Virus record (IMG/VR): IMGVR_UViG_3300031656_000001
Source of the DNA: a virus
DNA: 64,000 nt
Direction: 5' to 3' (one strand)
The position numbers and the translations under genes are program-made. Below, one piece after another: positions 1 to 64,000 of the stretch. Numbering within the stretch: position 1 is the first letter of the stretch; every line of letters begins with the position of its first letter. The notes beneath the pieces were generated by a model that was given only the letters and a program-made list of their open reading frames with translations, made no database searches and had not been told where the DNA came from.

Positions 1-1241
1 GCATATGTTCCTGTAAGTTTCATTGTTTTACCTTTATATATGAAAACAATACCTTCAGTTGGTATAATAGATTCAATACCTCCGATTCGTTCAAGTCTTT
101 CAAGTTCTGAAACAACTTTCTCTATTTGTTTAATATCTCCACCCTTTTTAACCTTGTCAGCCTCTGTTCTAATTTGAGTATGTAACCTTTGCATTTCATC
201 ACTTGGATTTGCAGCAACAAAGTTACTTACATTTTTAAGAATAACACTTCCAAGTTCTAAGAATAAATCCTCGAAAGGTCTAATGTTTTCTTTGTATTTC
301 TTTTTAACATCTTCCTTGTCAAATTTCTTAATGGCTGCTGCTTTATCTTTTCCAAGATCTTTATCAAGAGATCTTAAATTAAGCGTCTTTTTATCACCAT
401 ATGCCCATCTTAATAATAGACCTTCTTTTTGATCTTGCGATATATCTGGGAAATTAGATTCTATTTGATCTCTCCACCACATTTCGTGATATCTAGAAAC
501 TTCATCAGCATCTGTTAATTTATATACAGCTTTTAAGTCTTCTACTTTTTTGATGAATTTATCTTTGTTCTTTTCAAAATCAATATCCTTTCCTATCTTA
601 ACGATTTGGGGTGGAATTACAGTAAATGTATTACCAACATCTGCCTTAACTTTTTGTAGAGCTTTAGCAATTGAAGATGCATATTTGTTATCGTCACCGA
701 TTATATTACCTTCACCGTCAGTGTGCTTAATTCCATGAAATTGGATTATATCGCGATCATAGTAAATTACATTAGGGTTCTTAGAGTAAATCAATTCCAT
801 ATTCATGAAACTCTTACCGTTGTTAAACACTTCTAAATCTTTACTTGGTAATTTTATCAATGCTTGTGCTAAATCTTCAGCAGCAAATTGAAATGTATCT
901 TGTACTAATGGACTAGGATGTCCTTCAAACTTCTGTTTAAAATCTGCTAACGACATTGGAGATTTCATATCACCTTTGTTTCTTGCAAATTTAGCTTCTC
1001 CGTCTTGTACTGTAGCGAATACATTTTGACCATCCGTTTTTTCTGTAGGCTCTTCATCGAATGTTAAATTACCAGAAAGTCCTGCACTTATGATCTCTTT
1101 AAAGTCTCCAAATGTTAAATCTCTTTCATCGAAAGGATGCGACATGTGTCCTGCTGCACCGCCTTCAACAATTAAGTCGTCTAATATAGATACGTTTACT
1201 TTTTCAACTAGAAATTGTTGATATGATAGAAATTGTTTCAT
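1..1241 (-). CDS. Partial (runs off left edge) RNA/DNA-ligase-like covalent nucleotidyltransferase-fold protein with N-terminal capsid-targeting-like tag
   Basis: Absent from the ORF track because it is truncated. Manual translation from ATG 1241 gives MKQFLSYQQFLVEKVNVSILDDLIVEGGAAGHMSHPF...EKTDGQN...MNMELIY...TEGIVFIYKGKTMKLTGTY. KxDG (motif I), EGxV (motif IV) and a KLTG motif-V-like element are present. Confidence 0.65.
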   Translation of the reverse strand, partial: MKQFLSYQQFLVEKVNVSILDDLIVEGGAAGHMSHPFDERDLTFGDFKEIISAGLSGNLTFDEEPTEKTDGQNVFATVQDGEAKFARNKGDMKSPMSLADFKQKFEGHPSPLVQDTFQFAAEDLAQALIKLPSKDLEVFNNGKSFMNMELIYSKNPNVIYYDRDIIQFHGIKHTDGEGNIIGDDNKYASSIAKALQKVKADVGNTFTVIPPQIVKIGKDIDFEKNKDKFIKKVEDLKAVYKLTDADEVSRYHEMWWRDQIESNFPDISQDQKEGLLLRWAYGDKKTLNLRSLDKDLGKDKAAAIKKFDKEDVKKKYKENIRPFEDLFLELGSVILKNVSNFVAANPSDEMQRLHTQIRTEADKVKKGGDIKQIEKVVSELERLERIGGIESIIPTEGIVFIYKGKTMKLTGTY

Positions 1242-1260
1242 TGTTTTGAGTTTTATTATT

Positions 1261-2847
1261 TTAACCTAATGAGTTTGTTAAGATTCCAACTGCTGTTCCG
1301 TAATCTCCATCAGATTTAGCTAAAATGCCATCAATTACCTTTTGTGCCTTTGCTTCGTCAAATTCTTCACCGAATGCTTTTTTCAATACAGTAGTTGCAT
1401 ATTCTTGAAAGTCTTCAATTGAAGAAACTTCAGCTTCAGTAATTTCTGCTTCCGATAATGAATTTCTTAAACCACAGTGTTCACATTCTACTGTTCCGTC
1501 TTTGTCTATTTCTTTATATGAATGTCCTTTTTTATTTGAACACTTAATATCTTCATTGACTTTAGATTCTTCGATGTATTCTGCCAAGTCAGCGTCATCC
1601 CATCCATATTCGTCATCTGCGAGTACTGCTGTTATATCTTTTCTTTTTCCTGTAAGTTCAACTTCTGGATGACCAGATGGTCCGTTCATATCCAATATTT
1701 CCATTGTAACTTTATTCTTCTTTAGTAATTTTGCAAGTCCTTTAGATTTAGGATCAATTGCATCCATTACTGCAGTTGCTTCGCATATATTTTCATTACC
1801 TTCAAATGCCATATTAAATGCATTTAATAATGATTGACCTGCTGCTTCTTCTTTCATGCTCTCTAAATAAAGTGCTGTACCTTCTACAATACTAATACCT
1901 GCCCAACTTGCTGCATTTGCAAGATCTGAATAATATTGATCTAATACTCTCTTAGTTGTTGTTGCACCAATCTTAACGAAATAATTACCTAAGCCTGACA
2001 TTTTAATTTCAAAGCTTTTAATTGATCCTTTAATGTTTTTAGAAATCTTGAAACCTTCTCTTGAAAAGTTTGCGTCTTCCATTGCCATTTCAAATAAGTA
2101 TTTAATACAACCTAATTTACCTTCTTTAGACATTGCACCTAAATCAGTTAATTTCTTAGCGAATAAATTATTATAAACAGTAGCTACTTTTTTAGCGTCT
2201 CTTTTATATTCTACTTTAATTGCTTCATTTACTGAAGCTGAAAGTGATTCGAATGCAGGATATACGTCATCGTGACCTTTACCGTAAAGATCTGCCATTA
2301 ACCATTCTTTATTACCTTCATCCCATAAATAAACAAATTCTGCTCCACCTTTATCATTTGCATCTCTTAGATATTTAGAAATATTAGATATGCTTCCTGT
2401 AGATGGTTTACTATTATCTCCATAGAAATTCATTTTATTCATAGCATCTAAACCAGAACTATCTCCTCTTTTAATTACATCGTCAACGTTTTTACCGTTT
2501 TTGTAATCTTTTTGAAGAAGTGGTAAAATGTTTTCTGGATATGAATCATAATGAGTATAAACTGAAGTGATATTACCTTTTTTGTCAATTTTACCAAACT
2601 GACCTCTTGTACCTTCTTCAATAAGTGAAAGTGCTTCATTAACTTCTGAATCCCTTAGCTTGATGAAAAAATCAGATCTTTGATCTTCTGTTAATTCTTT
2701 TACAGATGTAACTTTGAATTCAGATAATAAATTCTTGTAAGTTTCTGCTTCGTTTGATCTTTTTGTAGAAGCGTCTTCTTCTACTGTTCTAGCATTTGAA
2801 ATCTTTGCCTCTGTGGCATATTGTTCAAAAGATTTTAATTTTTGCAT
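1261..2847 (-). CDS. Putative internal head (poly)protein with capsid-targeting-like tag
   Basis: Likely start is ATG 2847 (MQKLKSFEQYATE), downstream of GATATATAA at 2885-2893. Contains multiple VNE/IEE/ITE junctions and a TRGQFG...SVYTHYDSYP phage-type domain. Confidence 0.6.
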   Translation of the reverse strand: MQKLKSFEQYATEAKISNARTVEEDASTKRSNEAETYKNLLSEFKVTSVKELTEDQRSDFFIKLRDSEVNEALSLIEEGTRGQFGKIDKKGNITSVYTHYDSYPENILPLLQKDYKNGKNVDDVIKRGDSSGLDAMNKMNFYGDNSKPSTGSISNISKYLRDANDKGGAEFVYLWDEGNKEWLMADLYGKGHDDVYPAFESLSASVNEAIKVEYKRDAKKVATVYNNLFAKKLTDLGAMSKEGKLGCIKYLFEMAMEDANFSREGFKISKNIKGSIKSFEIKMSGLGNYFVKIGATTTKRVLDQYYSDLANAASWAGISIVEGTALYLESMKEEAAGQSLLNAFNMAFEGNENICEATAVMDAIDPKSKGLAKLLKKNKVTMEILDMNGPSGHPEVELTGKRKDITAVLADDEYGWDDADLAEYIEESKVNEDIKCSNKKGHSYKEIDKDGTVECEHCGLRNSLSEAEITEAEVSSIEDFQEYATTVLKKAFGEEFDEAKAQKVIDGILAKSDGDYGTAVGILTNSLG

Positions 2848-2884
2848 AATATTATTTTTATTTTTGTATGTAGTTATTATTTTA

Positions 2885-4393
2885 TTATATATCTCCTTCA
2901 AAATCCACATTTTTTATATCGTACTGGAACTTCTGTTCCCTGTAGATTCGTTGTCTTTCTTTAGAATGTCTCATTAGATAATTATCCCAATCAGGTGAGC
3001 TTAGATCATCTACGAAATCAATGATGTTTACAAAGTCTTTTGATGAGTGTTGTCTTAATCCACGACCAATTGATTGTCTAATTACAACTTCTGATTTAAA
3101 TGATTCTGTAAAGAATATGTTGTGTATTTTGTTAATAGAAATACCTGTTGAGAAAGTTCCATAAGATGCAACAATAACAACCTCTTCACCTGCTTCCATT
3201 TTCTTTTTGTGTTCTTCTCTAACATCTTTGTCAATTCCACCATCAACATAATATACAGTCTTATTACTTTCTTGACGTAACTTTTCGTATATCTTTTTAC
3301 CATGTTCAATTCGATGGAATAAAACTAAACCATTACCTTTTACTTTAGAAATGATATTAGTTATGAAATTAAGACGTCCTGGTGAGTTAATCACATAGTT
3401 TTGCTCAAACTTATATACATCTTTTGATTCATATCTATTCTGTGACATTTCTCTGAACGCATCCTTAGTTGACTGTGGTGCATAATCCATTTTTATAACC
3501 TTTACTTTACAATGAGCAATATACCCTTCATTTTGTAAATAGTTTGCACTGATCTCTGTAATCAAAGGGCCAGTATATGCCATTAATGTCAGTCTGTCTA
3601 ATGTACCTTCTTTTGGTATTGTACCTGACAATCCAAATTTGTAATCAGCGTTAAGACATTTTTGTAAGATTGTTTTAATTGAAGCAGATTTTGCTTTATG
3701 TGTCTCATCTACAATAACTGCATCGAATTCTGCAAAGTATGCTTTATCCTTTTTGACAAGTGATTGATATGTACCAATAATAACGTTTCTACCTGGTCTT
3801 AATTTTTGGCCACTATAAATTTGTTGTACTTTAATATCTATAGCATTTCTATAATTATAATCTAAGAAATCTTCACTGGCTTGTAATACCAATGAAACAT
3901 TAGGTACTATAAAAAGTATTTTCTTTGCTTTTTCGTGTTCTAATAAGTATGCTACGGTTAGGAATGATATAAGTGTTTTACCGGCAGAAGTCGCCAATTC
4001 ACTTAAACATCTTTTGAATTTTAATATATTGAAGGCTGCTTCTAATTGATAATCTCTCGGTTTGATTTCCGATTTATCAAAGAATGCTAAAGCCCATTCG
4101 TTAAATCTTTCTTGATTAATACCAGTATCAAATATCTCTGCAATACCATTAAGTTTAAACTCAAACTTATAGTCCTTGCATATACCCATGACTTCTCTCC
4201 ATAAACCAGCAGGAATCCACTTATCATCTTTAATATATGATACGTATCCATCCCATAGTCCCTTTTTAACCAGAGGGTTAAATCGCCATGACTCAATTCT
4301 TTTATTCAAAGATATATTGAGTTGTTCTAATTCTAGTTCAGTTGCGTCGTCAATACGAAGCAGCTGCTTGTTTTCAGTTAAACTAAGCTCCAC
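2885..4393 (-). CDS. uvsW: UvsW-like SF2 DNA helicase
   Basis: PRDYQ, LATSAGKT (Walker A), DETH, GLSGT and QSIGRGLR motifs; ~500 aa; adjacent to a UvsY-like gene as in T4. Confidence 0.93.
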   Translation of the reverse strand: MELSLTENKQLLRIDDATELELEQLNISLNKRIESWRFNPLVKKGLWDGYVSYIKDDKWIPAGLWREVMGICKDYKFEFKLNGIAEIFDTGINQERFNEWALAFFDKSEIKPRDYQLEAAFNILKFKRCLSELATSAGKTLISFLTVAYLLEHEKAKKILFIVPNVSLVLQASEDFLDYNYRNAIDIKVQQIYSGQKLRPGRNVIIGTYQSLVKKDKAYFAEFDAVIVDETHKAKSASIKTILQKCLNADYKFGLSGTIPKEGTLDRLTLMAYTGPLITEISANYLQNEGYIAHCKVKVIKMDYAPQSTKDAFREMSQNRYESKDVYKFEQNYVINSPGRLNFITNIISKVKGNGLVLFHRIEHGKKIYEKLRQESNKTVYYVDGGIDKDVREEHKKKMEAGEEVVIVASYGTFSTGISINKIHNIFFTESFKSEVVIRQSIGRGLRQHSSKDFVNIIDFVDDLSSPDWDNYLMRHSKERQRIYREQKFQYDIKNVDFEGDI

Positions 4394-4418
4394 ATTGTAA
4401 GAGCATTTTTATTTATCG

Positions 4419-4841
4419 TTATAGATCCTTCAATGAAAGTCTATTGCGAATGGCAAATCCCATATTATCTAGGGTTTTTACCGAGTCTCTAAAAAATTCT
4501 ACTTGATTTTCTAAATGAGACAATATCATGTTTTCAGTGGCTAAGTCAGTTTCAATAAACTTTTCTTTCTGCTTTTCACCAAGCTTGTAATCGTACTCGT
4601 AATATCTGATATATGCTTCTCTATATCTAATGGCTATTTTAGCCTTTTGTTCCTTAACTTTCATATTTATATATGACATCTGTTCGACAAGCGATTGTCT
4701 AGACGAAAGCACTTCAGCAATGGTTACCTCTAATTCGTTTATGTTTCTTAAACTTTGAGCTAATCCTTTGATAATTCTAGTCCATTCGGTTCTTTGACCG
4801 CTCAGCTTCCTATCTAATGCTAATATGTTTTCTTTGCTCAT
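4419..4841 (-). CDS. uvsY: UvsY-like recombination mediator
   Basis: 140 aa helical protein with C-terminal VKTLDNMGFAIRN similar to UvsY; directly upstream of uvsW. Confidence 0.7.
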   Translation of the reverse strand: MSKENILALDRKLSGQRTEWTRIIKGLAQSLRNINELEVTIAEVLSSRQSLVEQMSYINMKVKEQKAKIAIRYREAYIRYYEYDYKLGEKQKEKFIETDLATENMILSHLENQVEFFRDSVKTLDNMGFAIRNRLSLKDL

Positions 4842-4842
4842 A

Positions 4843-5064
4843 TTAAAATAATGATTTCTTGTTGGGGTTAGGTTTTATAAATGTTGAAGTAATATGCCTC
4901 TTCTTAAATTTAGGTTTTGGAAATGCAATTTCTGGGGCATTGACGCTAAGATCTAATGACTGAAAATCTATCATGAGTTTCATGCCTTTAAATCTGTCAC
5001 TGTCCTTTTGAAATTCATCAAAACTGTCTTCAACCATGTTGTTAATATCTATTAAACGTACCAT
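4843..5064 (-). CDS. Hypothetical protein (73 aa)
   Basis: Fills the gap between primase and uvsY on the same strand; ends in KKSLF. Confidence 0.6.
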   Translation of the reverse strand: MVRLIDINNMVEDSFDEFQKDSDRFKGMKLMIDFQSLDLSVNAPEIAFPKPKFKKRHITSTFIKPNPNKKSLF

Positions 5065-6128
5065 AAATCTAATTGACTTGAAGTGAAATATTGATCGATC
5101 TTTTTATGAGCATCGATTTTAAGCTCAAAGCATTTCTTCATTAAGTCGTTTAGATCTTTAATATTATATATATCTAACTTACTGTCCTTAAGGAATTTAG
5201 CCCACATGAATACAGGTCTGCCTTTTTTAAGCTTCTCTGCCATTTTCTTTTTACCAGTTATATCATTGTCAAACATATATCTGACAGTTGGTATTTCATC
5301 AAAATCATCAGTTGATCTTCCGGCAGTTGCAAGCGCTAATGAATTATTCATGAACTTTGCATCTAATGGTCCTTCAAATAATGTAACAGGCCGTTGGAAA
5401 TTTAATTGCATAATACCAAACAATGTTGAAATCTTCGTAAGAGTATTTAACTCTTCATTAGTCATTTCAAGCGGTGCTCCCATTTCTTCATAGAGTTTAG
5501 GTAAATCATATGTCAAATATCTCTGGCCATATCCTTTCATCCTACGCGTCTGTGCACCTATTATTTTGTTATCTTTACTAAAGTTTAAAATCCACAATCT
5601 GTGTTCTTTTTCTGAATATAAGAAGTCGTCAAGTCTATTGTGTAATAATCTATCTTTCAATTGAAACCATATCCAATCACCTGGAACTATTGATTTTGCT
5701 CTGAATTTTACTTTAAACGTATCAATGTCTATTGCTAATTCATGAACCTTTTCTAGTGCTTGGTGCTTTAATACAGACTCAGGGTTGACTTGTATCTTGT
5801 TTTGCTTTATGTAATCTATGATCAAGAAAGATGCATCAGATGTGTCCATCTTAACATCATGATCTTTTAAAAATGTATAAACATTTGTATGATGACTACA
5901 ATTGTAACAATGATACTGTAGAGTATCCCAGAATATATTGCCTCTTTTCTTAGTGTCATCCGAATAAGAATCACCACAATAAGGACATGCACAGGTTATA
6001 CGCCCATGCATGTCTTTAAGTAGTTTCTTATTAGGTTCAGGATGTACTTGAGATACTACTTGTTTAAGTGCGTATCTTATTTTATCCTTTAACTCTTCAG
6101 TAAGTTCTATATTAGATATCAAGGTCAT
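5052..6128 (-). CDS. DNA primase (T4 gp61-like)
   Basis: Zn finger CPYCGDS...HCYNC; TOPRIM motifs FEGPLDA and FDND; C-terminal KDLND. Confidence 0.92.
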   Translation of the reverse strand: MTLISNIELTEELKDKIRYALKQVVSQVHPEPNKKLLKDMHGRITCACPYCGDSYSDDTKKRGNIFWDTLQYHCYNCSHHTNVYTFLKDHDVKMDTSDASFLIIDYIKQNKIQVNPESVLKHQALEKVHELAIDIDTFKVKFRAKSIVPGDWIWFQLKDRLLHNRLDDFLYSEKEHRLWILNFSKDNKIIGAQTRRMKGYGQRYLTYDLPKLYEEMGAPLEMTNEELNTLTKISTLFGIMQLNFQRPVTLFEGPLDAKFMNNSLALATAGRSTDDFDEIPTVRYMFDNDITGKKKMAEKLKKGRPVFMWAKFLKDSKLDIYNIKDLNDLMKKCFELKIDAHKKIDQYFTSSQLDLWYV

Positions 6129-7020
6129 CTAAAAAAGAATCTAGATCATCATCTGTTGAAACACTTGAAGTTGATTCTGTTTTAGTTGGCGCTGCCTTTT
6201 CTGCAACTGCTGTTGCAGTTTTAGTCTTTTTTCTAGGAGCGCTCGATGTCATTTCACCGATCGAATCACCTGGATTAAGATACATTCTTAATACGTCATT
6301 TACAAATGACCTTGTATCTTCGTCCCATGCTTGGTAATCATATCCTTTCAATGAAGGAGCTGACTCTAATTCTGCTTTAATAGCAGTCATAGTTTCTTTA
6401 TTACGCTCTGCTGGTGCATCGCCCATAATTACCGCTGATTGACTAGCTGAGAATTTAGATGTATCATAGTTGTTATATTCACCTTGTCTAGTGATAACTA
6501 ATTCAAAGTTCTTTCCTTCGAAAAGGTCAAATACTTGAGTTGGTTCACCAAAGTTTGGCTTTAATTCTGCATCGATCTTTTCTTTGATCTTATAACCAAA
6601 TTTGAAGATTTTGTATTGTCCTTCTAAATCTGTGTTTTGTGGATCTTTAATGATCTTTACTAATGCGTAGTATTGTTGACGTCTTTTCAGTTTCTCAGAA
6701 GACTTACGGTCTACTGCTGAATCTGATTTACGTAGTTTCCAAAATACATCTGCGATAGGGCATTTCTCACCAATAGTTGATGGAGAATCTACCAATTTAC
6801 CGTCACCACTAGAATTAGTTAACCAGTGTACGTATTTTTGAATTAGTGAATTACGAGGATTTTCAGGATTTGGTACAAAACGTATTAGTGCTTTGTAAGT
6901 TCCGTCTTTTCCGTCGTCTGCGGATGGTTTGTAGATCTCTTGTGAAGATGTACTTGCTTGGACTTGATGTGTTTCCACGTCTTCGATGCCCAAATTAAAA
7001 ATGTCAAATGATTCGCTCAT
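6112..7020 (-). CDS. Single-stranded DNA-binding protein (T4 gp32-like)
   Basis: ALIRFVP, CPI, IIKDP, FKFGYKI, FDLFEGKNF and NYDTSKF motifs; acidic tail DDDLDSFLDDLDI. Confidence 0.92.
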   Translation of the reverse strand: MSESFDIFNLGIEDVETHQVQASTSSQEIYKPSADDGKDGTYKALIRFVPNPENPRNSLIQKYVHWLTNSSGDGKLVDSPSTIGEKCPIADVFWKLRKSDSAVDRKSSEKLKRRQQYYALVKIIKDPQNTDLEGQYKIFKFGYKIKEKIDAELKPNFGEPTQVFDLFEGKNFELVITRQGEYNNYDTSKFSASQSAVIMGDAPAERNKETMTAIKAELESAPSLKGYDYQAWDEDTRSFVNDVLRMYLNPGDSIGEMTSSAPRKKTKTATAVAEKAAPTKTESTSSVSTDDDLDSFLDDLDI

Positions 7021-7081
7021 ACCTTTAAATTGTTTAGTTTGTTAATTGTTTAATTGTTTACCTTGAAATTATTTTCAATAC

Positions 7082-7108
7082 TTATATATGTAACTTTAGC
7101 AAAGTTTC
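7082..7108 (-). promoter_or_regulatory. GAAAC-N17-TATAA (middle-type) promoter for gp32; family member
   Basis: Same spacing also at 7327-7353, 51743-51769 (TAAAC), 55028-55054, 55269-55295, 56247-56273 and 60574-60600. Confidence 0.72.
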
Positions 7109-7110
7109 AC

Positions 7111-7293
7111 TTATTTATTATCCATGGTTAAAATAGCTCCATTATCTTCTTTCCACTTTCCGTTCTCTGACTTAATCAGTCCAGATTTGTGTAATAACTC
7201 TTCGCGCTCAGTTTGACTAAGCTGGTTATTTCTCACCATTTTTATGAGAACCTTATTAAGGTGGAAGTAATCTATTGTAACTAGTTTTTGCAT
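7111..7293 (-). CDS. Hypothetical protein (60 aa)
   Basis: Has its own promoter motif at 7327-7353. Confidence 0.55.
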   Translation of the reverse strand: MQKLVTIDYFHLNKVLIKMVRNNQLSQTEREELLHKSGLIKSENGKWKEDNGAILTMDNK

Positions 7294-7452
7294 ATTAATA
7301 TTTTAGTTAATCTTGCTAACTACCTATTATATATCACACTTTCTGTTTGTTTCAAAACTAGCCTATTTAATTATTTTTTAATTATTTTTTAGTAATTATG
7401 AAACAGTTTTGCGCCACGTGCATATAATAAATGTCTTAAAGTCAAAGATAGA

Positions 7453-8103
7453 TTAGGCTTGAGGTGTAGATATGTATGCAACTAAGAAATAAGCATCCAC
7501 CAAATCGTCCAATGGTTTTGGGATCTTCTTTTCAACTTCCAAACCTTTAACGTATTTCCACAAAGGGCTTTTAGCCAAGACTGGGTCTTCGTTCACATTT
7601 TGCTGAAAGGCATCAAATAATTGAAGCTTATTCATATTACCTTTACCAGCAAATTTCTTAATAGTGGTTGGAGCAACAGTTAGAATATCTTCTGGATTTA
7701 AAGTTCTTAAAAGTTTAAGTTTGAGGATTGCAGCGCCAGCCGCCATGTCAATCATATTGTTAGTTCCCATTTTAGAACCATAAGAAGTACCTTCAAATGC
7801 TATAGTAAAACCATCACCATCATGAGAGTTCTGTAATACTAAATTAATAATATCATCAGCCATCTTATCATAACGCTTGATCTTTAAAAGTTCTGCACTT
7901 GAGAATGATTCTTTATTTGTAAAATCTGGTTGGCTCACTAAAGTAACATCACTAAATAATGATATCTCTTCTTGAAGTCTCTGTTCTGCTTTAGTACCTG
8001 TTTTGGGTTTTATGTAACTAATAAAATGAAAGTTCTTACTCTTATCATTATATATGCATATTCCAGGGGAATTGAGGGAAAAGTCTACTGCTAAGTAATT
8101 CAT
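7453..8103 (-). CDS. RuvC-like Holliday junction resolvase / RNase H-fold nuclease
   Basis: LAVDFSLNSPGICI, AFEG, PTTIKKFAGKGN and DDLVDAY give the D...E...DxxD catalytic pattern. Confidence 0.8.
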   Translation of the reverse strand: MNYLAVDFSLNSPGICIYNDKSKNFHFISYIKPKTGTKAEQRLQEEISLFSDVTLVSQPDFTNKESFSSAELLKIKRYDKMADDIINLVLQNSHDGDGFTIAFEGTSYGSKMGTNNMIDMAAGAAILKLKLLRTLNPEDILTVAPTTIKKFAGKGNMNKLQLFDAFQQNVNEDPVLAKSPLWKYVKGLEVEKKIPKPLDDLVDAYFLVAYISTPQA

Positions 8104-8472
8104 TTATATTCTTTTACCAAGACTAGCACCTAATGCGGCACCAACAAGTCTTGAGGTTAATAAATCGTAAATAATACCCTTTTGTATACCAAGGACTTTA
8201 GCAACCATCTTACCAACTGATTTACCTAGTGCAAATCCAGTAAGACCACCAATAATAGATCCAAAGAATCCTTCATTAGTTATTTCTTCGTTAAAGCTTT
8301 CGATGTCATATGTACCATCTTCATTCATGTATTGCTCATCAAATAAAGCAAGTGCTTCATCAATTCTAGCTTCTAATTCCGGAGTCCATTCTTCTTGTAG
8401 TCCTTCGTTGATTAGTTCCATATCGTTTTCAGAAATAGATTCTTCGACAATGTATTTGTTAAATGTTTTCAT
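8104..8472 (-). CDS. Tagged acidic pro-region plus glycine-zipper membrane-active peptide (putative internal virion/ejection protein)
   Basis: MKTFNKYIVEE tag; acidic N-terminal half; after ITNE a hydrophobic/cationic GFFGSIIGGLTGFALG...GAALGASLGKRI segment; late motif at 8476-8484. Confidence 0.55.
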   Translation of the reverse strand: MKTFNKYIVEESISENDMELINEGLQEEWTPELEARIDEALALFDEQYMNEDGTYDIESFNEEITNEGFFGSIIGGLTGFALGKSVGKMVAKVLGIQKGIIYDLLTSRLVGAALGASLGKRI

Positions 8473-8491
8473 ATGTTATATATCCTATATT

Positions 8492-9043
8492 TTATTCTAC
8501 TTCTAAACGTAGATTCAATTTATTATAAAAGAACGTAATATCGAATGTGTTAAACGAAGATACGTTTTCTGCAAAGTTTAAACTTAATTCATTTATAGAA
8601 TTCATAATACAATCAGTAAATTCTAAATATGCTACTGATGCACCTTCGGCATCTAGTATTCTTAAAGTTAAAGGTTCAGTATATGCTTGCTTAGTTGATC
8701 TTGCATAATAATATAATAGAGTATCCATCATAATCCAATAATTAATAAAACCATCTAGTAGTTGCATACTAACTGTAAATTCTCTGTTAATTGTATTTTG
8801 AATTGGCATTGCACCTCTATGATGTCTTTTAGTACCATCGTTATCCTCTTGTGTAATTGGATCAAATGAAACACCAGGTATATTAATACCTTGAATACTA
8901 TAATTAACAAAATCAACGGGTTCAGATAATAATCCACCTGGAACCTTATTAAGATATTTCTTATATTTATCGGCTACCTCTTTGGGTACAAATCCTCTAG
9001 GAAATCTAAAATCAAAACCGTTATTTCTACTATTAAGAACCAT
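8492..9043 (-). CDS. Tail tube-fold protein (T4 gp3/gp19-like tail completion)
   Basis: SIQGINIPGVSF resembles the gp3 QSVPIPGI motif; 183 aa; C-terminal beta pattern FTDC...FDITFFY; lies at the end of the tail operon. Confidence 0.6.
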   Translation of the reverse strand: MVLNSRNNGFDFRFPRGFVPKEVADKYKKYLNKVPGGLLSEPVDFVNYSIQGINIPGVSFDPITQEDNDGTKRHHRGAMPIQNTINREFTVSMQLLDGFINYWIMMDTLLYYYARSTKQAYTEPLTLRILDAEGASVAYLEFTDCIMNSINELSLNFAENVSSFNTFDITFFYNKLNLRLEVE

Positions 9044-9045
9044 AT

Positions 9046-11109
9046 TTAAATTTTAAATTTACCAGACAAGATCATGTTCTCATCTATTCCGTTATTGACA
9101 CTGATATAGAATGTTTTATTCTGCATGCCTCTTATTGTATTTGCGTTTGCTTCATTTATTTGAAAGAGTACTTCACCTCTTTCCATATCAATATCTTTAT
9201 TAGATATGTTATTAAATTTAAGTTTTTGTTTCCCATCCGCAAACGTCATTATAACAGACTTTATACCTGTTAAAGAAACATATTCAATATCTCCACCTCT
9301 TTGTTTAGCTATTACAAATTTATAATAACTTGCAAATGGTGAAATTTCAATATTCAAATCACCAGATGATACGAACGGCTTTGTATCTATTTCTTCAACG
9401 CTTTGTGTTGTTATGTTTGTATTATTAGTAGTAAACATTATATTAGAACTACTAGCAATTACGTTATGTCTTTCAATAAATGTTGGTATGTGCTTAATAC
9501 TTTGTGGTAAATTATCTGTAAATATACCTTCTACTATTTTATTAGAAGCCATTGCAGGTAATACATTATAAACTTCAGTTAATTGATTCGGAGAATTAAT
9601 ACGTAGCTTACTCAATCTCTTACCATATTTAGCGGCTTGATTAATTGATAAACTAGCTCTTTTTACAATCTGTGTATTATCAGTTTGATTCCATATTCTC
9701 ATTGTAACATCAATAGAAAAACTAGATGCTATGTTACTATTAATAATAACAGGTCTAAAAACTATTGGAGTACTGAAATCATCATATTGAGTATAAGTTG
9801 TTTGGAATGTTTTAACTTCTGATGTACCTATTGTTTCAAAGACATCTACATCAAACATTGCTATAATATCGTCGGATGATGTTTGTATTTGATTTAGAAT
9901 ATATCCTTCGAATGCTCCAATTGAATCATCCTTTTCTCCGTATATTTTAAAGTAATCACCATCATCAGCATCTTCTACAACCACTGTAAAATCTTGAAAT
10001 TCATCTTCTCTAGAAACTGTAAACTTGTTTTCTTCAGCTGTTTGAAAATAATCATAACCATTAAATGTCTCTAAAGAATCTATAAGCTTAAATGTAAGTT
10101 CATAGTTAGCAGTTGGATTTAGATCACTAGAACCTATAACGCCTGTTCCATAAAATAAATCATTAAATTCAGTATTCTGTTGTACTAATGTAGGTACTTT
10201 AAGATCAATGAATTTACTATAAAGTGCTTCACCTAAAATAAAAGGTTTAGGATTTGCGTATTCGTAGTTACTTGTATTTAAGTATACTAATTGTGTTAAA
10301 TTGTTTTTAACTCCAGATGTTCTAGCGGCTGCAACTTCAAATAAGAAACCTTCATATCCTCTTGCCGCAAAACTATATCCACTTCTAAGGTGTAATCTAA
10401 TACTATCATATTTGATATGATTAATATTATCCATTGCATTCGTTTGTGAATTTAAAAGATCTGTTTCATTTCCACCGGTCCAATCAATATTATTATTAAT
10501 GTAATTAAACATATCATAATCTCCAGTTGAATCATATCCTAATAAAGCATATTTAGATCCGGTAGCATCAGACTTTACTGCGTGGTATCTTCCAATTGTT
10601 TGGTTGATATCATTACCAGTATTTTCATCAGGGTTTGCAAAAAGAGGGTTAGCTCTAGTGTCTACAATTATTTTACCACCTATTAATCCAGTATATGTAT
10701 AATCAATAGTACCGTTTTGTGTTGGTGTAAATTGACCTATCTTTGTAGTTGAAGAATATGAATAAATTCCAAGTGCTCCAGATAAATTGAATGCAGAAGG
10801 ATCTGGTAATAGACTTAAGTTAAACTTATATGTTTTACCGTTTTGTAATAAAAGTGTTCTAGCAGCAAAGTTCTCTACAGACAAATATCCGCTAGATGAC
10901 GTAACATCAAAATTTACTACAGCACTACCCAATTCATTAATTAAGTGGCGTTGTTTAGAAGGATCTCCTTTGACAGTGTCTAGGAATTTTACTTCACTAC
11001 CGTTATCATCTACTTCAATTTGATATTTGGTAGGATTACTTTGATCGTGGTATATAAACTCTAATAAAATATCAGAGTCTAAATAGAAATATCTTGATGA
11101 TTGTGCCAT
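9046..11109 (-). CDS. Putative virion structural protein
   Basis: 687 aa, beta-rich, within the tail module. Confidence 0.5.
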   Translation of the reverse strand: MAQSSRYFYLDSDILLEFIYHDQSNPTKYQIEVDDNGSEVKFLDTVKGDPSKQRHLINELGSAVVNFDVTSSSGYLSVENFAARTLLLQNGKTYKFNLSLLPDPSAFNLSGALGIYSYSSTTKIGQFTPTQNGTIDYTYTGLIGGKIIVDTRANPLFANPDENTGNDINQTIGRYHAVKSDATGSKYALLGYDSTGDYDMFNYINNNIDWTGGNETDLLNSQTNAMDNINHIKYDSIRLHLRSGYSFAARGYEGFLFEVAAARTSGVKNNLTQLVYLNTSNYEYANPKPFILGEALYSKFIDLKVPTLVQQNTEFNDLFYGTGVIGSSDLNPTANYELTFKLIDSLETFNGYDYFQTAEENKFTVSREDEFQDFTVVVEDADDGDYFKIYGEKDDSIGAFEGYILNQIQTSSDDIIAMFDVDVFETIGTSEVKTFQTTYTQYDDFSTPIVFRPVIINSNIASSFSIDVTMRIWNQTDNTQIVKRASLSINQAAKYGKRLSKLRINSPNQLTEVYNVLPAMASNKIVEGIFTDNLPQSIKHIPTFIERHNVIASSSNIMFTTNNTNITTQSVEEIDTKPFVSSGDLNIEISPFASYYKFVIAKQRGGDIEYVSLTGIKSVIMTFADGKQKLKFNNISNKDIDMERGEVLFQINEANANTIRGMQNKTFYISVNNGIDENMILSGKFKI

Positions 11110-11123
11110 TCTTTTATATTATT

Positions 11124-11927
11124 TTAAAATCTTAACCATTTTGGTGAGTAGTATAATCCAATGCCTATTGAAGGACCAGTACTTATGACCTGATTATTGT
11201 TTAAGTTGATTCCATATCCAATACCAAATCCTATAGCAAATCCACCTTTCTTAACTGGCTTTCTATTCAATTTTGTATTTATTAGATTTATGTTTTCAAT
11301 ATCTGTGAAAGTTAATCCAGGATATTTTGTTGATATTTTTAATTGATCAGCACCGTTGATATTTTCAATAGCAGCTAATAAACTAATTTTATGTGTTATG
11401 TCAAACGTTGCATCCCCGTAATTAAATCCAGTAGAATCCTTTGTTACAAACATAATACCTTTAAGATCTCTAGAATTACTATCGCCAAAATCATTAAACT
11501 TATTAAAAGTTAATTTAGTTGTTACTGAATCTACCTCTGTAGAAACCGTATTTACTATTATGCTATCTTTAATATCAATGTTTGCAGATAATAATGAATT
11601 TACTTTATTTAAATCTTTATTTATATTTAATGCATTCTTATATTTCTTTATTAATATAGATTGATCATCTTTTAAATCACTTAAATCAAGTTCATAGCTT
11701 CTAATCTCAGAGACTAAACTGCCATTACTGGAAGTCATTGTTCTGATAGTATCCTTTGATGCTAAATAATTATTGAAATTTCTATTAGAATCTTCTTTAG
11801 CAATCTCTACTTCTCTTTTAAGATTTTCAGTTTGATTACATTGTCTAAGAAACAGTAAAGCAAATAAAGCAATTGCTATGAATATAACAGTGTTTTTATT
11901 AGCAAATATATTTTTTAATTTATTCAT
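11124..11927 (-). CDS. Membrane-anchored coiled-coil protein with C-terminal beta-hairpin (putative spanin-like lysis protein)
   Basis: N-terminal TM segment, coiled coil, and C-terminal GFAIGFGIGYG...PSIGIGLYY...WLRF alternating strands; late motif at 11932-11941. Confidence 0.5.
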   Translation of the reverse strand: MNKLKNIFANKNTVIFIAIALFALLFLRQCNQTENLKREVEIAKEDSNRNFNNYLASKDTIRTMTSSNGSLVSEIRSYELDLSDLKDDQSILIKKYKNALNINKDLNKVNSLLSANIDIKDSIIVNTVSTEVDSVTTKLTFNKFNDFGDSNSRDLKGIMFVTKDSTGFNYGDATFDITHKISLLAAIENINGADQLKISTKYPGLTFTDIENINLINTKLNRKPVKKGGFAIGFGIGYGINLNNNQVISTGPSIGIGLYYSPKWLRF

Positions 11928-11949
11928 ATTATTATATATTCATCGTTTA

Positions 11950-12510
11950 TTATGGTGTAGAACCAGTTCCTCCACCTCCACTAGTTGTTGGTGTTGCAGT
12001 CGGTGTTGGTGTTGCAAACGTCGCAATAATTGATTGTGATGGTGTTGCAGTCGGTGTTGGTGTTGCAAACGTCGCAATAATTGATTGTGATGGTGTTGCA
12101 GTCGGTGTTGGTGTTGCAAACGTCGCAATAATTGATTGTGATGGTGTTGCAGTCGGTGTTGGTGTTGCTCCAGAACCAGTTCCTCCACCTCCACTAGTTG
12201 TTGGTGTTGCAGTTGGTGTTGCAGTTGGCGTTGCAGTTGGCGTTGCAGTTGGCGTTGCAGTAATTCCTGTACCAGCAGCTTGCGATACTGTTATTGCATC
12301 AGTAGTAGTGCCGTTATCATGAGTTACAGTAAGAGTAGCAGTCCTTGCAATACCAGTATTAACTCCTAATTCAATCCGCCATTCGTTGTTTGCAGTTGCA
12401 CCGAGTTGTGTAACCGTAATCCACACAGGCATAGAAGTCTGATTCCATGTGTATGACGTTCCTATTGGAGTAATATTTACTGTTCTCGTATATTGATTAG
12501 TTGCGCTCAT
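11950..12510 (-). CDS. BACON-domain protein with Pro/Thr-rich tail
   Basis: YTW...PVWITV...NTGIARTATLTV...ITVSQAA is a BACON/Ig signature, followed by TPTA repeats. Confidence 0.75.
   Translation of the reverse strand: MSATNQYTRTVNITPIGTSYTWNQTSMPVWITVTQLGATANNEWRIELGVNTGIARTATLTVTHDNGTTTDAITVSQAAGTGITATPTATPTATPTATPTATPTTSGGGGTGSGATPTPTATPSQSIIATFATPTPTATPSQSIIATFATPTPTATPSQSIIATFATPTPTATPTTSGGGGTGSTP
11959..12260. repeat. Nested repeats: 3 perfect 51-bp units, 12-bp TATP units and a 42-bp direct repeat
   Basis: Period-51 unit (ATPTPTATPSQSIIATF); agaaccagttcctccacctccactagttgttggtgttgcagt at 11959-12000 and 12172-12213. Confidence 0.95.
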
Positions 12511-12562
12511 CGTTATTTCTTTTTTATATTATATATATTCGTCTTCTTTTATCTAAGAATAT

Positions 12563-14221
12563 TTATAGGGGGTTACTAAATTCCTCCTCTTTTGCAAATA
12601 CTAAATTGTGCACTAAATATCCGTTTGCGAAATATACATCATAATCTTCAATATCTAATGAATAAGTAACAAACGATTCAGTTGGTGTCACTTTTACAAT
12701 ACTTGTAACATCAATCCATTCGTTATTTTCATTCAACATTTTATCACCAACTGCAACATCTTTAGTTATTTTAAATCTAACTTCATTTGCAACTGTCTTA
12801 ACTAAAACAGGGTGTTCGTATGTAATCTTAAGTGCATCATTGTTAATGTTATAATATGAAGTGTAAGTATCTACCTTTATGTTTACAACAGATGCTGTTG
12901 TATATTCGTCTATGTAATCAACAAATGGTGTATTGAATTCCAATAAATCAGATTCATCAACACCGAGTCCATTTATGTTTAATGATAATAATGAATCACC
13001 TACTATTAATTCCTCGATCAATTTAGTTTGCCCGTTTGCTAATGTTATTAATTCACCTGCCAAGTGACATCCTCCTCCCCCTCCACCTGTGCTAACAGTC
13101 GGTGTTGCAGTCGGTGTTGCAGTCGGTACCGCAGTTGGATTATTTTTTGTCACATTTACAGTTACTGATAATGTTGGTGTTGCAGTCGGTGTTGGTGTTG
13201 CAGTCACTGTGACCGCGTCAGAACCTGTTCCTCCGCCTCCACTACTAGTTGGTGTTGCAGTCGGTGTTGCAGTTACAGTAGGTGTTGGTGTTGCAGTTGT
13301 TATAGGCGTTCCATCAGCATTTGCATTAATGTTACCACCTATAATATTTATACTATCATTAACAGCTGTCCCGCATTCAGTACATAATTCTCTCCATTCG
13401 GGTGAATTTGAATTATAATAATATGCTTCAACTATATCTAATGTGTGATTAAATCTAATCATCCCAACTTTCGAAATCGCCGGCCTCTGTATTGTTGTTC
13501 CATACGGTAGTCTTAAATAACCTTTAAATTCTGCATCTATATCAACATCTAATATACCAGAACCTGTTGTTTCAAGTGTAATGTTTTGATTATTTATTGA
13601 TTTTAAACCAACGCCGTGACCTGTCATTGTTAATGGTGCAGTATCTGATGTGAACGTAATTTTATCTGTTGTGATTGCAAATTCTACATTAGAACTTCCA
13701 TAATCCTTTTTCAAATTAAATTTAGAAAAACCAGAAACTTCAGTGCTTGTTATCACTAAGCTACTAATAACACCTAAATTGACATGTTGTAATTTAATAT
13801 AGTTTTCATATATATTGTCTATAGCTATAGTCAATCTAGCATTAGTTAACGTATCACCGTCATTTACACTCTCTGTAAATGCAGGATCTCCTAACCATAT
13901 TATAGGTAAATTATTATCGCTACTTCTCTTTGGTTTTAAAATAGAAACAGTGTTTGTACTACCATTGCCAGCATTTACCTCAACTCTATACCACGGCGTA
14001 TCTGTTAATCCAGCAACACCTTGATCTCCTTGATCTCCTTTTTCTCCTTGATCTCCTTTTTGTCCAGTTGTACCTGGTAAACCTTGATCTCCCGTTTGAC
14101 CGATTGGCCCCATTGGTCCACCGCCATTTGCTAAAATTTGGTCAAAGTTATAATTGATTTTCCCGAACTTTATAGAGTCAGAATCGCTTGGGTGTAATAT
14201 CTCTTGAATGTTAATTGCCAT
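12563..14221 (-). CDS. Collagen-containing tail fibre-like protein with PT linkers and C-terminal Hint (intein-like) domain
   Basis: KINYNFDQI fibre N-terminus; about 12 GXY triplets; LRLPYGTTIQRP...GMIRFN fibre motif; Hint domain from CHLAG (Cys codon 13069) through ITYEHP to YFANGYLVHN (12605). Confidence 0.8.
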   Translation of the reverse strand: MAINIQEILHPSDSDSIKFGKINYNFDQILANGGGPMGPIGQTGDQGLPGTTGQKGDQGEKGDQGDQGVAGLTDTPWYRVEVNAGNGSTNTVSILKPKRSSDNNLPIIWLGDPAFTESVNDGDTLTNARLTIAIDNIYENYIKLQHVNLGVISSLVITSTEVSGFSKFNLKKDYGSSNVEFAITTDKITFTSDTAPLTMTGHGVGLKSINNQNITLETTGSGILDVDIDAEFKGYLRLPYGTTIQRPAISKVGMIRFNHTLDIVEAYYYNSNSPEWRELCTECGTAVNDSINIIGGNINANADGTPITTATPTPTVTATPTATPTSSGGGGTGSDAVTVTATPTPTATPTLSVTVNVTKNNPTAVPTATPTATPTVSTGGGGGGCHLAGELITLANGQTKLIEELIVGDSLLSLNINGLGVDESDLLEFNTPFVDYIDEYTTASVVNIKVDTYTSYYNINNDALKITYEHPVLVKTVANEVRFKITKDVAVGDKMLNENNEWIDVTSIVKVTPTESFVTYSLDIEDYDVYFANGYLVHNLVFAKEEEFSNPL

Positions 14222-14222
14222 T

Positions 14223-17200
14223 TTAAGACTTTATTTTTATCATAGGTTTAATGTCGTAAGAATACCCTAATCTTTTATTATATATCAATCTAAAATTCAT
14301 AGGCTTTTGCCTGTGTGATTTATATATGAAATTATTGTCTGGTGTATATTCACCATCACTTAATGACTCAATGTCAGTTACATCTACTATGCTAGATGCA
14401 GCTCCTTTAAAACTCCTTGTATATAAAGATATAGAATTCACTACAAATTGTTCAATAATATTTTTATTTATATAAAAGTCAGCATCATCAGAAAGCGTAG
14501 TTTTATCACCTGCTGAATTTTCTGCGTTAACGTGTTTCTGAATTCTAGCTAATACACCGTCTTCCTTTAATAACCTAATAGTAGCATCTGTGATATAAAA
14601 ATCTGCCGTAATTTGTTTATCGTCTTCAAATAACAAAACCTCTGATTTGTTTATCGAATTCTTCATGATATAATTCAATTCTTCATAATCCTCTACAATT
14701 TCATATGTAAACGATACAATACTATATTCATTTTTAATTTTCATTAATGTTGAAGCAAAGTATGATCTTTCTTCAGTATTGTCTAGCGTTCCCGGAACAC
14801 TTTCTGATTTTCCACCAGGAAATGATCTAGTATAATATCCAGAATCCCATGAAGATCTAAACACGTTAATATCTTTTTTAGCAATTGCAATTTCATCAAT
14901 TGCTGGATACAATGGAAGTTTATCAGAAGATTCAGATAATTTGGTTACACCACTTGGGTTTATTTCATTTACCTTATGATAGAAATGGTTTTTAATAACA
15001 CCCCAATTCTTATCATGTAAGCCACCGTCCTGTATAAATCCTAAATTAAACGTAGTTCCACATCTATTATATCTTTCATAATATGATTTAGCAGTAGTTA
15101 ATTCATAACTGTCAGACAATGAATGTTTGTAAAGTTTAGACTCTAATCCCATTTCCCTGTTATCTGCGCTCGCTTGAATTCTATTAGATTTGAAATGAGT
15201 GTACATATCAGTAAATGTAATTACTGGTTTAAAATCAACAGTATATGATCCATTGTGTCTTATTAAAAATGGATAATATGAAGTATCTTTTGATGAAACC
15301 AAATCATATCCAATAATACCCTTGGATAATTTATGGCTTTTCGGTTTATTGTTATCTTCTTCTATTGAAAGAGTAGCTTGTTTGATTATTTCATTTCCAT
15401 CCTCAAAGTTGATCGTAAATCTGTTATTATTTACTGTACCGTCCTCTTCTATTGATGTATATGTAATACGGTCATCATCTTTGTTAATTATGTCTGCAAC
15501 CTCATTAATAGAAAGTTTTTCCAGTACGTTTTTGTATATGTCAATTCCACCACCTACATAATAATATTTAATATTACTTTGTAATAAATTAGGTAAATAA
15601 GAGATATCTAAGAAGTCAGTATCATCAATAACATTCACTGGTCTATTTCTAATAGTAATCACATTATCGCTTTCAATAGATGCTATTGAAATTTTGTACA
15701 TTTTATTACCAGACTCATTAGGGTAAATATCCATTAATATGTCTCCGTATAAGCCATTTTCACCTCTGAGTATTTGATTGTTGAAATCAGGAATAGATCC
15801 ATCAAAGTTATTAATACCTTCGATTGTATAAGGTGAACCTCCAGTTAAATCAGCAGTGTTCCACTTCAATGCTCCGTCAATTGCTGTATTTGCATATACA
15901 TAATCGCCAATTGTTTGATCATATATAATTTTATGATTTAATTCATATAATAATTTTCTATTCATATTACCATCTATCCAATAATCACTTAAGTTTAGAT
16001 TAATAAAGAATATTACAAATTTGAATTTCTTATTTTGAATAACTTCAAATTCTATGTCGTTTTTATTATTATCTGTGTTTGTTTTTAATAAAATACTAAA
16101 TTTGTATCCGTTAAATTCACTGTTTTTTACAAAATCTACAGCAGTCTTATTAATAAATTCTTTCCTGTTTTTTAATACAACTTTCAAACCTTTAAAAATA
16201 GTACTAGCAAAAGATCCGCTAGCTCCGCCGTCAATTGTGGTGTATTTCTTTTTTAAATTAGTTTTGAAGAATGTATTATTAATATCTTCAGTATTTAAAT
16301 AACCGCTGTCATATTCTCCAAACAATGTAGATATACTTGATGTATCTGCTTCACTTAAGTTTTTCTCAAAACCTTCAGTGATCATGAACTTGTCAAAGTA
16401 ATCATTATTAGTACTTTTAAATAAGTTAGCAGTTAAATCAAAGTCTTCCATGAAATTAACATAAGAGAAAGTGTCGTTTAAATTGTCGTATTTTAAATAC
16501 TTTGGTTTTTTGTCCATATAAAACCATTCATGTGTCATATCATCCTTACTACGACCGGTTGCTGTTAAATCTGGTGAAAAATTAGTTCTACCAAAAGCTT
16601 CGTTTGTATTTAAATAATAAGGTTGATCTCTAACTGTTAATGAATCTTTTAAAACCCATTTATTAATATTGGGTACTATTCTAGAATTAATAGCAAATTC
16701 CTTTAATTGATTTTCTTTTAATCTATCAAATTCACTCGTGATAATTTCAGTAGATTCCTCATATACAGATTCCTCTGTTAAAATTCCAGAAAGATTCGAA
16801 AAGTAATTTATAGGCGCCATGTTATAATTATCGTTAAATATATTATTCGCTGATAATTCCGATCCAGGCATATCAAGGTGTTCCTCAATGTTCTGTATTG
16901 CATGATCATATGGTGCGTACGCTATATTACTTGTGGTTTCTAAACTAAGTTCTTTTAAATCAGAATTAGATGTATCATAAAAATCAAAGTTCATGTCGTA
17001 TACGTCATACGCAGAAAATAATCCTATCCTAACAACATCTTGATTAAATACTCTTGCTTCTCCGCTTTCAGAATCTGATTTTGATTCCAATATTAATTTA
17101 GATTTGGTAGAATCAAAAGATCTAACATCTTCCACTATATCTAATACCTTATTGTATTTTCCCTTATGTCTTGTTTCTAAATAATCTCCGATCGATATTT

Positions 17201-20200
17201 CACTAACCGTTGTGTTATCAACATATACTGATTTAGATGTAGAATTACCACCATTTAAATAATGTGCAGACCAATTAGAAAGTACCGTATTATTACCGTT
17301 AAATTGTTCTCTTAATTTTAAAATATTACCAGTATCGTGATTACCAACTCTTATGAAATCCACAACATTTGATTTATTAACTAAAACAGTATGTTGTAAT
17401 AATCTATAACCTGGTATTTTTGTTTTAATATAAATATTTTGGCCAGAATTAACTGCATCTAATTCGCTATCATCCATGTGTATTGCTGAAGCCAACGCCA
17501 ATGTAATATCGCTGACACTACCTTGATTAGAAAATAAATTACCTTGATACGTTCCCTTGTCTAATGCATATGAAGCAACATACGTTCTATTTTGAATTTT
17601 AATGTTTGATTGTATTTGATCAACTCTTATAATAGAACTTATTGCACTTGAGATATACATATTTAAATCTCCTAAGTTTGTTTGACTTTCAGTTATAACA
17701 AATGATTTCGTTGCATCGTCTACTGTTAAATCTAGGTACTTGTTTAAATCAGGTAATAATGCCCATGCATTTAGTATACTTGTTTTTGTATCATTTAAAG
17801 AGTTGTTTTCAAATAATATACCCGTGTTAAAAGAGAATTGCTTTAATCCAGTTGAATCTTCTAAGTTAATTGTAATACTTTCACCCGCAATATGTTTAAT
17901 AAATGTAAATTTATAAGCTTCTTCTCTAGAACCAACTACCGCTATTTTATCTCCGGTTTCAGGTGTATCTGTAATTGACATTTTAACAAAATCGTAACCT
18001 CTCTCATCATTCTTTGTTAGGTTAATTGATCTACCAGTGTGCGATATACCAATGCTACTATGTATAACACCAGTACTATCATCTATTTTAACTTCTAGCT
18101 GTTCAGGATCATAAAGACCTATCTTAGAAGGATTAGATATTTTATAATATATTTTATTTACACAAACATAACCAAGTGTAGGTGAAGTTTGCATCTGTTT
18201 ATATGATGGTATTGCAGTTACTGGTTTATCAACATCTACAAGAGATTTGACTTTATTAAACTTAATAACATTATTACTAATAGACTCTATTTCACCATTA
18301 CCTGAATCGATTGTGTCGACATATAATCCAAAGTACCTATTGACACTATAATCAACTGAACTGTCATCATCAAACAAAAATTCTAAGTTTAATAAATTAG
18401 CACATATCATCTTGTTTCGTTTAAATCCGTCTGTGATAAAATCGTTTGCCTCAATAAGAGGTTTATCTGTACGTACAAAATCATTGTGAATATATTCACC
18501 TTTGCTTGTTATTTCACCTGACTTGATATCGATTCCATTATAATTAGTCATCTCACCCTTATCAAAAGAGACAGTGATTGGTGATTTTGGAAATGTTTCT
18601 TGTTGTACATGATTTCTAATATATGTACCTATATTTGATGTACTTGTTAAATCAAACGATTTAACAATCTCTGCATTTTCAAGCATATCTTGAATCACAT
18701 TTGCATTATTCTCATCTACTGCGTCGATATTTATACCTATTGGATTTTTAACTTTAAATATAACAAAATTACTAGGTATATTATCATCTGCCCATATTGG
18801 CGCAAACATTCTATATTTTTCTGTATAATTCTTAGAATGATTATAAGTAGTACCATATTGATACTCTTCTTCTATTTGTTTATCATATGAGTCCAATACA
18901 TTTAAATCAGATTCTGCTCTTTTCGTTGCGAAAATTAATGCAGCAGGAGTTCCTTTTGATTTAAAGAAATTAGACACGTCAGATGCATAGTTACCATTAG
19001 GATTAATTACATTCTTTTTATATTTTATACTAGCGAGATCTTTAGAAGCATTTATACTTTCTAAATAAACCGAATCATCAGAACTTGTAACAATTTTAAT
19101 GTTACCAGATAATTTAGGATTTGTTCTTAATAATGGTTTGGTTACATTATCTAACTTGTAATTAGATTGCGTATTGAAATTAGGACCTACTTTAACAGTA
19201 TCATATCCACTTACTAATGGAAATGTATATGTTGATGTAATTGTTGCAGTATCACCCACAATACATGGGCTTAAATCTGTATTATTATAAATATTAACAA
19301 CTGATTCACTAGATATTCCTATTTCTATTCCACTTGAAACAACAGGTCGTTGCTGTGATGTTATTCCAGTATTTTTTAATAAAAGAATAGCAGTATCCAT
19401 ATCTTCTGCAATGATCTTCACTGCGTATTCCAAACAGCTATCGAAGCTCGTAGTCTTTATTATTTTACCAAACGATATATCAGTAATGAATGTTTCTATA
19501 TGACTACCAGCATCACCCCCTTGATTGGTGTGCAATCCGTCTATTACATATATTGGCCAGAATACTGTTTCATTATTATTACTATTGTCAGGTCCCTCTA
19601 TTTCTGGGTTACTAGAATAAAATCCGTAAAAAACATTCATGTCATTTATGCCACTTCCCTCAATTAAGTTTACAGGTATACTTGGTTTATTATAATTACT
19701 ACATGTTCCACTATGCGTTATATTGATACCCGATGCTAGTAAATTATTATTATCATATCCATACCATTTTACATTAACATTATCTCCTGAATTTTCCCAT
19801 GTAAAGAATCCATTTCCATCAGAAAATATATTTGATTCAAACAAATCATCAGCATCTTCAATTTCAGCACCAATCTCAGATTTGTAAATTAAAACATTGG
19901 ACTTAGCTAGCTCAATTAGCGTTGATATTACACCTGTATTCTTAAGTACTCTGTAGAATAAATTAGTATTTGTTTTTGTAGCTGCACAATATTGATTTAT
20001 ATTAGGATCTGATACGGTAGAAGTTTCAATTGAATTCATAGATTCCACATCATACAGTAATGTTTCTTCACATTCCCATGTCAATAATGGTGGATTCTGA
20101 TTTGAATCCGATTCTACCCAATCATTTGTAGTTGATCTCTTGTAATGAACATTATTTGTATTATCAGTTTCGCTGTATATTCCACTAGCAATAGTTCCTA

Positions 20201-22058
20201 TTAAAAGAGTATCACCCGTTGAATTATTAGCAACATTACTGGCATATAAATTTGAATAATATTCGCTACTAAATACAGGAATATTATTTGTAACCAGTTC
20301 GTTTAATGTAAGTATATTAGTAACACCAGATGGTAGATCGTACCATATTTTCATGTTATTAAATTCACCATCACACTGTGATAATGTTGAATCTGCATAA
20401 TTAACCCATCTATATGTCGGATTTGTAACAATACCACATTCTATGATTTGCGTAATTAAACCAGTTGTACTTATTTTTAAGATTCTGGTACCGCTTGTAT
20501 CTGATACTGGAATAAATATGTCTGTACCGCCTGTAGTTAACGGATTTGTTAATATGTTATTTAAATTGCTACTATAAATTAAACTACCTATTGCTAATTG
20601 ACTAACATTATTTTCGCCGTTTAATGTACTAGCATATGCTATGCTGTTTCTGTTTGCGACGCACATTACACTTGAATCATTTCCGAATGAACCAATCTGC
20701 ATTTCAAACGAAGGTGATTGAGCTATGTCAAATTTGATATTGAATTGCGCAGTTACACCATTCATCGCATCTGTTCCTATAAATTTCCAATTATCTTCCC
20801 CGAAATGTCCAGTGTTTGGTGAATATGTAATTGATTGAGTCGATATAATACCGCCATTATATGTTTTGTGTAATAATTGTCCAAACGATATGATACCATC
20901 GCTGACAGCAGTTGAAGTACTAAATGTTACATTAGTACTGTCTGTTGCAGAAATATCAAATGTTACGGTACCGTCCTGTGAAACACTTTGATTGCTTGCT
21001 GTGATTACAGGTACAGGATTAGTTATTGTTACTGTTCTTGTTTTAGTTACCGCTGAGTTTCCTGCAGCGTCGCTGACATTATACGTAATAATATATTCGT
21101 CCGGAATGCTTGTGTTTACTGGGTTTACTGTTACAATAGTTCCAGTAATATCTACACCAGTATTGTCTGTTGCGGTTGCACCTGCATCTGCATAGACAGC
21201 ACCTAGTTCTAAAGAAACAGGATCAGTTCCTAATAATAAAATTACAGGCAGAGAAGCTGTTGTTATAATCACACTACGCGTAACTTCTATTGCGTCAATT
21301 CCGTCTGCGTTTACATTATATGTAATTACATATGTACCAACTGCAGTTAAATCAACTGGGTTTACAGTTACTATTGTTGATGTGATATCAATGCCGTTAC
21401 CATCAGTTGCAGTTGCACCTGCATCGGCATATGTCATGCCAAGTTCAAAAGAAACCGGATCAGTACCTGACAATAAAATCACTGGCGCTGCAGTAGTAGT
21501 TACTGAAAGTAATGCAGCAATTGATGTATTATTAGCTTGATCTTTTGCGACTATATTAAATGCGTATAGTTGCCCCGGATTTAATCCAGTAATACTAACA
21601 GTCGGTGAACTTGTAGCAATCACATTTACAGTGGTAGTACCATATGTGATGTCATATGAAACAACTGCTACATTATCAGAACTTACGTCCCATGAAATGT
21701 CCACTGAAGTTGATGTGTGTGTTTCTGTTAAATTATTAGGTGTACTAGGTATTGTGATATCGGTGTATATGCTAATCACCTCGCCTATGTTTGTAGTTGC
21801 GTTTGTGTTTATTCCAATAGCTGAATCAGGTGATCCTGTACTAAAGAAATATTCAAGATGCTGTCCAATTGTCGTTGATGTTGGGCTATATAAATTGCTG
21901 AATGTGTCATCTGTGTATAATACAGTACCTACCACGAAAGTAGCAGTAACGGTATCGTCATAGTATAAAACTAGGTCAGCTGAACCACTTAGTGATCCAC
22001 CTTGTAGCGCAAGTATTGCACTTGTAAATTGTTCTGATTTTATTGTTATATATGCCAT
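14223..22058 (-). CDS. Giant virion protein (2611 aa) with N-terminal FN3 and tandem Ig-like (DUF5011-like) domains
   Basis: PSTPNNL...ISWDVSSDNVAVVSY...GLNPGQLY (FN3); two PVILLxGTDPVSxELG...YADAGATATD...ITYNV repeats; late motif at 22099-22107. Confidence 0.7.
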   Translation of the reverse strand: MAYITIKSEQFTSAILALQGGSLSGSADLVLYYDDTVTATFVVGTVLYTDDTFSNLYSPTSTTIGQHLEYFFSTGSPDSAIGINTNATTNIGEVISIYTDITIPSTPNNLTETHTSTSVDISWDVSSDNVAVVSYDITYGTTTVNVIATSSPTVSITGLNPGQLYAFNIVAKDQANNTSIAALLSVTTTAAPVILLSGTDPVSFELGMTYADAGATATDGNGIDITSTIVTVNPVDLTAVGTYVITYNVNADGIDAIEVTRSVIITTASLPVILLLGTDPVSLELGAVYADAGATATDNTGVDITGTIVTVNPVNTSIPDEYIITYNVSDAAGNSAVTKTRTVTITNPVPVITASNQSVSQDGTVTFDISATDSTNVTFSTSTAVSDGIISFGQLLHKTYNGGIISTQSITYSPNTGHFGEDNWKFIGTDAMNGVTAQFNIKFDIAQSPSFEMQIGSFGNDSSVMCVANRNSIAYASTLNGENNVSQLAIGSLIYSSNLNNILTNPLTTGGTDIFIPVSDTSGTRILKISTTGLITQIIECGIVTNPTYRWVNYADSTLSQCDGEFNNMKIWYDLPSGVTNILTLNELVTNNIPVFSSEYYSNLYASNVANNSTGDTLLIGTIASGIYSETDNTNNVHYKRSTTNDWVESDSNQNPPLLTWECEETLLYDVESMNSIETSTVSDPNINQYCAATKTNTNLFYRVLKNTGVISTLIELAKSNVLIYKSEIGAEIEDADDLFESNIFSDGNGFFTWENSGDNVNVKWYGYDNNNLLASGINITHSGTCSNYNKPSIPVNLIEGSGINDMNVFYGFYSSNPEIEGPDNSNNNETVFWPIYVIDGLHTNQGGDAGSHIETFITDISFGKIIKTTSFDSCLEYAVKIIAEDMDTAILLLKNTGITSQQRPVVSSGIEIGISSESVVNIYNNTDLSPCIVGDTATITSTYTFPLVSGYDTVKVGPNFNTQSNYKLDNVTKPLLRTNPKLSGNIKIVTSSDDSVYLESINASKDLASIKYKKNVINPNGNYASDVSNFFKSKGTPAALIFATKRAESDLNVLDSYDKQIEEEYQYGTTYNHSKNYTEKYRMFAPIWADDNIPSNFVIFKVKNPIGINIDAVDENNANVIQDMLENAEIVKSFDLTSTSNIGTYIRNHVQQETFPKSPITVSFDKGEMTNYNGIDIKSGEITSKGEYIHNDFVRTDKPLIEANDFITDGFKRNKMICANLLNLEFLFDDDSSVDYSVNRYFGLYVDTIDSGNGEIESISNNVIKFNKVKSLVDVDKPVTAIPSYKQMQTSPTLGYVCVNKIYYKISNPSKIGLYDPEQLEVKIDDSTGVIHSSIGISHTGRSINLTKNDERGYDFVKMSITDTPETGDKIAVVGSREEAYKFTFIKHIAGESITINLEDSTGLKQFSFNTGILFENNSLNDTKTSILNAWALLPDLNKYLDLTVDDATKSFVITESQTNLGDLNMYISSAISSIIRVDQIQSNIKIQNRTYVASYALDKGTYQGNLFSNQGSVSDITLALASAIHMDDSELDAVNSGQNIYIKTKIPGYRLLQHTVLVNKSNVVDFIRVGNHDTGNILKLREQFNGNNTVLSNWSAHYLNGGNSTSKSVYVDNTTVSEISIGDYLETRHKGKYNKVLDIVEDVRSFDSTKSKLILESKSDSESGEARVFNQDVVRIGLFSAYDVYDMNFDFYDTSNSDLKELSLETTSNIAYAPYDHAIQNIEEHLDMPGSELSANNIFNDNYNMAPINYFSNLSGILTEESVYEESTEIITSEFDRLKENQLKEFAINSRIVPNINKWVLKDSLTVRDQPYYLNTNEAFGRTNFSPDLTATGRSKDDMTHEWFYMDKKPKYLKYDNLNDTFSYVNFMEDFDLTANLFKSTNNDYFDKFMITEGFEKNLSEADTSSISTLFGEYDSGYLNTEDINNTFFKTNLKKKYTTIDGGASGSFASTIFKGLKVVLKNRKEFINKTAVDFVKNSEFNGYKFSILLKTNTDNNKNDIEFEVIQNKKFKFVIFFINLNLSDYWIDGNMNRKLLYELNHKIIYDQTIGDYVYANTAIDGALKWNTADLTGGSPYTIEGINNFDGSIPDFNNQILRGENGLYGDILMDIYPNESGNKMYKISIASIESDNVITIRNRPVNVIDDTDFLDISYLPNLLQSNIKYYYVGGGIDIYKNVLEKLSINEVADIINKDDDRITYTSIEEDGTVNNNRFTINFEDGNEIIKQATLSIEEDNNKPKSHKLSKGIIGYDLVSSKDTSYYPFLIRHNGSYTVDFKPVITFTDMYTHFKSNRIQASADNREMGLESKLYKHSLSDSYELTTAKSYYERYNRCGTTFNLGFIQDGGLHDKNWGVIKNHFYHKVNEINPSGVTKLSESSDKLPLYPAIDEIAIAKKDINVFRSSWDSGYYTRSFPGGKSESVPGTLDNTEERSYFASTLMKIKNEYSIVSFTYEIVEDYEELNYIMKNSINKSEVLLFEDDKQITADFYITDATIRLLKEDGVLARIQKHVNAENSAGDKTTLSDDADFYINKNIIEQFVVNSISLYTRSFKGAASSIVDVTDIESLSDGEYTPDNNFIYKSHRQKPMNFRLIYNKRLGYSYDIKPMIKIKS

Positions 22059-22112
22059 TAATCTAAATCTTTTTATATGTACAGGCCTTCTGTCTGTATT
22101 ATATATCCAGAT

Positions 22113-25100
22113 TTATTGCACGCTCATCCTAGTCAACTTCGCAGCTCTGATAGAGTTTAGGTTTTTACCTAGTGGACTGTATTTTGCAAACACTTCTAAA
22201 TCGAATGAAAACTGTTGATCATGTTTATCAAATATATCTAAACCTATTTTTTTGGTATATGTTAAGTTAGGGAATCTTAGTTTAGCTTGACCTCCAATTC
22301 TACCAATATCACTAGATGCATCATTACCAAAGTAATCAGTCATTCTGTATTGAAATATAATATCAACTGAAACTGCATTAGAATTAGCAAGAGTTCCAAC
22401 CTTTGCTTTAATTTGCTTTCTACTTTGTTTAGCATCACCAGCAACTCTTAATGTATTTAAATTAATTGGAGATAAGAATAAGAATGCTCCACATGAACGA
22501 CCACCTAGCATGTATTGATCGTTTGCATCGAATGACATCTTAAATGTTCTATCACCTGCGTTAATTAAACCACTTGTTTTTTGAAATGCTAATTGTTTGG
22601 TTGCTTTAACAGAATCAACTGGTGATGTTGCAAAAGATGCACCAATACTAGAATATCTACCACTGTATATGAATGATGTACCCGTTGCATATGTAGATGT
22701 AATAGGCATTGTATATAATGCATTATTGACAAGTGTTTTAACATGTTCTTGTTGTTCAGTTACTGTAACACTGCTGTCGTTTACAGATCCGTCTTCTTTG
22801 AAATCTATATACAAGTGCTCTAAATCTGGATGATGTTTGTGCATATATAATCCATTATTGTAGTTCGAAATTCCAACAATTGAAGTACTTGTTACATCGA
22901 CAGTAGATTGAGAAAATACAGAACTTATATTAGCGTTGGCATTATTAGCAAGATTGTTTCTACCAAATGTTCCTGTCCATATAAAATCAGCTGAATCTCC
23001 GTCACCTGTTGGTGTTATTAATGTAATTGTGTCCACTGTTTGAAAATCAGCATAACTAAGAGCGTACTCGTAATTAGTAAATTCGCTAGTGTTTGCAGAT
23101 AATAGTGATTCAGTTACATATAATGGATTTTGATTAGATACATCCATGAATCTAGAGTAAACAAATTGTCCACGTCTCTGTGCAGATTGATATGGTGCTT
23201 CAGCTAACATGTCATATGACGATAAAGATGTACCATCAATGTTTTGATATTGTATTGGAGCTAAATCATATTTACCTTCAGATGTATAATAATTATCAGA
23301 ACTGATTTTAACATCAGTATCTTTAATACCATTATCATTGTCAATTACACCAAATCCGTTATCACCAATTACAGAACCAGCCGCGCTAGATCTATATGCT
23401 GGTAAATTTCTATCACCAACCAATCTAGAAATTAATTCTAATTTAGTAGCTTTAGTGTTTTCCAATAATAATTTAAATGTCTTAGTAACAATATGACCTT
23501 TCTTGACAGTTAAACTGGCAACTTCGTCAGTATAATAACCTGCGAATATTTGATTCTTAGTTCCGTTATTTATAACAGTAACTGTACCGTCTTCATCCAT
23601 TACTTTAACAACTAATTCTCCTATTTCAACTTCAACTGCATCTTTAAGTCCAGCGATCTGCGCTTCTAATTGTGCGATCTTATCGTATACTGAAATTGGT
23701 TTTTGTTCAGCAGATAGAAATCCCGATGCAATGCCCGTAGCTGTATGTGCATAATATTTCTCATTTGCACTAAATGAATCGCTAATATGATTATATACAC
23801 CTCTTGACGTAAGTTGTTCTGCAATTTTAACAGCTGCAGTTTCAGCAGCGTTAACTAATAATAAAGCATCTACATTAGTAGTATCGATCTCAGTAATTGG
23901 GAAATCAATTGTAATTGATTTTGACCAATCTGAATATATTGGGTTTGCCGGATAACCAGCTTCTGAAACAGATTTCACTCTAATTTCCACTAGTTCACCT
24001 TCATTGATTGAAAGATCTAATTGATTGAAGTTAACTGCCTGTGCATCTTCTACTAAACTAGCTTGCCATTCAAATTTTCTTGTTTTTGCATTTCTAAATC
24101 TGTCTCTAGATTTAGTTTTTTGTTCGTTCCAGTTTGAGAATACTGCTGTTTTCTCTCTTGTACCTTCAGTGAATGGCAGTTGAGTAACTTCACTTGCCTT
24201 TCCACTGGTTGACAAATATCTGTATTGTATAATAAATTGAACAACATGTTGCTCAACCGTGTTTGCAAGTTTCTTAGGAGTTGGTACTTGCCAAAAACCT
24301 CTAACTCTGTATTTAGGTGAAATAGCAGTTGCATTAGTTCCTGCAGCAAGCGATTGAATTTGATTTACAATACTTGTATATAAACTAGTTTCGCTTGTTC
24401 TCTCCGTGATAAGAGAATTTAATTCATTTTTATCTACATCCTTTTGAATAACAGATTCATATTTCTTGGTAGAAATACTCTCTCGTGTATTAGATATAGT
24501 TTCATCTAACTTTTTAATCTTCTCTTCTACATTAACTTTATCAGCAGATAATTTCTTGATCTTATCAGCACTATCATTAATAGTTAGGTGTGAATTGATT
24601 TGTACTACCGCAAAGTTATTAGAGTTAATTGTTGGAGCATCAGGAGTGATACCCTCTGTTGCTGGTGGTATAGAATCTTCCTTAAGTGCTTTGATATATT
24701 TACCAAAATCTGCAACTTCAGAATTATAATAATCATCTAATCTTTTTATAGCACCGTCAGCCTGTATAAGTGTTAATTCATTTGTATATAAGCCGATACC
24801 AGGTGACCAGTTTTCTGCTAATATTTTAGAATCAGGATCTATTGCTTTAACAAAAACTAAAACTCTCTCGTTAAATCCTACATTAATGTTTACCTTTAAA
24901 TCTGCATCATCAATTTTATATATGCCAAGTTGATTAATTCCAATATTAGGTGTGATAGGTTCGTATCCTTCAACTCTTAATAGCTCTACTTGTTTTAATG
25001 AACCATTAATTGTTGTAATTTTATACCTAGTGTTATTAGAACCTCCGTTTAATATAAGCTCATCTCCAACTTGTAGTACTTCAGTCTGTTTAACGCCTTT

Positions 25101-25847
25101 AGAAGAATCGCTATATGTCAATTGATCCAATTCGTATAAATCTATAGACTGCTTAACTGTAACTTCACCCTTTACGATGTCTCTTGTCCCTGTACTGATG
25201 TTCACTACATCAAACTTACCAGTATACTGTACGTTTCTGTATGGCATGTCACGTGTGTCTTCATCCAGTGTATATGCTAATTTGTTATTAGATATTTCTT
25301 GAATTACAGTAGAATATTTTAAGTTTCCTTTATTCTTATAGTTACTATTAAAATAATCAACTGTCGTTGCATTTGAAGAATTAAACAAAATCCTTTTAAC
25401 TAAAACTCTCTCAGTATTATTTGGAATTTGTCCGCTAACATCGACGCTCATTGTAAGCAATGGGTTTAAAAAATCTTCGAAGAAATAATTAGCTTTAGTT
25501 GCAAAATTAATTGGTCTACTAAAACTAGTGATATCTTTTGCCGGAGATTTTAATCTAGATGTAATGATATTTCGATATGTACCGTCGGCTAATCTAATAT
25601 TAGTGTCGCCAGTACCTAACCCTGATAATGCTTTTAAATTTGTATCTAATCGTCCTAATTCGTTTTTCATGTAATGAAATGACGGCACAGAGACGGTTTC
25701 AGTTCCATCAGGTGTTAATATCTCAAGAGAAATATCTTGATTATTGGTAGTCATCGCCTCATTAATTCTCTCAAATATTGTTAAAGAATTTGCGTTGATT
25801 TCAAGTAGTTTCTTGAGCGAGTTAGAAATAGAGTTGTTAGTATTCAT
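22113..25847 (-). CDS. Putative baseplate/tail structural protein (1244 aa)
   Basis: Within the structural operon; coiled coils plus an FN3-like IRVKSVSEAGYP...SDWS segment. Confidence 0.55.
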   Translation of the reverse strand: MNTNNSISNSLKKLLEINANSLTIFERINEAMTTNNQDISLEILTPDGTETVSVPSFHYMKNELGRLDTNLKALSGLGTGDTNIRLADGTYRNIITSRLKSPAKDITSFSRPINFATKANYFFEDFLNPLLTMSVDVSGQIPNNTERVLVKRILFNSSNATTVDYFNSNYKNKGNLKYSTVIQEISNNKLAYTLDEDTRDMPYRNVQYTGKFDVVNISTGTRDIVKGEVTVKQSIDLYELDQLTYSDSSKGVKQTEVLQVGDELILNGGSNNTRYKITTINGSLKQVELLRVEGYEPITPNIGINQLGIYKIDDADLKVNINVGFNERVLVFVKAIDPDSKILAENWSPGIGLYTNELTLIQADGAIKRLDDYYNSEVADFGKYIKALKEDSIPPATEGITPDAPTINSNNFAVVQINSHLTINDSADKIKKLSADKVNVEEKIKKLDETISNTRESISTKKYESVIQKDVDKNELNSLITERTSETSLYTSIVNQIQSLAAGTNATAISPKYRVRGFWQVPTPKKLANTVEQHVVQFIIQYRYLSTSGKASEVTQLPFTEGTREKTAVFSNWNEQKTKSRDRFRNAKTRKFEWQASLVEDAQAVNFNQLDLSINEGELVEIRVKSVSEAGYPANPIYSDWSKSITIDFPITEIDTTNVDALLLVNAAETAAVKIAEQLTSRGVYNHISDSFSANEKYYAHTATGIASGFLSAEQKPISVYDKIAQLEAQIAGLKDAVEVEIGELVVKVMDEDGTVTVINNGTKNQIFAGYYTDEVASLTVKKGHIVTKTFKLLLENTKATKLELISRLVGDRNLPAYRSSAAGSVIGDNGFGVIDNDNGIKDTDVKISSDNYYTSEGKYDLAPIQYQNIDGTSLSSYDMLAEAPYQSAQRRGQFVYSRFMDVSNQNPLYVTESLLSANTSEFTNYEYALSYADFQTVDTITLITPTGDGDSADFIWTGTFGRNNLANNANANISSVFSQSTVDVTSTSIVGISNYNNGLYMHKHHPDLEHLYIDFKEDGSVNDSSVTVTEQQEHVKTLVNNALYTMPITSTYATGTSFIYSGRYSSIGASFATSPVDSVKATKQLAFQKTSGLINAGDRTFKMSFDANDQYMLGGRSCGAFLFLSPINLNTLRVAGDAKQSRKQIKAKVGTLANSNAVSVDIIFQYRMTDYFGNDASSDIGRIGGQAKLRFPNLTYTKKIGLDIFDKHDQQFSFDLEVFAKYSPLGKNLNSIRAAKLTRMSVQ

Positions 25848-25848
25848 A

Positions 25849-27786
25849 TTATCTTAAAATATCTGCTTCAAATTGATAGTTAGCAGCGTCAATGCATACT
25901 AATTCAATATATGGTTTGTTAGTTATTAATTGAGTTCCATCTATGTCAGCTATTAACTTATCAAAGCCTGTAGTAGATTTACTCCAAATTTTAATGTTAT
26001 TTCCTGTCATATTGATTTCGTCAAATGTAATTTTAAATGTTTGACCGCTTTTCCATGCGATTACACTGTCGTCAATATATATATTAAGATTACTTTCAGG
26101 ATCTGATGATATCAAACCTTTAAGACTTAATCTATTAGTGAATGATTTAAGTCTAGCCCAAATAGCAAACTTTGATGAACCATTACCACTTGCACCGGCA
26201 TCAAACATTAAATTCGTTGATAATTGATCTGCGATTGCCTTAGCATATATATTATATACGAATACTTCATTTAGAATGTATCCATCAATGTTATTGTCTA
26301 TTTTAATTTTATTAGGAATTGTTTTGTCAACCGACGTACCCTTTCCTGCAAATATCACATCAGTGTTGTATTGCAATTCAACTGGTATTGTCCCATCAAT
26401 TAAAGAATTTATTTTAGTATGTGCCTTTGTAATTAATTCCAATAATGAATTTGAATTAGCTAATTGAATAGAAGCGTTTTTGAAACTGTCTTCTAAACTA
26501 GTTAATCTATTGATAATTGCAACAGAATCATCACCTGACGTAACTAATCTTTCTACACTATCAACTCTCTTAGCAATTGAGCCATATCTAGCATTTGCTT
26601 GTATTAGGAGCTGTGTTGCATTTTCTATTGCAGTTGTTGTATCCATAAATAAATCCATACCAAACGTAGTGAAATCATTTATGCTTGTTTCAACTCCAAC
26701 ATTATCTAATGAAGAATTGAATTTTAAATTTAACTTTAAAGAGAACGCATTACCGTTTAACCCTGTAATCTCGTTCGGCTTATATTTGATCTGCTCATTA
26801 ATTTTAGAACCTGGACCATATGCATCTTGAATATCATCAAGAATTAAAATACCATATAAGTTAGTTGCTCTATTACCAGCAATTGATTCACTATAAAGAT
26901 CATAATAAACAAGAACAGCATTGAATTTAAACTTTTGTCCTTTTTTAGCAAAATCCAACAAAGACTGTACATCTGAGTTGTTGTTTATTTCTTCATATGC
27001 GTTTGCTTCAAACTGAATTCCAACACTATTAGTTGCATTAGTTTGAATATCGTAATGTCCACCGCTGTTTACTGTGTATGCATCAACTACAGAATCAATA
27101 TTAATATTAGGATCTGGGTGCGTTTGACCCACTCGACCTTCAATGTAATCTGAAGCATATAATTTAGTTGCAGTTGTATTATAATCGTTAGTTTTAAACA
27201 ATACAGTAGGTGTGTAACCAACTGATGTAGGAACGTTTATATAAACTTCGTGATATGTGTTACCTTGATATGCAACATCATTCTCTACATCAATTGTCCC
27301 TAAGTATTTTACAACTCGGTCATAATTTTCACTAGCGAATGTTCCGTTGATCTTCTCGGTATAATTACCCAAAAGTGTTTGATTAGAATCAGCAGCTATA
27401 AAATCAATAGCACCTAAAGAAGATAACCATTTAAAGAATATTTTCTCTGAATCTGATTGTAAAAGTATTGGATCGTAATCATCATCTTTCAATAATAATT
27501 CTTCCAAGTTTAGTACGTAATTTTGAAATGTCTGTGCAAAATCAACATTAGGCATCCCAGCAACATATGCTTGGCCCGAAGGTTGTTTAAGATTTGATTC
27601 AAAATCTATTACGTTAGAACCGTTAACTGAATCAGTAAAATCTGGAAGATCTAATAAAGCGTATTTACTAAACTCAAAATTTAAATCTGAACTGTTAAAA
27701 GCTCTAGTCATGTCTCTTGCTGAAGAAGCAAAAGCATACATTGTGCCTCCCATGGGCTGCGGTATTCTAACTAGAGGAGTTGCCAT
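25849..27786 (-). CDS. Putative structural protein (645 aa)
   Basis: Context in the tail module; internal coiled coil. Confidence 0.5.
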   Translation of the reverse strand: MATPLVRIPQPMGGTMYAFASSARDMTRAFNSSDLNFEFSKYALLDLPDFTDSVNGSNVIDFESNLKQPSGQAYVAGMPNVDFAQTFQNYVLNLEELLLKDDDYDPILLQSDSEKIFFKWLSSLGAIDFIAADSNQTLLGNYTEKINGTFASENYDRVVKYLGTIDVENDVAYQGNTYHEVYINVPTSVGYTPTVLFKTNDYNTTATKLYASDYIEGRVGQTHPDPNINIDSVVDAYTVNSGGHYDIQTNATNSVGIQFEANAYEEINNNSDVQSLLDFAKKGQKFKFNAVLVYYDLYSESIAGNRATNLYGILILDDIQDAYGPGSKINEQIKYKPNEITGLNGNAFSLKLNLKFNSSLDNVGVETSINDFTTFGMDLFMDTTTAIENATQLLIQANARYGSIAKRVDSVERLVTSGDDSVAIINRLTSLEDSFKNASIQLANSNSLLELITKAHTKINSLIDGTIPVELQYNTDVIFAGKGTSVDKTIPNKIKIDNNIDGYILNEVFVYNIYAKAIADQLSTNLMFDAGASGNGSSKFAIWARLKSFTNRLSLKGLISSDPESNLNIYIDDSVIAWKSGQTFKITFDEINMTGNNIKIWSKSTTGFDKLIADIDGTQLITNKPYIELVCIDAANYQFEADILR

Positions 27787-27804
27787 CTATTATTAAGTTT
27801 TGTT

Positions 27805-28371
27805 TTATACTATTGTTGTGTTATGTGATGAAATAACGTACCATACGTTTTCAAAACATCTTAATGTAACTGTTGAGTTCAATCCATCTAATGTAATTGA
27901 AGCTGCAGCTAAAGTTGAAGCACTTGCTTCGTGTTTAACTATTTTCGCAACATTTGCTGTATTAATAATTGTTACTTCTTGACCGTCATTAGATGCTGGT
28001 AAAGTAAAATCACTTCCAACAAAGTATGCTGATGCTGTGATAGCTCCAGTAACTTGTGTAGTTGGTATAGCCTTCGTACCTAATACTCCGCTTTTTTCTA
28101 ATGTTCCTCCAATTTTAGTAGTACCATTAAACACAACATCAGTTGTGAATTCTGCACCTGAATTGTTAACAGACAATAAGTTTGTACCATTGTATACAAC
28201 TGCTAATGATGCAGTAGAAATACTAGCTAATCCGCTTAGTGTTAATGTGGTTGGGTTTAATAGAGCCGTAACAGATGCTAACGCATCGTTTAATAACTCA
28301 AAGTTACTATTGATGATTGGTCTCGATGAAGAAACTGAGTCAGTTCCTAAAATTTCAGTAATGTTTGCCAT
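27805..28371 (-). CDS. Short fibre-like structural protein
   Basis: IINSNFELL fibre N-terminal motif; C-terminal TLPASNDGQEVTIIN...W beta domain. Confidence 0.55.
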   Translation of the reverse strand: MANITEILGTDSVSSSRPIINSNFELLNDALASVTALLNPTTLTLSGLASISTASLAVVYNGTNLLSVNNSGAEFTTDVVFNGTTKIGGTLEKSGVLGTKAIPTTQVTGAITASAYFVGSDFTLPASNDGQEVTIINTANVAKIVKHEASASTLAAASITLDGLNSTVTLRCFENVWYVISSHNTTIV

Positions 28372-28384
28372 TTTATTTGTTTTA

Positions 28385-31297
28385 TTATTTTACTTTTAAC
28401 ATATTTCTTTTTACAATGTTCTTATTGCCGTGTGTGTCTTCCGCTTCTAATTGAATTGAATAGTATCCAGGTTCTTTAAAGACATACGTAAGCCACATAT
28501 TATTATAGTATATATCAGTGATTTCTGGGTTAGTTATATTAGTTATAGTCCATTTGGCCTTTTTCTTACCAGGGAACTTAGAAATATCAGTAGAAATTGT
28601 AACATGTGTAGATCTTTCTACTTCAGCATAGTCACTGAACACTCTTGTATCATCCCATGTTGGATTAAAGTGTTGTACGTGTGTTTCTCCAGAAATACTC
28701 TCAGATGTATCCCTTGTAGTATTTAGAATACTAATAGATTCAAAATCATAATTCCTAGAATATTCCCAACCTACTACCATCATAAATCTAAACACATCAA
28801 CAGTGTCATCATTATCTGTATCTTCAAATACAGCATTAAAATTAAATTTACTAATAATTGTATCATTGCTCGCATTCAATTCATTCATAATAGCTTTCCA
28901 ACCAGCGATATCGCTCATGGATATCGGAGTCAAACTAGCGATTATATGTTCACCTATTGATTCTACACCTGTTTTAGGATCTTTATATGTAATGCTCAAT
29001 TTCTCACCTTGTCGTATATCATTTATTTTGAAACTAGCTGTTAAATCAGGTCCAACTCTCATGTAATCCCATGCTAAATGTTCAGTATCGCTCCACTTAA
29101 AGGTAGACTCGCTCCATTGATATGGTCCAGTTGTTTCGCTAAAACCAGTATCTGAATAAGTATCAACATATCTTCTAACTGTAGAAAATCTAACGCCTTG
29201 ATCCGATTCCATGTGTACGTAATTCGCTCTATCCAACGTCAAATACAATGTAGCTATATTTTCGTCTATTGTAGTTTTATTATCTTGAGGAGAATTCCAA
29301 TAACCACCAGATTTTGACCATGTAAGATCTTTGTTATCCCATGATTGATCTTCCAGCCATTTATAAATTCCATAAAGTTCTAGTTGTTTTAATTTAACAT
29401 CTATAATATCCTTCATTTTATAATGAGACCTGTGTCCAAATAGATCATATGTTCTCATCTCTACGTCGTACTTGTCATTGTGCGGTAATATCAATGGAAG
29501 TATTAAGTAGTCATCTATAGCTCCTCTATATGTCTGGCTGTAACCTCTTGTTTTACCAGTAATTACCCATTCTATTTCATAAACCCATGCTTTCCACCAA
29601 TTCGCCCAAGTTACTTTTAAACTAGAGTTTGGATCTTCAGCATCTTCCCATGTAAATTTAGCCTCGTCCCATATATCATCAAATGATTCTGTTCCGTCTA
29701 ATAATACAGGACATCCGATTGGAATATTAGGATTGTAAGAATGTAATTCTTGATTATGATATGTGTCATAAAATTTACTAATCACATCTTTTAATTCTGT
29801 CAATGTACCCTTGATTGGTAATAAAGCAAATGTTAACACTTGTCCTTTAGTGTTTCCAGTAAATGTAGGGTTTGCTACCCAGTTGTTTTCGTTATTCCAA
29901 GTCCAGTATGTGTTATTGGAAAGCACTTCATATGTGTCTCCGTCAAATACGTTTCCATGTACATGATCTCTAATATCTCCGGTTAAAATATCTTCGTTCC
30001 CGGTTCCTAAATTTAAAAACAAATTATAATTAGTTGCGTCATTGTTATGATCTAATGATGGCTTTAATACCATTGATAAATCCTCTATAAAAAGTTCTCT
30101 CCTTTCAGGCGTAACCTTAAATTTAATAGCATGGCCCTCGCTGAAATAACCAATCGGGTTTTGATTATGCCAAATGTTTATGTTTCTTTGTGTAAAATAA
30201 TCACCTTCAGCTGTGATGTCAATGATCTTAGCCTGTAATGGTAAGTACTCTTTTTGTAATTTAGATTTTAAACCATATAATTTAATTAAAACTTCTTGCG
30301 GAGTATAATCAAAGGTTTCAGTTACATTAGGAATATCCCATTGATCAAACGTACCGTTAGGTTCATTTAATCTATAAACAAGACTAAACTTACTAGTCTT
30401 TTTCATAGTGCTCGATGGCAACTTGAATTTTAATTTCTTTCTAGTAGCTTCACCTCTTACTGATGACTTAGGTACAGGAACTGCAAATAATTTACCGAAA
30501 TTCTTAACCGAATTATCGATGTTTAACCAATATTCTTTTAATGTAATCTTATCGTAACCAAAGAAATCTATTGCATTTAAAACTGCTTTATAAGTTCCTA
30601 CGAATGGTTTAATATTGTGAAGCTCTAAAAGAAGTTCCTTTCTTTTTCTATTTAATAGAATATAATCAGGTGACATTTCACTAATGTCATGATCTTTAAA
30701 TAATAGAAAATCTGATTCCGCTAATGTAGCACCAAAATTAGATAATAAAACTTTAAGTCTTTCATCTTCAGGAACTACTTCACCATAAACCTCTATTATA
30801 GCAACTAATGTTTTAATGTTATTTGTTACACTGTATACATTTAAGTTTCGTACATGTGGTCCAGCGATTGTAGAGTTTAACGTTATATTAAGTTGAATTG
30901 CTGTATTGTCCTGTGTATTTAAATGTTTTACACCTGATACAATACTATCAATATTAGTATTATCAAACAAAACAACTGATTGTGATTTTAATTCTTTAAC
31001 TACTGGAATATTACCAGTATTATCAATGTCATATAAAATGATAGATTTACTATCAAATTTGTTTGTTTCTTCCCATTCAAATGAGAACTTAGTGTCATCT
31101 GCTGTTTCTGCAATTGGAAAGTTTATAGTTACATCACCATTGTGAATACATTCTTCAAGAATGAATAAATTAATAGTTTCATATAAACCTGCTGAAACCT
31201 CAGGTAAGTAAACAGTACCCTTATATACACCGAAAAGATCCTTCTCGAAGTTTAAGTCGTATTCTAATCCCTTGAAAAATCTTAAATTATTATACAT
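28385..31297 (-). CDS. Putative baseplate wedge protein (gp7-like) with C-terminal PKD-like domain
   Basis: VGTYKAVLNAIDFFGY resembles the gp7/tail-I KGT motif; YVFKEPGYYSIQLEAED is PKD-like; lies near gp6. Confidence 0.55.
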   Translation of the reverse strand: MYNNLRFFKGLEYDLNFEKDLFGVYKGTVYLPEVSAGLYETINLFILEECIHNGDVTINFPIAETADDTKFSFEWEETNKFDSKSIILYDIDNTGNIPVVKELKSQSVVLFDNTNIDSIVSGVKHLNTQDNTAIQLNITLNSTIAGPHVRNLNVYSVTNNIKTLVAIIEVYGEVVPEDERLKVLLSNFGATLAESDFLLFKDHDISEMSPDYILLNRKRKELLLELHNIKPFVGTYKAVLNAIDFFGYDKITLKEYWLNIDNSVKNFGKLFAVPVPKSSVRGEATRKKLKFKLPSSTMKKTSKFSLVYRLNEPNGTFDQWDIPNVTETFDYTPQEVLIKLYGLKSKLQKEYLPLQAKIIDITAEGDYFTQRNINIWHNQNPIGYFSEGHAIKFKVTPERRELFIEDLSMVLKPSLDHNNDATNYNLFLNLGTGNEDILTGDIRDHVHGNVFDGDTYEVLSNNTYWTWNNENNWVANPTFTGNTKGQVLTFALLPIKGTLTELKDVISKFYDTYHNQELHSYNPNIPIGCPVLLDGTESFDDIWDEAKFTWEDAEDPNSSLKVTWANWWKAWVYEIEWVITGKTRGYSQTYRGAIDDYLILPLILPHNDKYDVEMRTYDLFGHRSHYKMKDIIDVKLKQLELYGIYKWLEDQSWDNKDLTWSKSGGYWNSPQDNKTTIDENIATLYLTLDRANYVHMESDQGVRFSTVRRYVDTYSDTGFSETTGPYQWSESTFKWSDTEHLAWDYMRVGPDLTASFKINDIRQGEKLSITYKDPKTGVESIGEHIIASLTPISMSDIAGWKAIMNELNASNDTIISKFNFNAVFEDTDNDDTVDVFRFMMVVGWEYSRNYDFESISILNTTRDTSESISGETHVQHFNPTWDDTRVFSDYAEVERSTHVTISTDISKFPGKKKAKWTITNITNPEITDIYYNNMWLTYVFKEPGYYSIQLEAEDTHGNKNIVKRNMLKVK

Positions 31298-31578
31298 TAT
31301 CTTGTTCCTTTATCGTCTTCTTTGACGGTGTAATTTTTATAGTTCTTTAAATGTCTTACACCTTTTAATAAGTTTTTTAAACTATCGTCTAAGAATATTA
31401 AAAAATGTTGCATTGTTTCGTTTCTTTGAATATGTCCAGATAATGATCTACCCATAAATTCACTAGGTGGTAAGTTTTCATAATCGTAACCGACATGTAG
31501 CCTTGCGTCCTTTCTAGTTTTGGAAAAGTCATATCGATTGCTTCTCTTGTATCCAAATAAGTTTGTGAATAATCCCAT
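31297..31578 (-). CDS. Hypothetical protein in baseplate cluster
   Basis: Translationally coupled between the gp6-like and gp7-like genes. Confidence 0.55.
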   Translation of the reverse strand: MGLFTNLFGYKRSNRYDFSKTRKDARLHVGYDYENLPPSEFMGRSLSGHIQRNETMQHFLIFLDDSLKNLLKGVRHLKNYKNYTVKEDDKGTR

Positions 31579-33407
31579 TATTTAAGTGCTCTTCTGTTTC
31601 CTGCTTGTACTCTAGTATATATTGTCTTCGGTACAGGTGTACTATCGAAGTTTATACTAACTGCAGCTTCCGCATTTAGCTTCACATCATCTTCAATGTT
31701 ATCACCGTCTCTGTCTAACCATCCACCTCTAAATACAGCAACTTCTTCTTTATCCATAACAATGTCACCCCATTGATCTAAACCTTTTACATCATATGGT
31801 ATATTAGTGGTTGCAGATACTGGTATCATTTTAACAGTTTCTATCTTTTTAAAGAATATATGTTTTTGTTTACCATTGCCAATCGTTTCCAATACCACTG
31901 GTTCTTGTGGAACAACATTAACATTAACAGATTCATAGTAACCTAATCTTCTAGCTTTTTCTTCAGTTTCAGAAATGAATCTAATATTAACTGAATCAAT
32001 ACCAGCCACTTCTTCCAATATATAAACAATATCGGATTTTGGTAATTTATCTCTTCTAGTGATATTCAATAAATAATCAGACACTTTACCTCTAACTGCT
32101 GTGAAAATTTCATCTTTAGTATAACCTTCAAAATATCTAATATTAATATCCATACTATAATATCTAATCTTGGGTTTAACAAATACAACTTCAGTTGTTA
32201 CCATTTGTTGTCCGCTATCTTCTAATACTCTGTGCATTGCATCATATTCACCTTGATCTAAAAACATTTCCTCTTGTGGAATATTAAAATAATCTTGTGT
32301 CTTTGCTAATTTCTTATTAATATCTGGAACAGCGAAAATATAAATTACATTATCATCATCTAAATACTGATCATCTGTAGTGTTATATGCATCTATATAA
32401 GAAAACATATTATATCTTGATAAGAAGTACTCATAGTTATCGGGTGTAGCTAACACGAACGACTTACTAGCCATTGGCGTCATTATCTTTGTAAACTGTG
32501 TACTTTCTCTATCACTACCCATTTTAGGTGATGATGAAATAGTCACATCCAAGAAATCGTTTAAATCGTGTTCAGCTCCATTTGAATCAGTACCTTTAGC
32601 ATCCCATTTGATAGTTAAATCTGGCGAGTCATCTAAATTTCCAGATAATCCAGCATGCTTTACATATTCTATAGCAATTGACGCACCATCAGCCGGTACA
32701 AGTCCAAAACTATTATTACCGAAATAAAGATCTAAACCTCCACTAATTCCAGTTTTAATTAAATATGCTTTTTCATTTGCACCTAAATCATATAAAGATT
32801 CGTGCTTTGTCCAAAGTTCTCCGTTAACGCTTACGCTAACTTTGCTATGATCAGTTATTCCGCCAGTATTGATACTGAATGATTGTAATTTAGTACCATT
32901 AGACGTTACTGTTTGTGATTCAAATTTACCTTGAATGATTGCAGTATTAATAGAGTTAAAGTTTGATTTTTCTAATTTAAATTTATCAACCGAATTCAAA
33001 AGAGTATATGTTAATCCGTTTGCATCAAACTTGAGCTGTGCTCTACTGTCCATGTTTAAAGTATTTCCAGCAATCTTAACCATATCAGCACCTGGTTTCC
33101 ATCTAAATTGAATTTCTCCAGTTGCAGCAAATCCTCTAGTTGCATCATGTCCTGTCAATCTAGACATTCCATATATTGATTCAGGCTGTTGTGCGGTATA
33201 TATGTTTTGTTCTACAACAGAATCCTCTATATAAAACATTATAAGATCAACCATTTCCGATAATACACTTATTATTTGCGCAAACGGAGATGCAACAGTA
33301 AACAGAGCATTTGCTCTATTATAAACCCTAGAGATATATGTTCTAGCATCGCCCTTTATAGCATCTGCGCTAGCTCTAATTGTACTTAAAAATTTTAATT
33401 CTGCCAT
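31578..33407 (-). CDS. Baseplate wedge subunit (T4 gp6/baseplate J-like)
   Basis: LIMFYIEDSVVEQNIYTAQ, IIQG, LDLYFGNNSFGLVP, GSDRES and LATPDNYEYF motifs; follows the gp25-like gene. Confidence 0.85.
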   Translation of the reverse strand: MAELKFLSTIRASADAIKGDARTYISRVYNRANALFTVASPFAQIISVLSEMVDLIMFYIEDSVVEQNIYTAQQPESIYGMSRLTGHDATRGFAATGEIQFRWKPGADMVKIAGNTLNMDSRAQLKFDANGLTYTLLNSVDKFKLEKSNFNSINTAIIQGKFESQTVTSNGTKLQSFSINTGGITDHSKVSVSVNGELWTKHESLYDLGANEKAYLIKTGISGGLDLYFGNNSFGLVPADGASIAIEYVKHAGLSGNLDDSPDLTIKWDAKGTDSNGAEHDLNDFLDVTISSSPKMGSDRESTQFTKIMTPMASKSFVLATPDNYEYFLSRYNMFSYIDAYNTTDDQYLDDDNVIYIFAVPDINKKLAKTQDYFNIPQEEMFLDQGEYDAMHRVLEDSGQQMVTTEVVFVKPKIRYYSMDINIRYFEGYTKDEIFTAVRGKVSDYLLNITRRDKLPKSDIVYILEEVAGIDSVNIRFISETEEKARRLGYYESVNVNVVPQEPVVLETIGNGKQKHIFFKKIETVKMIPVSATTNIPYDVKGLDQWGDIVMDKEEVAVFRGGWLDRDGDNIEDDVKLNAEAAVSINFDSTPVPKTIYTRVQAGNRRALK

Positions 33408-33424
33408 TATTATTATTTACTTTT

Positions 33425-33781
33425 TTATAGCATGCTTATTTTAATAGCATATTTGCCGTCTATTGTAATATCTATGAATGCTATATCTCTAACTTCACCT
33501 TTCATGAAGTCAACTTTAACATCTACATGGTACTTGTTTGCTAATGGACAATACGCCGTAAGCTGCTGACCAATAGTCGCGCGTATATCATGCTCATTTG
33601 CATTGAAACTATATATAAGGTCTTCCAGATTGCAACCAAAGTTACTATCTCCCATTACTTCGCCTTTATTAGTGAATAATATTGTTTGAATCTGTGTGAT
33701 CAACATTTCTATTTCACTATTAGTTTGAATCTGTGTCCCATCGTAATTAGGATCACTTGGGTATTTTATATATAATTCCAT
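33425..33781 (-). CDS. Baseplate wedge gp25-like protein
   Basis: ILFTNKGEVMGDSNFGCNLEDLIY is the GPW/gp25 signature. Confidence 0.88.
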   Translation of the reverse strand: MELYIKYPSDPNYDGTQIQTNSEIEMLITQIQTILFTNKGEVMGDSNFGCNLEDLIYSFNANEHDIRATIGQQLTAYCPLANKYHVDVKVDFMKGEVRDIAFIDITIDGKYAIKISML

Positions 33782-33801
33782 CTAAGTATGTATCTTATTT
33801 A

Positions 33802-34638
33802 TTATGAGTGCATCATCCAATCGACACCTTCGTCATCGTTAATCTCTTCTTCAATTGCAGATAGCTCATCATCTCCCATTGATTTAATACTCTCATAATC
33901 AAATTCAACATTACCAGGTAATGCAAACTTAAAAATACCAAGTTTAGTACCAATTGATTGTTTTACTTTAGCGCTAACATATCTAAAGAATATTTCATCA
34001 TCGTATAATGCACAATCTGGTATCGTTTCATATACTTGTAAAATAACATCACCCTTGGGTGTGTCTCCCATAAATTTCAATCCTCCAGTTAATCTAGAAT
34101 AATCATAAGAAATAGGATTTTCTAAAATCTGTCTAGACAAATCAGCCATAGAAGCATTCAATACATAATATTGTAATTCTTCAGCAGCTTCTGCCATTCC
34201 TGATCCTTCGTACATTCCTCTAAATAACATTCGTTCCATAGAGAAATCTCCACCACTTTGAAATCTAACATCTAAACCTCCACCGCTAAATGAATTCTTT
34301 AAATCATATAAACCATATACAGAGTAAACTCCACCACCACCATCGGCACTTGCGCCTGGTAAATTAAGAGTTCTATTACTCTTGAAATACGCTGTTGAAA
34401 ACACAGAGTTTGGTATATGATAATAATTCTCTCTTACAGAATACTCATATTTTTTATAGAACCATTTCTTAGCTCTTTTAATTATATTAATAATTTCTTT
34501 TTGTGGCAAGTTAATAGGAACCATACATGCTCCAGTAATTTCATCGCCTAATTCATCTAAGAATGCATTTAAACAATTTGCATCAAACGACCTTCCAGTT
34601 GTTAAATCGTTATTTGATCCGCTTCTAATTTCACTCAT
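33802..34638 (-). CDS. Neck protein (T4 gp13-like)
   Basis: RYVSAKVKQSIGTKLGIFKFALPGNVEFDY resembles the gp13 C-terminus. Confidence 0.7.
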   Translation of the reverse strand: MSEIRSGSNNDLTTGRSFDANCLNAFLDELGDEITGACMVPINLPQKEIINIIKRAKKWFYKKYEYSVRENYYHIPNSVFSTAYFKSNRTLNLPGASADGGGGVYSVYGLYDLKNSFSGGGLDVRFQSGGDFSMERMLFRGMYEGSGMAEAAEELQYYVLNASMADLSRQILENPISYDYSRLTGGLKFMGDTPKGDVILQVYETIPDCALYDDEIFFRYVSAKVKQSIGTKLGIFKFALPGNVEFDYESIKSMGDDELSAIEEEINDDEGVDWMMHS

Positions 34639-34644
34639 TTTGTC

Positions 34645-35952
34645 TTACTTTATTTTTTTACTAACTACTATTTCAGTATCTTCAAATCTAGCATCCTTTG
34701 TCATGAAGCCTTCTCTAAATATACCACCAATCATTTTACCTTTAAACATTGTATCTCTTCCTGCAACATAACAGTTTGTTAATGTACAACTACCATGTGT
34801 ATAAGAAGATTCAACTTTAGAATCCTTTGCTTTAGTTCCTTGATATAAACTACCAAACTTTACAGCAGATCCATCTATTTTACAATTATAAAAACTACAA
34901 TTTTCAATATTCCCTGCAAGTTCACAATCAATGAATTCAAAGTTCTCTAACATATATACTGTTGGGAATTTACCGCCCTTGACTTGTACAGCACCGTAAT
35001 CAGAGTCATAATTAATAATCCCAGCAGTCATTGATCCATTTACTATAAGATCCATCACCCTGGTTTTAAATCTCTCCCAGTGCACCTTAACAATAGCAGG
35101 ATTATCTTGTAAATCTGCCAATATTTTAATATCTGGCCAATTCTCAGACACTTTAGTGTAGTCTTTCAACATATCTGAGATTGGCTTATTTTTATTTAAA
35201 ATTCTTTGTAGTTCAATTTTGTTTTCTGCAGTAAATCTAGGATCATTGCAAGATTTCCACATACGTTGTAAGAACCTCTCAGTTAAATAAAGAATATCGT
35301 CTACTCTCTTTTCATAACCTTCCCCGCCAATATATCTAAATTCTAAGTAATTCTTTTCACTCTTAGAAAAGTTTATACCGTAATATTTGGTGTCTGCGAA
35401 TTTATATTGATTTGATGCTATTTGATTTGCATCGAAGTGGAATGATTCCCATTTAGGCATAATCCATTTTACACTTTTAGCGTAAGCCGAATGTTCTCTG
35501 TCTGGAAAAAACTTATAAACCTGTGCTTCGTCGAATTCTAATATGAATTTAAGAATATTCATTTTAGAAACCATTGCAGGATCTTCTAAGTATTTTTTAT
35601 CAAATGATAAGTTAATGTGAATTGATGCTCTATCATTGGTATACCCGTTTTCGGCTATCCAATTAAGCATTTGAATAACTACTAATCTGGCATTTCTATA
35701 TGGAATCGGACCAGTAACTAATTCAATTAGTCCTTTACCGCCAGACATATCTGGCTCCATTTTAAATTCATCAGCAGACGGTACAAAATCTGAATGAGCT
35801 TTGATTTCTAACCTAATTTTTCGATCTAGAAGTTTAGCCAAAGATTTTTGGGTAGCTTCTAGATCGATATTAGAATAGAATTCAAACTCTAATCCCATCA
35901 GTGATGAGTTAAGAATTGATTCTCTTGAAGAATCTATAGATAGTTTTTGCAT
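34645..35952 (-). CDS. Putative amidoligase (COOH-NH2 ligase, glutamine synthetase fold) with C-terminal beta-helix-like region
   Basis: GLEFEF, ELVTGP, ASIHINLS, KYYGINF and LEFR motifs. Confidence 0.78.
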   Translation of the reverse strand: MQKLSIDSSRESILNSSLMGLEFEFYSNIDLEATQKSLAKLLDRKIRLEIKAHSDFVPSADEFKMEPDMSGGKGLIELVTGPIPYRNARLVVIQMLNWIAENGYTNDRASIHINLSFDKKYLEDPAMVSKMNILKFILEFDEAQVYKFFPDREHSAYAKSVKWIMPKWESFHFDANQIASNQYKFADTKYYGINFSKSEKNYLEFRYIGGEGYEKRVDDILYLTERFLQRMWKSCNDPRFTAENKIELQRILNKNKPISDMLKDYTKVSENWPDIKILADLQDNPAIVKVHWERFKTRVMDLIVNGSMTAGIINYDSDYGAVQVKGGKFPTVYMLENFEFIDCELAGNIENCSFYNCKIDGSAVKFGSLYQGTKAKDSKVESSYTHGSCTLTNCYVAGRDTMFKGKMIGGIFREGFMTKDARFEDTEIVVSKKIK

Positions 35953-36004
35953 ATTAGATTATGATATTATCGTTTCAATATATATCACACTCTCGTTGCA
36001 ATAG

Positions 36005-37288
36005 TTATTGAGGCATTTTTAAGAATACTTTCATTGCGTCAACATCAATTCGGGTGATCTGAACGGTAATTTTGTCACCGCTTGAAAATACATCCATAAG
36101 ATCTTCACCAACTTCACTGACGTGTAACAGTCCAGTTACGCCTTCTTCTATTGTAATGAATAAGCCGTAATCCTTTTTAGTCTTAACAGTCGCTTCAATA
36201 GTACATGGCATTTGATATCTTGAAATTATATCATTCCATGGATTAATCACAGCATTTGCCTTTTGAGTAAGTGTGATTTTAGTATTACTAATGATGTCTT
36301 TAACAATAAATGTAATTTCATCACCAGGTATAATTTGTCTTGCCTTGAATTTAACTAAAGTTTCCTCATCTAAATCGTTATTGTGAATCATTCCAGTTAA
36401 GCAACCTTTAAATTCAACAAATACTCCATATTTTGCAGATCCAGTTACGTTTCCAGTAAGTGTCTCTCCTTGATTTTCTTTTAATTTCTCTAGTTCTCCT
36501 GGAATTAAAGCTTGTAAGTATTTTCTATGTGAAACAACTAACGTACCTCTTTCTGGTGAGAAACTTACAGGGACAACATACATTTCAGTTCCTATAATAG
36601 AAGAAAAATCATGTAGTTTATTAATACCTGCTAATGATCCTGGCATGAAACAATCAACGCCTTGTACATTTAGCATGTAACCACCATTTTCAATCATATG
36701 TGTTACTTTACCGATCCATGCAGTGTTGCCTTCTTCGACAGCTTCTCTAAGATCCATAAATACTCTATGTTTAATACCACCGCTAATTGATCCAAGCGCA
36801 TGTGAATTGTTAGGTACTTGTGTAATTAATACAGATGTTGGTTCTCCCGGTTTTAATGCTTGAATGTCTGCTGGTTCTTTAGCATACTTAACGTAAACGT
36901 GTTCTCTGTACCCGATGTCAACACTAAAGAAGTCAGAGTCGACCGCGTAGATTGTACCTTCGTGTATTTCACCTAAATTTAATACTGTAACTAATTCTCC
37001 ATTACTTTCGTTGAAGTCTTCTAGCATATCATACATTTCCTGTGCATATGATTCTCTAGAGAAAACCCTATCACCGTTTTTTGTTTTGATGTGTGGGTTG
37101 TGTTTTCTTGTTTTAGATGGGCAAGTAGCTTCGTAAGCGTCCCACATAAATTCACCAGATTCATCGTAAAATTGTTCTTCTGGTACTATTGGTTTAAAGT
37201 TTTCGATTGCGTTTGATGGTTCTTGAAATGGAACCTGATCATTTTTTACTTCGCTAATTCTAACTCTTTTGTTTTTTTCGTTGTTCAT
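36005..37288 (-). CDS. rpsA: Phage-encoded ribosomal protein S1 homologue (4 S1 domains)
   Basis: S1 repeats (CFMPGS...VVSHRK; YGVFVEF...GMIH; DYGLFI...GLLHVSE); N-terminal EFMWDAYE resembles the Bacteroides S1 DFNWDAYE segment. Confidence 0.85.
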   Translation of the reverse strand: MNNEKNKRVRISEVKNDQVPFQEPSNAIENFKPIVPEEQFYDESGEFMWDAYEATCPSKTRKHNPHIKTKNGDRVFSRESYAQEMYDMLEDFNESNGELVTVLNLGEIHEGTIYAVDSDFFSVDIGYREHVYVKYAKEPADIQALKPGEPTSVLITQVPNNSHALGSISGGIKHRVFMDLREAVEEGNTAWIGKVTHMIENGGYMLNVQGVDCFMPGSLAGINKLHDFSSIIGTEMYVVPVSFSPERGTLVVSHRKYLQALIPGELEKLKENQGETLTGNVTGSAKYGVFVEFKGCLTGMIHNNDLDEETLVKFKARQIIPGDEITFIVKDIISNTKITLTQKANAVINPWNDIISRYQMPCTIEATVKTKKDYGLFITIEEGVTGLLHVSEVGEDLMDVFSSGDKITVQITRIDVDAMKVFLKMPQ

Positions 37289-37314
37289 TTATTTTATATT
37301 AAAGGTGTAACATA

Positions 37315-37323
37315 TTATATATC
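37315..37323 (-). promoter_or_regulatory. Late promoter motif GATATATAA upstream of S1; family member
   Basis: G(A)ATATATA also at 2885, 5164, 7327, 8476, 11932, 12529, 22099, 28509, 35979, 41423, 46137, 52333 and 54490, mostly upstream of structural or tagged genes. Confidence 0.72.
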
Positions 37324-37335
37324 CTATTTTATTTG

Positions 37336-39276
37336 CTAAAAAACAACCGGTACCATGCCGATCATTGGTATTGGCCCAGCAGGCGTTGGTATTCCACCCA
37401 AATATAATAGTTTAAATTCTAGTAAATGTAATGCATATGCTGCTGCAACTGCAACTGATACTGCCATTGCAGGTGGTTGCGGTGCAGGAATCACACTGAA
37501 TGTTTTCCCGGTGGCCCATGCCTTTCTTAAATTATTGCCTAATCTCTTTGCACTACCATAGTATATTGGAATGTAAATTCCTGTTAATGGTGGCGGTATC
37601 ATAGCTGGCATTGCAGATGGCGAAGCTGCAAACGGTTGAATTAAACATGCGTACCAGTACGCAATTGTAACTTGTCCCATTTTTATCCATGGATCGCCTC
37701 CTGGCCAATCATAATCTATATTTGCATCAGGCTCTGCTTCATCGCATATGGCAGCACCTTCTATTGCATCTATTACTTGTTGTCTTGTAAATTTAAATTG
37801 AGTTCCACCAGTATTAGGGTTCATTGCAATAATATCTTCAGGACTTCTTACAGTATTTATATTTGCTGGTATTTTATTCCAACCTATTTCCCATTCAGAG
37901 ATAACGTATTGTGTGTTTATATAAGCATCGCTTTTTTTCCACCAATAAACTGTACCTTCAGGGTCACTACTACTATCAAAACCAGTTGCAAATATACTAA
38001 GTGTAAATGATTTAGAAACTTGTGAACTATTATCATATGAAAAGAATGCAACAACTTCATCACTTAAAACTTTAGGGCGTTTGCTTTCATTATCCGGTAA
38101 ATCATTCTCTCTATCATAAGATACCTGAATTTTATTTACAGACAACATGCATTCCGGTTTTTCTTTAGTGTCATATGGCCATGGTCTAATAATAGGACTA
38201 AATTGTCCAACATCAAATGTAGCAGACATATTGTCACGTGGATTCGTATATGTCGTAATATTAGTAAAAGAAGATCCCAAATTAATTACGTTGTTCGTTT
38301 CACTAGATCTGCTTACTTCAACTACAGTGTCGTCGTAATACGCACGTTGAATAGCCAACTTAAATTTACTGCTGATTGTGTTAACTACTATTTCCCAATC
38401 ATAGCCTACTGATGTTAATCTAGTCCTAACACTATTAGGAACATTTGGATATGGCCATAAATTTCTGAAAGTAGTGTCACCTCTTTGTTTGTCATTATCA
38501 TTCATATTCTGGTAATTGATCTTACCTAAGCTTGTAGCCCACATTGCATAATCCAATTTATCTGCAGTGTTTGTTATCGTTTCAAATTGCTGTAACATTC
38601 TATTAACAATAAGGTATATAAAATCTAATTCAGTTTCATCACCATCTAAACAATGAAATTCAAAGAACTTAAACTTTTTAAGATCCATTACTGAATCATC
38701 TTTAAAATCTTCTATGAATTTATTAAATTTCTTCTGACGTTTCTTTTCTAGTTCAACTGGATCTGGTTCTTCTATAGGACCTGGGCAAAAATCAGCATAA
38801 TCAGGATGAGACTCTTTACCCATCGTAGTTATATTGCCATCTGCATCTTTCTGGTCTTGTAATGGAATATCGCCCTCTTTTAATATCTGTTCAAATATTA
38901 ATCCATATCCTTGTTTAAGAATAAGTTCAGCTGCTGGGTTATTAGAATGTGTTGCACCGAATGGTGTCATAGCTAAACCTTTCACCGCTTCTAAATAACG
39001 TTCTGCTACGTTTACACCAAAATCATATCTACCACTTAATGGCGCTAAATTAATAGCATTTACCATTGTAGTTGGATCTGTTACTAACATAGTATTTGCT
39101 GGATTTCCAGGTTTTAACGATTCTACTAACTCAGCTGATGGCGGAAAAATAGGCACTTGATCCTTTCCTACCTTTGGTAAGTCGTAAGATAACATTGCTC
39201 CACCTGGTTTCGTAAACGATTGTCCAGACAAGTCTGAGGCTAGTGTAGGAATAAATGTGGGCCAAAGTGCAGGCAT
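37336..39276 (-). CDS. Hypothetical virion-associated protein downstream of the spike gene
   Basis: 646 aa with Pro-rich hydrophobic termini; no family recognised. Confidence 0.5.
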   Translation of the reverse strand: MPALWPTFIPTLASDLSGQSFTKPGGAMLSYDLPKVGKDQVPIFPPSAELVESLKPGNPANTMLVTDPTTMVNAINLAPLSGRYDFGVNVAERYLEAVKGLAMTPFGATHSNNPAAELILKQGYGLIFEQILKEGDIPLQDQKDADGNITTMGKESHPDYADFCPGPIEEPDPVELEKKRQKKFNKFIEDFKDDSVMDLKKFKFFEFHCLDGDETELDFIYLIVNRMLQQFETITNTADKLDYAMWATSLGKINYQNMNDNDKQRGDTTFRNLWPYPNVPNSVRTRLTSVGYDWEIVVNTISSKFKLAIQRAYYDDTVVEVSRSSETNNVINLGSSFTNITTYTNPRDNMSATFDVGQFSPIIRPWPYDTKEKPECMLSVNKIQVSYDRENDLPDNESKRPKVLSDEVVAFFSYDNSSQVSKSFTLSIFATGFDSSSDPEGTVYWWKKSDAYINTQYVISEWEIGWNKIPANINTVRSPEDIIAMNPNTGGTQFKFTRQQVIDAIEGAAICDEAEPDANIDYDWPGGDPWIKMGQVTIAYWYACLIQPFAASPSAMPAMIPPPLTGIYIPIYYGSAKRLGNNLRKAWATGKTFSVIPAPQPPAMAVSVAVAAAYALHLLEFKLLYLGGIPTPAGPIPMIGMVPVVF

Positions 39277-39278
39277 AA

Positions 39279-39992
39279 TTATTTACCTTTTTGTTGATAG
39301 TTAATATGAGTCTGTGATAATTGTCCAACAACGACTGGTGTCGGAGGCATCGGAGGTCCAGAAGGACCAACGCCTGTTGGGTGAATATGTGCATTGTAAT
39401 CGTCTAACCACATTTGCAACCAATCTTGAAGAGATTGACCTCTCACTGCTGGTTCTGTTTCATCTGCACCTGGTTCACCTGTATTTGAAACGAATATATC
39501 ACCACAGTCTAAGAACATCTTTGCGTCTGTGCTTATCTTAATGAATCCTTCCTCGTCTATTTGAATCATAGGGCGTTCTTTTGCACCTGATCCTCTAGTA
39601 ATAACTAAGCCGTCTTCAGGAGAATGATATATTCTAACATTCCTTACAGCATCATATACTAAACTAATCACATCATGAGGAGCATCGCTCGCTTCCAATA
39701 TATCTGATTTTAATTCTGTATTTTGATCTATTTGAAACCAATATTCAGGGTGATAAATGTTACCGTTATCAAAACGTACAGCAACAATATCGCCAACTCT
39801 TGGTACAGCATGTGCACCAACCTGATCCCTATTCATAGGAGTTGCCCATGGAATTGCGTCGTCTGTTAGTTTATCGAATTTACCATAAACCTTTACTCTG
39901 CATCTTCCATTCAAAAGCGGATCTTCGTTTACAACGACTTCACCTAACCAATGTGTCTCCCTTAAATTATCTTGAAAAAGTTCATCTGCCAT
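39279..39992 (-). CDS. Baseplate central spike (gp5 OB-fold / gpV-like)
   Basis: GEVVVNEDPLLNGRCRVKVYG...PWA...VPRVGDIVAVRF; apex HIH metal-binding motif; no lysozyme domain. Confidence 0.88.
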   Translation of the reverse strand: MADELFQDNLRETHWLGEVVVNEDPLLNGRCRVKVYGKFDKLTDDAIPWATPMNRDQVGAHAVPRVGDIVAVRFDNGNIYHPEYWFQIDQNTELKSDILEASDAPHDVISLVYDAVRNVRIYHSPEDGLVITRGSGAKERPMIQIDEEGFIKISTDAKMFLDCGDIFVSNTGEPGADETEPAVRGQSLQDWLQMWLDDYNAHIHPTGVGPSGPPMPPTPVVVGQLSQTHINYQQKGK

Positions 39993-41419
39993 TATTCGTA
40001 TACATTATCGTTAATATTTTCATCTGGGCTACTGTCTACCCCTTTATCGTGAATTCTACCAGGTGTAATATGCCTCGTAGTTTGTTCTTTTGCAATAGGT
40101 TCATAAACTCGTTCGTTGAGATTATTATCTGGACTACTATCAACGGTTGGTTCGTCGTAAACAGTAATAGGTGAAATAGTACCATTAACAGGTTTCGTTG
40201 TTTTTTTCTTAAATAATTGTCCGGTTAAATTTCTAATTCCATTAATACTTCCAGCTTCAAGCGCAGTATTGATGTCGCTTGCTGTACTCAAAGCGCCTGC
40301 AGCTCCATGTACATTATCAAGTATCAATGATTTTAATTTATCCATGCCAGCGTTTGCTAAACTTGCAGCAGCTCCTGTTAATCTTTCAGGATATACTGCA
40401 CCCATTGGATTATTACCGAAACCTGGTAAACTATTCTTTAAATTATTGAATCGGTTTACAAGTGAACCTGCAATTCCATTTACTTTATCACTGATTGCAT
40501 TTTGAACATTAGCCAATGGATTAAATGGTTGATTAGGATATAAACCATCATCTGGCTTTGCACTAGGTATAAGATCTTCTTCTTTTGCTGTGATGTTTGG
40601 TCCAAACTTTTGCCTAGACATTGATGAAGTACCCCAAATAAAACTTATTTTAGGTTTTTTCAATTCCGGGTTTTTACCTGCGTCTGCAAACATATCTGCT
40701 ATTGAATCTTGAATCCATTCACAATGTCCTAATTCAAACATAACAAATGGCTTAGCATCTGCTGTATAATTTCCAACTAATGTTCCATCAAATTCTCCCA
40801 TGCTTTTATAAACCGAAGTTTCATATCCTTTTGCTCTTGGAATAATATTAACAGATTTACTTCCATTATCACTTGGCATCGGTGTACCATACTGATCTAA
40901 ATCTCTGGCACCTTTGTCTTGTTGAAATGTTCTAACCTCTGAAAGAACGGTCCACACTCTAAAGTGTCTTAGATTTTTAGGAAGAATTTCAACATACCTG
41001 TCATAATCATAAACTGCTTGTTTATAAAGTGTCATTAAAGCGATTGCTGTTAATTCTACATTTTCTTCTAAACATTCTATTTCGATCTTTAGTTTTCCCT
41101 CACCCAACCAAGGTTCCTTCATATCAGTGTGCATTTGAGTAGCTTCAAGTCCTGATACTTTTTGCCAAAACCAAGGCATCTCGGTGTTAATCTTAAGTAA
41201 AACTTTTTTGAATGCTACTAGTTTTAAAGCATATGTTGTGCCTAAATGTGCATCTACGAAATCTCTAAGATATTCTTCAGCAGGTCCCGAGAACAATGGT
41301 GAATGTTGTCTATCTACTGTATCAAACATGAAAAAGAAACTAAGATAAGTTGGATCTTCGCTGATCTTTCTTGAAATAGAACCTTTTCTAAATTCATTAA
41401 TATGTTTAAAGTCTGACAT
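39992..41419 (-). CDS. Putative baseplate/tail-tube-associated protein
   Basis: Located between hub and spike; EDPTYLSF and WQKVSGLE tube-like motifs. Confidence 0.45.
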   Translation of the reverse strand: MSDFKHINEFRKGSISRKISEDPTYLSFFFMFDTVDRQHSPLFSGPAEEYLRDFVDAHLGTTYALKLVAFKKVLLKINTEMPWFWQKVSGLEATQMHTDMKEPWLGEGKLKIEIECLEENVELTAIALMTLYKQAVYDYDRYVEILPKNLRHFRVWTVLSEVRTFQQDKGARDLDQYGTPMPSDNGSKSVNIIPRAKGYETSVYKSMGEFDGTLVGNYTADAKPFVMFELGHCEWIQDSIADMFADAGKNPELKKPKISFIWGTSSMSRQKFGPNITAKEEDLIPSAKPDDGLYPNQPFNPLANVQNAISDKVNGIAGSLVNRFNNLKNSLPGFGNNPMGAVYPERLTGAAASLANAGMDKLKSLILDNVHGAAGALSTASDINTALEAGSINGIRNLTGQLFKKKTTKPVNGTISPITVYDEPTVDSSPDNNLNERVYEPIAKEQTTRHITPGRIHDKGVDSSPDENINDNVYE

Positions 41420-41437
41420 GTGTTATATATTCTGTTT

Positions 41438-43411
41438 TTATTTATCTTCAATTGTAAAGGCTGCAACACTTTCAAATAATTTACCCTCGGCTCTCATAGA
41501 TACTGTTAAATCATATGATCCTATATCAAAATCTGATTCAGCATTGAATGTCCAAGTACCGTTTGTTTTAAGCGAAAGATTATATCCCCAACTCCATGAC
41601 GTATCATCCATTTCTATTTCAAATGCCTCAACGCCTTCAAACTCTCTGTTTTTAGTCCATGTACCTGACGTTGTGAAATATGTATTACTTGATGGGAAAG
41701 GAGACATGACATCTTGCACAAAAGTAGATCCTGCATTATCAAATCCTAAAGTTATTTCTAAATCTTCAGGAACAGGCGTCGGTGATGGTGTTGTTTCCGG
41801 TGTCGGCACTGGCGTTGGTGCTGGTGTTGGTTCCGGACTATTTTCCGCAACATTTTCAGCTTTCTCTTCATCTGTTGCAGATTCTAATCCCGGAGGATTA
41901 ATTAAGTTTTCAGTTCTAGTTGGCCATTCTCTTCTCAATAATGTAACTATTTGTTTAGTCTCGCCATCAGTAGTTCTGTATACTATATCTTCTATAAGAT
42001 AATATCCCGATAAAAATGAATCTAATGCTTGGTTTGGACTTCTACCTTCTTCTATATCGTCAGAGAATTCTCCTAAATTAAAAGGTTCATCTTTATCCAT
42101 GCTAAGTTCTTTCTTATCACCTTTAATTCTTTCATTCTGTTCAATTGCCTGTTCGTTTACAATATACATTAACACAGGAATCTTTTGGTATTTATATAAT
42201 GATGGATTAAATGAATTCAAAGTAACTTCGATTTTCATTTTTTGAGTTTCCATTGCATTTTGTTTATTGTGCAACTTTGAAAAACTAGCATTTGGATGTA
42301 CGTTTCCTAAACCATCATCACCTGCTTCTTGTCTTCCAATGTATTTATACTTAATTTGCTCCAAGTGTCTCTTGTCGTTTCTATTACCTCTGAGTGGTTC
42401 TTCTAATTCTTTTAGATCTTTGCCACCGAGCGGCTCAATTCTAAACTCTTGCTTCTTATTATCACCATTGTTATCATATATTGTAACTTCTCTTGCATAT
42501 CCAGCAGTTGTACTAATAGCATTTGCATTATTGATCATTTTATTAGATTCAATAAATGCACTGTTTCCCATGAATGCAATATGATTAGTTAGTAATAAAG
42601 GTACTTCAATATCATTACCTGTTTTGGCCTTTTCAGCTGAGTCACCTGAAGGCGTCATAGATTCCGCAGCAGAAGCCAAAGATTCTGCAAATTCCTCAAT
42701 TGGAGGGTTAGGCGAATTAAACAATGCATTAACATCTACATAATTCATATAGTAATATGAATCGATCCACCATTTTTGAAATGATTCTTCACCAATATAA
42801 CTTTCGTTTACTATTGATTTTATAAAATCCATATATGACGTGTATGCCATGATTCTAGATTGAGAATCGTCTGTTGTGTCTATGTTAGTTGCTAATCCTA
42901 ATTTTAAATCTCGTGCTACTTCTTCCATATGATCTAATGATCCACCATTATCAAAGCTCACACATGATTCTGCATATATTTTAGGAATTTTACAATAACC
43001 GCTTATACTAAAAGTTGCGGGACCAACATTACCTTCCTTAGGTGCTTTACATGAACTTATATCAAAATCCATATGAATTGATTTGAACGTCTCTTGGTTT
43101 TTAGAATTTATAAGTACTGTAAAGAAGTCGCCGTCTCTTGGATAACTACCAACTGCAAATTTACCTGCGCTGTCTTTGAGTGTTAATTTACAGGTAGGTA
43201 AAATTTGAGTTAAGTTTAATTCAAAATAAGTAACGTCATCAGGCCTAAATTGATATCCATTAATAAGTATCATCGGTTTTAATGTAGCAATGACACTTGT
43301 CTGTTTATACTCTGCCTCATCTGGTTTTTCTTCAGCAAGCGCATCGATCTTTATTTCAGTTGGCCTGATTTCAGGCTCAACTACTGCTAATATATTGTTA
43401 GATAATTCCAT
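41438..43411 (-). CDS. Baseplate hub (gp27-like) with appended PT linker and Ig-like domain
   Basis: LPTCKLTLKD and FLSGYYLIEDIVY...VTLLRREW hub motifs; C-terminal EPTPAPTPVPTP linker plus a beta domain. Confidence 0.6.
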   Translation of the reverse strand: MELSNNILAVVEPEIRPTEIKIDALAEEKPDEAEYKQTSVIATLKPMILINGYQFRPDDVTYFELNLTQILPTCKLTLKDSAGKFAVGSYPRDGDFFTVLINSKNQETFKSIHMDFDISSCKAPKEGNVGPATFSISGYCKIPKIYAESCVSFDNGGSLDHMEEVARDLKLGLATNIDTTDDSQSRIMAYTSYMDFIKSIVNESYIGEESFQKWWIDSYYYMNYVDVNALFNSPNPPIEEFAESLASAAESMTPSGDSAEKAKTGNDIEVPLLLTNHIAFMGNSAFIESNKMINNANAISTTAGYAREVTIYDNNGDNKKQEFRIEPLGGKDLKELEEPLRGNRNDKRHLEQIKYKYIGRQEAGDDGLGNVHPNASFSKLHNKQNAMETQKMKIEVTLNSFNPSLYKYQKIPVLMYIVNEQAIEQNERIKGDKKELSMDKDEPFNLGEFSDDIEEGRSPNQALDSFLSGYYLIEDIVYRTTDGETKQIVTLLRREWPTRTENLINPPGLESATDEEKAENVAENSPEPTPAPTPVPTPETTPSPTPVPEDLEITLGFDNAGSTFVQDVMSPFPSSNTYFTTSGTWTKNREFEGVEAFEIEMDDTSWSWGYNLSLKTNGTWTFNAESDFDIGSYDLTVSMRAEGKLFESVAAFTIEDK

Positions 43412-43419
43412 ATGTATTG

Positions 43420-44241
43420 TTATTTAGCGCAAGGTGAATCTGCTTCATCAATTGAAGGATCATCAGTAGATGCAGGCGCATCACCATCAGGTATTTCACC
43501 TCCTAATTCATCTGCAATATCGTTATTTTCAATTTCAATTGTTTCTATTCCATTATTATCTCTATCACCTCCATTGCCATTTGCATTATTGATTAAGTCA
43601 TCTTCATATGAATTATCATCGCTTATGTTATTTTCATTTTGTGAAATAATGTCAGGTGTATTGTGTATATCGGTTAAGTTGTCATTGTCAGATGTAGCCG
43701 CTTTCTTCATCTCACTTAAAATAGAATTAACAACAGGATCTGTTTGAGGTCCCATGCCCAATCTAACATCAGTTCCATCAAATTCATAGTTTTTTCTACC
43801 AACTGGAATCACATTAGGTGGCAATAAAGATTCTTTGTTGTATTTTTTCTTAAGTGCTTCTATTCTCCGTTGATCAGTCTTACTTAATCGTTTTGTCTTT
43901 AAGAATTGATTCTTAATTGGATTATCTTCATACATGTCCGGAGTCTCTAGTCTATAATAAGGAATAGTATCTACAGGAACATAAATGGTTTCGCCTGGCA
44001 TAATAGAAAAAGGATCTGATATACCATTGAATTTTAAAATAATATCTAAACCATCTGTGCCTCCGTAGTGTTTTACAGAAATCAAATCGGGTCGTACAAC
44101 GTCATCTTTAGTTACAATGTGTTTAGCTACCATCGCATACTCATTAGGATCTAATGTTCTAAAAAGCATAGTCGGTTGGGCTAGTAACATTTTATCTTTA
44201 CTAGTACTTAATGTTTTATTTCTAAATATTTTAAAATCCAT
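43420..44241 (-). CDS. Baseplate wedge gp53/LysM-like protein with acidic tail
   Basis: RPDLISVKHYG...IILKFNGISDPF...GETIYVP. Confidence 0.82.
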   Translation of the reverse strand: MDFKIFRNKTLSTSKDKMLLAQPTMLFRTLDPNEYAMVAKHIVTKDDVVRPDLISVKHYGGTDGLDIILKFNGISDPFSIMPGETIYVPVDTIPYYRLETPDMYEDNPIKNQFLKTKRLSKTDQRRIEALKKKYNKESLLPPNVIPVGRKNYEFDGTDVRLGMGPQTDPVVNSILSEMKKAATSDNDNLTDIHNTPDIISQNENNISDDNSYEDDLINNANGNGGDRDNNGIETIEIENNDIADELGGEIPDGDAPASTDDPSIDEADSPCAK

Positions 44242-44255
44242 CTTATTTTATTATT

Positions 44256-46118
44256 TTATCCTGCTGACATATCTGATAACTTACTCATATATGGCGCATT
44301 CTTAATATTATCTCCTGATTTACCTCCATATGCATTAACATTGATCATTGAATCAACATCTAATCCTTCGCCTTCATCCATCCATTCTGGTTGTAAATAC
44401 ATTCTACCTCGACCTGCATTAAACATAGATTCAATTTCAGTTTTATCTCTAGGTCTACCAGGTTTTAGTGTTATTTCAACTTTCATTTTAGTAGGAAAAC
44501 CTTCAAAACCTAAAGGTCCTTCAAACGAAACGTTGCTTTCTTGTAGTGCTAAATTTCCGCAAACTATAATAGGATTCATTGGATTACCAATAGTTAAATG
44601 CCATTGTCCAGTTGGATCACCTGTTAAGAATGCTTTAATTATATCCCCACCTCCAGGTCCACCTAGCATTTTCATAAGTCCTCCACCTACTATGTTTTCT
44701 AGAATAGAAGAATCACCTAATATTTTATTTATACCAGCACCGCTAGTAACATTAGAAGCTGTCTTTTTTAATTGATCCATAAAGTTTCCACCCATACCAG
44801 CAAGTGTATCAGCAATAGAACCTATATAACCAGCATAATCACCCTTTGCTAACATAGCAGAATCACCGAATGGTTTACCAGTATTACCAGTACCACTAAA
44901 TCTAGTAGCTCCTCCCCAAAATGGTGCATTGTTGAATGTAAGTGCTAAGACATTTGATAATGTATCCATAAACGCAACCTTTGGGCTCGTTCCAGGATAT
45001 GCTTTAAGATCATAATGAAATGATATTTTAAAATCTTGTTCAAATATTAAACCTTTATCTCTAGCTAATACGTTATCTATAATATTAAGAGGTCCAAATA
45101 CCTTGTTTGGATATGTTGCTTTATTATAATCAACATTAGCACCTCTTTTTTTAATATTTTGTGCTTGTACTGAATTGAATCCATTTAAACCAGATTCAAC
45201 TGCTGATGCAAGTGGACTACCCTCAATTGCTTTACCAGCTTTACCCCTATCAGCTGTTTGTGATTGTGCGTCTTGTATACTAGATTCTGCTACTGTCCAT
45301 TTGAAAGCTGTTTTGAATTTAAGTATTTCTTCTAAATTATTACCTAATGCTGGTGATAGCCATGTTACTGCTCGTGCTAAATCAGGCTGACTTGTATCAA
45401 TCTCTTTTGCATCTGTACCATGTTGTATTGGTGTTAATAAATCATCAGGTACTGGATAAGCAAATCGCCTAAGAGTAATTAAATAATCGTTAGATATTTG
45501 ACCATAATGTTCCATCTGAATAAAATCACTGTAACTATATGAGAAACATTCTTTACCAGTAACTTTAGCATATTCTACTATATTGTTAGCAGTTGGATTT
45601 AATTTATTATTATTACCAGCGCTTGAATTCTCGCCGCCATCAAACATTACTGGCTTATTATAATCATTACCAGTAGTTGGTCCATTAGTAAAATTAGCTT
45701 GACCTGTTCTATTAGCAAATCTATGAAGTGTCCACGCATTAAACAAACTTCTAGGTGCTTTACCTAAATGTATCGTCTCGCCTTTATCTTCATACGTATC
45801 GCCATTCTCACCACTAACAGTAGTCTTTACAGAATATACTTTAGACTCTACAGGATTATTAGGATATAAAGATTCTGTTTTAGCATTTTTACCTGTAATG
45901 GTAGCTACATTTAATGTGTTTTTTCCTGTACCTGTAGTATCTGTAGGTGTTTTTGATTCTCCACTCAATGCACCAACCTTTGGACTAGTTGTCTTTACTT
46001 CTCTACCAGATTTAACGTCTGTGTAAAAGAAATGAGTTACATCAACGCCTGTTGTTGCATCAGCTACAGTTAATGATTTTTTGAAAATGAAATTTAAATC
46101 GTCGGTTATTCCTGACAT
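44256..46118 (-). CDS. Baseplate tail-tube cap (gp48-like) protein
   Basis: C-terminal WHLTIGNP...NVSF...GFPTKMKVEITLKP tube fold; first gene of the late baseplate operon. Confidence 0.5.
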   Translation of the reverse strand: MSGITDDLNFIFKKSLTVADATTGVDVTHFFYTDVKSGREVKTTSPKVGALSGESKTPTDTTGTGKNTLNVATITGKNAKTESLYPNNPVESKVYSVKTTVSGENGDTYEDKGETIHLGKAPRSLFNAWTLHRFANRTGQANFTNGPTTGNDYNKPVMFDGGENSSAGNNNKLNPTANNIVEYAKVTGKECFSYSYSDFIQMEHYGQISNDYLITLRRFAYPVPDDLLTPIQHGTDAKEIDTSQPDLARAVTWLSPALGNNLEEILKFKTAFKWTVAESSIQDAQSQTADRGKAGKAIEGSPLASAVESGLNGFNSVQAQNIKKRGANVDYNKATYPNKVFGPLNIIDNVLARDKGLIFEQDFKISFHYDLKAYPGTSPKVAFMDTLSNVLALTFNNAPFWGGATRFSGTGNTGKPFGDSAMLAKGDYAGYIGSIADTLAGMGGNFMDQLKKTASNVTSGAGINKILGDSSILENIVGGGLMKMLGGPGGGDIIKAFLTGDPTGQWHLTIGNPMNPIIVCGNLALQESNVSFEGPLGFEGFPTKMKVEITLKPGRPRDKTEIESMFNAGRGRMYLQPEWMDEGEGLDVDSMINVNAYGGKSGDNIKNAPYMSKLSDMSAG

Positions 46119-46171
46119 ATGGGTGAATTTTCTTTTTTATATATATCTACCTTATATGGTAGGATAATATA

Positions 46172-46771
46172 TTAAACCCACTCGGTGTTGTCCATTTCGT
46201 CGGTTTCAGGTCTATATAGTAGATTATCAGACCATTTAGAATCTTTTGGGTATTTATTACCTAAGAATTTTTGTAAAGATTTTACATATTCACCTTTAGT
46301 ATGCCAATAAAATTCACCATCTCGGTATACTGATCTATTGACAAGCTCATATAGCTCTTTCAGTTTCATCTCTATATGAAACGTTTGGATATTATTAAAT
46401 AGAGTTTCTTGTTCAGCCCGAGTTCTTGTACAGAACACAGAGTCAACAACAATTAGATACTGTTTCCACTTAGCACCATTAAATATATTATTTTCAATAT
46501 CTATGACAGTTGGATACAATGCTCTTTTAAGATTCAACTTAGTATCTCTACCATCAAAATCTTTTATAAATCTACCGCCAAATATATTCTTTTTCAGAAA
46601 ATAAACCTGATCGTAAAACTTTTTAATTCTAATTTGATATTGTGGATTGACGTCTTCAAACTTAACGTCATAGATAGTTGCTCTAACTGGGATTAATAAG
46701 TTAGGCTGTTGTGTAGTAGAAATAAGGGCGTGAATTTGATCACCCTTAGAAAATAGTTTGTGTTTAATCAT
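46172..46771 (-). CDS. Hypothetical protein
   Basis: Coupled ORF, 199 aa. Confidence 0.6.
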   Translation of the reverse strand: MIKHKLFSKGDQIHALISTTQQPNLLIPVRATIYDVKFEDVNPQYQIRIKKFYDQVYFLKKNIFGGRFIKDFDGRDTKLNLKRALYPTVIDIENNIFNGAKWKQYLIVVDSVFCTRTRAEQETLFNNIQTFHIEMKLKELYELVNRSVYRDGEFYWHTKGEYVKSLQKFLGNKYPKDSKWSDNLLYRPETDEMDNTEWV

Positions 46772-47165
46772 TGTCTATAAACCTAACATTGTCAAATTTG
46801 CTTAAAACTCCGGTTTTCGGAAAGTCACATCTATTAACTACTAATAGATCTAACTCGCAAACTTCGTCTGACATGTCATTAATGAAGTCCCTGAAACCAC
46901 CAACGGTATCAGCACTCAAAGATTTAAACATATAAAGAATCTTGACGTCTTCTTGTTCGCCAAGATTCAATAATACTTTTTGGATTATTTTTCTAATATA
47001 AATAGAAATGATTATATTCGATGGCTCTGTATTATCTGGATCACTTTTAACCAAACGATTAAAAATATCGTAATACGAAACTGAAAGATCATAGTCACCC
47101 GATTTGGATAACTTATCGAATTCTGTTCTTGTCTTGCACCAAACACCTTCTATTTTTATATTCAT
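46764..47165 (-). CDS. Hypothetical protein
   Basis: Coupled ORF, 133 aa. Confidence 0.6.
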   Translation of the reverse strand: MNIKIEGVWCKTRTEFDKLSKSGDYDLSVSYYDIFNRLVKSDPDNTEPSNIIISIYIRKIIQKVLLNLGEQEDVKILYMFKSLSADTVGGFRDFINDMSDEVCELDLLVVNRCDFPKTGVLSKFDNVRFIDND

Positions 47166-47485
47166 ATGTCTAATATAGAATTCAGTCTTTTAATTTCTCT
47201 TTCTAAAGTCTGAATCTTTTTTTTAATTTCACTGTCTGTTGGTTCATATTGAGAACCCCAGTCCAATGCAATACGTATACGATCTGGATCTAGTTCAGTT
47301 CCAATATCAAGTCCTAAGTCAAATACTAAATCCTTAAAGAATTTTATTTGATTAGCTCTTTTCATCGGTCCTTCGAATTCATAGACTTGTCTAGATTCGA
47401 ATTCTTCGCCACCTCCATTTACGTTATCGTCGACTAGTGTTTTTATAACACCATTATCTGCTGGCTCAATACCGATAGTTAACAT
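47162..47485 (-). CDS. Hypothetical protein
   Basis: ATGA overlap with the next gene; C-terminal coiled coil. Confidence 0.6.
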   Translation of the reverse strand: MLTIGIEPADNGVIKTLVDDNVNGGGEEFESRQVYEFEGPMKRANQIKFFKDLVFDLGLDIGTELDPDRIRIALDWGSQYEPTDSEIKKKIQTLEREIKRLNSILDI

Positions 47486-47488
47486 ATA

Positions 47489-47914
47489 TTATTTTGTTTT
47501 TCTAGATAATAACGATTCTTTAGCCTTTCTCATTAGTGATTTAGCCTCAATTTTATCTTCGCGGTATGTTTCTTTGTTCTTAACAAAGCCAATAGTTGCT
47601 GCTTCTTCTAGCATTGCTATTTCGTCTGCGTTATAACCAATATCATACCAAGTTTCTTTCATACCTTCTAATTTGTCGCCAAGAGTTTCCTCCCATTTTT
47701 TTTCAATATTAGCACGTCTTACTTCTTGAATTCTTTTACCATTCTTCATGGTCTCTGCACGAAAGTTCGCTCTGATAGGATTAAGAAAATTCAATTTACT
47801 AAGATACTTTAAAATACCTTGTTGTTTTAATCTTGCTCTTCTTTCTCTACGATTAGGAATTTCCTGGTTCGTCGTTTCCTGAGTCACTTCTTGTGATTGT
47901 GTTTGTTCTTCCAT
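47489..47914 (-). CDS. Hypothetical protein (PNRRERR motif)
   Basis: 141 aa ORF within the operon. Confidence 0.6.
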   Translation of the reverse strand: MEEQTQSQEVTQETTNQEIPNRRERRARLKQQGILKYLSKLNFLNPIRANFRAETMKNGKRIQEVRRANIEKKWEETLGDKLEGMKETWYDIGYNADEIAMLEEAATIGFVKNKETYREDKIEAKSLMRKAKESLLSRKTK

Positions 47915-48509
47915 TGTAATAGTTATTAATAAATGATTCGATTTGTTCTTTTAGTTCCGTTCTTAGGTTATCTATCTGATCTTCTACGAGCGCTGAAATC
48001 TGGCCGTTTAGATCTTTTTTAGTGATGTCCATCTGATCTTTAAGTAATGCATATATTTCCTTAGATGGAATATTTACTTGAATAGGCAGATCAGCTTTAT
48101 TCTTAACACTCATCTTCTTAAGCATTTCACGCATTACATTTACTTCTACTGATTGTTCAATATCTCTACGCGGTCTAACTGGTGTTGCATCCTCTATGTC
48201 TCTGCGCGGTCTAACCGGTGTTGCATCTTCTATTGGATCTCTACGTGGCCTAACTGGCGTTGCATCTTGTGGATTTATATAAGTTGTAATTCCACCAAAG
48301 TCTTTTGCTATTAAATTAGCCTGATCTTCAGATGATGCCGGTAATAAAAATTCTGAAATTAACGTTGAATTACATTTAGTTCCATCGGTAAATTCTACCC
48401 ATTCCTTTTCAACAGGTTTAGTATTATCGACCTCTACTATTTGTCCTATCCTCTCAGATTTAATCCAAACGTAAAATTGTCTATTTTCTGCCTCTTTGTT
48501 TTTAGCCAT
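47853..48509 (-). CDS. Hypothetical protein with 3x DATPVRPRRD repeat
   Basis: Likely start is ATG 48509 (MAKNKE); repeat at about 48160-48270. Confidence 0.6.
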   Translation of the reverse strand: MAKNKEAENRQFYVWIKSERIGQIVEVDNTKPVEKEWVEFTDGTKCNSTLISEFLLPASSEDQANLIAKDFGGITTYINPQDATPVRPRRDPIEDATPVRPRRDIEDATPVRPRRDIEQSVEVNVMREMLKKMSVKNKADLPIQVNIPSKEIYALLKDQMDITKKDLNGQISALVEDQIDNLRTELKEQIESFINNYYNGRTNTITRSDSGNDEPGNS

Positions 48510-48513
48510 GATT

Positions 48514-48744
48514 TTATTTTTTAATATCCGTATCCATTTCATTTCCTACAAATATTTGTTTACTCTTATTATATGCGAAATCTGCAAAAGGTTTAATAAA
48601 GTCATGTGAATCACTAGGTCCCATGACAGCATCTGCGTTCTGCATTCTCTTTAACCAGTGTTCTCCAAAGGTTTCTTCGCCCATTGTTTCTAGTTGTTCC
48701 TTCAGTGATTTTACCTCTGGTAAAATCAATTTATTAAATCCCAT
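48514..48744 (-). CDS. Hypothetical protein
   Basis: 76 aa ORF within the operon. Confidence 0.55.
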   Translation of the reverse strand: MGFNKLILPEVKSLKEQLETMGEETFGEHWLKRMQNADAVMGPSDSHDFIKPFADFAYNKSKQIFVGNEMDTDIKK

Positions 48745-48754
48745 TTATTATTGT

Positions 48755-49465
48755 TTAGTTGTTGTTTCTTTTTCTTCGTGTAGTACTATTAGATCTTTTA
48801 ACAGGTGTACGTTTAATTACACGTGGTGTTGTGCTACGTCTTATTGGAGTATTCACATTAGTCCTTCTTGTAGGTCTAATAACTCTGTTTGGAGTATTAC
48901 GTCTTGTTGGTGTAGTTCTAATTGTTCTTGTCGGTGTAGTTCTAATTGTTCTTGTCGGTGTGGTTCTTCTTGGTGTAGTTCTTGTAGAAGTAGGCTGAAC
49001 ATATAATCTTCTTCCATTATTACGAATTGAAGAACGTCTACTATAATTTAAATTATAATTTCGATTCCACCTGTAATATGTATTGTTCCATGAATGCCAA
49101 TCCCAATTGTAACCATGATAGACATTGCCCATATTATTCCAATGTGGTATAGAAGTCCATGTATTCCAATTATTATATTGATAATAATAGACGTTCCAAT
49201 TTGAAATATGCTGATAATTATTAAAAGGTCTACAATACCATGCATTATATGTGGGATCAAATCCATACAAATCATGAAAGCCATGCCTTCTACAACTTAC
49301 AGGTGATGTTCGTTGTAATCCAATATTCCAATCATTTGATTGTGTATATGAAACCCGTTTGCTTATTACAACGGATGGTGTGAGATCTCTAGCAGAACTG
49401 TATTGAAAATTTAAACTGCTACAACTAGTTAAAAACAGCATCGCGATAATAAGTAACTTTTTCAT
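48755..49465 (-). CDS. Lipoprotein with W/Y/N-rich core and Arg/Thr-rich disordered tail
   Basis: MKKLLIIAMLFLTSC lipobox; 24-bp TTPTRTIR repeats at about 48910-48960. Confidence 0.75.
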   Translation of the reverse strand: MKKLLIIAMLFLTSCSSLNFQYSSARDLTPSVVISKRVSYTQSNDWNIGLQRTSPVSCRRHGFHDLYGFDPTYNAWYCRPFNNYQHISNWNVYYYQYNNWNTWTSIPHWNNMGNVYHGYNWDWHSWNNTYYRWNRNYNLNYSRRSSIRNNGRRLYVQPTSTRTTPRRTTPTRTIRTTPTRTIRTTPTRRNTPNRVIRPTRRTNVNTPIRRSTTPRVIKRTPVKRSNSTTRRKRNNN

Positions 49466-49470
49466 AATAT

Positions 49471-51210
49471 TTATTTTATAGTTTTAACCCTATCAGTAAA
49501 GCTAGGAGGGAAGAATCCCTTCTTATTTATCAGACTTCTAAAGCAAGCATCCAGTACATATGTTACGGCCCAATCATCTTCACTTCTTACTGATCTTCCA
49601 ACACCTTGAAGAATCGAAATTCCAGTTTTCCAATCATACCATTCATTTGATGTCTGCATTTTAGCTTTAATCAAAGGATCGCCTAATGATGGATATGGTA
49701 CTTTAAAGAATATCTGAAATCTACTTGTCTCGTCTTTTAAATCTAAACCCTCTAATAATGACGGTCCCATTAAAACTGATCCTTCTTTCTTTTTGAACAA
49801 CTCTAACATGTTTGCTTTTTGTTTAGAGTTCTCATAATCTATCAATCTAAATGTATGTTTAGAATGTTGCTTTATGTAATTAGTAAATGCGTATGATCCT
49901 GTGTGAACTACCCCTCGTTGTCCTTTATGCTTACTTATAATTTGATCTAGTATTTCAACCACTTTAGGCAAACTCTGTTCGCGTTCTCTGTATGAAAGTT
50001 TGTGGCGATTAATAAAAACTACTGGTGATTTATCATAATTGAACATGTTGTCCATTCTAATAAATTTAGCATTCTTAATTCCCATGATTTTAACAAAAGA
50101 TCTAGGATCTCCAATCGTTGCACTCATGAATACTTTAAAGTCTGCTTTGTCGTGTAAGTATTTGTTAATCATAAGAGATTCCTCAACACACATGAATTTA
50201 GATTCATATTCGTTTTGATCTAATACCATTTTACTAATACCAACTTCGTTGATCAATGCAAGATAATCTTCAATCTTACAATGTACATCTTTTATTCTAT
50301 CAAAATTGGTAAATGCGGTTTGCCAATCTTTCGGTGCACCAATATTACCATATCTTTTTTTAACTTGTTTATTAGCCAATTGCCTTACCTTACCAAAATT
50401 ACGTAAGATTACTTCGAACTCGACCATCGCATCATATACCTCTGATTTATTACCTGTCATTAAATCATTAACTAATGTTTCTATTTTGTTACGAGTATGC
50501 GCTACTGTTTGAAATCCATGTTTATTTGCAAATCTAAGACTAGTCATAATCTTATCTACAATATTAGGTTCAATACGAGGGCTGAAATGACTCTGTACAA
50601 TATCATCAATTCTATGTGCTTCATCAAAAAACACAAAGTCTCTTTGTTCAAATGGAACCTTACGATCATCTTGTTCCATCTTAGCTGCAACATAATTACG
50701 TTGAATCAACCAAAATGCATAATTCAATAATGAGATAGGTTGATCTATTGCCCTTTTTCTATTTTGAAGATAATCACAGGTTGCGTAACATGAAAGCTTT
50801 TCAGTTTGTTCATATCCCATACCCTTCAATCTACAATCTCCTAATGAAAATGGCAATCCGTTAACATTACATTCATAATTGTCTGCACCTTTAATTGATG
50901 GCCATCGCAAACCATATTTATAAAAATCTGATTCATATTGATCCTGAAGACTCAGGTCACTAGTGATCATGTAACCCTTATTACCTAATTCTTTTAATAT
51001 ATGAGCAGACCACATAGCTATCAGTGATTTACCAGAACCAGTCGGAGCATCAATAACGATAGTTGCTTTAGAATCTTCCAGATAAGATTCGCAAATCTTA
51101 ACTATGATTTCTCTTTGACCTCTTCTGAATTCAAATCCTTTCCCAAATGTATTGGACTCTATTGAATCGTTTATAATTTTGTTTATCTTCTCTACTCCGC
51201 GTTCCAGCAT
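49471..51210 (-). CDS. DinG/YoaA-family SF2 helicase
   Basis: FRRGQ, APTGSGKS, DEAH, MSATIG, EGLD, KVPYP and QGVGRSVR motifs; Fe-S-type cysteines. Confidence 0.9.
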   Translation of the reverse strand: MLERGVEKINKIINDSIESNTFGKGFEFRRGQREIIVKICESYLEDSKATIVIDAPTGSGKSLIAMWSAHILKELGNKGYMITSDLSLQDQYESDFYKYGLRWPSIKGADNYECNVNGLPFSLGDCRLKGMGYEQTEKLSCYATCDYLQNRKRAIDQPISLLNYAFWLIQRNYVAAKMEQDDRKVPFEQRDFVFFDEAHRIDDIVQSHFSPRIEPNIVDKIMTSLRFANKHGFQTVAHTRNKIETLVNDLMTGNKSEVYDAMVEFEVILRNFGKVRQLANKQVKKRYGNIGAPKDWQTAFTNFDRIKDVHCKIEDYLALINEVGISKMVLDQNEYESKFMCVEESLMINKYLHDKADFKVFMSATIGDPRSFVKIMGIKNAKFIRMDNMFNYDKSPVVFINRHKLSYREREQSLPKVVEILDQIISKHKGQRGVVHTGSYAFTNYIKQHSKHTFRLIDYENSKQKANMLELFKKKEGSVLMGPSLLEGLDLKDETSRFQIFFKVPYPSLGDPLIKAKMQTSNEWYDWKTGISILQGVGRSVRSEDDWAVTYVLDACFRSLINKKGFFPPSFTDRVKTIK

Positions 51211-51713
51211 ATAACTTCTTTTACTTCAATTCCAGCTTTATTTAATAATTCAACACCTGACATATCTCTATATGTTTCAGAGTAAAATACTTTTTTAATA
51301 CCTGATTGGATTATTAATTTTGCACAATCAAAACATGGACAAGTTGTCGTGTAAAGATCTGCACCTTCTGAACTCAATGTTGATTTACTTACTTTTGCTA
51401 ATGCATTAGATTCTGCGTGTAAAACTTCTCGTTTTGTTTTAGTAGTTTCTTTAGTACAACATCCATTTTCACATGTAAATCCATGATCTTCTACGAGAGT
51501 TTGTGCCATGTCAGGATTTTCATAATACTGACGTGTTATTTCTATTTCCTCACAATCGTTATTAAAACCATGTGGCGTTCCGTTATATCCTGTAGAAATC
51601 ACTTGTTTATCTTTCACGATAATACAACCAACCCTACGGCGTTTTGCATAACTAAGCTTAGCTATCTGATAAGCCATCTGCATATAAACTAAATCTACTG
51701 GTATTCTTGGCAT
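51192..51713 (-). CDS. dCMP deaminase
   Basis: VGCIIVK, GYNGTP, HAESNA and PCFDCAK motifs. Confidence 0.93.
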   Translation of the reverse strand: MPRIPVDLVYMQMAYQIAKLSYAKRRRVGCIIVKDKQVISTGYNGTPHGFNNDCEEIEITRQYYENPDMAQTLVEDHGFTCENGCCTKETTKTKREVLHAESNALAKVSKSTLSSEGADLYTTTCPCFDCAKLIIQSGIKKVFYSETYRDMSGVELLNKAGIEVKEVICWNAE

Positions 51714-51728
51714 AGTATTCTAAATGTA

Positions 51729-51759
51729 AAAAGGTCCATATATTATATACGGACCTTTT
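51729..51759 (-). terminator. Hairpin/terminator with a promoter -10 element in its loop
   Basis: AAAAGGTCC-N13-GGACCTTTT; TATAA lies in the loop. Confidence 0.65.
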
Positions 51760-51800
51760 AAAAAGTTTAATTAGATGATACTCGTTTTAAACTAAATATG

Positions 51801-52310
51801 TTACTTAGCTGACCAGACGTCTTTTAACTCGTCGATCTTCTTATTATAAGATTCTTTCATACCATTAAGTATTGCGTCATATGTTTCAATAGTAAGTTCT
51901 TCTTCACCTTTAATCTCAGCGTGTGCTTGTTCTAATGTAGAAGCAGCTAATGTTGCAATTAATGCAGCATTTTCTTTAAGATAAGATTCTAATGTGTGAT
52001 CAGGATAATCATCCCCGTCATAGTCACATGCTTCTTTAATAGCAGATTCATAACCTTCTATTAAACGTGCAGAAACCGTTAATGTTTCTTTATCTTCATC
52101 TTCTTCCTCAGATTCTTCTTCAGATTCAGACTCTTCAGCATCCTCTTCTTTTTCTTCTTCTTCGCCTTCTATTTTTTCATGTTCTTCTGATTCTGAATCC
52201 TCGTCAGAAATACCTAACACTTTGTCATCGTCGGTTTCCGTAATCGCATCAGTACTTGCAAGTTTCTTATTTGCTGCGTACTCTTCGAATGATAATATTG
52301 GTTTTGCCAT
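51801..52310 (-). CDS. Acidic protein with capsid-targeting-like tag (putative core/internal protein)
   Basis: MAKPILSFEEY tag; ITE site; poly-Glu tract; late motif at 52333-52341. Confidence 0.6.
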   Translation of the reverse strand: MAKPILSFEEYAANKKLASTDAITETDDDKVLGISDEDSESEEHEKIEGEEEEKEEDAEESESEEESEEEDEDKETLTVSARLIEGYESAIKEACDYDGDDYPDHTLESYLKENAALIATLAASTLEQAHAEIKGEEELTIETYDAILNGMKESYNKKIDELKDVWSAK

Positions 52311-52341
52311 AATGTTTTTATTATTATTTTATTTATATATC

Positions 52342-53022
52342 TTATTTTGTAGCCTTTTGTTTTTTCTTGGCTGTTTTCAGTTTAGATTTTAAACCGATTT
52401 GTTGTTTTTGAACTGCAGCTTTCATACCATCTGCCGATGCTTGCTGTAGTTGAGACTTTAACAATAAACCTTGTAATTTATCAGTAGGATCCTTTTCTTT
52501 ATCTTTAGAAAGTGCAGCTATGTCTCCTTTAATATCTTTTGATTTTGAAGAAAGACTCTTTTGTTTTTTAGTCAAAGCCTTTATCTTTTGTTTGTCAGAT
52601 TTAGGTTTGCTCTTTTTCTTTTCTTCTATTATACCTTCTTCTAATGTATCTATTTCTTTTGATCTAGCCATTGCCCAATCAACTCCTGCATCTCCTCCCC
52701 AAATTAGCCATGAAACAAAACCTTTATCTAACCATGGTGTTTCTTTAAATTCAGGTGCAATAGTTGCATTTTTTCTATGTCTATTAAATGAAGACATTCT
52801 TTTTACAGTATCGCTAGATATGTTTTCTCCATTAGCCAATTGATGTGCTCTTGCCCATCCGACTGCAGTACCAGCTTCAACTTCTTCTCTGCCATATTTC
52901 TCTTTCCAGTCTATTGCTTTTTGTGCATTCTTTTTAGCAGCTTGAGGATAGTCACTATGTGAATCTTCAGCTTCATTAATTCTACTTAATAAGAATTCTT
53001 CGAATAGTTTAATTCTTTTCAT
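52342..53022 (-). CDS. Tagged protein with a phage head-associated GTAVGWARA domain and basic C-terminal domain
   Basis: MKRIKLFEEFLLSRINE; YPQAAKKNA...GTAVGWARAHQLA...TVKRM...WLIWGG; LEE/IEE junction then a Lys-rich tail. Confidence 0.6.
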   Translation of the reverse strand: MKRIKLFEEFLLSRINEAEDSHSDYPQAAKKNAQKAIDWKEKYGREEVEAGTAVGWARAHQLANGENISSDTVKRMSSFNRHRKNATIAPEFKETPWLDKGFVSWLIWGGDAGVDWAMARSKEIDTLEEGIIEEKKKSKPKSDKQKIKALTKKQKSLSSKSKDIKGDIAALSKDKEKDPTDKLQGLLLKSQLQQASADGMKAAVQKQQIGLKSKLKTAKKKQKATK

Positions 53023-53023
53023 A

Positions 53024-53380
53024 TTATTTTGGTAATCTTACCATTGTTTCTTTAGTTTCATTCTTAAATGTATTCTTAACAAACCCGAATTCTTTATAAA
53101 ATGTTTTAAGTCTATTTACTGAAGTCGCTCCAAAATCTTTAGAAGGTGTTAGATAAATCTTTTTATTTGCATTATCAGCAAAATCAACAATTCTTTCCAT
53201 TACTTTAGAACCAATTCCAGAACCTCTCAGTTCTTTAGGAACTACAATGCGCGAAAGCGCTAACCATTTACCATTATCATAAAGGTCTAATTTTATATTG
53301 AATTCAGTTTCTAATTCCTGAAGAATCATACCTTCATTTATAAAATCTTCAAATACTTTAATATGTCTCATGTTATTCAC
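53024..53380 (-). CDS. GNAT acetyltransferase with capsid-targeting-like tag
   Basis: MRHIKVFEDFINE; LSRIVVPKELRGSGIGS (motif A); RLKTFYKEFGF (motif B). Confidence 0.85.
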   Translation of the reverse strand: MNNMRHIKVFEDFINEGMILQELETEFNIKLDLYDNGKWLALSRIVVPKELRGSGIGSKVMERIVDFADNANKKIYLTPSKDFGATSVNRLKTFYKEFGFVKNTFKNETKETMVRLPK

Positions 53381-53789
53381 CGTATATTCTTTTTACGAAT
53401 CTTTTAATATCTGCATTACTATAATCCAATAATTCACCAATCTCTCTTGCTTCTTCAGCAGTCTTATCTGCTAAATATCCACCATGTGAATCTGCAATTT
53501 CTTTTAATCGTTTTGCTTTCTTTTTACCAGTCGAGTTTGGTCTATATGCAATATATGCATCTCCGTCCTCTTTATCAACTGTCAATACGCCCCAGCCCAT
53601 ATCTCTATATGTTTGTAAGATTCGTATATCGTCTTCACTGTTAACCATAGGATGTTTAGTAACAAGAAAATGAATATCTTTTTTACCATCCATCACTTGT
53701 TTGAAAAGCCAATCCTCAGTATAACCACCAGACGTTGGTAATGTTATCTTCTCATTTATAAAATCGTTGAATACTTTAATGTGCTTCAT
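53373..53789 (-). CDS. Hypothetical protein with capsid-targeting-like tag
   Basis: Likely start is ATG 53789 (MKHIKVFNDFINE); C-terminal EIGELLDY. Confidence 0.65.
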   Translation of the reverse strand: MKHIKVFNDFINEKITLPTSGGYTEDWLFKQVMDGKKDIHFLVTKHPMVNSEDDIRILQTYRDMGWGVLTVDKEDGDAYIAYRPNSTGKKKAKRLKEIADSHGGYLADKTAEEAREIGELLDYSNADIKRFVKRIYGE

Positions 53790-53790
53790 A

Positions 53791-54486
53791 TTAGAATTTA
53801 GGTATACCACCTATTTTTTTAGCTCTTCGTCTCCATAATGTTAATACTTCCTCACGTGAAGTTCCATCAATCGTACCACTTTGTTCTTGTGTGTCTAAAT
53901 ACCTGGTGACTGCGTCGATCATTGATTCCTTTCTTTTCTTAGATTCAAATCTAAGTCCTTGTAAATTTGCATCAACTTCTTTAGGTAACATTAAGTATTG
54001 TGCCTTCGGCATAACTCCTAATTCTATCAGCGCTCTTAATTCAGAGTCATCTTCATTCGGTTTACCCTTTCTATAATTACCGGTGTCTTTTCCGTCTTGT
54101 GTAATGTGTTCCATTTCATGTCGAATAACATCTGCTAAATACATGTAAACCTCTGACCATTCTCCTGGTAACCAATCTGGATTAATAACAAAATCTATAT
54201 TGATAAATGGTGTTTGAAAATCTCCATCGTCATCTTCATCTCTACCATCTGCACCTGTTGAATTAGCTATTTCAAATCCTTTGGTCTTTTTAGTAATATG
54301 AAGTGTAGCTGTAAGATCAAATTCTAATTTATCCTCAATTTGATCAGAGTAATCTATGGTTGTCATTCCATTGGCATGTCCTTTAATCCACGCTTTGAAT
54401 ACCACGCTTGTTAATTTGGATGCTAGTGAATCCCATTTACTTCGACTCTCGTTCAAAAATAAGTTATATGTTTTTATGTGTTTCAT
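53791..54486 (-). CDS. HEXXH zinc metallopeptidase-like protein with capsid-targeting-like tag
   Basis: MKHIKTYNLFLNE; VIRHEMEHITQ; downstream YL...EVDA third-ligand pattern. Confidence 0.72.
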   Translation of the reverse strand: MKHIKTYNLFLNESRSKWDSLASKLTSVVFKAWIKGHANGMTTIDYSDQIEDKLEFDLTATLHITKKTKGFEIANSTGADGRDEDDDGDFQTPFINIDFVINPDWLPGEWSEVYMYLADVIRHEMEHITQDGKDTGNYRKGKPNEDDSELRALIELGVMPKAQYLMLPKEVDANLQGLRFESKKRKESMIDAVTRYLDTQEQSGTIDGTSREEVLTLWRRRAKKIGGIPKF

Positions 54487-54500
54487 GTATTATATATCAT

Positions 54501-54532
54501 AAAAAAAGGGGAATGATTTCTCAGTCCCCTTT
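54501..54532 (-). terminator. Rho-independent terminator
   Basis: Minus strand AAAGGGGACTGAGAAATCATTCCCCTTTTTTT, immediately followed by GATATATAA (54490-54498). Confidence 0.85.
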
Positions 54533-54552
54533 GGTTAGTATTTGTAGGTTAA

Positions 54553-54798
54553 TTATTCGTTAAGCGGACCAGATGGTCCAACAGCTTCTTTGTCATCTGC
54601 TGTTACAAAAATAGAATCTAATGTGGCTAAATATCCATTTGCATCTGATATCGTTCTAATTAATTTGTCCATTTCGTCAATGATCTGTGGATGTTCTCCA
54701 ATACCTATTGCATTTTTAGAATAAACTTCTAATGTTGCAACAGCTTCTAATCTCATTGCGATATACTTTGCGCGTAGCGCATCTAATTTCAAACTCAT
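54553..54798 (-). CDS. Hypothetical protein (GIGEHP motif family, common in T4-like phages)
   Basis: NAIGIGEHPQIIDEMDK. Confidence 0.65.
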   Translation of the reverse strand: MSLKLDALRAKYIAMRLEAVATLEVYSKNAIGIGEHPQIIDEMDKLIRTISDANGYLATLDSIFVTADDKEAVGPSGPLNE

Positions 54799-54807
54799 AA
54801 TTATCGT

Positions 54808-55011
54808 TTATTGTTTATTGTTTTTTCTTAATTCATCTATGATTTCTTGTAATCCTCTAAATGCAATTGCGGCCATTGCAAAAAACCAAAAGTCCTTTGT
54901 ACTCCAATTTAATACTGCAAATAGCCAAAACAAATTAGAATTCATCCCCATTACGTGTTGATCACAATGTGCCAATATTTTCTTTGCTACTCTTTTAATT
55001 GTTTTAAACAT
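54808..55011 (-). CDS. Small membrane protein
   Basis: Likely start is ATG 55011; the TTG at 55056 sits at the upstream edge of the promoter motif at 55028-55054. Confidence 0.5.
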   Translation of the reverse strand: MFKTIKRVAKKILAHCDQHVMGMNSNLFWLFAVLNWSTKDFWFFAMAAIAFRGLQEIIDELRKNNKQ

Positions 55012-55059
55012 ATTTTGTAATTTATTATTATACATTAATTTTTTTAAATGTTTCAAATA

Positions 55060-55263
55060 TCAATCTTCGTCCTTTAGTTTACGTATCATTGCACTTATAT
55101 AATTAAAAATAAATGCAGCACAATAAAGAGGCCATAATATAGCAAACAAAACACGCTGAGCCATATCAAGCCTAAGCTCTTCTTTTTTTATATAAGAAAC
55201 AACACCATCATAAATGGCATTAAATAATATGCCTAACGATAAGTAATAAAATAAATTCATCAT
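55060..55263 (-). CDS. Small 2-TM membrane protein
   Basis: Two hydrophobic segments, ILWP motif. Confidence 0.55.
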   Translation of the reverse strand: MMNLFYYLSLGILFNAIYDGVVSYIKKEELRLDMAQRVLFAILWPLYCAAFIFNYISAMIRKLKDED

Positions 55264-55268
55264 GTATA

Positions 55269-56278
55269 TTATACTTAAGAATCAGAAACTGTTTCTTGTT
55301 CAAACTGTTTCAAATATTTTTTAAGTGCTAACTCTTTAGCTTTAGCTTCCAATTCAATATCTAGAAATAAACCATAAGTGTCAATATATTCATATATGTA
55401 ATCTGAATGTGCACGTTTATTTGTTTGCTCTTCGTTCTCGTGAATCATTTGACAACTAGAATAATGTACAAGTTGTTTAATACCAACTGGCCATGTCAGG
55501 CTTGCTAATTTAAGTGCTTCTTCCTGTGTTAATTCACCTGAATGACACCAATGGTGATGATAGTCAAATGTAACAGGAACTCCTATTTTATTCCAAATAC
55601 CTTGATAAAGATCCTCTGTTGTGTATTGGCTTTCTTTGTCATCGTTTTCTACTACTAATCTTTTACGAACAGATTCGTCTAGTAATTCAAATGCATCACA
55701 GAAGCGTTGCATTGCTTCGTCTTTTCCACCTTGTGTAGTATTGACATGTATGTTAATAGGTGCAGAGTGATCTCTTGGTAATTCCAAAAGATCCATGATT
55801 TCACCATGTTTATTAAGATCTATAATACATTTGTCTACAACTCGCTGTGTAAGAGATGCCAATACATCGAATGGTCCAGGATGAAATGTCAAACGTTGAC
55901 CGTTATCCATTGCTATTTTTCCAGCACCTTTTAATATATTCTTTATTTTTTTATAATCTGGCAAATCACATAAATTGTATTCGCTCATCCATGGAAACAT
56001 ATCAGAACTTATGCGAAAAAGTTTAATATCGTTAGCATTATTCCATGAAACTATTTTAACTAAATCCTTAACATTTAATAATGCTAATTCAGAAACATAA
56101 TCTATACCCTTACTTGCGAACGTTCGTTTGATCATACCTCTATTAGTAGTAATCTTGTCAGCTTTTTGAAGAGTAGTATTAATGCAACAATACCCGTAAT
56201 TATTGGTTTCCATTGAATTTAGTTTTTAAATATTTATAAATAAATGTTATACTTAAGAATCAGAAACTGTTTCTTGTT
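55269..56278. repeat. 32-bp perfect direct repeat flanking uvsE
   Basis: ttatacttaagaatcagaaactgtttcttgtt at 55269-55300 and 56247-56278. Confidence 0.95.
55275..56213 (-). CDS. uvsE: UV damage endonuclease (UVDE/UvsE)
   Basis: GYCCIN, LFRISS, RLTFHPG, LVVENDD, FDYHHH, HYS, HSDY and ELEAKAKE motifs. Confidence 0.93.
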   Translation of the reverse strand: METNNYGYCCINTTLQKADKITTNRGMIKRTFASKGIDYVSELALLNVKDLVKIVSWNNANDIKLFRISSDMFPWMSEYNLCDLPDYKKIKNILKGAGKIAMDNGQRLTFHPGPFDVLASLTQRVVDKCIIDLNKHGEIMDLLELPRDHSAPINIHVNTTQGGKDEAMQRFCDAFELLDESVRKRLVVENDDKESQYTTEDLYQGIWNKIGVPVTFDYHHHWCHSGELTQEEALKLASLTWPVGIKQLVHYSSCQMIHENEEQTNKRAHSDYIYEYIDTYGLFLDIELEAKAKELALKKYLKQFEQETVSDS

Positions 56279-56633
56279 TTATTTTAAACAACTCATAATT
56301 ACTATTCCCTGTTTTGAATTTAAAATAGTCCTCACGTTGCTCTAGGATTTCCGTTACTGGAGTTGTTTGCCATGTAAAACTATCATCAAACGGTGACATG
56401 ACCAAGCTACGATTCAATCCAATTTCTTCAAACTGATCTTTAAATGTACTGTCCTTGTTCCATTCTATCCAAATAACAGCACGCGAGATCTTCGTTAAGT
56501 TATCACGTTCTCTGACTAATTTCCAGTTCTGCTCTTTTTCTTTATAAAAAAGTTCTGCAAAATCTGCGTTGATTACAAGATTACCGTCGTCATTTATGTC
56601 GACTAATATCTTTTTTTGTACTCCGCCTATCAT
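56253..56633 (-). CDS. Hypothetical protein
   Basis: 126 aa; WQTTPVTEI...FKTGNSNY motif; ends in QETVSDS like uvsE. Confidence 0.65.
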   Translation of the reverse strand: MIGGVQKKILVDINDDGNLVINADFAELFYKEKEQNWKLVRERDNLTKISRAVIWIEWNKDSTFKDQFEEIGLNRSLVMSPFDDSFTWQTTPVTEILEQREDYFKFKTGNSNYELFKIKQETVSDS

Positions 56634-56636
56634 AAT

Positions 56637-57056
56637 TTATGTTTTTTGTTGTGGTAACCATTCCACGTTAATAAGGTCTCTGACAACAGCCCTGAATTCT
56701 GCAATGCCCTGTTTATTAAACATAGTATTTGCTTCAACCATTGATTCGCTATCATTTTCTAAAACGCCAATCATCCAACGTGCATTATCTAAGTATTCTT
56801 CTTTCCATGGTTTAGTACGTTTATCAGTGACTTCAATCGAGCACTGATCATCATACGGTGTACCATCTTCTTGTAAAATACGAGTAGCTTCGAATGCATA
56901 ATCATCTGTTTCATAAGTTCTACCATCATATGATGTAACTTCTAGTTCTGCGCTCTCTTGATGATTTATGTTAGCTATTGCTAAACTGATTTGTTCTAGT
57001 TCCTCTAGATTAAATTCAGCTTTATTAATTGCTTTTATTATTTTTAAGTGTTTCAT
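56637..57056 (-). CDS. Hypothetical protein
   Basis: 139 aa ORF within the operon. Confidence 0.6.
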   Translation of the reverse strand: MKHLKIIKAINKAEFNLEELEQISLAIANINHQESAELEVTSYDGRTYETDDYAFEATRILQEDGTPYDDQCSIEVTDKRTKPWKEEYLDNARWMIGVLENDSESMVEANTMFNKQGIAEFRAVVRDLINVEWLPQQKT

Positions 57057-57066
57057 AATTTATATT

Positions 57067-57534
57067 TTAAAAATTACCCGGTGCAACTTGCATACAAGTC
57101 AATCCATTATCTCTCCACATCTTAACGACTTTATCTCTGTCATCAAATACACATAAGATATCTGTTTTATCAGGGAACAAATCGTCTAACCATCCTTGTT
57201 TTAACTTGTCATCTGGCATAAATCCGAATTCGTTACCAGTCGGCCTCATTTTAAGTACATCAAATGGTACATCAAATTTATCTAACCAATCTCTAGTAGC
57301 ATCTTTAGTCGCTTTACTTCTACCACTAAAAATAACAATTCTATGTCCATCTGCTTTTAACAATTGGGCCATTTTAATTACTGAGTGATTTGGTACATCT
57401 AAGCTAATGTTCTTAGGATCAAAGAAAATGTCCCAGTTAATTTTACCATCTGGCTTAGTTGCCAATACTCGTCTTTTATCAATTATTGCTAGAGTTCCAT
57501 CTAGATCAAAAATTACTGATTTTTTATTGTTCAT
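57067..57534 (-). CDS. Stand-alone HAD 3'-phosphatase (C-terminal domain of T4 PNKP/PseT-like)
   Basis: FDLDGTLA, FSGR, LKMR, FDDR and VVKMWR...CMQVAPGNF motifs. Confidence 0.88.
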   Translation of the reverse strand: MNNKKSVIFDLDGTLAIIDKRRVLATKPDGKINWDIFFDPKNISLDVPNHSVIKMAQLLKADGHRIVIFSGRSKATKDATRDWLDKFDVPFDVLKMRPTGNEFGFMPDDKLKQGWLDDLFPDKTDILCVFDDRDKVVKMWRDNGLTCMQVAPGNF

Positions 57535-57548
57535 TTTTATTTTTTAAA

Positions 57549-57770
57549 TTATTCATCTTCTCCTGTACCGAATGCATCTAACCATTCTTTAGGTGTAATA
57601 CCTGAAATTAAAAACTCTCTTTCATCTGAACTTAAATCAGGAAATGTATTTTGTACTAACTCTCCGTTATCGTATTTTACCAATTGCTCAGACGTTATAT
57701 CTAATTCCATGGTATTTGTTTTACCCGACAATTGTGATTGTTTTGTAATTTTCATAGTCTTATAGTTCAA
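57549..57770 (-). CDS. Hypothetical protein
   Basis: LVQNTFPDLSSDEREFLISGITPKEW resembles a conserved small phage protein family. Confidence 0.65.
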   Translation of the reverse strand: MNYKTMKITKQSQLSGKTNTMELDITSEQLVKYDNGELVQNTFPDLSSDEREFLISGITPKEWLDAFGTGEDE

Positions 57771-57987
57771 AGTTTTCTTGTAATTCTTTAATTAACGTTT
57801 TGATCTCTTCTTTATTAAGAGCAATGTGTGTAAAGAATTTACCTTGATCTGTAGTTCTCATTGTTAATTGAACTTTCATACCTTCTTTACCACCACTAAA
57901 TCTTGTTAGTGACATTGTTGTGTTTTCCATTTCATTAGTTCTTTCGCTATGAAATTGTCCTTTTAATGTTTTTAATTCTGTTGACAT
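57760..57987 (-). CDS. Small early hypothetical protein
   Basis: Directly downstream of the early promoter at 58004-58042. Confidence 0.65.
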   Translation of the reverse strand: MSTELKTLKGQFHSERTNEMENTTMSLTRFSGGKEGMKVQLTMRTTDQGKFFTHIALNKEEIKTLIKELQENFEL

Positions 57988-58003
57988 GACTTTAAGTTTT
58001 TAA

Positions 58004-58042
58004 TTATACTACTAATATACAACTTTTATTTGACATAAAAAA
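58004..58042 (-). promoter_or_regulatory. Early (host sigma, Bacteroidota-like) promoter
   Basis: TTTTTTATGTCAAATAAAAGTTGTATATTAGTAGTATAA; one of 4 related copies. Confidence 0.75.
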
Positions 58043-58054
58043 GCTTTTATGCGT

Positions 58055-58255
58055 TTATTTTTTTGTGATTGACTGAAAATCGAAGATGTATCCTTTAAGT
58101 GCATTTAACTTTGAGTCAATTTCATCAGAAGTTAAAAAGCCTTTTTCGATTTGAAGATCTGAAAGATTACTTGCAACTCTTGATAATACATCGTTAGATG
58201 TTAATAGATCCGCTGATCTTTCTCCGTACTTTGTGCTAAATGCTTCTTTTGTCAT
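58055..58255 (-). CDS. Small early hypothetical protein
   Basis: Downstream of the promoter copy at 58271-58310. Confidence 0.65.
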   Translation of the reverse strand: MTKEAFSTKYGERSADLLTSNDVLSRVASNLSDLQIEKGFLTSDEIDSKLNALKGYIFDFQSITKK

Positions 58256-58270
58256 GACTTTATCTTTTAG

Positions 58271-58310
58271 TTATACTACTAATATACAACAATTTATTGA
58301 TATAAAAAAA
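58271..58310 (-). promoter_or_regulatory. Early promoter copy
   Basis: TTTTTTTATATCAATAAATTGTTGTATATTAGTAGTATAA; preceded by an AAATCCTAG/CTAGGATTT inverted repeat. Confidence 0.72.
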
Positions 58311-58374
58311 TCCTAGCTAAAAAAGTTACGAACAATTTCACTAGGATTTATAATATTGTAATAATTAGATTTCA

Positions 58375-58608
58375 TTACTGTAATGATTCTATCTTTAAAT
58401 TAAGTGTCGTTTCTAATTCTAGTTGACTTGTCTTTAAATAATCTGACTGTATTTCGTTTGCACATGATATTGTGCTATTGAATCTTTTCAAGTTTTTAAT
58501 ATATTCTTTTGCACCTCTAAGTTGTATTAGATTTGTACATGATGAAATCACTCTGCCAGCTTTCTTGTAATTATCAAAAATCGATGATGTGTTTTCTTTG
58601 AAGTCCAT
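58375..58608 (-). CDS. Hypothetical protein
   Basis: KAGRVISSCTNLIQLRGAKEYI motif; 77 aa. Confidence 0.6.
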   Translation of the reverse strand: MDFKENTSSIFDNYKKAGRVISSCTNLIQLRGAKEYIKNLKRFNSTISCANEIQSDYLKTSQLELETTLNLKIESLQ

Positions 58609-58609
58609 A

Positions 58610-59062
58610 TTAATTAACGTTTAAATATTTAAGTACACTTTCCCAGTTTGGATGTGCTTCAGTACCGAATTGAATAAGTTCACCTTTAAATTCACCTGCA
58701 CCGTTTGCTGTTCTATCATCAATTAGATATTCTCCAATCATAAGATTTTTGTGGTGGCTTGTGATTAAACGCTTGTAAGCAGGTTTACCTAAATACTTTT
58801 GTACCCATTGTTTTTTTGCTTTGACAGCGCCGATGCTCTTCCAAGGTGCAGAGGTTAATAGATATACATCAAACACCTTAACTAATTTATTGAAAGCTTC
58901 AATTGCACCGGGCATCGGTACAGCTTCATAAAATAATTCAGGATCTTCATCCAACAAATCACCAATACTTGAAACTGATTCAGGTCCATATTTATCGGTA
59001 CATGCTTTGAATATGTCTACGAGGACACCATCCATATCTAAGTACATTATCTTTTTTGCCAT
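58610..59062 (-). CDS. 5'(3')-deoxyribonucleotidase (NT5C-like HAD)
   Basis: Start at 59062 (MAKKIMYLDMDGVL); PMPGAIEA, LTSAPW, K...WV and LIDD motifs. Confidence 0.88.
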   Translation of the reverse strand: MAKKIMYLDMDGVLVDIFKACTDKYGPESVSSIGDLLDEDPELFYEAVPMPGAIEAFNKLVKVFDVYLLTSAPWKSIGAVKAKKQWVQKYLGKPAYKRLITSHHKNLMIGEYLIDDRTANGAGEFKGELIQFGTEAHPNWESVLKYLNVN

Positions 59063-59063
59063 A

Positions 59064-59273
59064 TTATTTTGTAGTTTTTGAGTTTGATGATTTAAAAAGA
59101 ACTGAAGATAAGACATTAATACCTAATGCTTGCCAAAATCCTATTGAGTTTACACCGTCAATTGCCGATACTAAACAGTTATTCCAAAGCCACTGTGTTG
59201 GCCAAGCCATAAATACTGCTAGTATTGTAATACCTAAAATTCCTAGTGCGAATGCTGCGAATGTTTCTTTCAT
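59064..59273 (-). CDS. Small 2-TM membrane protein
   Basis: WLWN...IGFWQALG motif; downstream of an early promoter. Confidence 0.65.
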   Translation of the reverse strand: MKETFAAFALGILGITILAVFMAWPTQWLWNNCLVSAIDGVNSIGFWQALGINVLSSVLFKSSNSKTTK

Positions 59274-59292
59274 AATTATTGTTTTGTTTTTA

Positions 59293-59332
59293 TTATACTG
59301 CTAATATACAACTTTTATTTGACATAAAAAAA
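59293..59332 (-). promoter_or_regulatory. Early promoter copy
   Basis: TTTTTTTATGTCAAATAAAAGTTGTATATTAGCAGTATAA. Confidence 0.75.
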
Positions 59333-59345
59333 TATTTGCGGACTT

Positions 59346-59591
59346 TTATTCCACAAATATGTATTTTTTTATTTTATATTTCTTCATCCATGATTCAATG
59401 AAAGATAAACCCACGCCAAGTTCTATGATTTCGTGCTTATGATCAATGAGCGGTTTAGTAGCTCTACCATTATTTACGATATCAACATGTTTTAGTGTAA
59501 CTAGCATGTAATGTGTTTTACTTCTAAGATTCTTTTTATAAACAGCTACAGTAACCGGTTTATCAAATGCTTTTATTTTCTTTATTTCCAT
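59346..59591 (-). CDS. Hypothetical protein
   Basis: 81 aa coupled ORF. Confidence 0.55.
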   Translation of the reverse strand: MEIKKIKAFDKPVTVAVYKKNLRSKTHYMLVTLKHVDIVNNGRATKPLIDHKHEIIELGVGLSFIESWMKKYKIKKYIFVE

Positions 59592-59926
59592 AATAGTTGT
59601 ACTAATATCAATGCTGTTGCTAATCCTAGTGAAACAAATGTTTTCATATTAACACCTTCGCCCATAAAATACCATGTAAGAAATGCAAAGGATGTAATGC
59701 CCATTGAAAATCCTATAAATCTACCTGGCCAAATTGCTCCATCATAATATATTGCAATATATGCAGTAGCTCTAATAAACATATAACTAATAATAGTTCC
59801 TCCAACAGCTGCAATCAATAATGGATTTCTTTTTGCCCATGGATATAGAAATTGGCTATTTGTTTGAAACCAAATAAGTGTTTGTCCTGTCAAGAACAAT
59901 AACATTCCAGTAATTAATCCTCTCAA
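59582..59926 (-). CDS. 4-TM small membrane protein (SMR/DMT-like)
   Basis: Four hydrophobic helices; YFMGEGVNMK...LGL resembles the DMT signature. Confidence 0.6.
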   Translation of the reverse strand: MRGLITGMLLFLTGQTLIWFQTNSQFLYPWAKRNPLLIAAVGGTIISYMFIRATAYIAIYYDGAIWPGRFIGFSMGITSFAFLTWYFMGEGVNMKTFVSLGLATALILVQLLWK

Positions 59927-60555
59927 AACAACGTACTGGTTTTAGTTAGCATGTGGCTTATGAAAGAATACCTGTGGTGTTTAGTTGTACCCGCTTCAAC
60001 GATAGCATCTCTATGTTGTTTAGTACCATATCCTTTATTTGATCCCCAACCATATGCTTCATTTTCTTTACTAAGAGATTTCATAAGAAGATCTCTTTCA
60101 GTTTTTGCAAGAATTGAAGCTGCTGCAATATTAGTGTATATGTTATCTCCACCAACTACTGTTTCAAAGGGAACACCATCATATCCATGGAATTGATCTC
60201 CATCTACTAATATGAAATCAAACTTATGGGTTTTAGAAACTTCATCTAAGCAAAGTTTCATACCATGTAATGTGGCTTTTAAAATGTTTGTGTTTTCTAT
60301 TTCTTCAACAGGAATATGGACAACTGACCATGCGAGTGCATTTTCCAGTACCATTTTGCGAGCTTCAGCTCTCATAGGTTCAGATAATAATTTACTATCC
60401 TTAATAAGTTCGTGTTGAAAACCAAAGGGCATGATACATGCCGCTACAGTTACTGGTCCTGCGAGTGCGCCTCGGCCAGCTTCATCTAGTCCAATTTCGG
60501 TAATACTAGGATTACCGCTATGACTGTGTTTTAATAAAATGTGAATTGGATTCAT
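59923..60555 (-). CDS. rnhB: Ribonuclease HII
   Basis: GLDEAGRGALAGPV, DSKLL, VDG, IAAASILAKTERD, NKGYGT and HRYSF motifs. Confidence 0.95.
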   Translation of the reverse strand: MNPIHILLKHSHSGNPSITEIGLDEAGRGALAGPVTVAACIMPFGFQHELIKDSKLLSEPMRAEARKMVLENALAWSVVHIPVEEIENTNILKATLHGMKLCLDEVSKTHKFDFILVDGDQFHGYDGVPFETVVGGDNIYTNIAAASILAKTERDLLMKSLSKENEAYGWGSNKGYGTKQHRDAIVEAGTTKHHRYSFISHMLTKTSTLF

Positions 60556-60600
60556 GTATTTCTAATTTAATAGTTATACATGAATCCAATGAATTGTTTC
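60545..60600 (-). promoter_or_regulatory. 15-bp hairpin sequestering the rnhB start codon, overlapping a GAAAC-N17-TATAA promoter
   Basis: attggattcatgtat (60545-60559) pairs with atacatgaatccaat (60576-60590). Confidence 0.8.
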
Positions 60601-61298
60601 TAAAATTTAGATTCGTTTTCAGATTTCCATACGTCATATCTTTCTACAACTTCTTGTAAAATCTTAGCACGTACAATATCTTTGTTACCGAATATGTGTA
60701 CACCTACGCCTTTAACACCATCTAATATACCTATAAAATTAGGTAAACTAACATGCTTTCTAGTAATATCGTGTTGGCTTACATCTCCTGTGATTAATAC
60801 CTTACTATCTCTACCCATTCTTGTTGTGAATAACATAAGTTGTTTAAACGATGCATTTTGTGCTTCATCTAAAATCATTAATGAGTTGTCAAATGTATCA
60901 CCTCTCATATATGCTAATGGTTCAAATCTAATTGTTTTACTATCGAATAAAAGTTTTGCTTGAGTAACTCCGATAATTTTAGTAATATTGGAAATATATG
61001 AATTCATATATGGATCCATCTTTTCTTCCTTAGTTCCTGGTAAAAAACCTAATTTCTCACCAGCTTCTTGTATTGGTTTACAAAGAATGATTTCTTTGAT
61101 CTTTTTTTGTTGTAATAATTTAAGTGCTACGAAACATGCTGTAAATGTTTTAGAAGTTCCTGCTGGTCCATAACAAAATGTTATTTCGTTTTCTTCTATT
61201 TGTCTTACATATTGTTGTTGGGATTGTCTAAGAGTAACTCGCTTTAAGCTAGTTTCAATTGTACCCGCCTTTTCTTTTCTTCCGTTTCCTTTTGTCAT
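60600..61298 (-). CDS. phoH: PhoH-family ATPase
   Basis: GPAGTSKT, LGFLPG, PLAYMRGDTF, DEAQN, TRMG and GDVSQHD motifs. Confidence 0.95.
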   Translation of the reverse strand: MTKGNGRKEKAGTIETSLKRVTLRQSQQQYVRQIEENEITFCYGPAGTSKTFTACFVALKLLQQKKIKEIILCKPIQEAGEKLGFLPGTKEEKMDPYMNSYISNITKIIGVTQAKLLFDSKTIRFEPLAYMRGDTFDNSLMILDEAQNASFKQLMLFTTRMGRDSKVLITGDVSQHDITRKHVSLPNFIGILDGVKGVGVHIFGNKDIVRAKILQEVVERYDVWKSENESKF

Positions 61299-61325
61299 AT
61301 ATTATAAATTTAAGTTATACTGTGT

Positions 61326-61586
61326 TTAGTCACCTGCCATTATGACAAGTTCTTTTAGCTTCATTAACTTTGTACATTTCTCGTATTCTTCTAGCGATTC
61401 AAAATACTTAACCATTAGGTCAATAAATTTACTGCGCTGTTTAATACCATGAGGTATCTCAACGATACGATCACTGTCTTTAAATGCTATGAAGCGATTT
61501 ACTGTTTTGGTGAAGTTTCTAGTTATTTGATAATAACTAGCTCTCATCAAGCTATCTTTGTCTGAGTTGGAAATAAACCCTGCCAT
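61326..61586 (-). CDS. Small protein with C-terminal UVR (UvrB/UvrC)-like motif
   Basis: YFESLEEYEKCTKL. Confidence 0.65.
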   Translation of the reverse strand: MAGFISNSDKDSLMRASYYQITRNFTKTVNRFIAFKDSDRIVEIPHGIKQRSKFIDLMVKYFESLEEYEKCTKLMKLKELVIMAGD

Positions 61587-61716
61587 CTTAATATTGGTAT
61601 ATTTTGGGGAACTTGTAGTTTAATACTACTCGTTCTCATTTGTATATATTAATTAAAATATTTATCTAAATCACAATTTTAAGTATGTAATATTAGGATA
61701 TTTTATTAATATGTTA

Positions 61717-61899
61717 TTAAGAATGTTCTTTGGTTTGTAAATATTTAGCCTTTTGATGCTTTAGGCGATTTTTAGCCGATGGCTTGATAAAATTCTTTAG
61801 TTCTCTTAGTTTTTTTAATTGTTTAGTTTTAATAACTTTTCTTTTATATTGCTTTAATGCTTTGTCTATATTACCTTTATTAACTTCAATTATTAACAT
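61717..61899 (-). CDS. rpsU: Phage-encoded ribosomal protein bS21 (Bacteroidota type)
   Basis: MLII...NIDKALKQYKRK...LR...FIKPS...KAKY resembles flavobacterial bS21. Confidence 0.9.
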   Translation of the reverse strand: MLIIEVNKGNIDKALKQYKRKVIKTKQLKKLRELKNFIKPSAKNRLKHQKAKYLQTKEHS

Positions 61900-62159
61900 A
61901 CGAGTTTTATTTGTTTTTTTATATTTAAAATTTTAGTACACTTTTCGAATTCTTCTTTGGTTTCGAAATAATCTAACATTGCGCCTAATATTACGTTTTT
62001 GCGATCAGTTGCTAAGTCAGATGCTATTACATATGTAGGGTGACTTGTCATTGCCATATATAACGCATTAAAAAATAAGTCTTCATCATTAACTATAATT
62101 CCATCGATTATAGGAAACCATGGTTTATCATTAATATCACTGGAGAAATAGTCTTTCAT
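61893..62159 (-). CDS. Small protein with C-terminal UVR-like motif
   Basis: YFETKEEFEKCTKI. Confidence 0.65.
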   Translation of the reverse strand: MKDYFSSDINDKPWFPIIDGIIVNDEDLFFNALYMAMTSHPTYVIASDLATDRKNVILGAMLDYFETKEEFEKCTKILNIKKQIKLVC

Positions 62160-62950
62160 ATTGTGTTCTTTACTTTCTCTATATATTCCAGTTGTTCGTC
62201 ATTAAGTTCAGAATATCTAGAATTTAATTTGCATAAAAGAGCACCTTTTTTACCAGTACCATATATTGGATAGCCTCTATCTTTAATTCTAAGTGATTTA
62301 CCAGGGTAACTGTTTTTAGGAATGTTAATAGAGATCTCACCATCCGGTGTATTTACATTCACTTTAGTTCCTAAGAATATATCATACCAATCCATATTCA
62401 ATTCTATCCAAATATCATTGTCTTGTAAAATCCATTCTGAATTATGAATGACATGTACATTTATGATTAGATCGCCATTAGGAAGAGTGCTATTATATTG
62501 ATGAGGTTGACCTTTACCAGGAACTCTTAGCTTCATGCCTGTTTTTAGACCAGGTTTAAAATCTATTTTAATCTCTTGGCCATTAATAGGAAATTGTTTT
62601 GAGGTACCAGAATACGCTTCGTCGAAACTGATATGTAAATCTAATCGAACGTCTAATCCTTTAGGTGCTCGTTGTGGGTTGAAAGCATTGCCGAAAACTT
62701 GATCAAACATGTCTGCCATATTAAAATTGGCATCAAATCCTGAGAAGTTCTGATAATTACCGACGTTGTCATATTCTTCCCTAGAAGACTCGGATCCTAT
62801 CTTTTCATATGCTTCAGCAATCTCTTTGAATTTAGCATCAGCGCCATCGTTCTTATCTGGATGATGCTCCTTAGCTAGTTTACGGTACGCTTTCTTTATA
62901 TCGTTTTGAGTAGAACTTTTATCTACACCTAATACGTTATACGGATCCAT
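62156..62950 (-). CDS. DnaJ-class co-chaperone (CbpA-like, no Zn finger)
   Basis: J domain DPYNVLGV...HHPDKN...FKEIAEAY; G/F region; DnaJ C-terminal domain. Confidence 0.92.
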   Translation of the reverse strand: MDPYNVLGVDKSSTQNDIKKAYRKLAKEHHPDKNDGADAKFKEIAEAYEKIGSESSREEYDNVGNYQNFSGFDANFNMADMFDQVFGNAFNPQRAPKGLDVRLDLHISFDEAYSGTSKQFPINGQEIKIDFKPGLKTGMKLRVPGKGQPHQYNSTLPNGDLIINVHVIHNSEWILQDNDIWIELNMDWYDIFLGTKVNVNTPDGEISINIPKNSYPGKSLRIKDRGYPIYGTGKKGALLCKLNSRYSELNDEQLEYIEKVKNTI

Positions 62951-62956
62951 AAAAAT

Positions 62957-63163
62957 TTAGTCTAAGTTGGGTGAAACGTGTGTTACTTTTTCTGGATCTA
63001 TAGATACCTTTTCTCTAAGATCAGCTCTAAGATTCTTTTCTTGTAGTTTTTCTAAAACAGCAGTTCTTTTTTCAGCAACTTCGCTATTCTTATTAGATTT
63101 TTCTAGAGCATCTGCTATTCTTTTTAATTGAACAACTAACTCTTTTGTAATTTTATCTTCCAT
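62957..63163 (-). CDS. Hypothetical coiled-coil protein
   Basis: LKRIADALEK. Confidence 0.55.
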   Translation of the reverse strand: MEDKITKELVVQLKRIADALEKSNKNSEVAEKRTAVLEKLQEKNLRADLREKVSIDPEKVTHVSPNLD

Positions 63164-63917
63164 GTCTATTCTTTACTAAGTCTGACTCACCGTTTTGAAA
63201 ATCTTGGTAAGGCAATGATTTATCTTTTTGGCCAGCGTGTGGGCCGTTTACCATTATAGTGTCTTTATACGGATTTGTTTCACCGTCTAGGCCCTGTTCT
63301 TTTAGTTTACGACTCAACCAAGAATGCATATCTTCTAACTTTCCGTTAAAGTGTCTGATTCTTTCTAGATCTGAATTCTCACTAGCAAAATCCTCATACA
63401 ATTTAATGTACTTCATTTTGTTTTGGTGGGATTCTTTAATATTTAATACGGATTTGATAGCATCTATGAATACTGATTCTGGTACTCTATGTCCACCATT
63501 GTATTTTGTGTGATAAAAACTACCTGAACCGATGTGCCCAAAGTATCTCATTACTTGTTCACCATTTATAACAGTATCGCTTTTCCCTAGGTATACATTG
63601 TGAGTAGTACCGAAATTTAATCTTGTATCATCTACTACGGGGTCAAACGTCCTATCAACAACTGCTGGGTTAAATAGAAGAGTTTCTATTCCAAGCTTAC
63701 TCCCAATCAAATACGCAACATATCCACCCATAGATGATCCTACGATTAAATCTGGTTTTAGTTGTTTAATTGATGAATATAATTTATCAAATGTTTTTTT
63801 ATTTCTATATGCAATTGATGGAGCAAATACTTCATCAAACGTTTCTCTTAAGAATATGATCTTAGGGTCTTTTTCGTCTATGCTAGATTCTAAACCGTGT
63901 AAATATGCTATCTTCAT
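63153..63917 (-). CDS. YqiA-like alpha/beta hydrolase fused to a tagged C-terminal domain
   Basis: YLHGLES, GSSMGG, NPA, D and GGH catalytic pattern; internal MKYIKLYEDF at ATG 63416. Confidence 0.8.
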   Translation of the reverse strand: MKIAYLHGLESSIDEKDPKIIFLRETFDEVFAPSIAYRNKKTFDKLYSSIKQLKPDLIVGSSMGGYVAYLIGSKLGIETLLFNPAVVDRTFDPVVDDTRLNFGTTHNVYLGKSDTVINGEQVMRYFGHIGSGSFYHTKYNGGHRVPESVFIDAIKSVLNIKESHQNKMKYIKLYEDFASENSDLERIRHFNGKLEDMHSWLSRKLKEQGLDGETNPYKDTIMVNGPHAGQKDKSLPYQDFQNGESDLVKNRHGR

Positions 63918-63932
63918 TTCTAATCTTTATTA

Positions 63933-63972
63933 TTATAATACTAATGTACAACTAATGTTTGACATAAAAAAA
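63933..63972 (-). promoter_or_regulatory. Early promoter copy
   Basis: TTTTTTTATGTCAAACATTAGTTGTACATTAGTATTATAA. Confidence 0.7.
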
Positions 63973-64000
63973 CATTTGCTGAATTAGTTTAAACTTTAGG

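Follow-up and report, generated by a model that had tools for sequence, protein, structure and literature searches.

The five consecutive minus-strand genes at positions 51,801 to 54,486 of the viral DNA analysed here (the window: the whole stretch of 64,000 nucleotides, IMG/VR record IMGVR_UViG_3300031656_000001) are likely to form an internal-protein locus that a T4-related phage expresses late, with tagged products that would be packaged in the capsid, cleaved and injected. The modular addressing system proposed in an earlier sequence-only reading of this DNA is supported by sequence tests, and its packaging, cleavage, injection and anti-defence steps are those which we infer by homology with T4. 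The principle is already known from T4, the new elements being the lineage, the form of the tag and the cargo. The host of this phage clade probably belongs to the Bacteroidota.

The tag is an amphipathic N-terminal leader with the consensus M-[KR]-x-[ILV]-K-x-[FY]-x-x-F-[ILV]-x-E. A profile constructed from 40 distinct leaders, drawn from both the window and its relatives, and scanned across all six frames of the window, recovered five matches with scores of 15.6-28.3 bits, namely those starting at 53371, 53789, 54486, 63416 and 53022, the next best score (the six-frame background) being 4.9 bits. The leaders at 52310, 8472, 2847 and 1241 fall below this strict profile and match a relaxed core, [FY]..[FY][ILVA].E, or, for 8472, the 10-residue spacing of T4 itself. 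This relaxed core is N-terminal in 6 of the 67 proteins as against 4 of 19,646 internal positions (Fisher p = 1.2e-8). Of the five consecutive leader genes initially claimed, four are recovered by the profile and the fifth (52310-51801) has a weaker and longer leader, while among the related leaders claimed elsewhere that at 63416 (20.6 bits) is a strict match and those at 1241, 2847 and 8472 are relaxed or T4-spaced ones. On the whole, the leader-model scan suggested in that reading showed strong enrichment of the leader at gene starts and its location behind a late-type motif, and all the computational tests proposed there came out favourable.

The first four genes constitute a tight cluster (54486-52342, minus strand) with inter-gene gaps of 1 nt, each bearing an N-terminal leader of 13-17 aa. 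As had been noted from the sequence, this operon is headed by an intrinsic terminator and then by a late-type promoter motif. The terminator hairpin (54505..54532, minus strand; 8+3 bp stem, GAAA loop, then a U-run), which would end the upstream unit, has a folding energy of -14.5 kcal/mol (z = -3.5) and is kept in the relatives with stem sequences that differ but compensate. The motif GATATATAA (54490..54498, minus strand) lies 3 nt 5' of the gene 1 ATG, is retained 5' of most orthologues of the HExxH protein, and is found in the same form 5' of tail and baseplate genes. The acidic gene 5 is headed by a second copy of its own, GATATATA(A) (52334..52341, minus strand), immediately past the gene 4 stop codon. 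All 12 occurrences of GATATATA in the window are on the coding strand, mostly 12-65 nt 5' of gene starts, with tail and baseplate genes among them; the informative features are this strand bias and position bias only, the total count being within chance expectation (12 observed versus 8 +/- 3 expected). The DNA of the locus had no match in 50,697 phage records.

The domains that follow the leaders show no common theme other than the tag. Gene 1 (53791..54486, minus strand, 231 aa) combines a 13-aa leader (54448-54486; 21.4 bits) with a zincin-like HExxH domain, the motif of which (54106-54120) is invariant at H123, E124 and H127 across 18 orthologues, in agreement with the peptidase-type motif originally noticed. 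In the predicted structure (pLDDT 77) this motif lies on a helix (110-129) that follows strands 43-101, an invariant E170 is on the next long helix, and residues 1-14 are disordered. As a homologous domain in gp088 of Flavobacterium phage immuto, a 907-aa multi-domain protein of which it forms one module, aligns from residue 14 on, the domain boundary appears to coincide with the predicted cut site. A Foldseek search of the PDB with this model gave nothing usable (best E = 0.12), the best score in a VIA-wide fold search (Z = 5.3) was at background, and the BFVD matches were exclusively uncharacterised phage proteins.

Gene 2 (53373..53789, minus strand, 138 aa) has a 13-aa leader (53751-53789; 26.1 bits), and in each of its eight database homologues a variant of the leader is present that ends with N-E or S-E. 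The remainder is a domain with no assigned function and no family match in Pfam, PHROGs, NCBIfam or Atlas; the former description of this protein as a ligase-like NTase is supported by none of these collections. Gene 3 (53024..53371, minus strand, 115 aa; leader 53333-53371, 13 aa, 28.3 bits) encodes a minimal GNAT acetyltransferase domain, an earlier assignment now upheld by three Pfam models above their curated cut-offs: PF13508 (32 bits versus 27), PF00583 (27.1 versus 20.7) and PF13673 (26.3 versus 23.6). Gene 4 (52342..53022, minus strand, 226 aa) is composed of a 17-aa leader (52972-53022; 15.6 bits), a helical domain (residues 18-133), a predicted I-I-E joint at E133 (52624-52632, minus strand) and a Lys-rich tail (52345-52623, minus strand), whose pI of 10.25 bears out the basic domain reported before. 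The helical domain has 330 homologues, fused to GNAT, NUDIX, UPF0227, SnoaL or DUF5824 domains, with leader-like joints between the domains in these fusions. The gene 4 model has a pLDDT of 88, and the fold search with the helical domain returned no match (best E = 1.1); profile searches with the HExxH and helical-domain alignments against PDB sequences likewise gave zero matches. Since these models have no fold match, the enzymatic roles of both domains are assigned at the level of motifs. Gene 5 (51801..52310, minus strand, 169 aa) is very acidic (pI 4.05) and has a long, weak leader (52236-52310) with a predicted I-T-E site at residue 25; its N-terminus is conserved over 19 orthologue variants, 16 of which have an [ILV]xE at residues 22-29.

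Further leaders are found elsewhere on the minus strand of the window. An ORF for a UPF0227 esterase (Pfam PF05728; 63153..63917) continues, without a change of frame, into a complete internal leader (63378-63416) and a further domain of ~75 aa, the stretch that begins at the leader Met spanning 87 aa up to the stop. There is no late motif near this internal leader. One related contig (L024) has the same arrangement, and in two others (L025 and L028) each half is a gene of its own. A 122-aa gene behind GATATATAA (8104..8484) has a 10-aa leader of T4 length, an acidic propeptide and a C-terminus resembling a glycine zipper; the Pfam match to the zipper at 8104-8472 is below threshold. Relaxed leaders are also present in a 528-aa gene starting at 2847 (1261..2893, with GATATATA upstream at 2886-2893) and in an ORF starting at 1241 (1..1241) that continues beyond the window edge.

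The same locus could be identified in 27 related IMG/VR contigs, in which the flanks are syntenic and the gene sets vary. Across 28 contigs there are 106 leader proteins, whose cargoes can be sorted into at least 30 families that show no similarity to each other by BLAST. The contention that unrelated cargoes share a leader extends to hypervariable arrays in which the leader is the sole conserved part. Outside the window the cargo includes NUDIX and ATP-grasp domains and, in four contigs (L002, L005, L022 and L023), a 2H phosphoesterase with both H-x-[TS]-x (HxTx) motifs, which shows a sub-threshold match to Acb1 (PF23474, 24 bits versus a cut-off of 27). The 13-residue tag is further found in 9 copies in the 462-kb LR756500.1 and in 4 copies in the 636-kb LR756504.1. 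The strict 13-aa DNA pattern is missing from T4, immuto, Tenacibaculum phage PTm1, Lak-A1 and LR756501, suggesting that the exact tag is limited to one sub-clade.

The head module, which is absent from the 64-kb window, is present in all five large relatives. Each of these contains T4-type portal and capsid genes and a T4 gp21-type (S77) prohead protease (PF03420) fused to a scaffold-like tail, a gp21-family protease and a T4-type head module being also encoded by LR756500.1. The gp21-like protease on which the sequence-only reading hinged is accordingly found in the relatives. In one of them (G001) the protease shares 27% identity with gp21 (E = 4e-11), its His and Ser being aligned to T4 H85 and S140, and the capsid protein shares 26% identity with gp23 (E = 3e-17). 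The capsid-protein N-termini of all five have the same L-I-N-E site, the I-N-E being as in the leader, and in four of the five a small leader-bearing gene lies between portal and protease, the place occupied in T4 by the core genes 67 and 68. A complex prediction for the G001 protease-scaffold protein with its tagged GNAT gave a score of 0.00, which speaks neither for nor against binding. As described in PMC9026906, mutagenesis of the T4 capsid-targeting sequence (CTS) places targeting at residues 4 and 7 and processing at residues 8 and 10. Leader positions 7, 10, 11 and 13, which align with these four residues, are among the most conserved, such that the conserved leader positions correspond to those with a function in the T4 CTS. 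The matches in leader, cargo, protease and T4 positions argue that a distant clade has its own homologue of the T4 internal-protein/CTS system.

If the leader is a T4-style tag, it is probable that the capsid takes up these unrelated products and that they reach the host along with the DNA. On the model of T4, the two leader aromatics would dock the protein on the prohead scaffolding core, which in the relatives would be represented by the gp21-type protease with its scaffold-like tail. The protease would then cut after the leader Glu, and probably also at [ILV]xE joints within proteins, I-I-E133 of gene 4 being an example. Once matured, the zincin-like protein, the GNAT, the domains of unknown function, the basic tail and the acidic peptides would remain in the head with the DNA. 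On ejection they would pass into the host, and there the enzymes might act ahead of any phage gene expression, their likely roles being host takeover or anti-defence. The type of cargo, namely the HExxH module of an immuto protein, zincin-like peptidases and the 2H phosphoesterase, fits delivered effectors.

The same targeting and processing could instead serve proteins that work within the capsid, in building the core or scaffold, as counter-ions of the DNA, or in the control of condensation and pressure, none of them being injected effectors. The extreme acidity of gene 5, which is similar to that of T4 gp67, the basic tail of gene 4 and the leader-bearing genes within the head module of the relatives would agree with such a function. 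However, the GNAT and zincin-like domains, and the 2H phosphoesterase, NUDIX and ATP-grasp domains of the relatives, have no obvious job in a capsid, and hypervariability is the expectation for genes in an arms race; hence, we regard an exclusively in-capsid role as unlikely.

It is far less probable that the shared start is a feature of the nucleic acid or of translation, such as an A-rich initiation enhancer for mRNAs that are leaderless or have no Shine-Dalgarno sequence, or the boundary of a recombination cassette, with the peptide having no targeting role. Many copies of the late motif are just 3-5 nt from the ATG, and therefore the mRNA may be nearly leaderless, and AAA is abundant among the first codons. 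Yet the conserved K, F and E are encoded by synonymous codons at about genome-wide frequencies, suggesting that selection on the leader acts at the peptide level: third positions are free to vary while the amino acids are fixed, conservation extends to codon 13, and full or partial leaders occur at domain joints inside ORFs, distant from any mRNA 5' end. Scarcely credible, in our view, is an amphipathic helix addressing a target other than the prohead, for instance a membrane, the phage replication compartment or a chaperone. The leader is indeed predicted as a short helix standing apart from the fold, but it has neither a hydrophobic core nor signal-peptidase features, always ends in a cleavage-type [ILV]xE, co-occurs with gp21-type proteases and shares its site with the start of the capsid protein.

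Returning to the internal-protein reading, we tentatively entertain, at slightly less than an even chance, that the 13-residue tag is a clade-wide addressing-and-cutting code as well as a domain joint, and that the tagged set constitutes a catalogue, readable from sequence, of the injected effectors of huge T4-related phages. As the tag doubles as a joint, any domain recombined behind it would become packaged cargo that the protease can release. The catalogue would then comprise zincin-like, GNAT, Acb1-like 2H phosphoesterase, NUDIX, ATP-grasp and esterase domains. Were the tag to work as in T4, the motif would predict, for uncultured large phages, the proteins that travel in the capsid and reach the host first, a class otherwise normally identified only via virion proteomics. 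Given that several domains of unknown function carry the tag, as do enzyme families with a link to counter-defence (the Acb1-resembling 2H phosphoesterase, for example), the tagged set offers a focused candidate list for anti-defence screens. The findings also suggest an old origin for the T4 targeting mechanism and its portability between very distant T4-like lineages, which bears on the use of such tags for loading foreign proteins into other phage capsids.

Among known delivery systems, the propeptides of phiKZ-like phages and SPN3US are cut at (S/A/G)-x-E. In the phiKZ-like and SPN3US giant phages, a gp21-related protease strips the propeptides off many internal proteins of the head, which go on to enter the host (PMC5694885). 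The propeptides described there are mostly 80-130 aa or longer and share no short consensus, whereas the leaders found here, with their consensus and length of 10-25 aa, lie outside such a long-propeptide type (at least about 80 aa, no short consensus). A second point of comparison is provided by the polyvalent proteins of phages and conjugative elements (Iyer et al. 2017, PMC5512222). These effectors of several domains travel with the DNA, zincin-like HExxH domains form a hub in them, and zincin-like peptidases are the commonest domain in that account. The occurrence of the HExxH domain in immuto gp088 and the many partners joined by the gene 4 domain are comparable. In contrast, the cargoes here are mostly separate small genes with one tag each, and separation of fused domains would need the prohead protease at tag-like joints rather than built-in peptidase domains.

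The closest parallel is T4 itself, from which the IPII and IPIII leaders (NC_000866) were taken for comparison. IPI, IPII, IPIII and Alt carry a CTS and are processed by gp21 (Mullaney & Black 1996; Repoila et al. 1994; reviewed in PMC3012670 and PMC9026906), and varied T-even internal proteins with the CTS alone in common have been known since Repoila et al. 1994, as related in the same reviews. The present system differs in its 13-aa leader, which has three extra residues after M-K relative to the 10 aa of T4, in its larger arrays, with at least 30 cargo families and many enzyme-like domains, in the use of the leader inside ORFs as an inter-domain joint, in the long scaffold-like tail fused to the protease of the relatives, and in its probable Bacteroidota host, the system being known here from sequence alone. 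Both systems share a short N-terminal propeptide with two aromatics three apart followed directly by (I/L)-x-Glu, the long leader of gene 5 resembling in layout the 19-aa leader of IPI. They further share polymorphic loci of unrelated cargo with only the tag in common, both basic and acidic internal proteins, and, here in the relatives, a protease of the gp21 family alongside head genes of the gp20 and gp23 types.

The window has a G+C content of ~32% and carries every one of its genes on the minus strand. At 54486-52342 (-), four ORFs separated by 1-nt gaps (gene 1, 54486-53791; gene 2, 53789-53373; gene 3, 53371-53024; gene 4, 53022-52342) encode products of 231, 138, 115 and 226 aa, whose leaders, 13-17 residues long, are closely related N-terminal tags of the form M-[KR]-x-[ILV]-K-x-[FY]-x-x-F-[ILV]-x-E. 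The sequence-only reading had proposed such leaders on five consecutive genes; the fifth ORF (52310-51801 (-), 169 aa), located 31 nt after this pack, does bear one, albeit looser and longer than the other four. A profile of 40 distinct leaders from the window and its relatives, scanned against all six frames of the window, scored 15.6-28.3 bits at five sites (53371, 53789, 54486, 63416 and 53022) versus at most 4.9 bits elsewhere. The relaxed core [FY]..[FY][ILVA].E is N-terminal in 6 of 67 proteins versus 4 of 19,646 internal positions (p = 1.2e-8); the four internal matches include the copy at 63416, which begins with Met. Among the further leaders previously suspected, this copy passes the profile, whereas those at 8472, 2847 and 1241 match the relaxed core only.

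The copy at 63416 belongs to an ORF (63153-63917 (-)) in which a UPF0227 esterase runs, in-frame and without a stop codon, into the complete Met-initiated leader and a further domain of ~75 aa. The same fusion is seen in one related contig (L024) and its parts are separate genes in two others (L025 and L028); the arrangement is that of a nested gene or else of a polyprotein that can be cleaved at the joint. The leader at 8472, whose spacing is exactly the 10 residues of T4, opens a 122-aa late gene (8104-8484 (-)); behind it come an acidic segment containing several [ILV]xE sites and a glycine-zipper C-terminus, as if a propeptide masked a small membrane-active peptide.

The cargo, namely the domain behind the leader, differs from gene to gene. 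In gene 1 the H-E-x-x-H motif is invariant across 18 orthologues, in line with the HEXXH cargo originally called. Its AlphaFold model (pLDDT 77) has disordered residues 1-14, an N-terminal helix, a β-sheet and then the motif-bearing helix, a predicted layout that agrees with the description of zincins in PMC5512222; fold and profile searches with gene 1 returned no match. The homologous domain in Flavobacterium phage immuto forms the C-terminal module of a multi-domain protein of 907 aa, and the alignment begins at residue 14, exactly the predicted cleavage point. This immuto protein, gp088 (L034:5901-8624), carries a NadR-like annotation, but its N-terminus is NTase-like and it further contains an NMNAT-like HxGH region and two copies of the HExxH domain, an architecture that resembles a polyvalent protein. 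The ligase-like NTase suggested earlier is not supported, family-profile searches having found no family for gene 2; leader variants are present in all 8 of its database homologues. Gene 3 is indeed a GNAT, in a minimal version. Gene 4 contains a well-modelled helical domain (pLDDT 88) for which a fold search gave no known fold. Across 330 homologues this domain is fused with GNAT, NUDIX, UPF0227, SnoaL or DUF5824 modules, and in several of them complete or partial leaders form the interdomain joints; gene 4 itself has I-I-E133 at this place, ahead of a tail (pI 10.25) that accounts for the basic domain of the sequence-only reading. Gene 5 is very acidic (pI 4.05), as is T4 gp67, and its conserved N-terminus, with [ILV]xE at residues 22-29 in 16 of 19 orthologue variants, resembles in layout the long leader of the T4 internal protein IPI. 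Cargo in the relatives includes an ATP-grasp domain, DUF5824 and, encoded directly behind the HExxH gene of some relatives (L002:4607-5155, L005:3747-4295, L022:8657-9205, L023:10693-11250), a leader-tagged 2H phosphoesterase that has both HxTx motifs; the match of the latter to Acb1, an anti-CBASS protein, is near but below threshold.

Orthologues of gene 1 were recovered from 27 IMG/VR contigs at 57-74% identity. The locus, bounded by a conserved 81-aa gene (where this flank is present) and a dCMP deaminase gene (where the contig extends that far), holds a different assortment of genes in every contig, nearly all of which open with the shared leader. The window and these contigs together encode 106 leader-bearing proteins with at least 30 cargo families that lack BLAST similarity to one another, a modularity that upholds the claim of unrelated domains behind one tag. 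The conserved Lys, Phe and Glu of the leader use synonymous codons at approximately genome-wide frequencies; hence, selection acts on the peptide and not on the RNA or DNA. Exact matches to the strict 13-aa pattern are scattered on both strands of two published huge-phage genomes, 9 in LR756500.1 (uncultured phage, 462 kb) and 4 in LR756504.1 (636 kb), with 0 matches for the reversed pattern as control; pattern scans did not find it in T4, immuto, PTm1, Lak-A1 or LR756501. LR756500.1 has a helicase with 45% identity and a capsid protein with 50% identity to its counterpart in G001, a large related contig with a head module. The nearest cultured kin of the window's clade infect Flavobacteriia.

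The array lies in a late-type context. The terminator and late motif expected ahead of it are both present: a hairpin (54505-54532; -14.5 kcal/mol, z = -3.5) with a U-run behind it is followed by GATATATAA, 3 nt and the ATG of gene 1. The pair of hairpin and GATATATAA is kept 5' of most HExxH orthologues, with stems varying by compensating changes. The 12 copies of GATATATA in the window are not above chance in number, the informative part being their strand and position bias: 12/12 are on the coding strand and 10/12 lie 12-65 nt 5' of gene starts. In the motif scan they precede both large tail/baseplate genes (starts 46118, 37288, 35952, 22058 and 14221 (-)) and leader genes (starts 54486, 52310, 8472 and 2847 (-)), and we infer that the GATATATA/GATATATAA motif serves this phage group as its late promoter. 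Only 3-5 nt separate GATATATAA from the ATG (54486-54498 in the window; orthologous sites in L007-L028), leaving no space for a Shine-Dalgarno sequence; if GATATATAA is a promoter -10 element, the late transcripts of these genes would have almost no 5' untranslated region, or none. At 34645-37288 (-), amid the baseplate/tail genes, two proteins each stand behind a GATATATA of their own: one of 435 aa that is amidoligase-like and one of 427 aa whose C-terminal domain is of the S1 RNA-binding type.

The 64-kb window contains tail and baseplate genes, and no head module was found in it. Its relatives encode a gp21-type protease and head proteins with matching sites. All five large related contigs match PF03420 (T4 gp21, S77). 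In G001 the portal gene is followed by a 122-aa gene whose leader-like start is related but weaker, then by the genes for an 820-aa protease and the capsid protein, and finally by one for a 326-aa product that also opens in a leader-like manner. The N-terminal domain of this protease shares 27% identity with T4 gp21 (E = 4e-11), and its His and Ser align with gp21 H85 and S140, the catalytic pair; its long, scaffold-like tail has LAE and VAE sites at regular spacing. This fusion (G001 147160-149622; L042:7160-9622) recurs in L047, L049 and L050 and as PTm1 gp300 (L051), the acidic tail spanning ~400-650 aa with many coiled-coil-like repeats and [LV]AE every 14 residues. The protease is also present in LR756500.1, within a long ORF. 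The G001 capsid protein shares 26% identity with gp23 (E = 3e-17), and in 5/5 relatives the capsid protein has a conserved start ending in L-I-N-E (residue 7 of the shortest form), the same type of site as the leader end.

In the T4 record, IPII and IPIII open with MKTYQEFIAE followed by Ala, and IPI has a 19-residue leader ending in I-T-E. Mutagenesis of the IPIII capsid-targeting sequence (CTS) assigned targeting mainly to residues 4 and 7 and processing to residues 8 and 10, with Asp at position 10 blocking cleavage but not targeting (PMC9026906). Given three residues inserted after M-K, CTS positions 4, 7, 8 and 10 correspond to leader positions 7 ([FY]), 10 (F), 11 ([ILV]) and 13 (E), which are among its most conserved. 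Judged by sequence, the leader array is homologous to the T4 CTS/internal-protein system and belongs to a distant clade of T4-related phages; its leader proteins would dock to the core, undergo cleavage of the leader and leave the cargo in the head, to be ejected and presumably play a role in the host. The principle of a shared tag is already established, because diverse T-even internal proteins with the CTS alone in common have been described since 1994 (Repoila et al., as cited in the relevant passage of PMC3012670); a literature search found no description of such a system in this lineage. The present version differs from that of T4 in its longer tag, the reuse of this tag as an interdomain joint, the union in the relatives of protease and scaffold-like tail in one protein, which in T4 are the separate genes 21 and 22, and the larger number of enzyme-like domains among its cargo.
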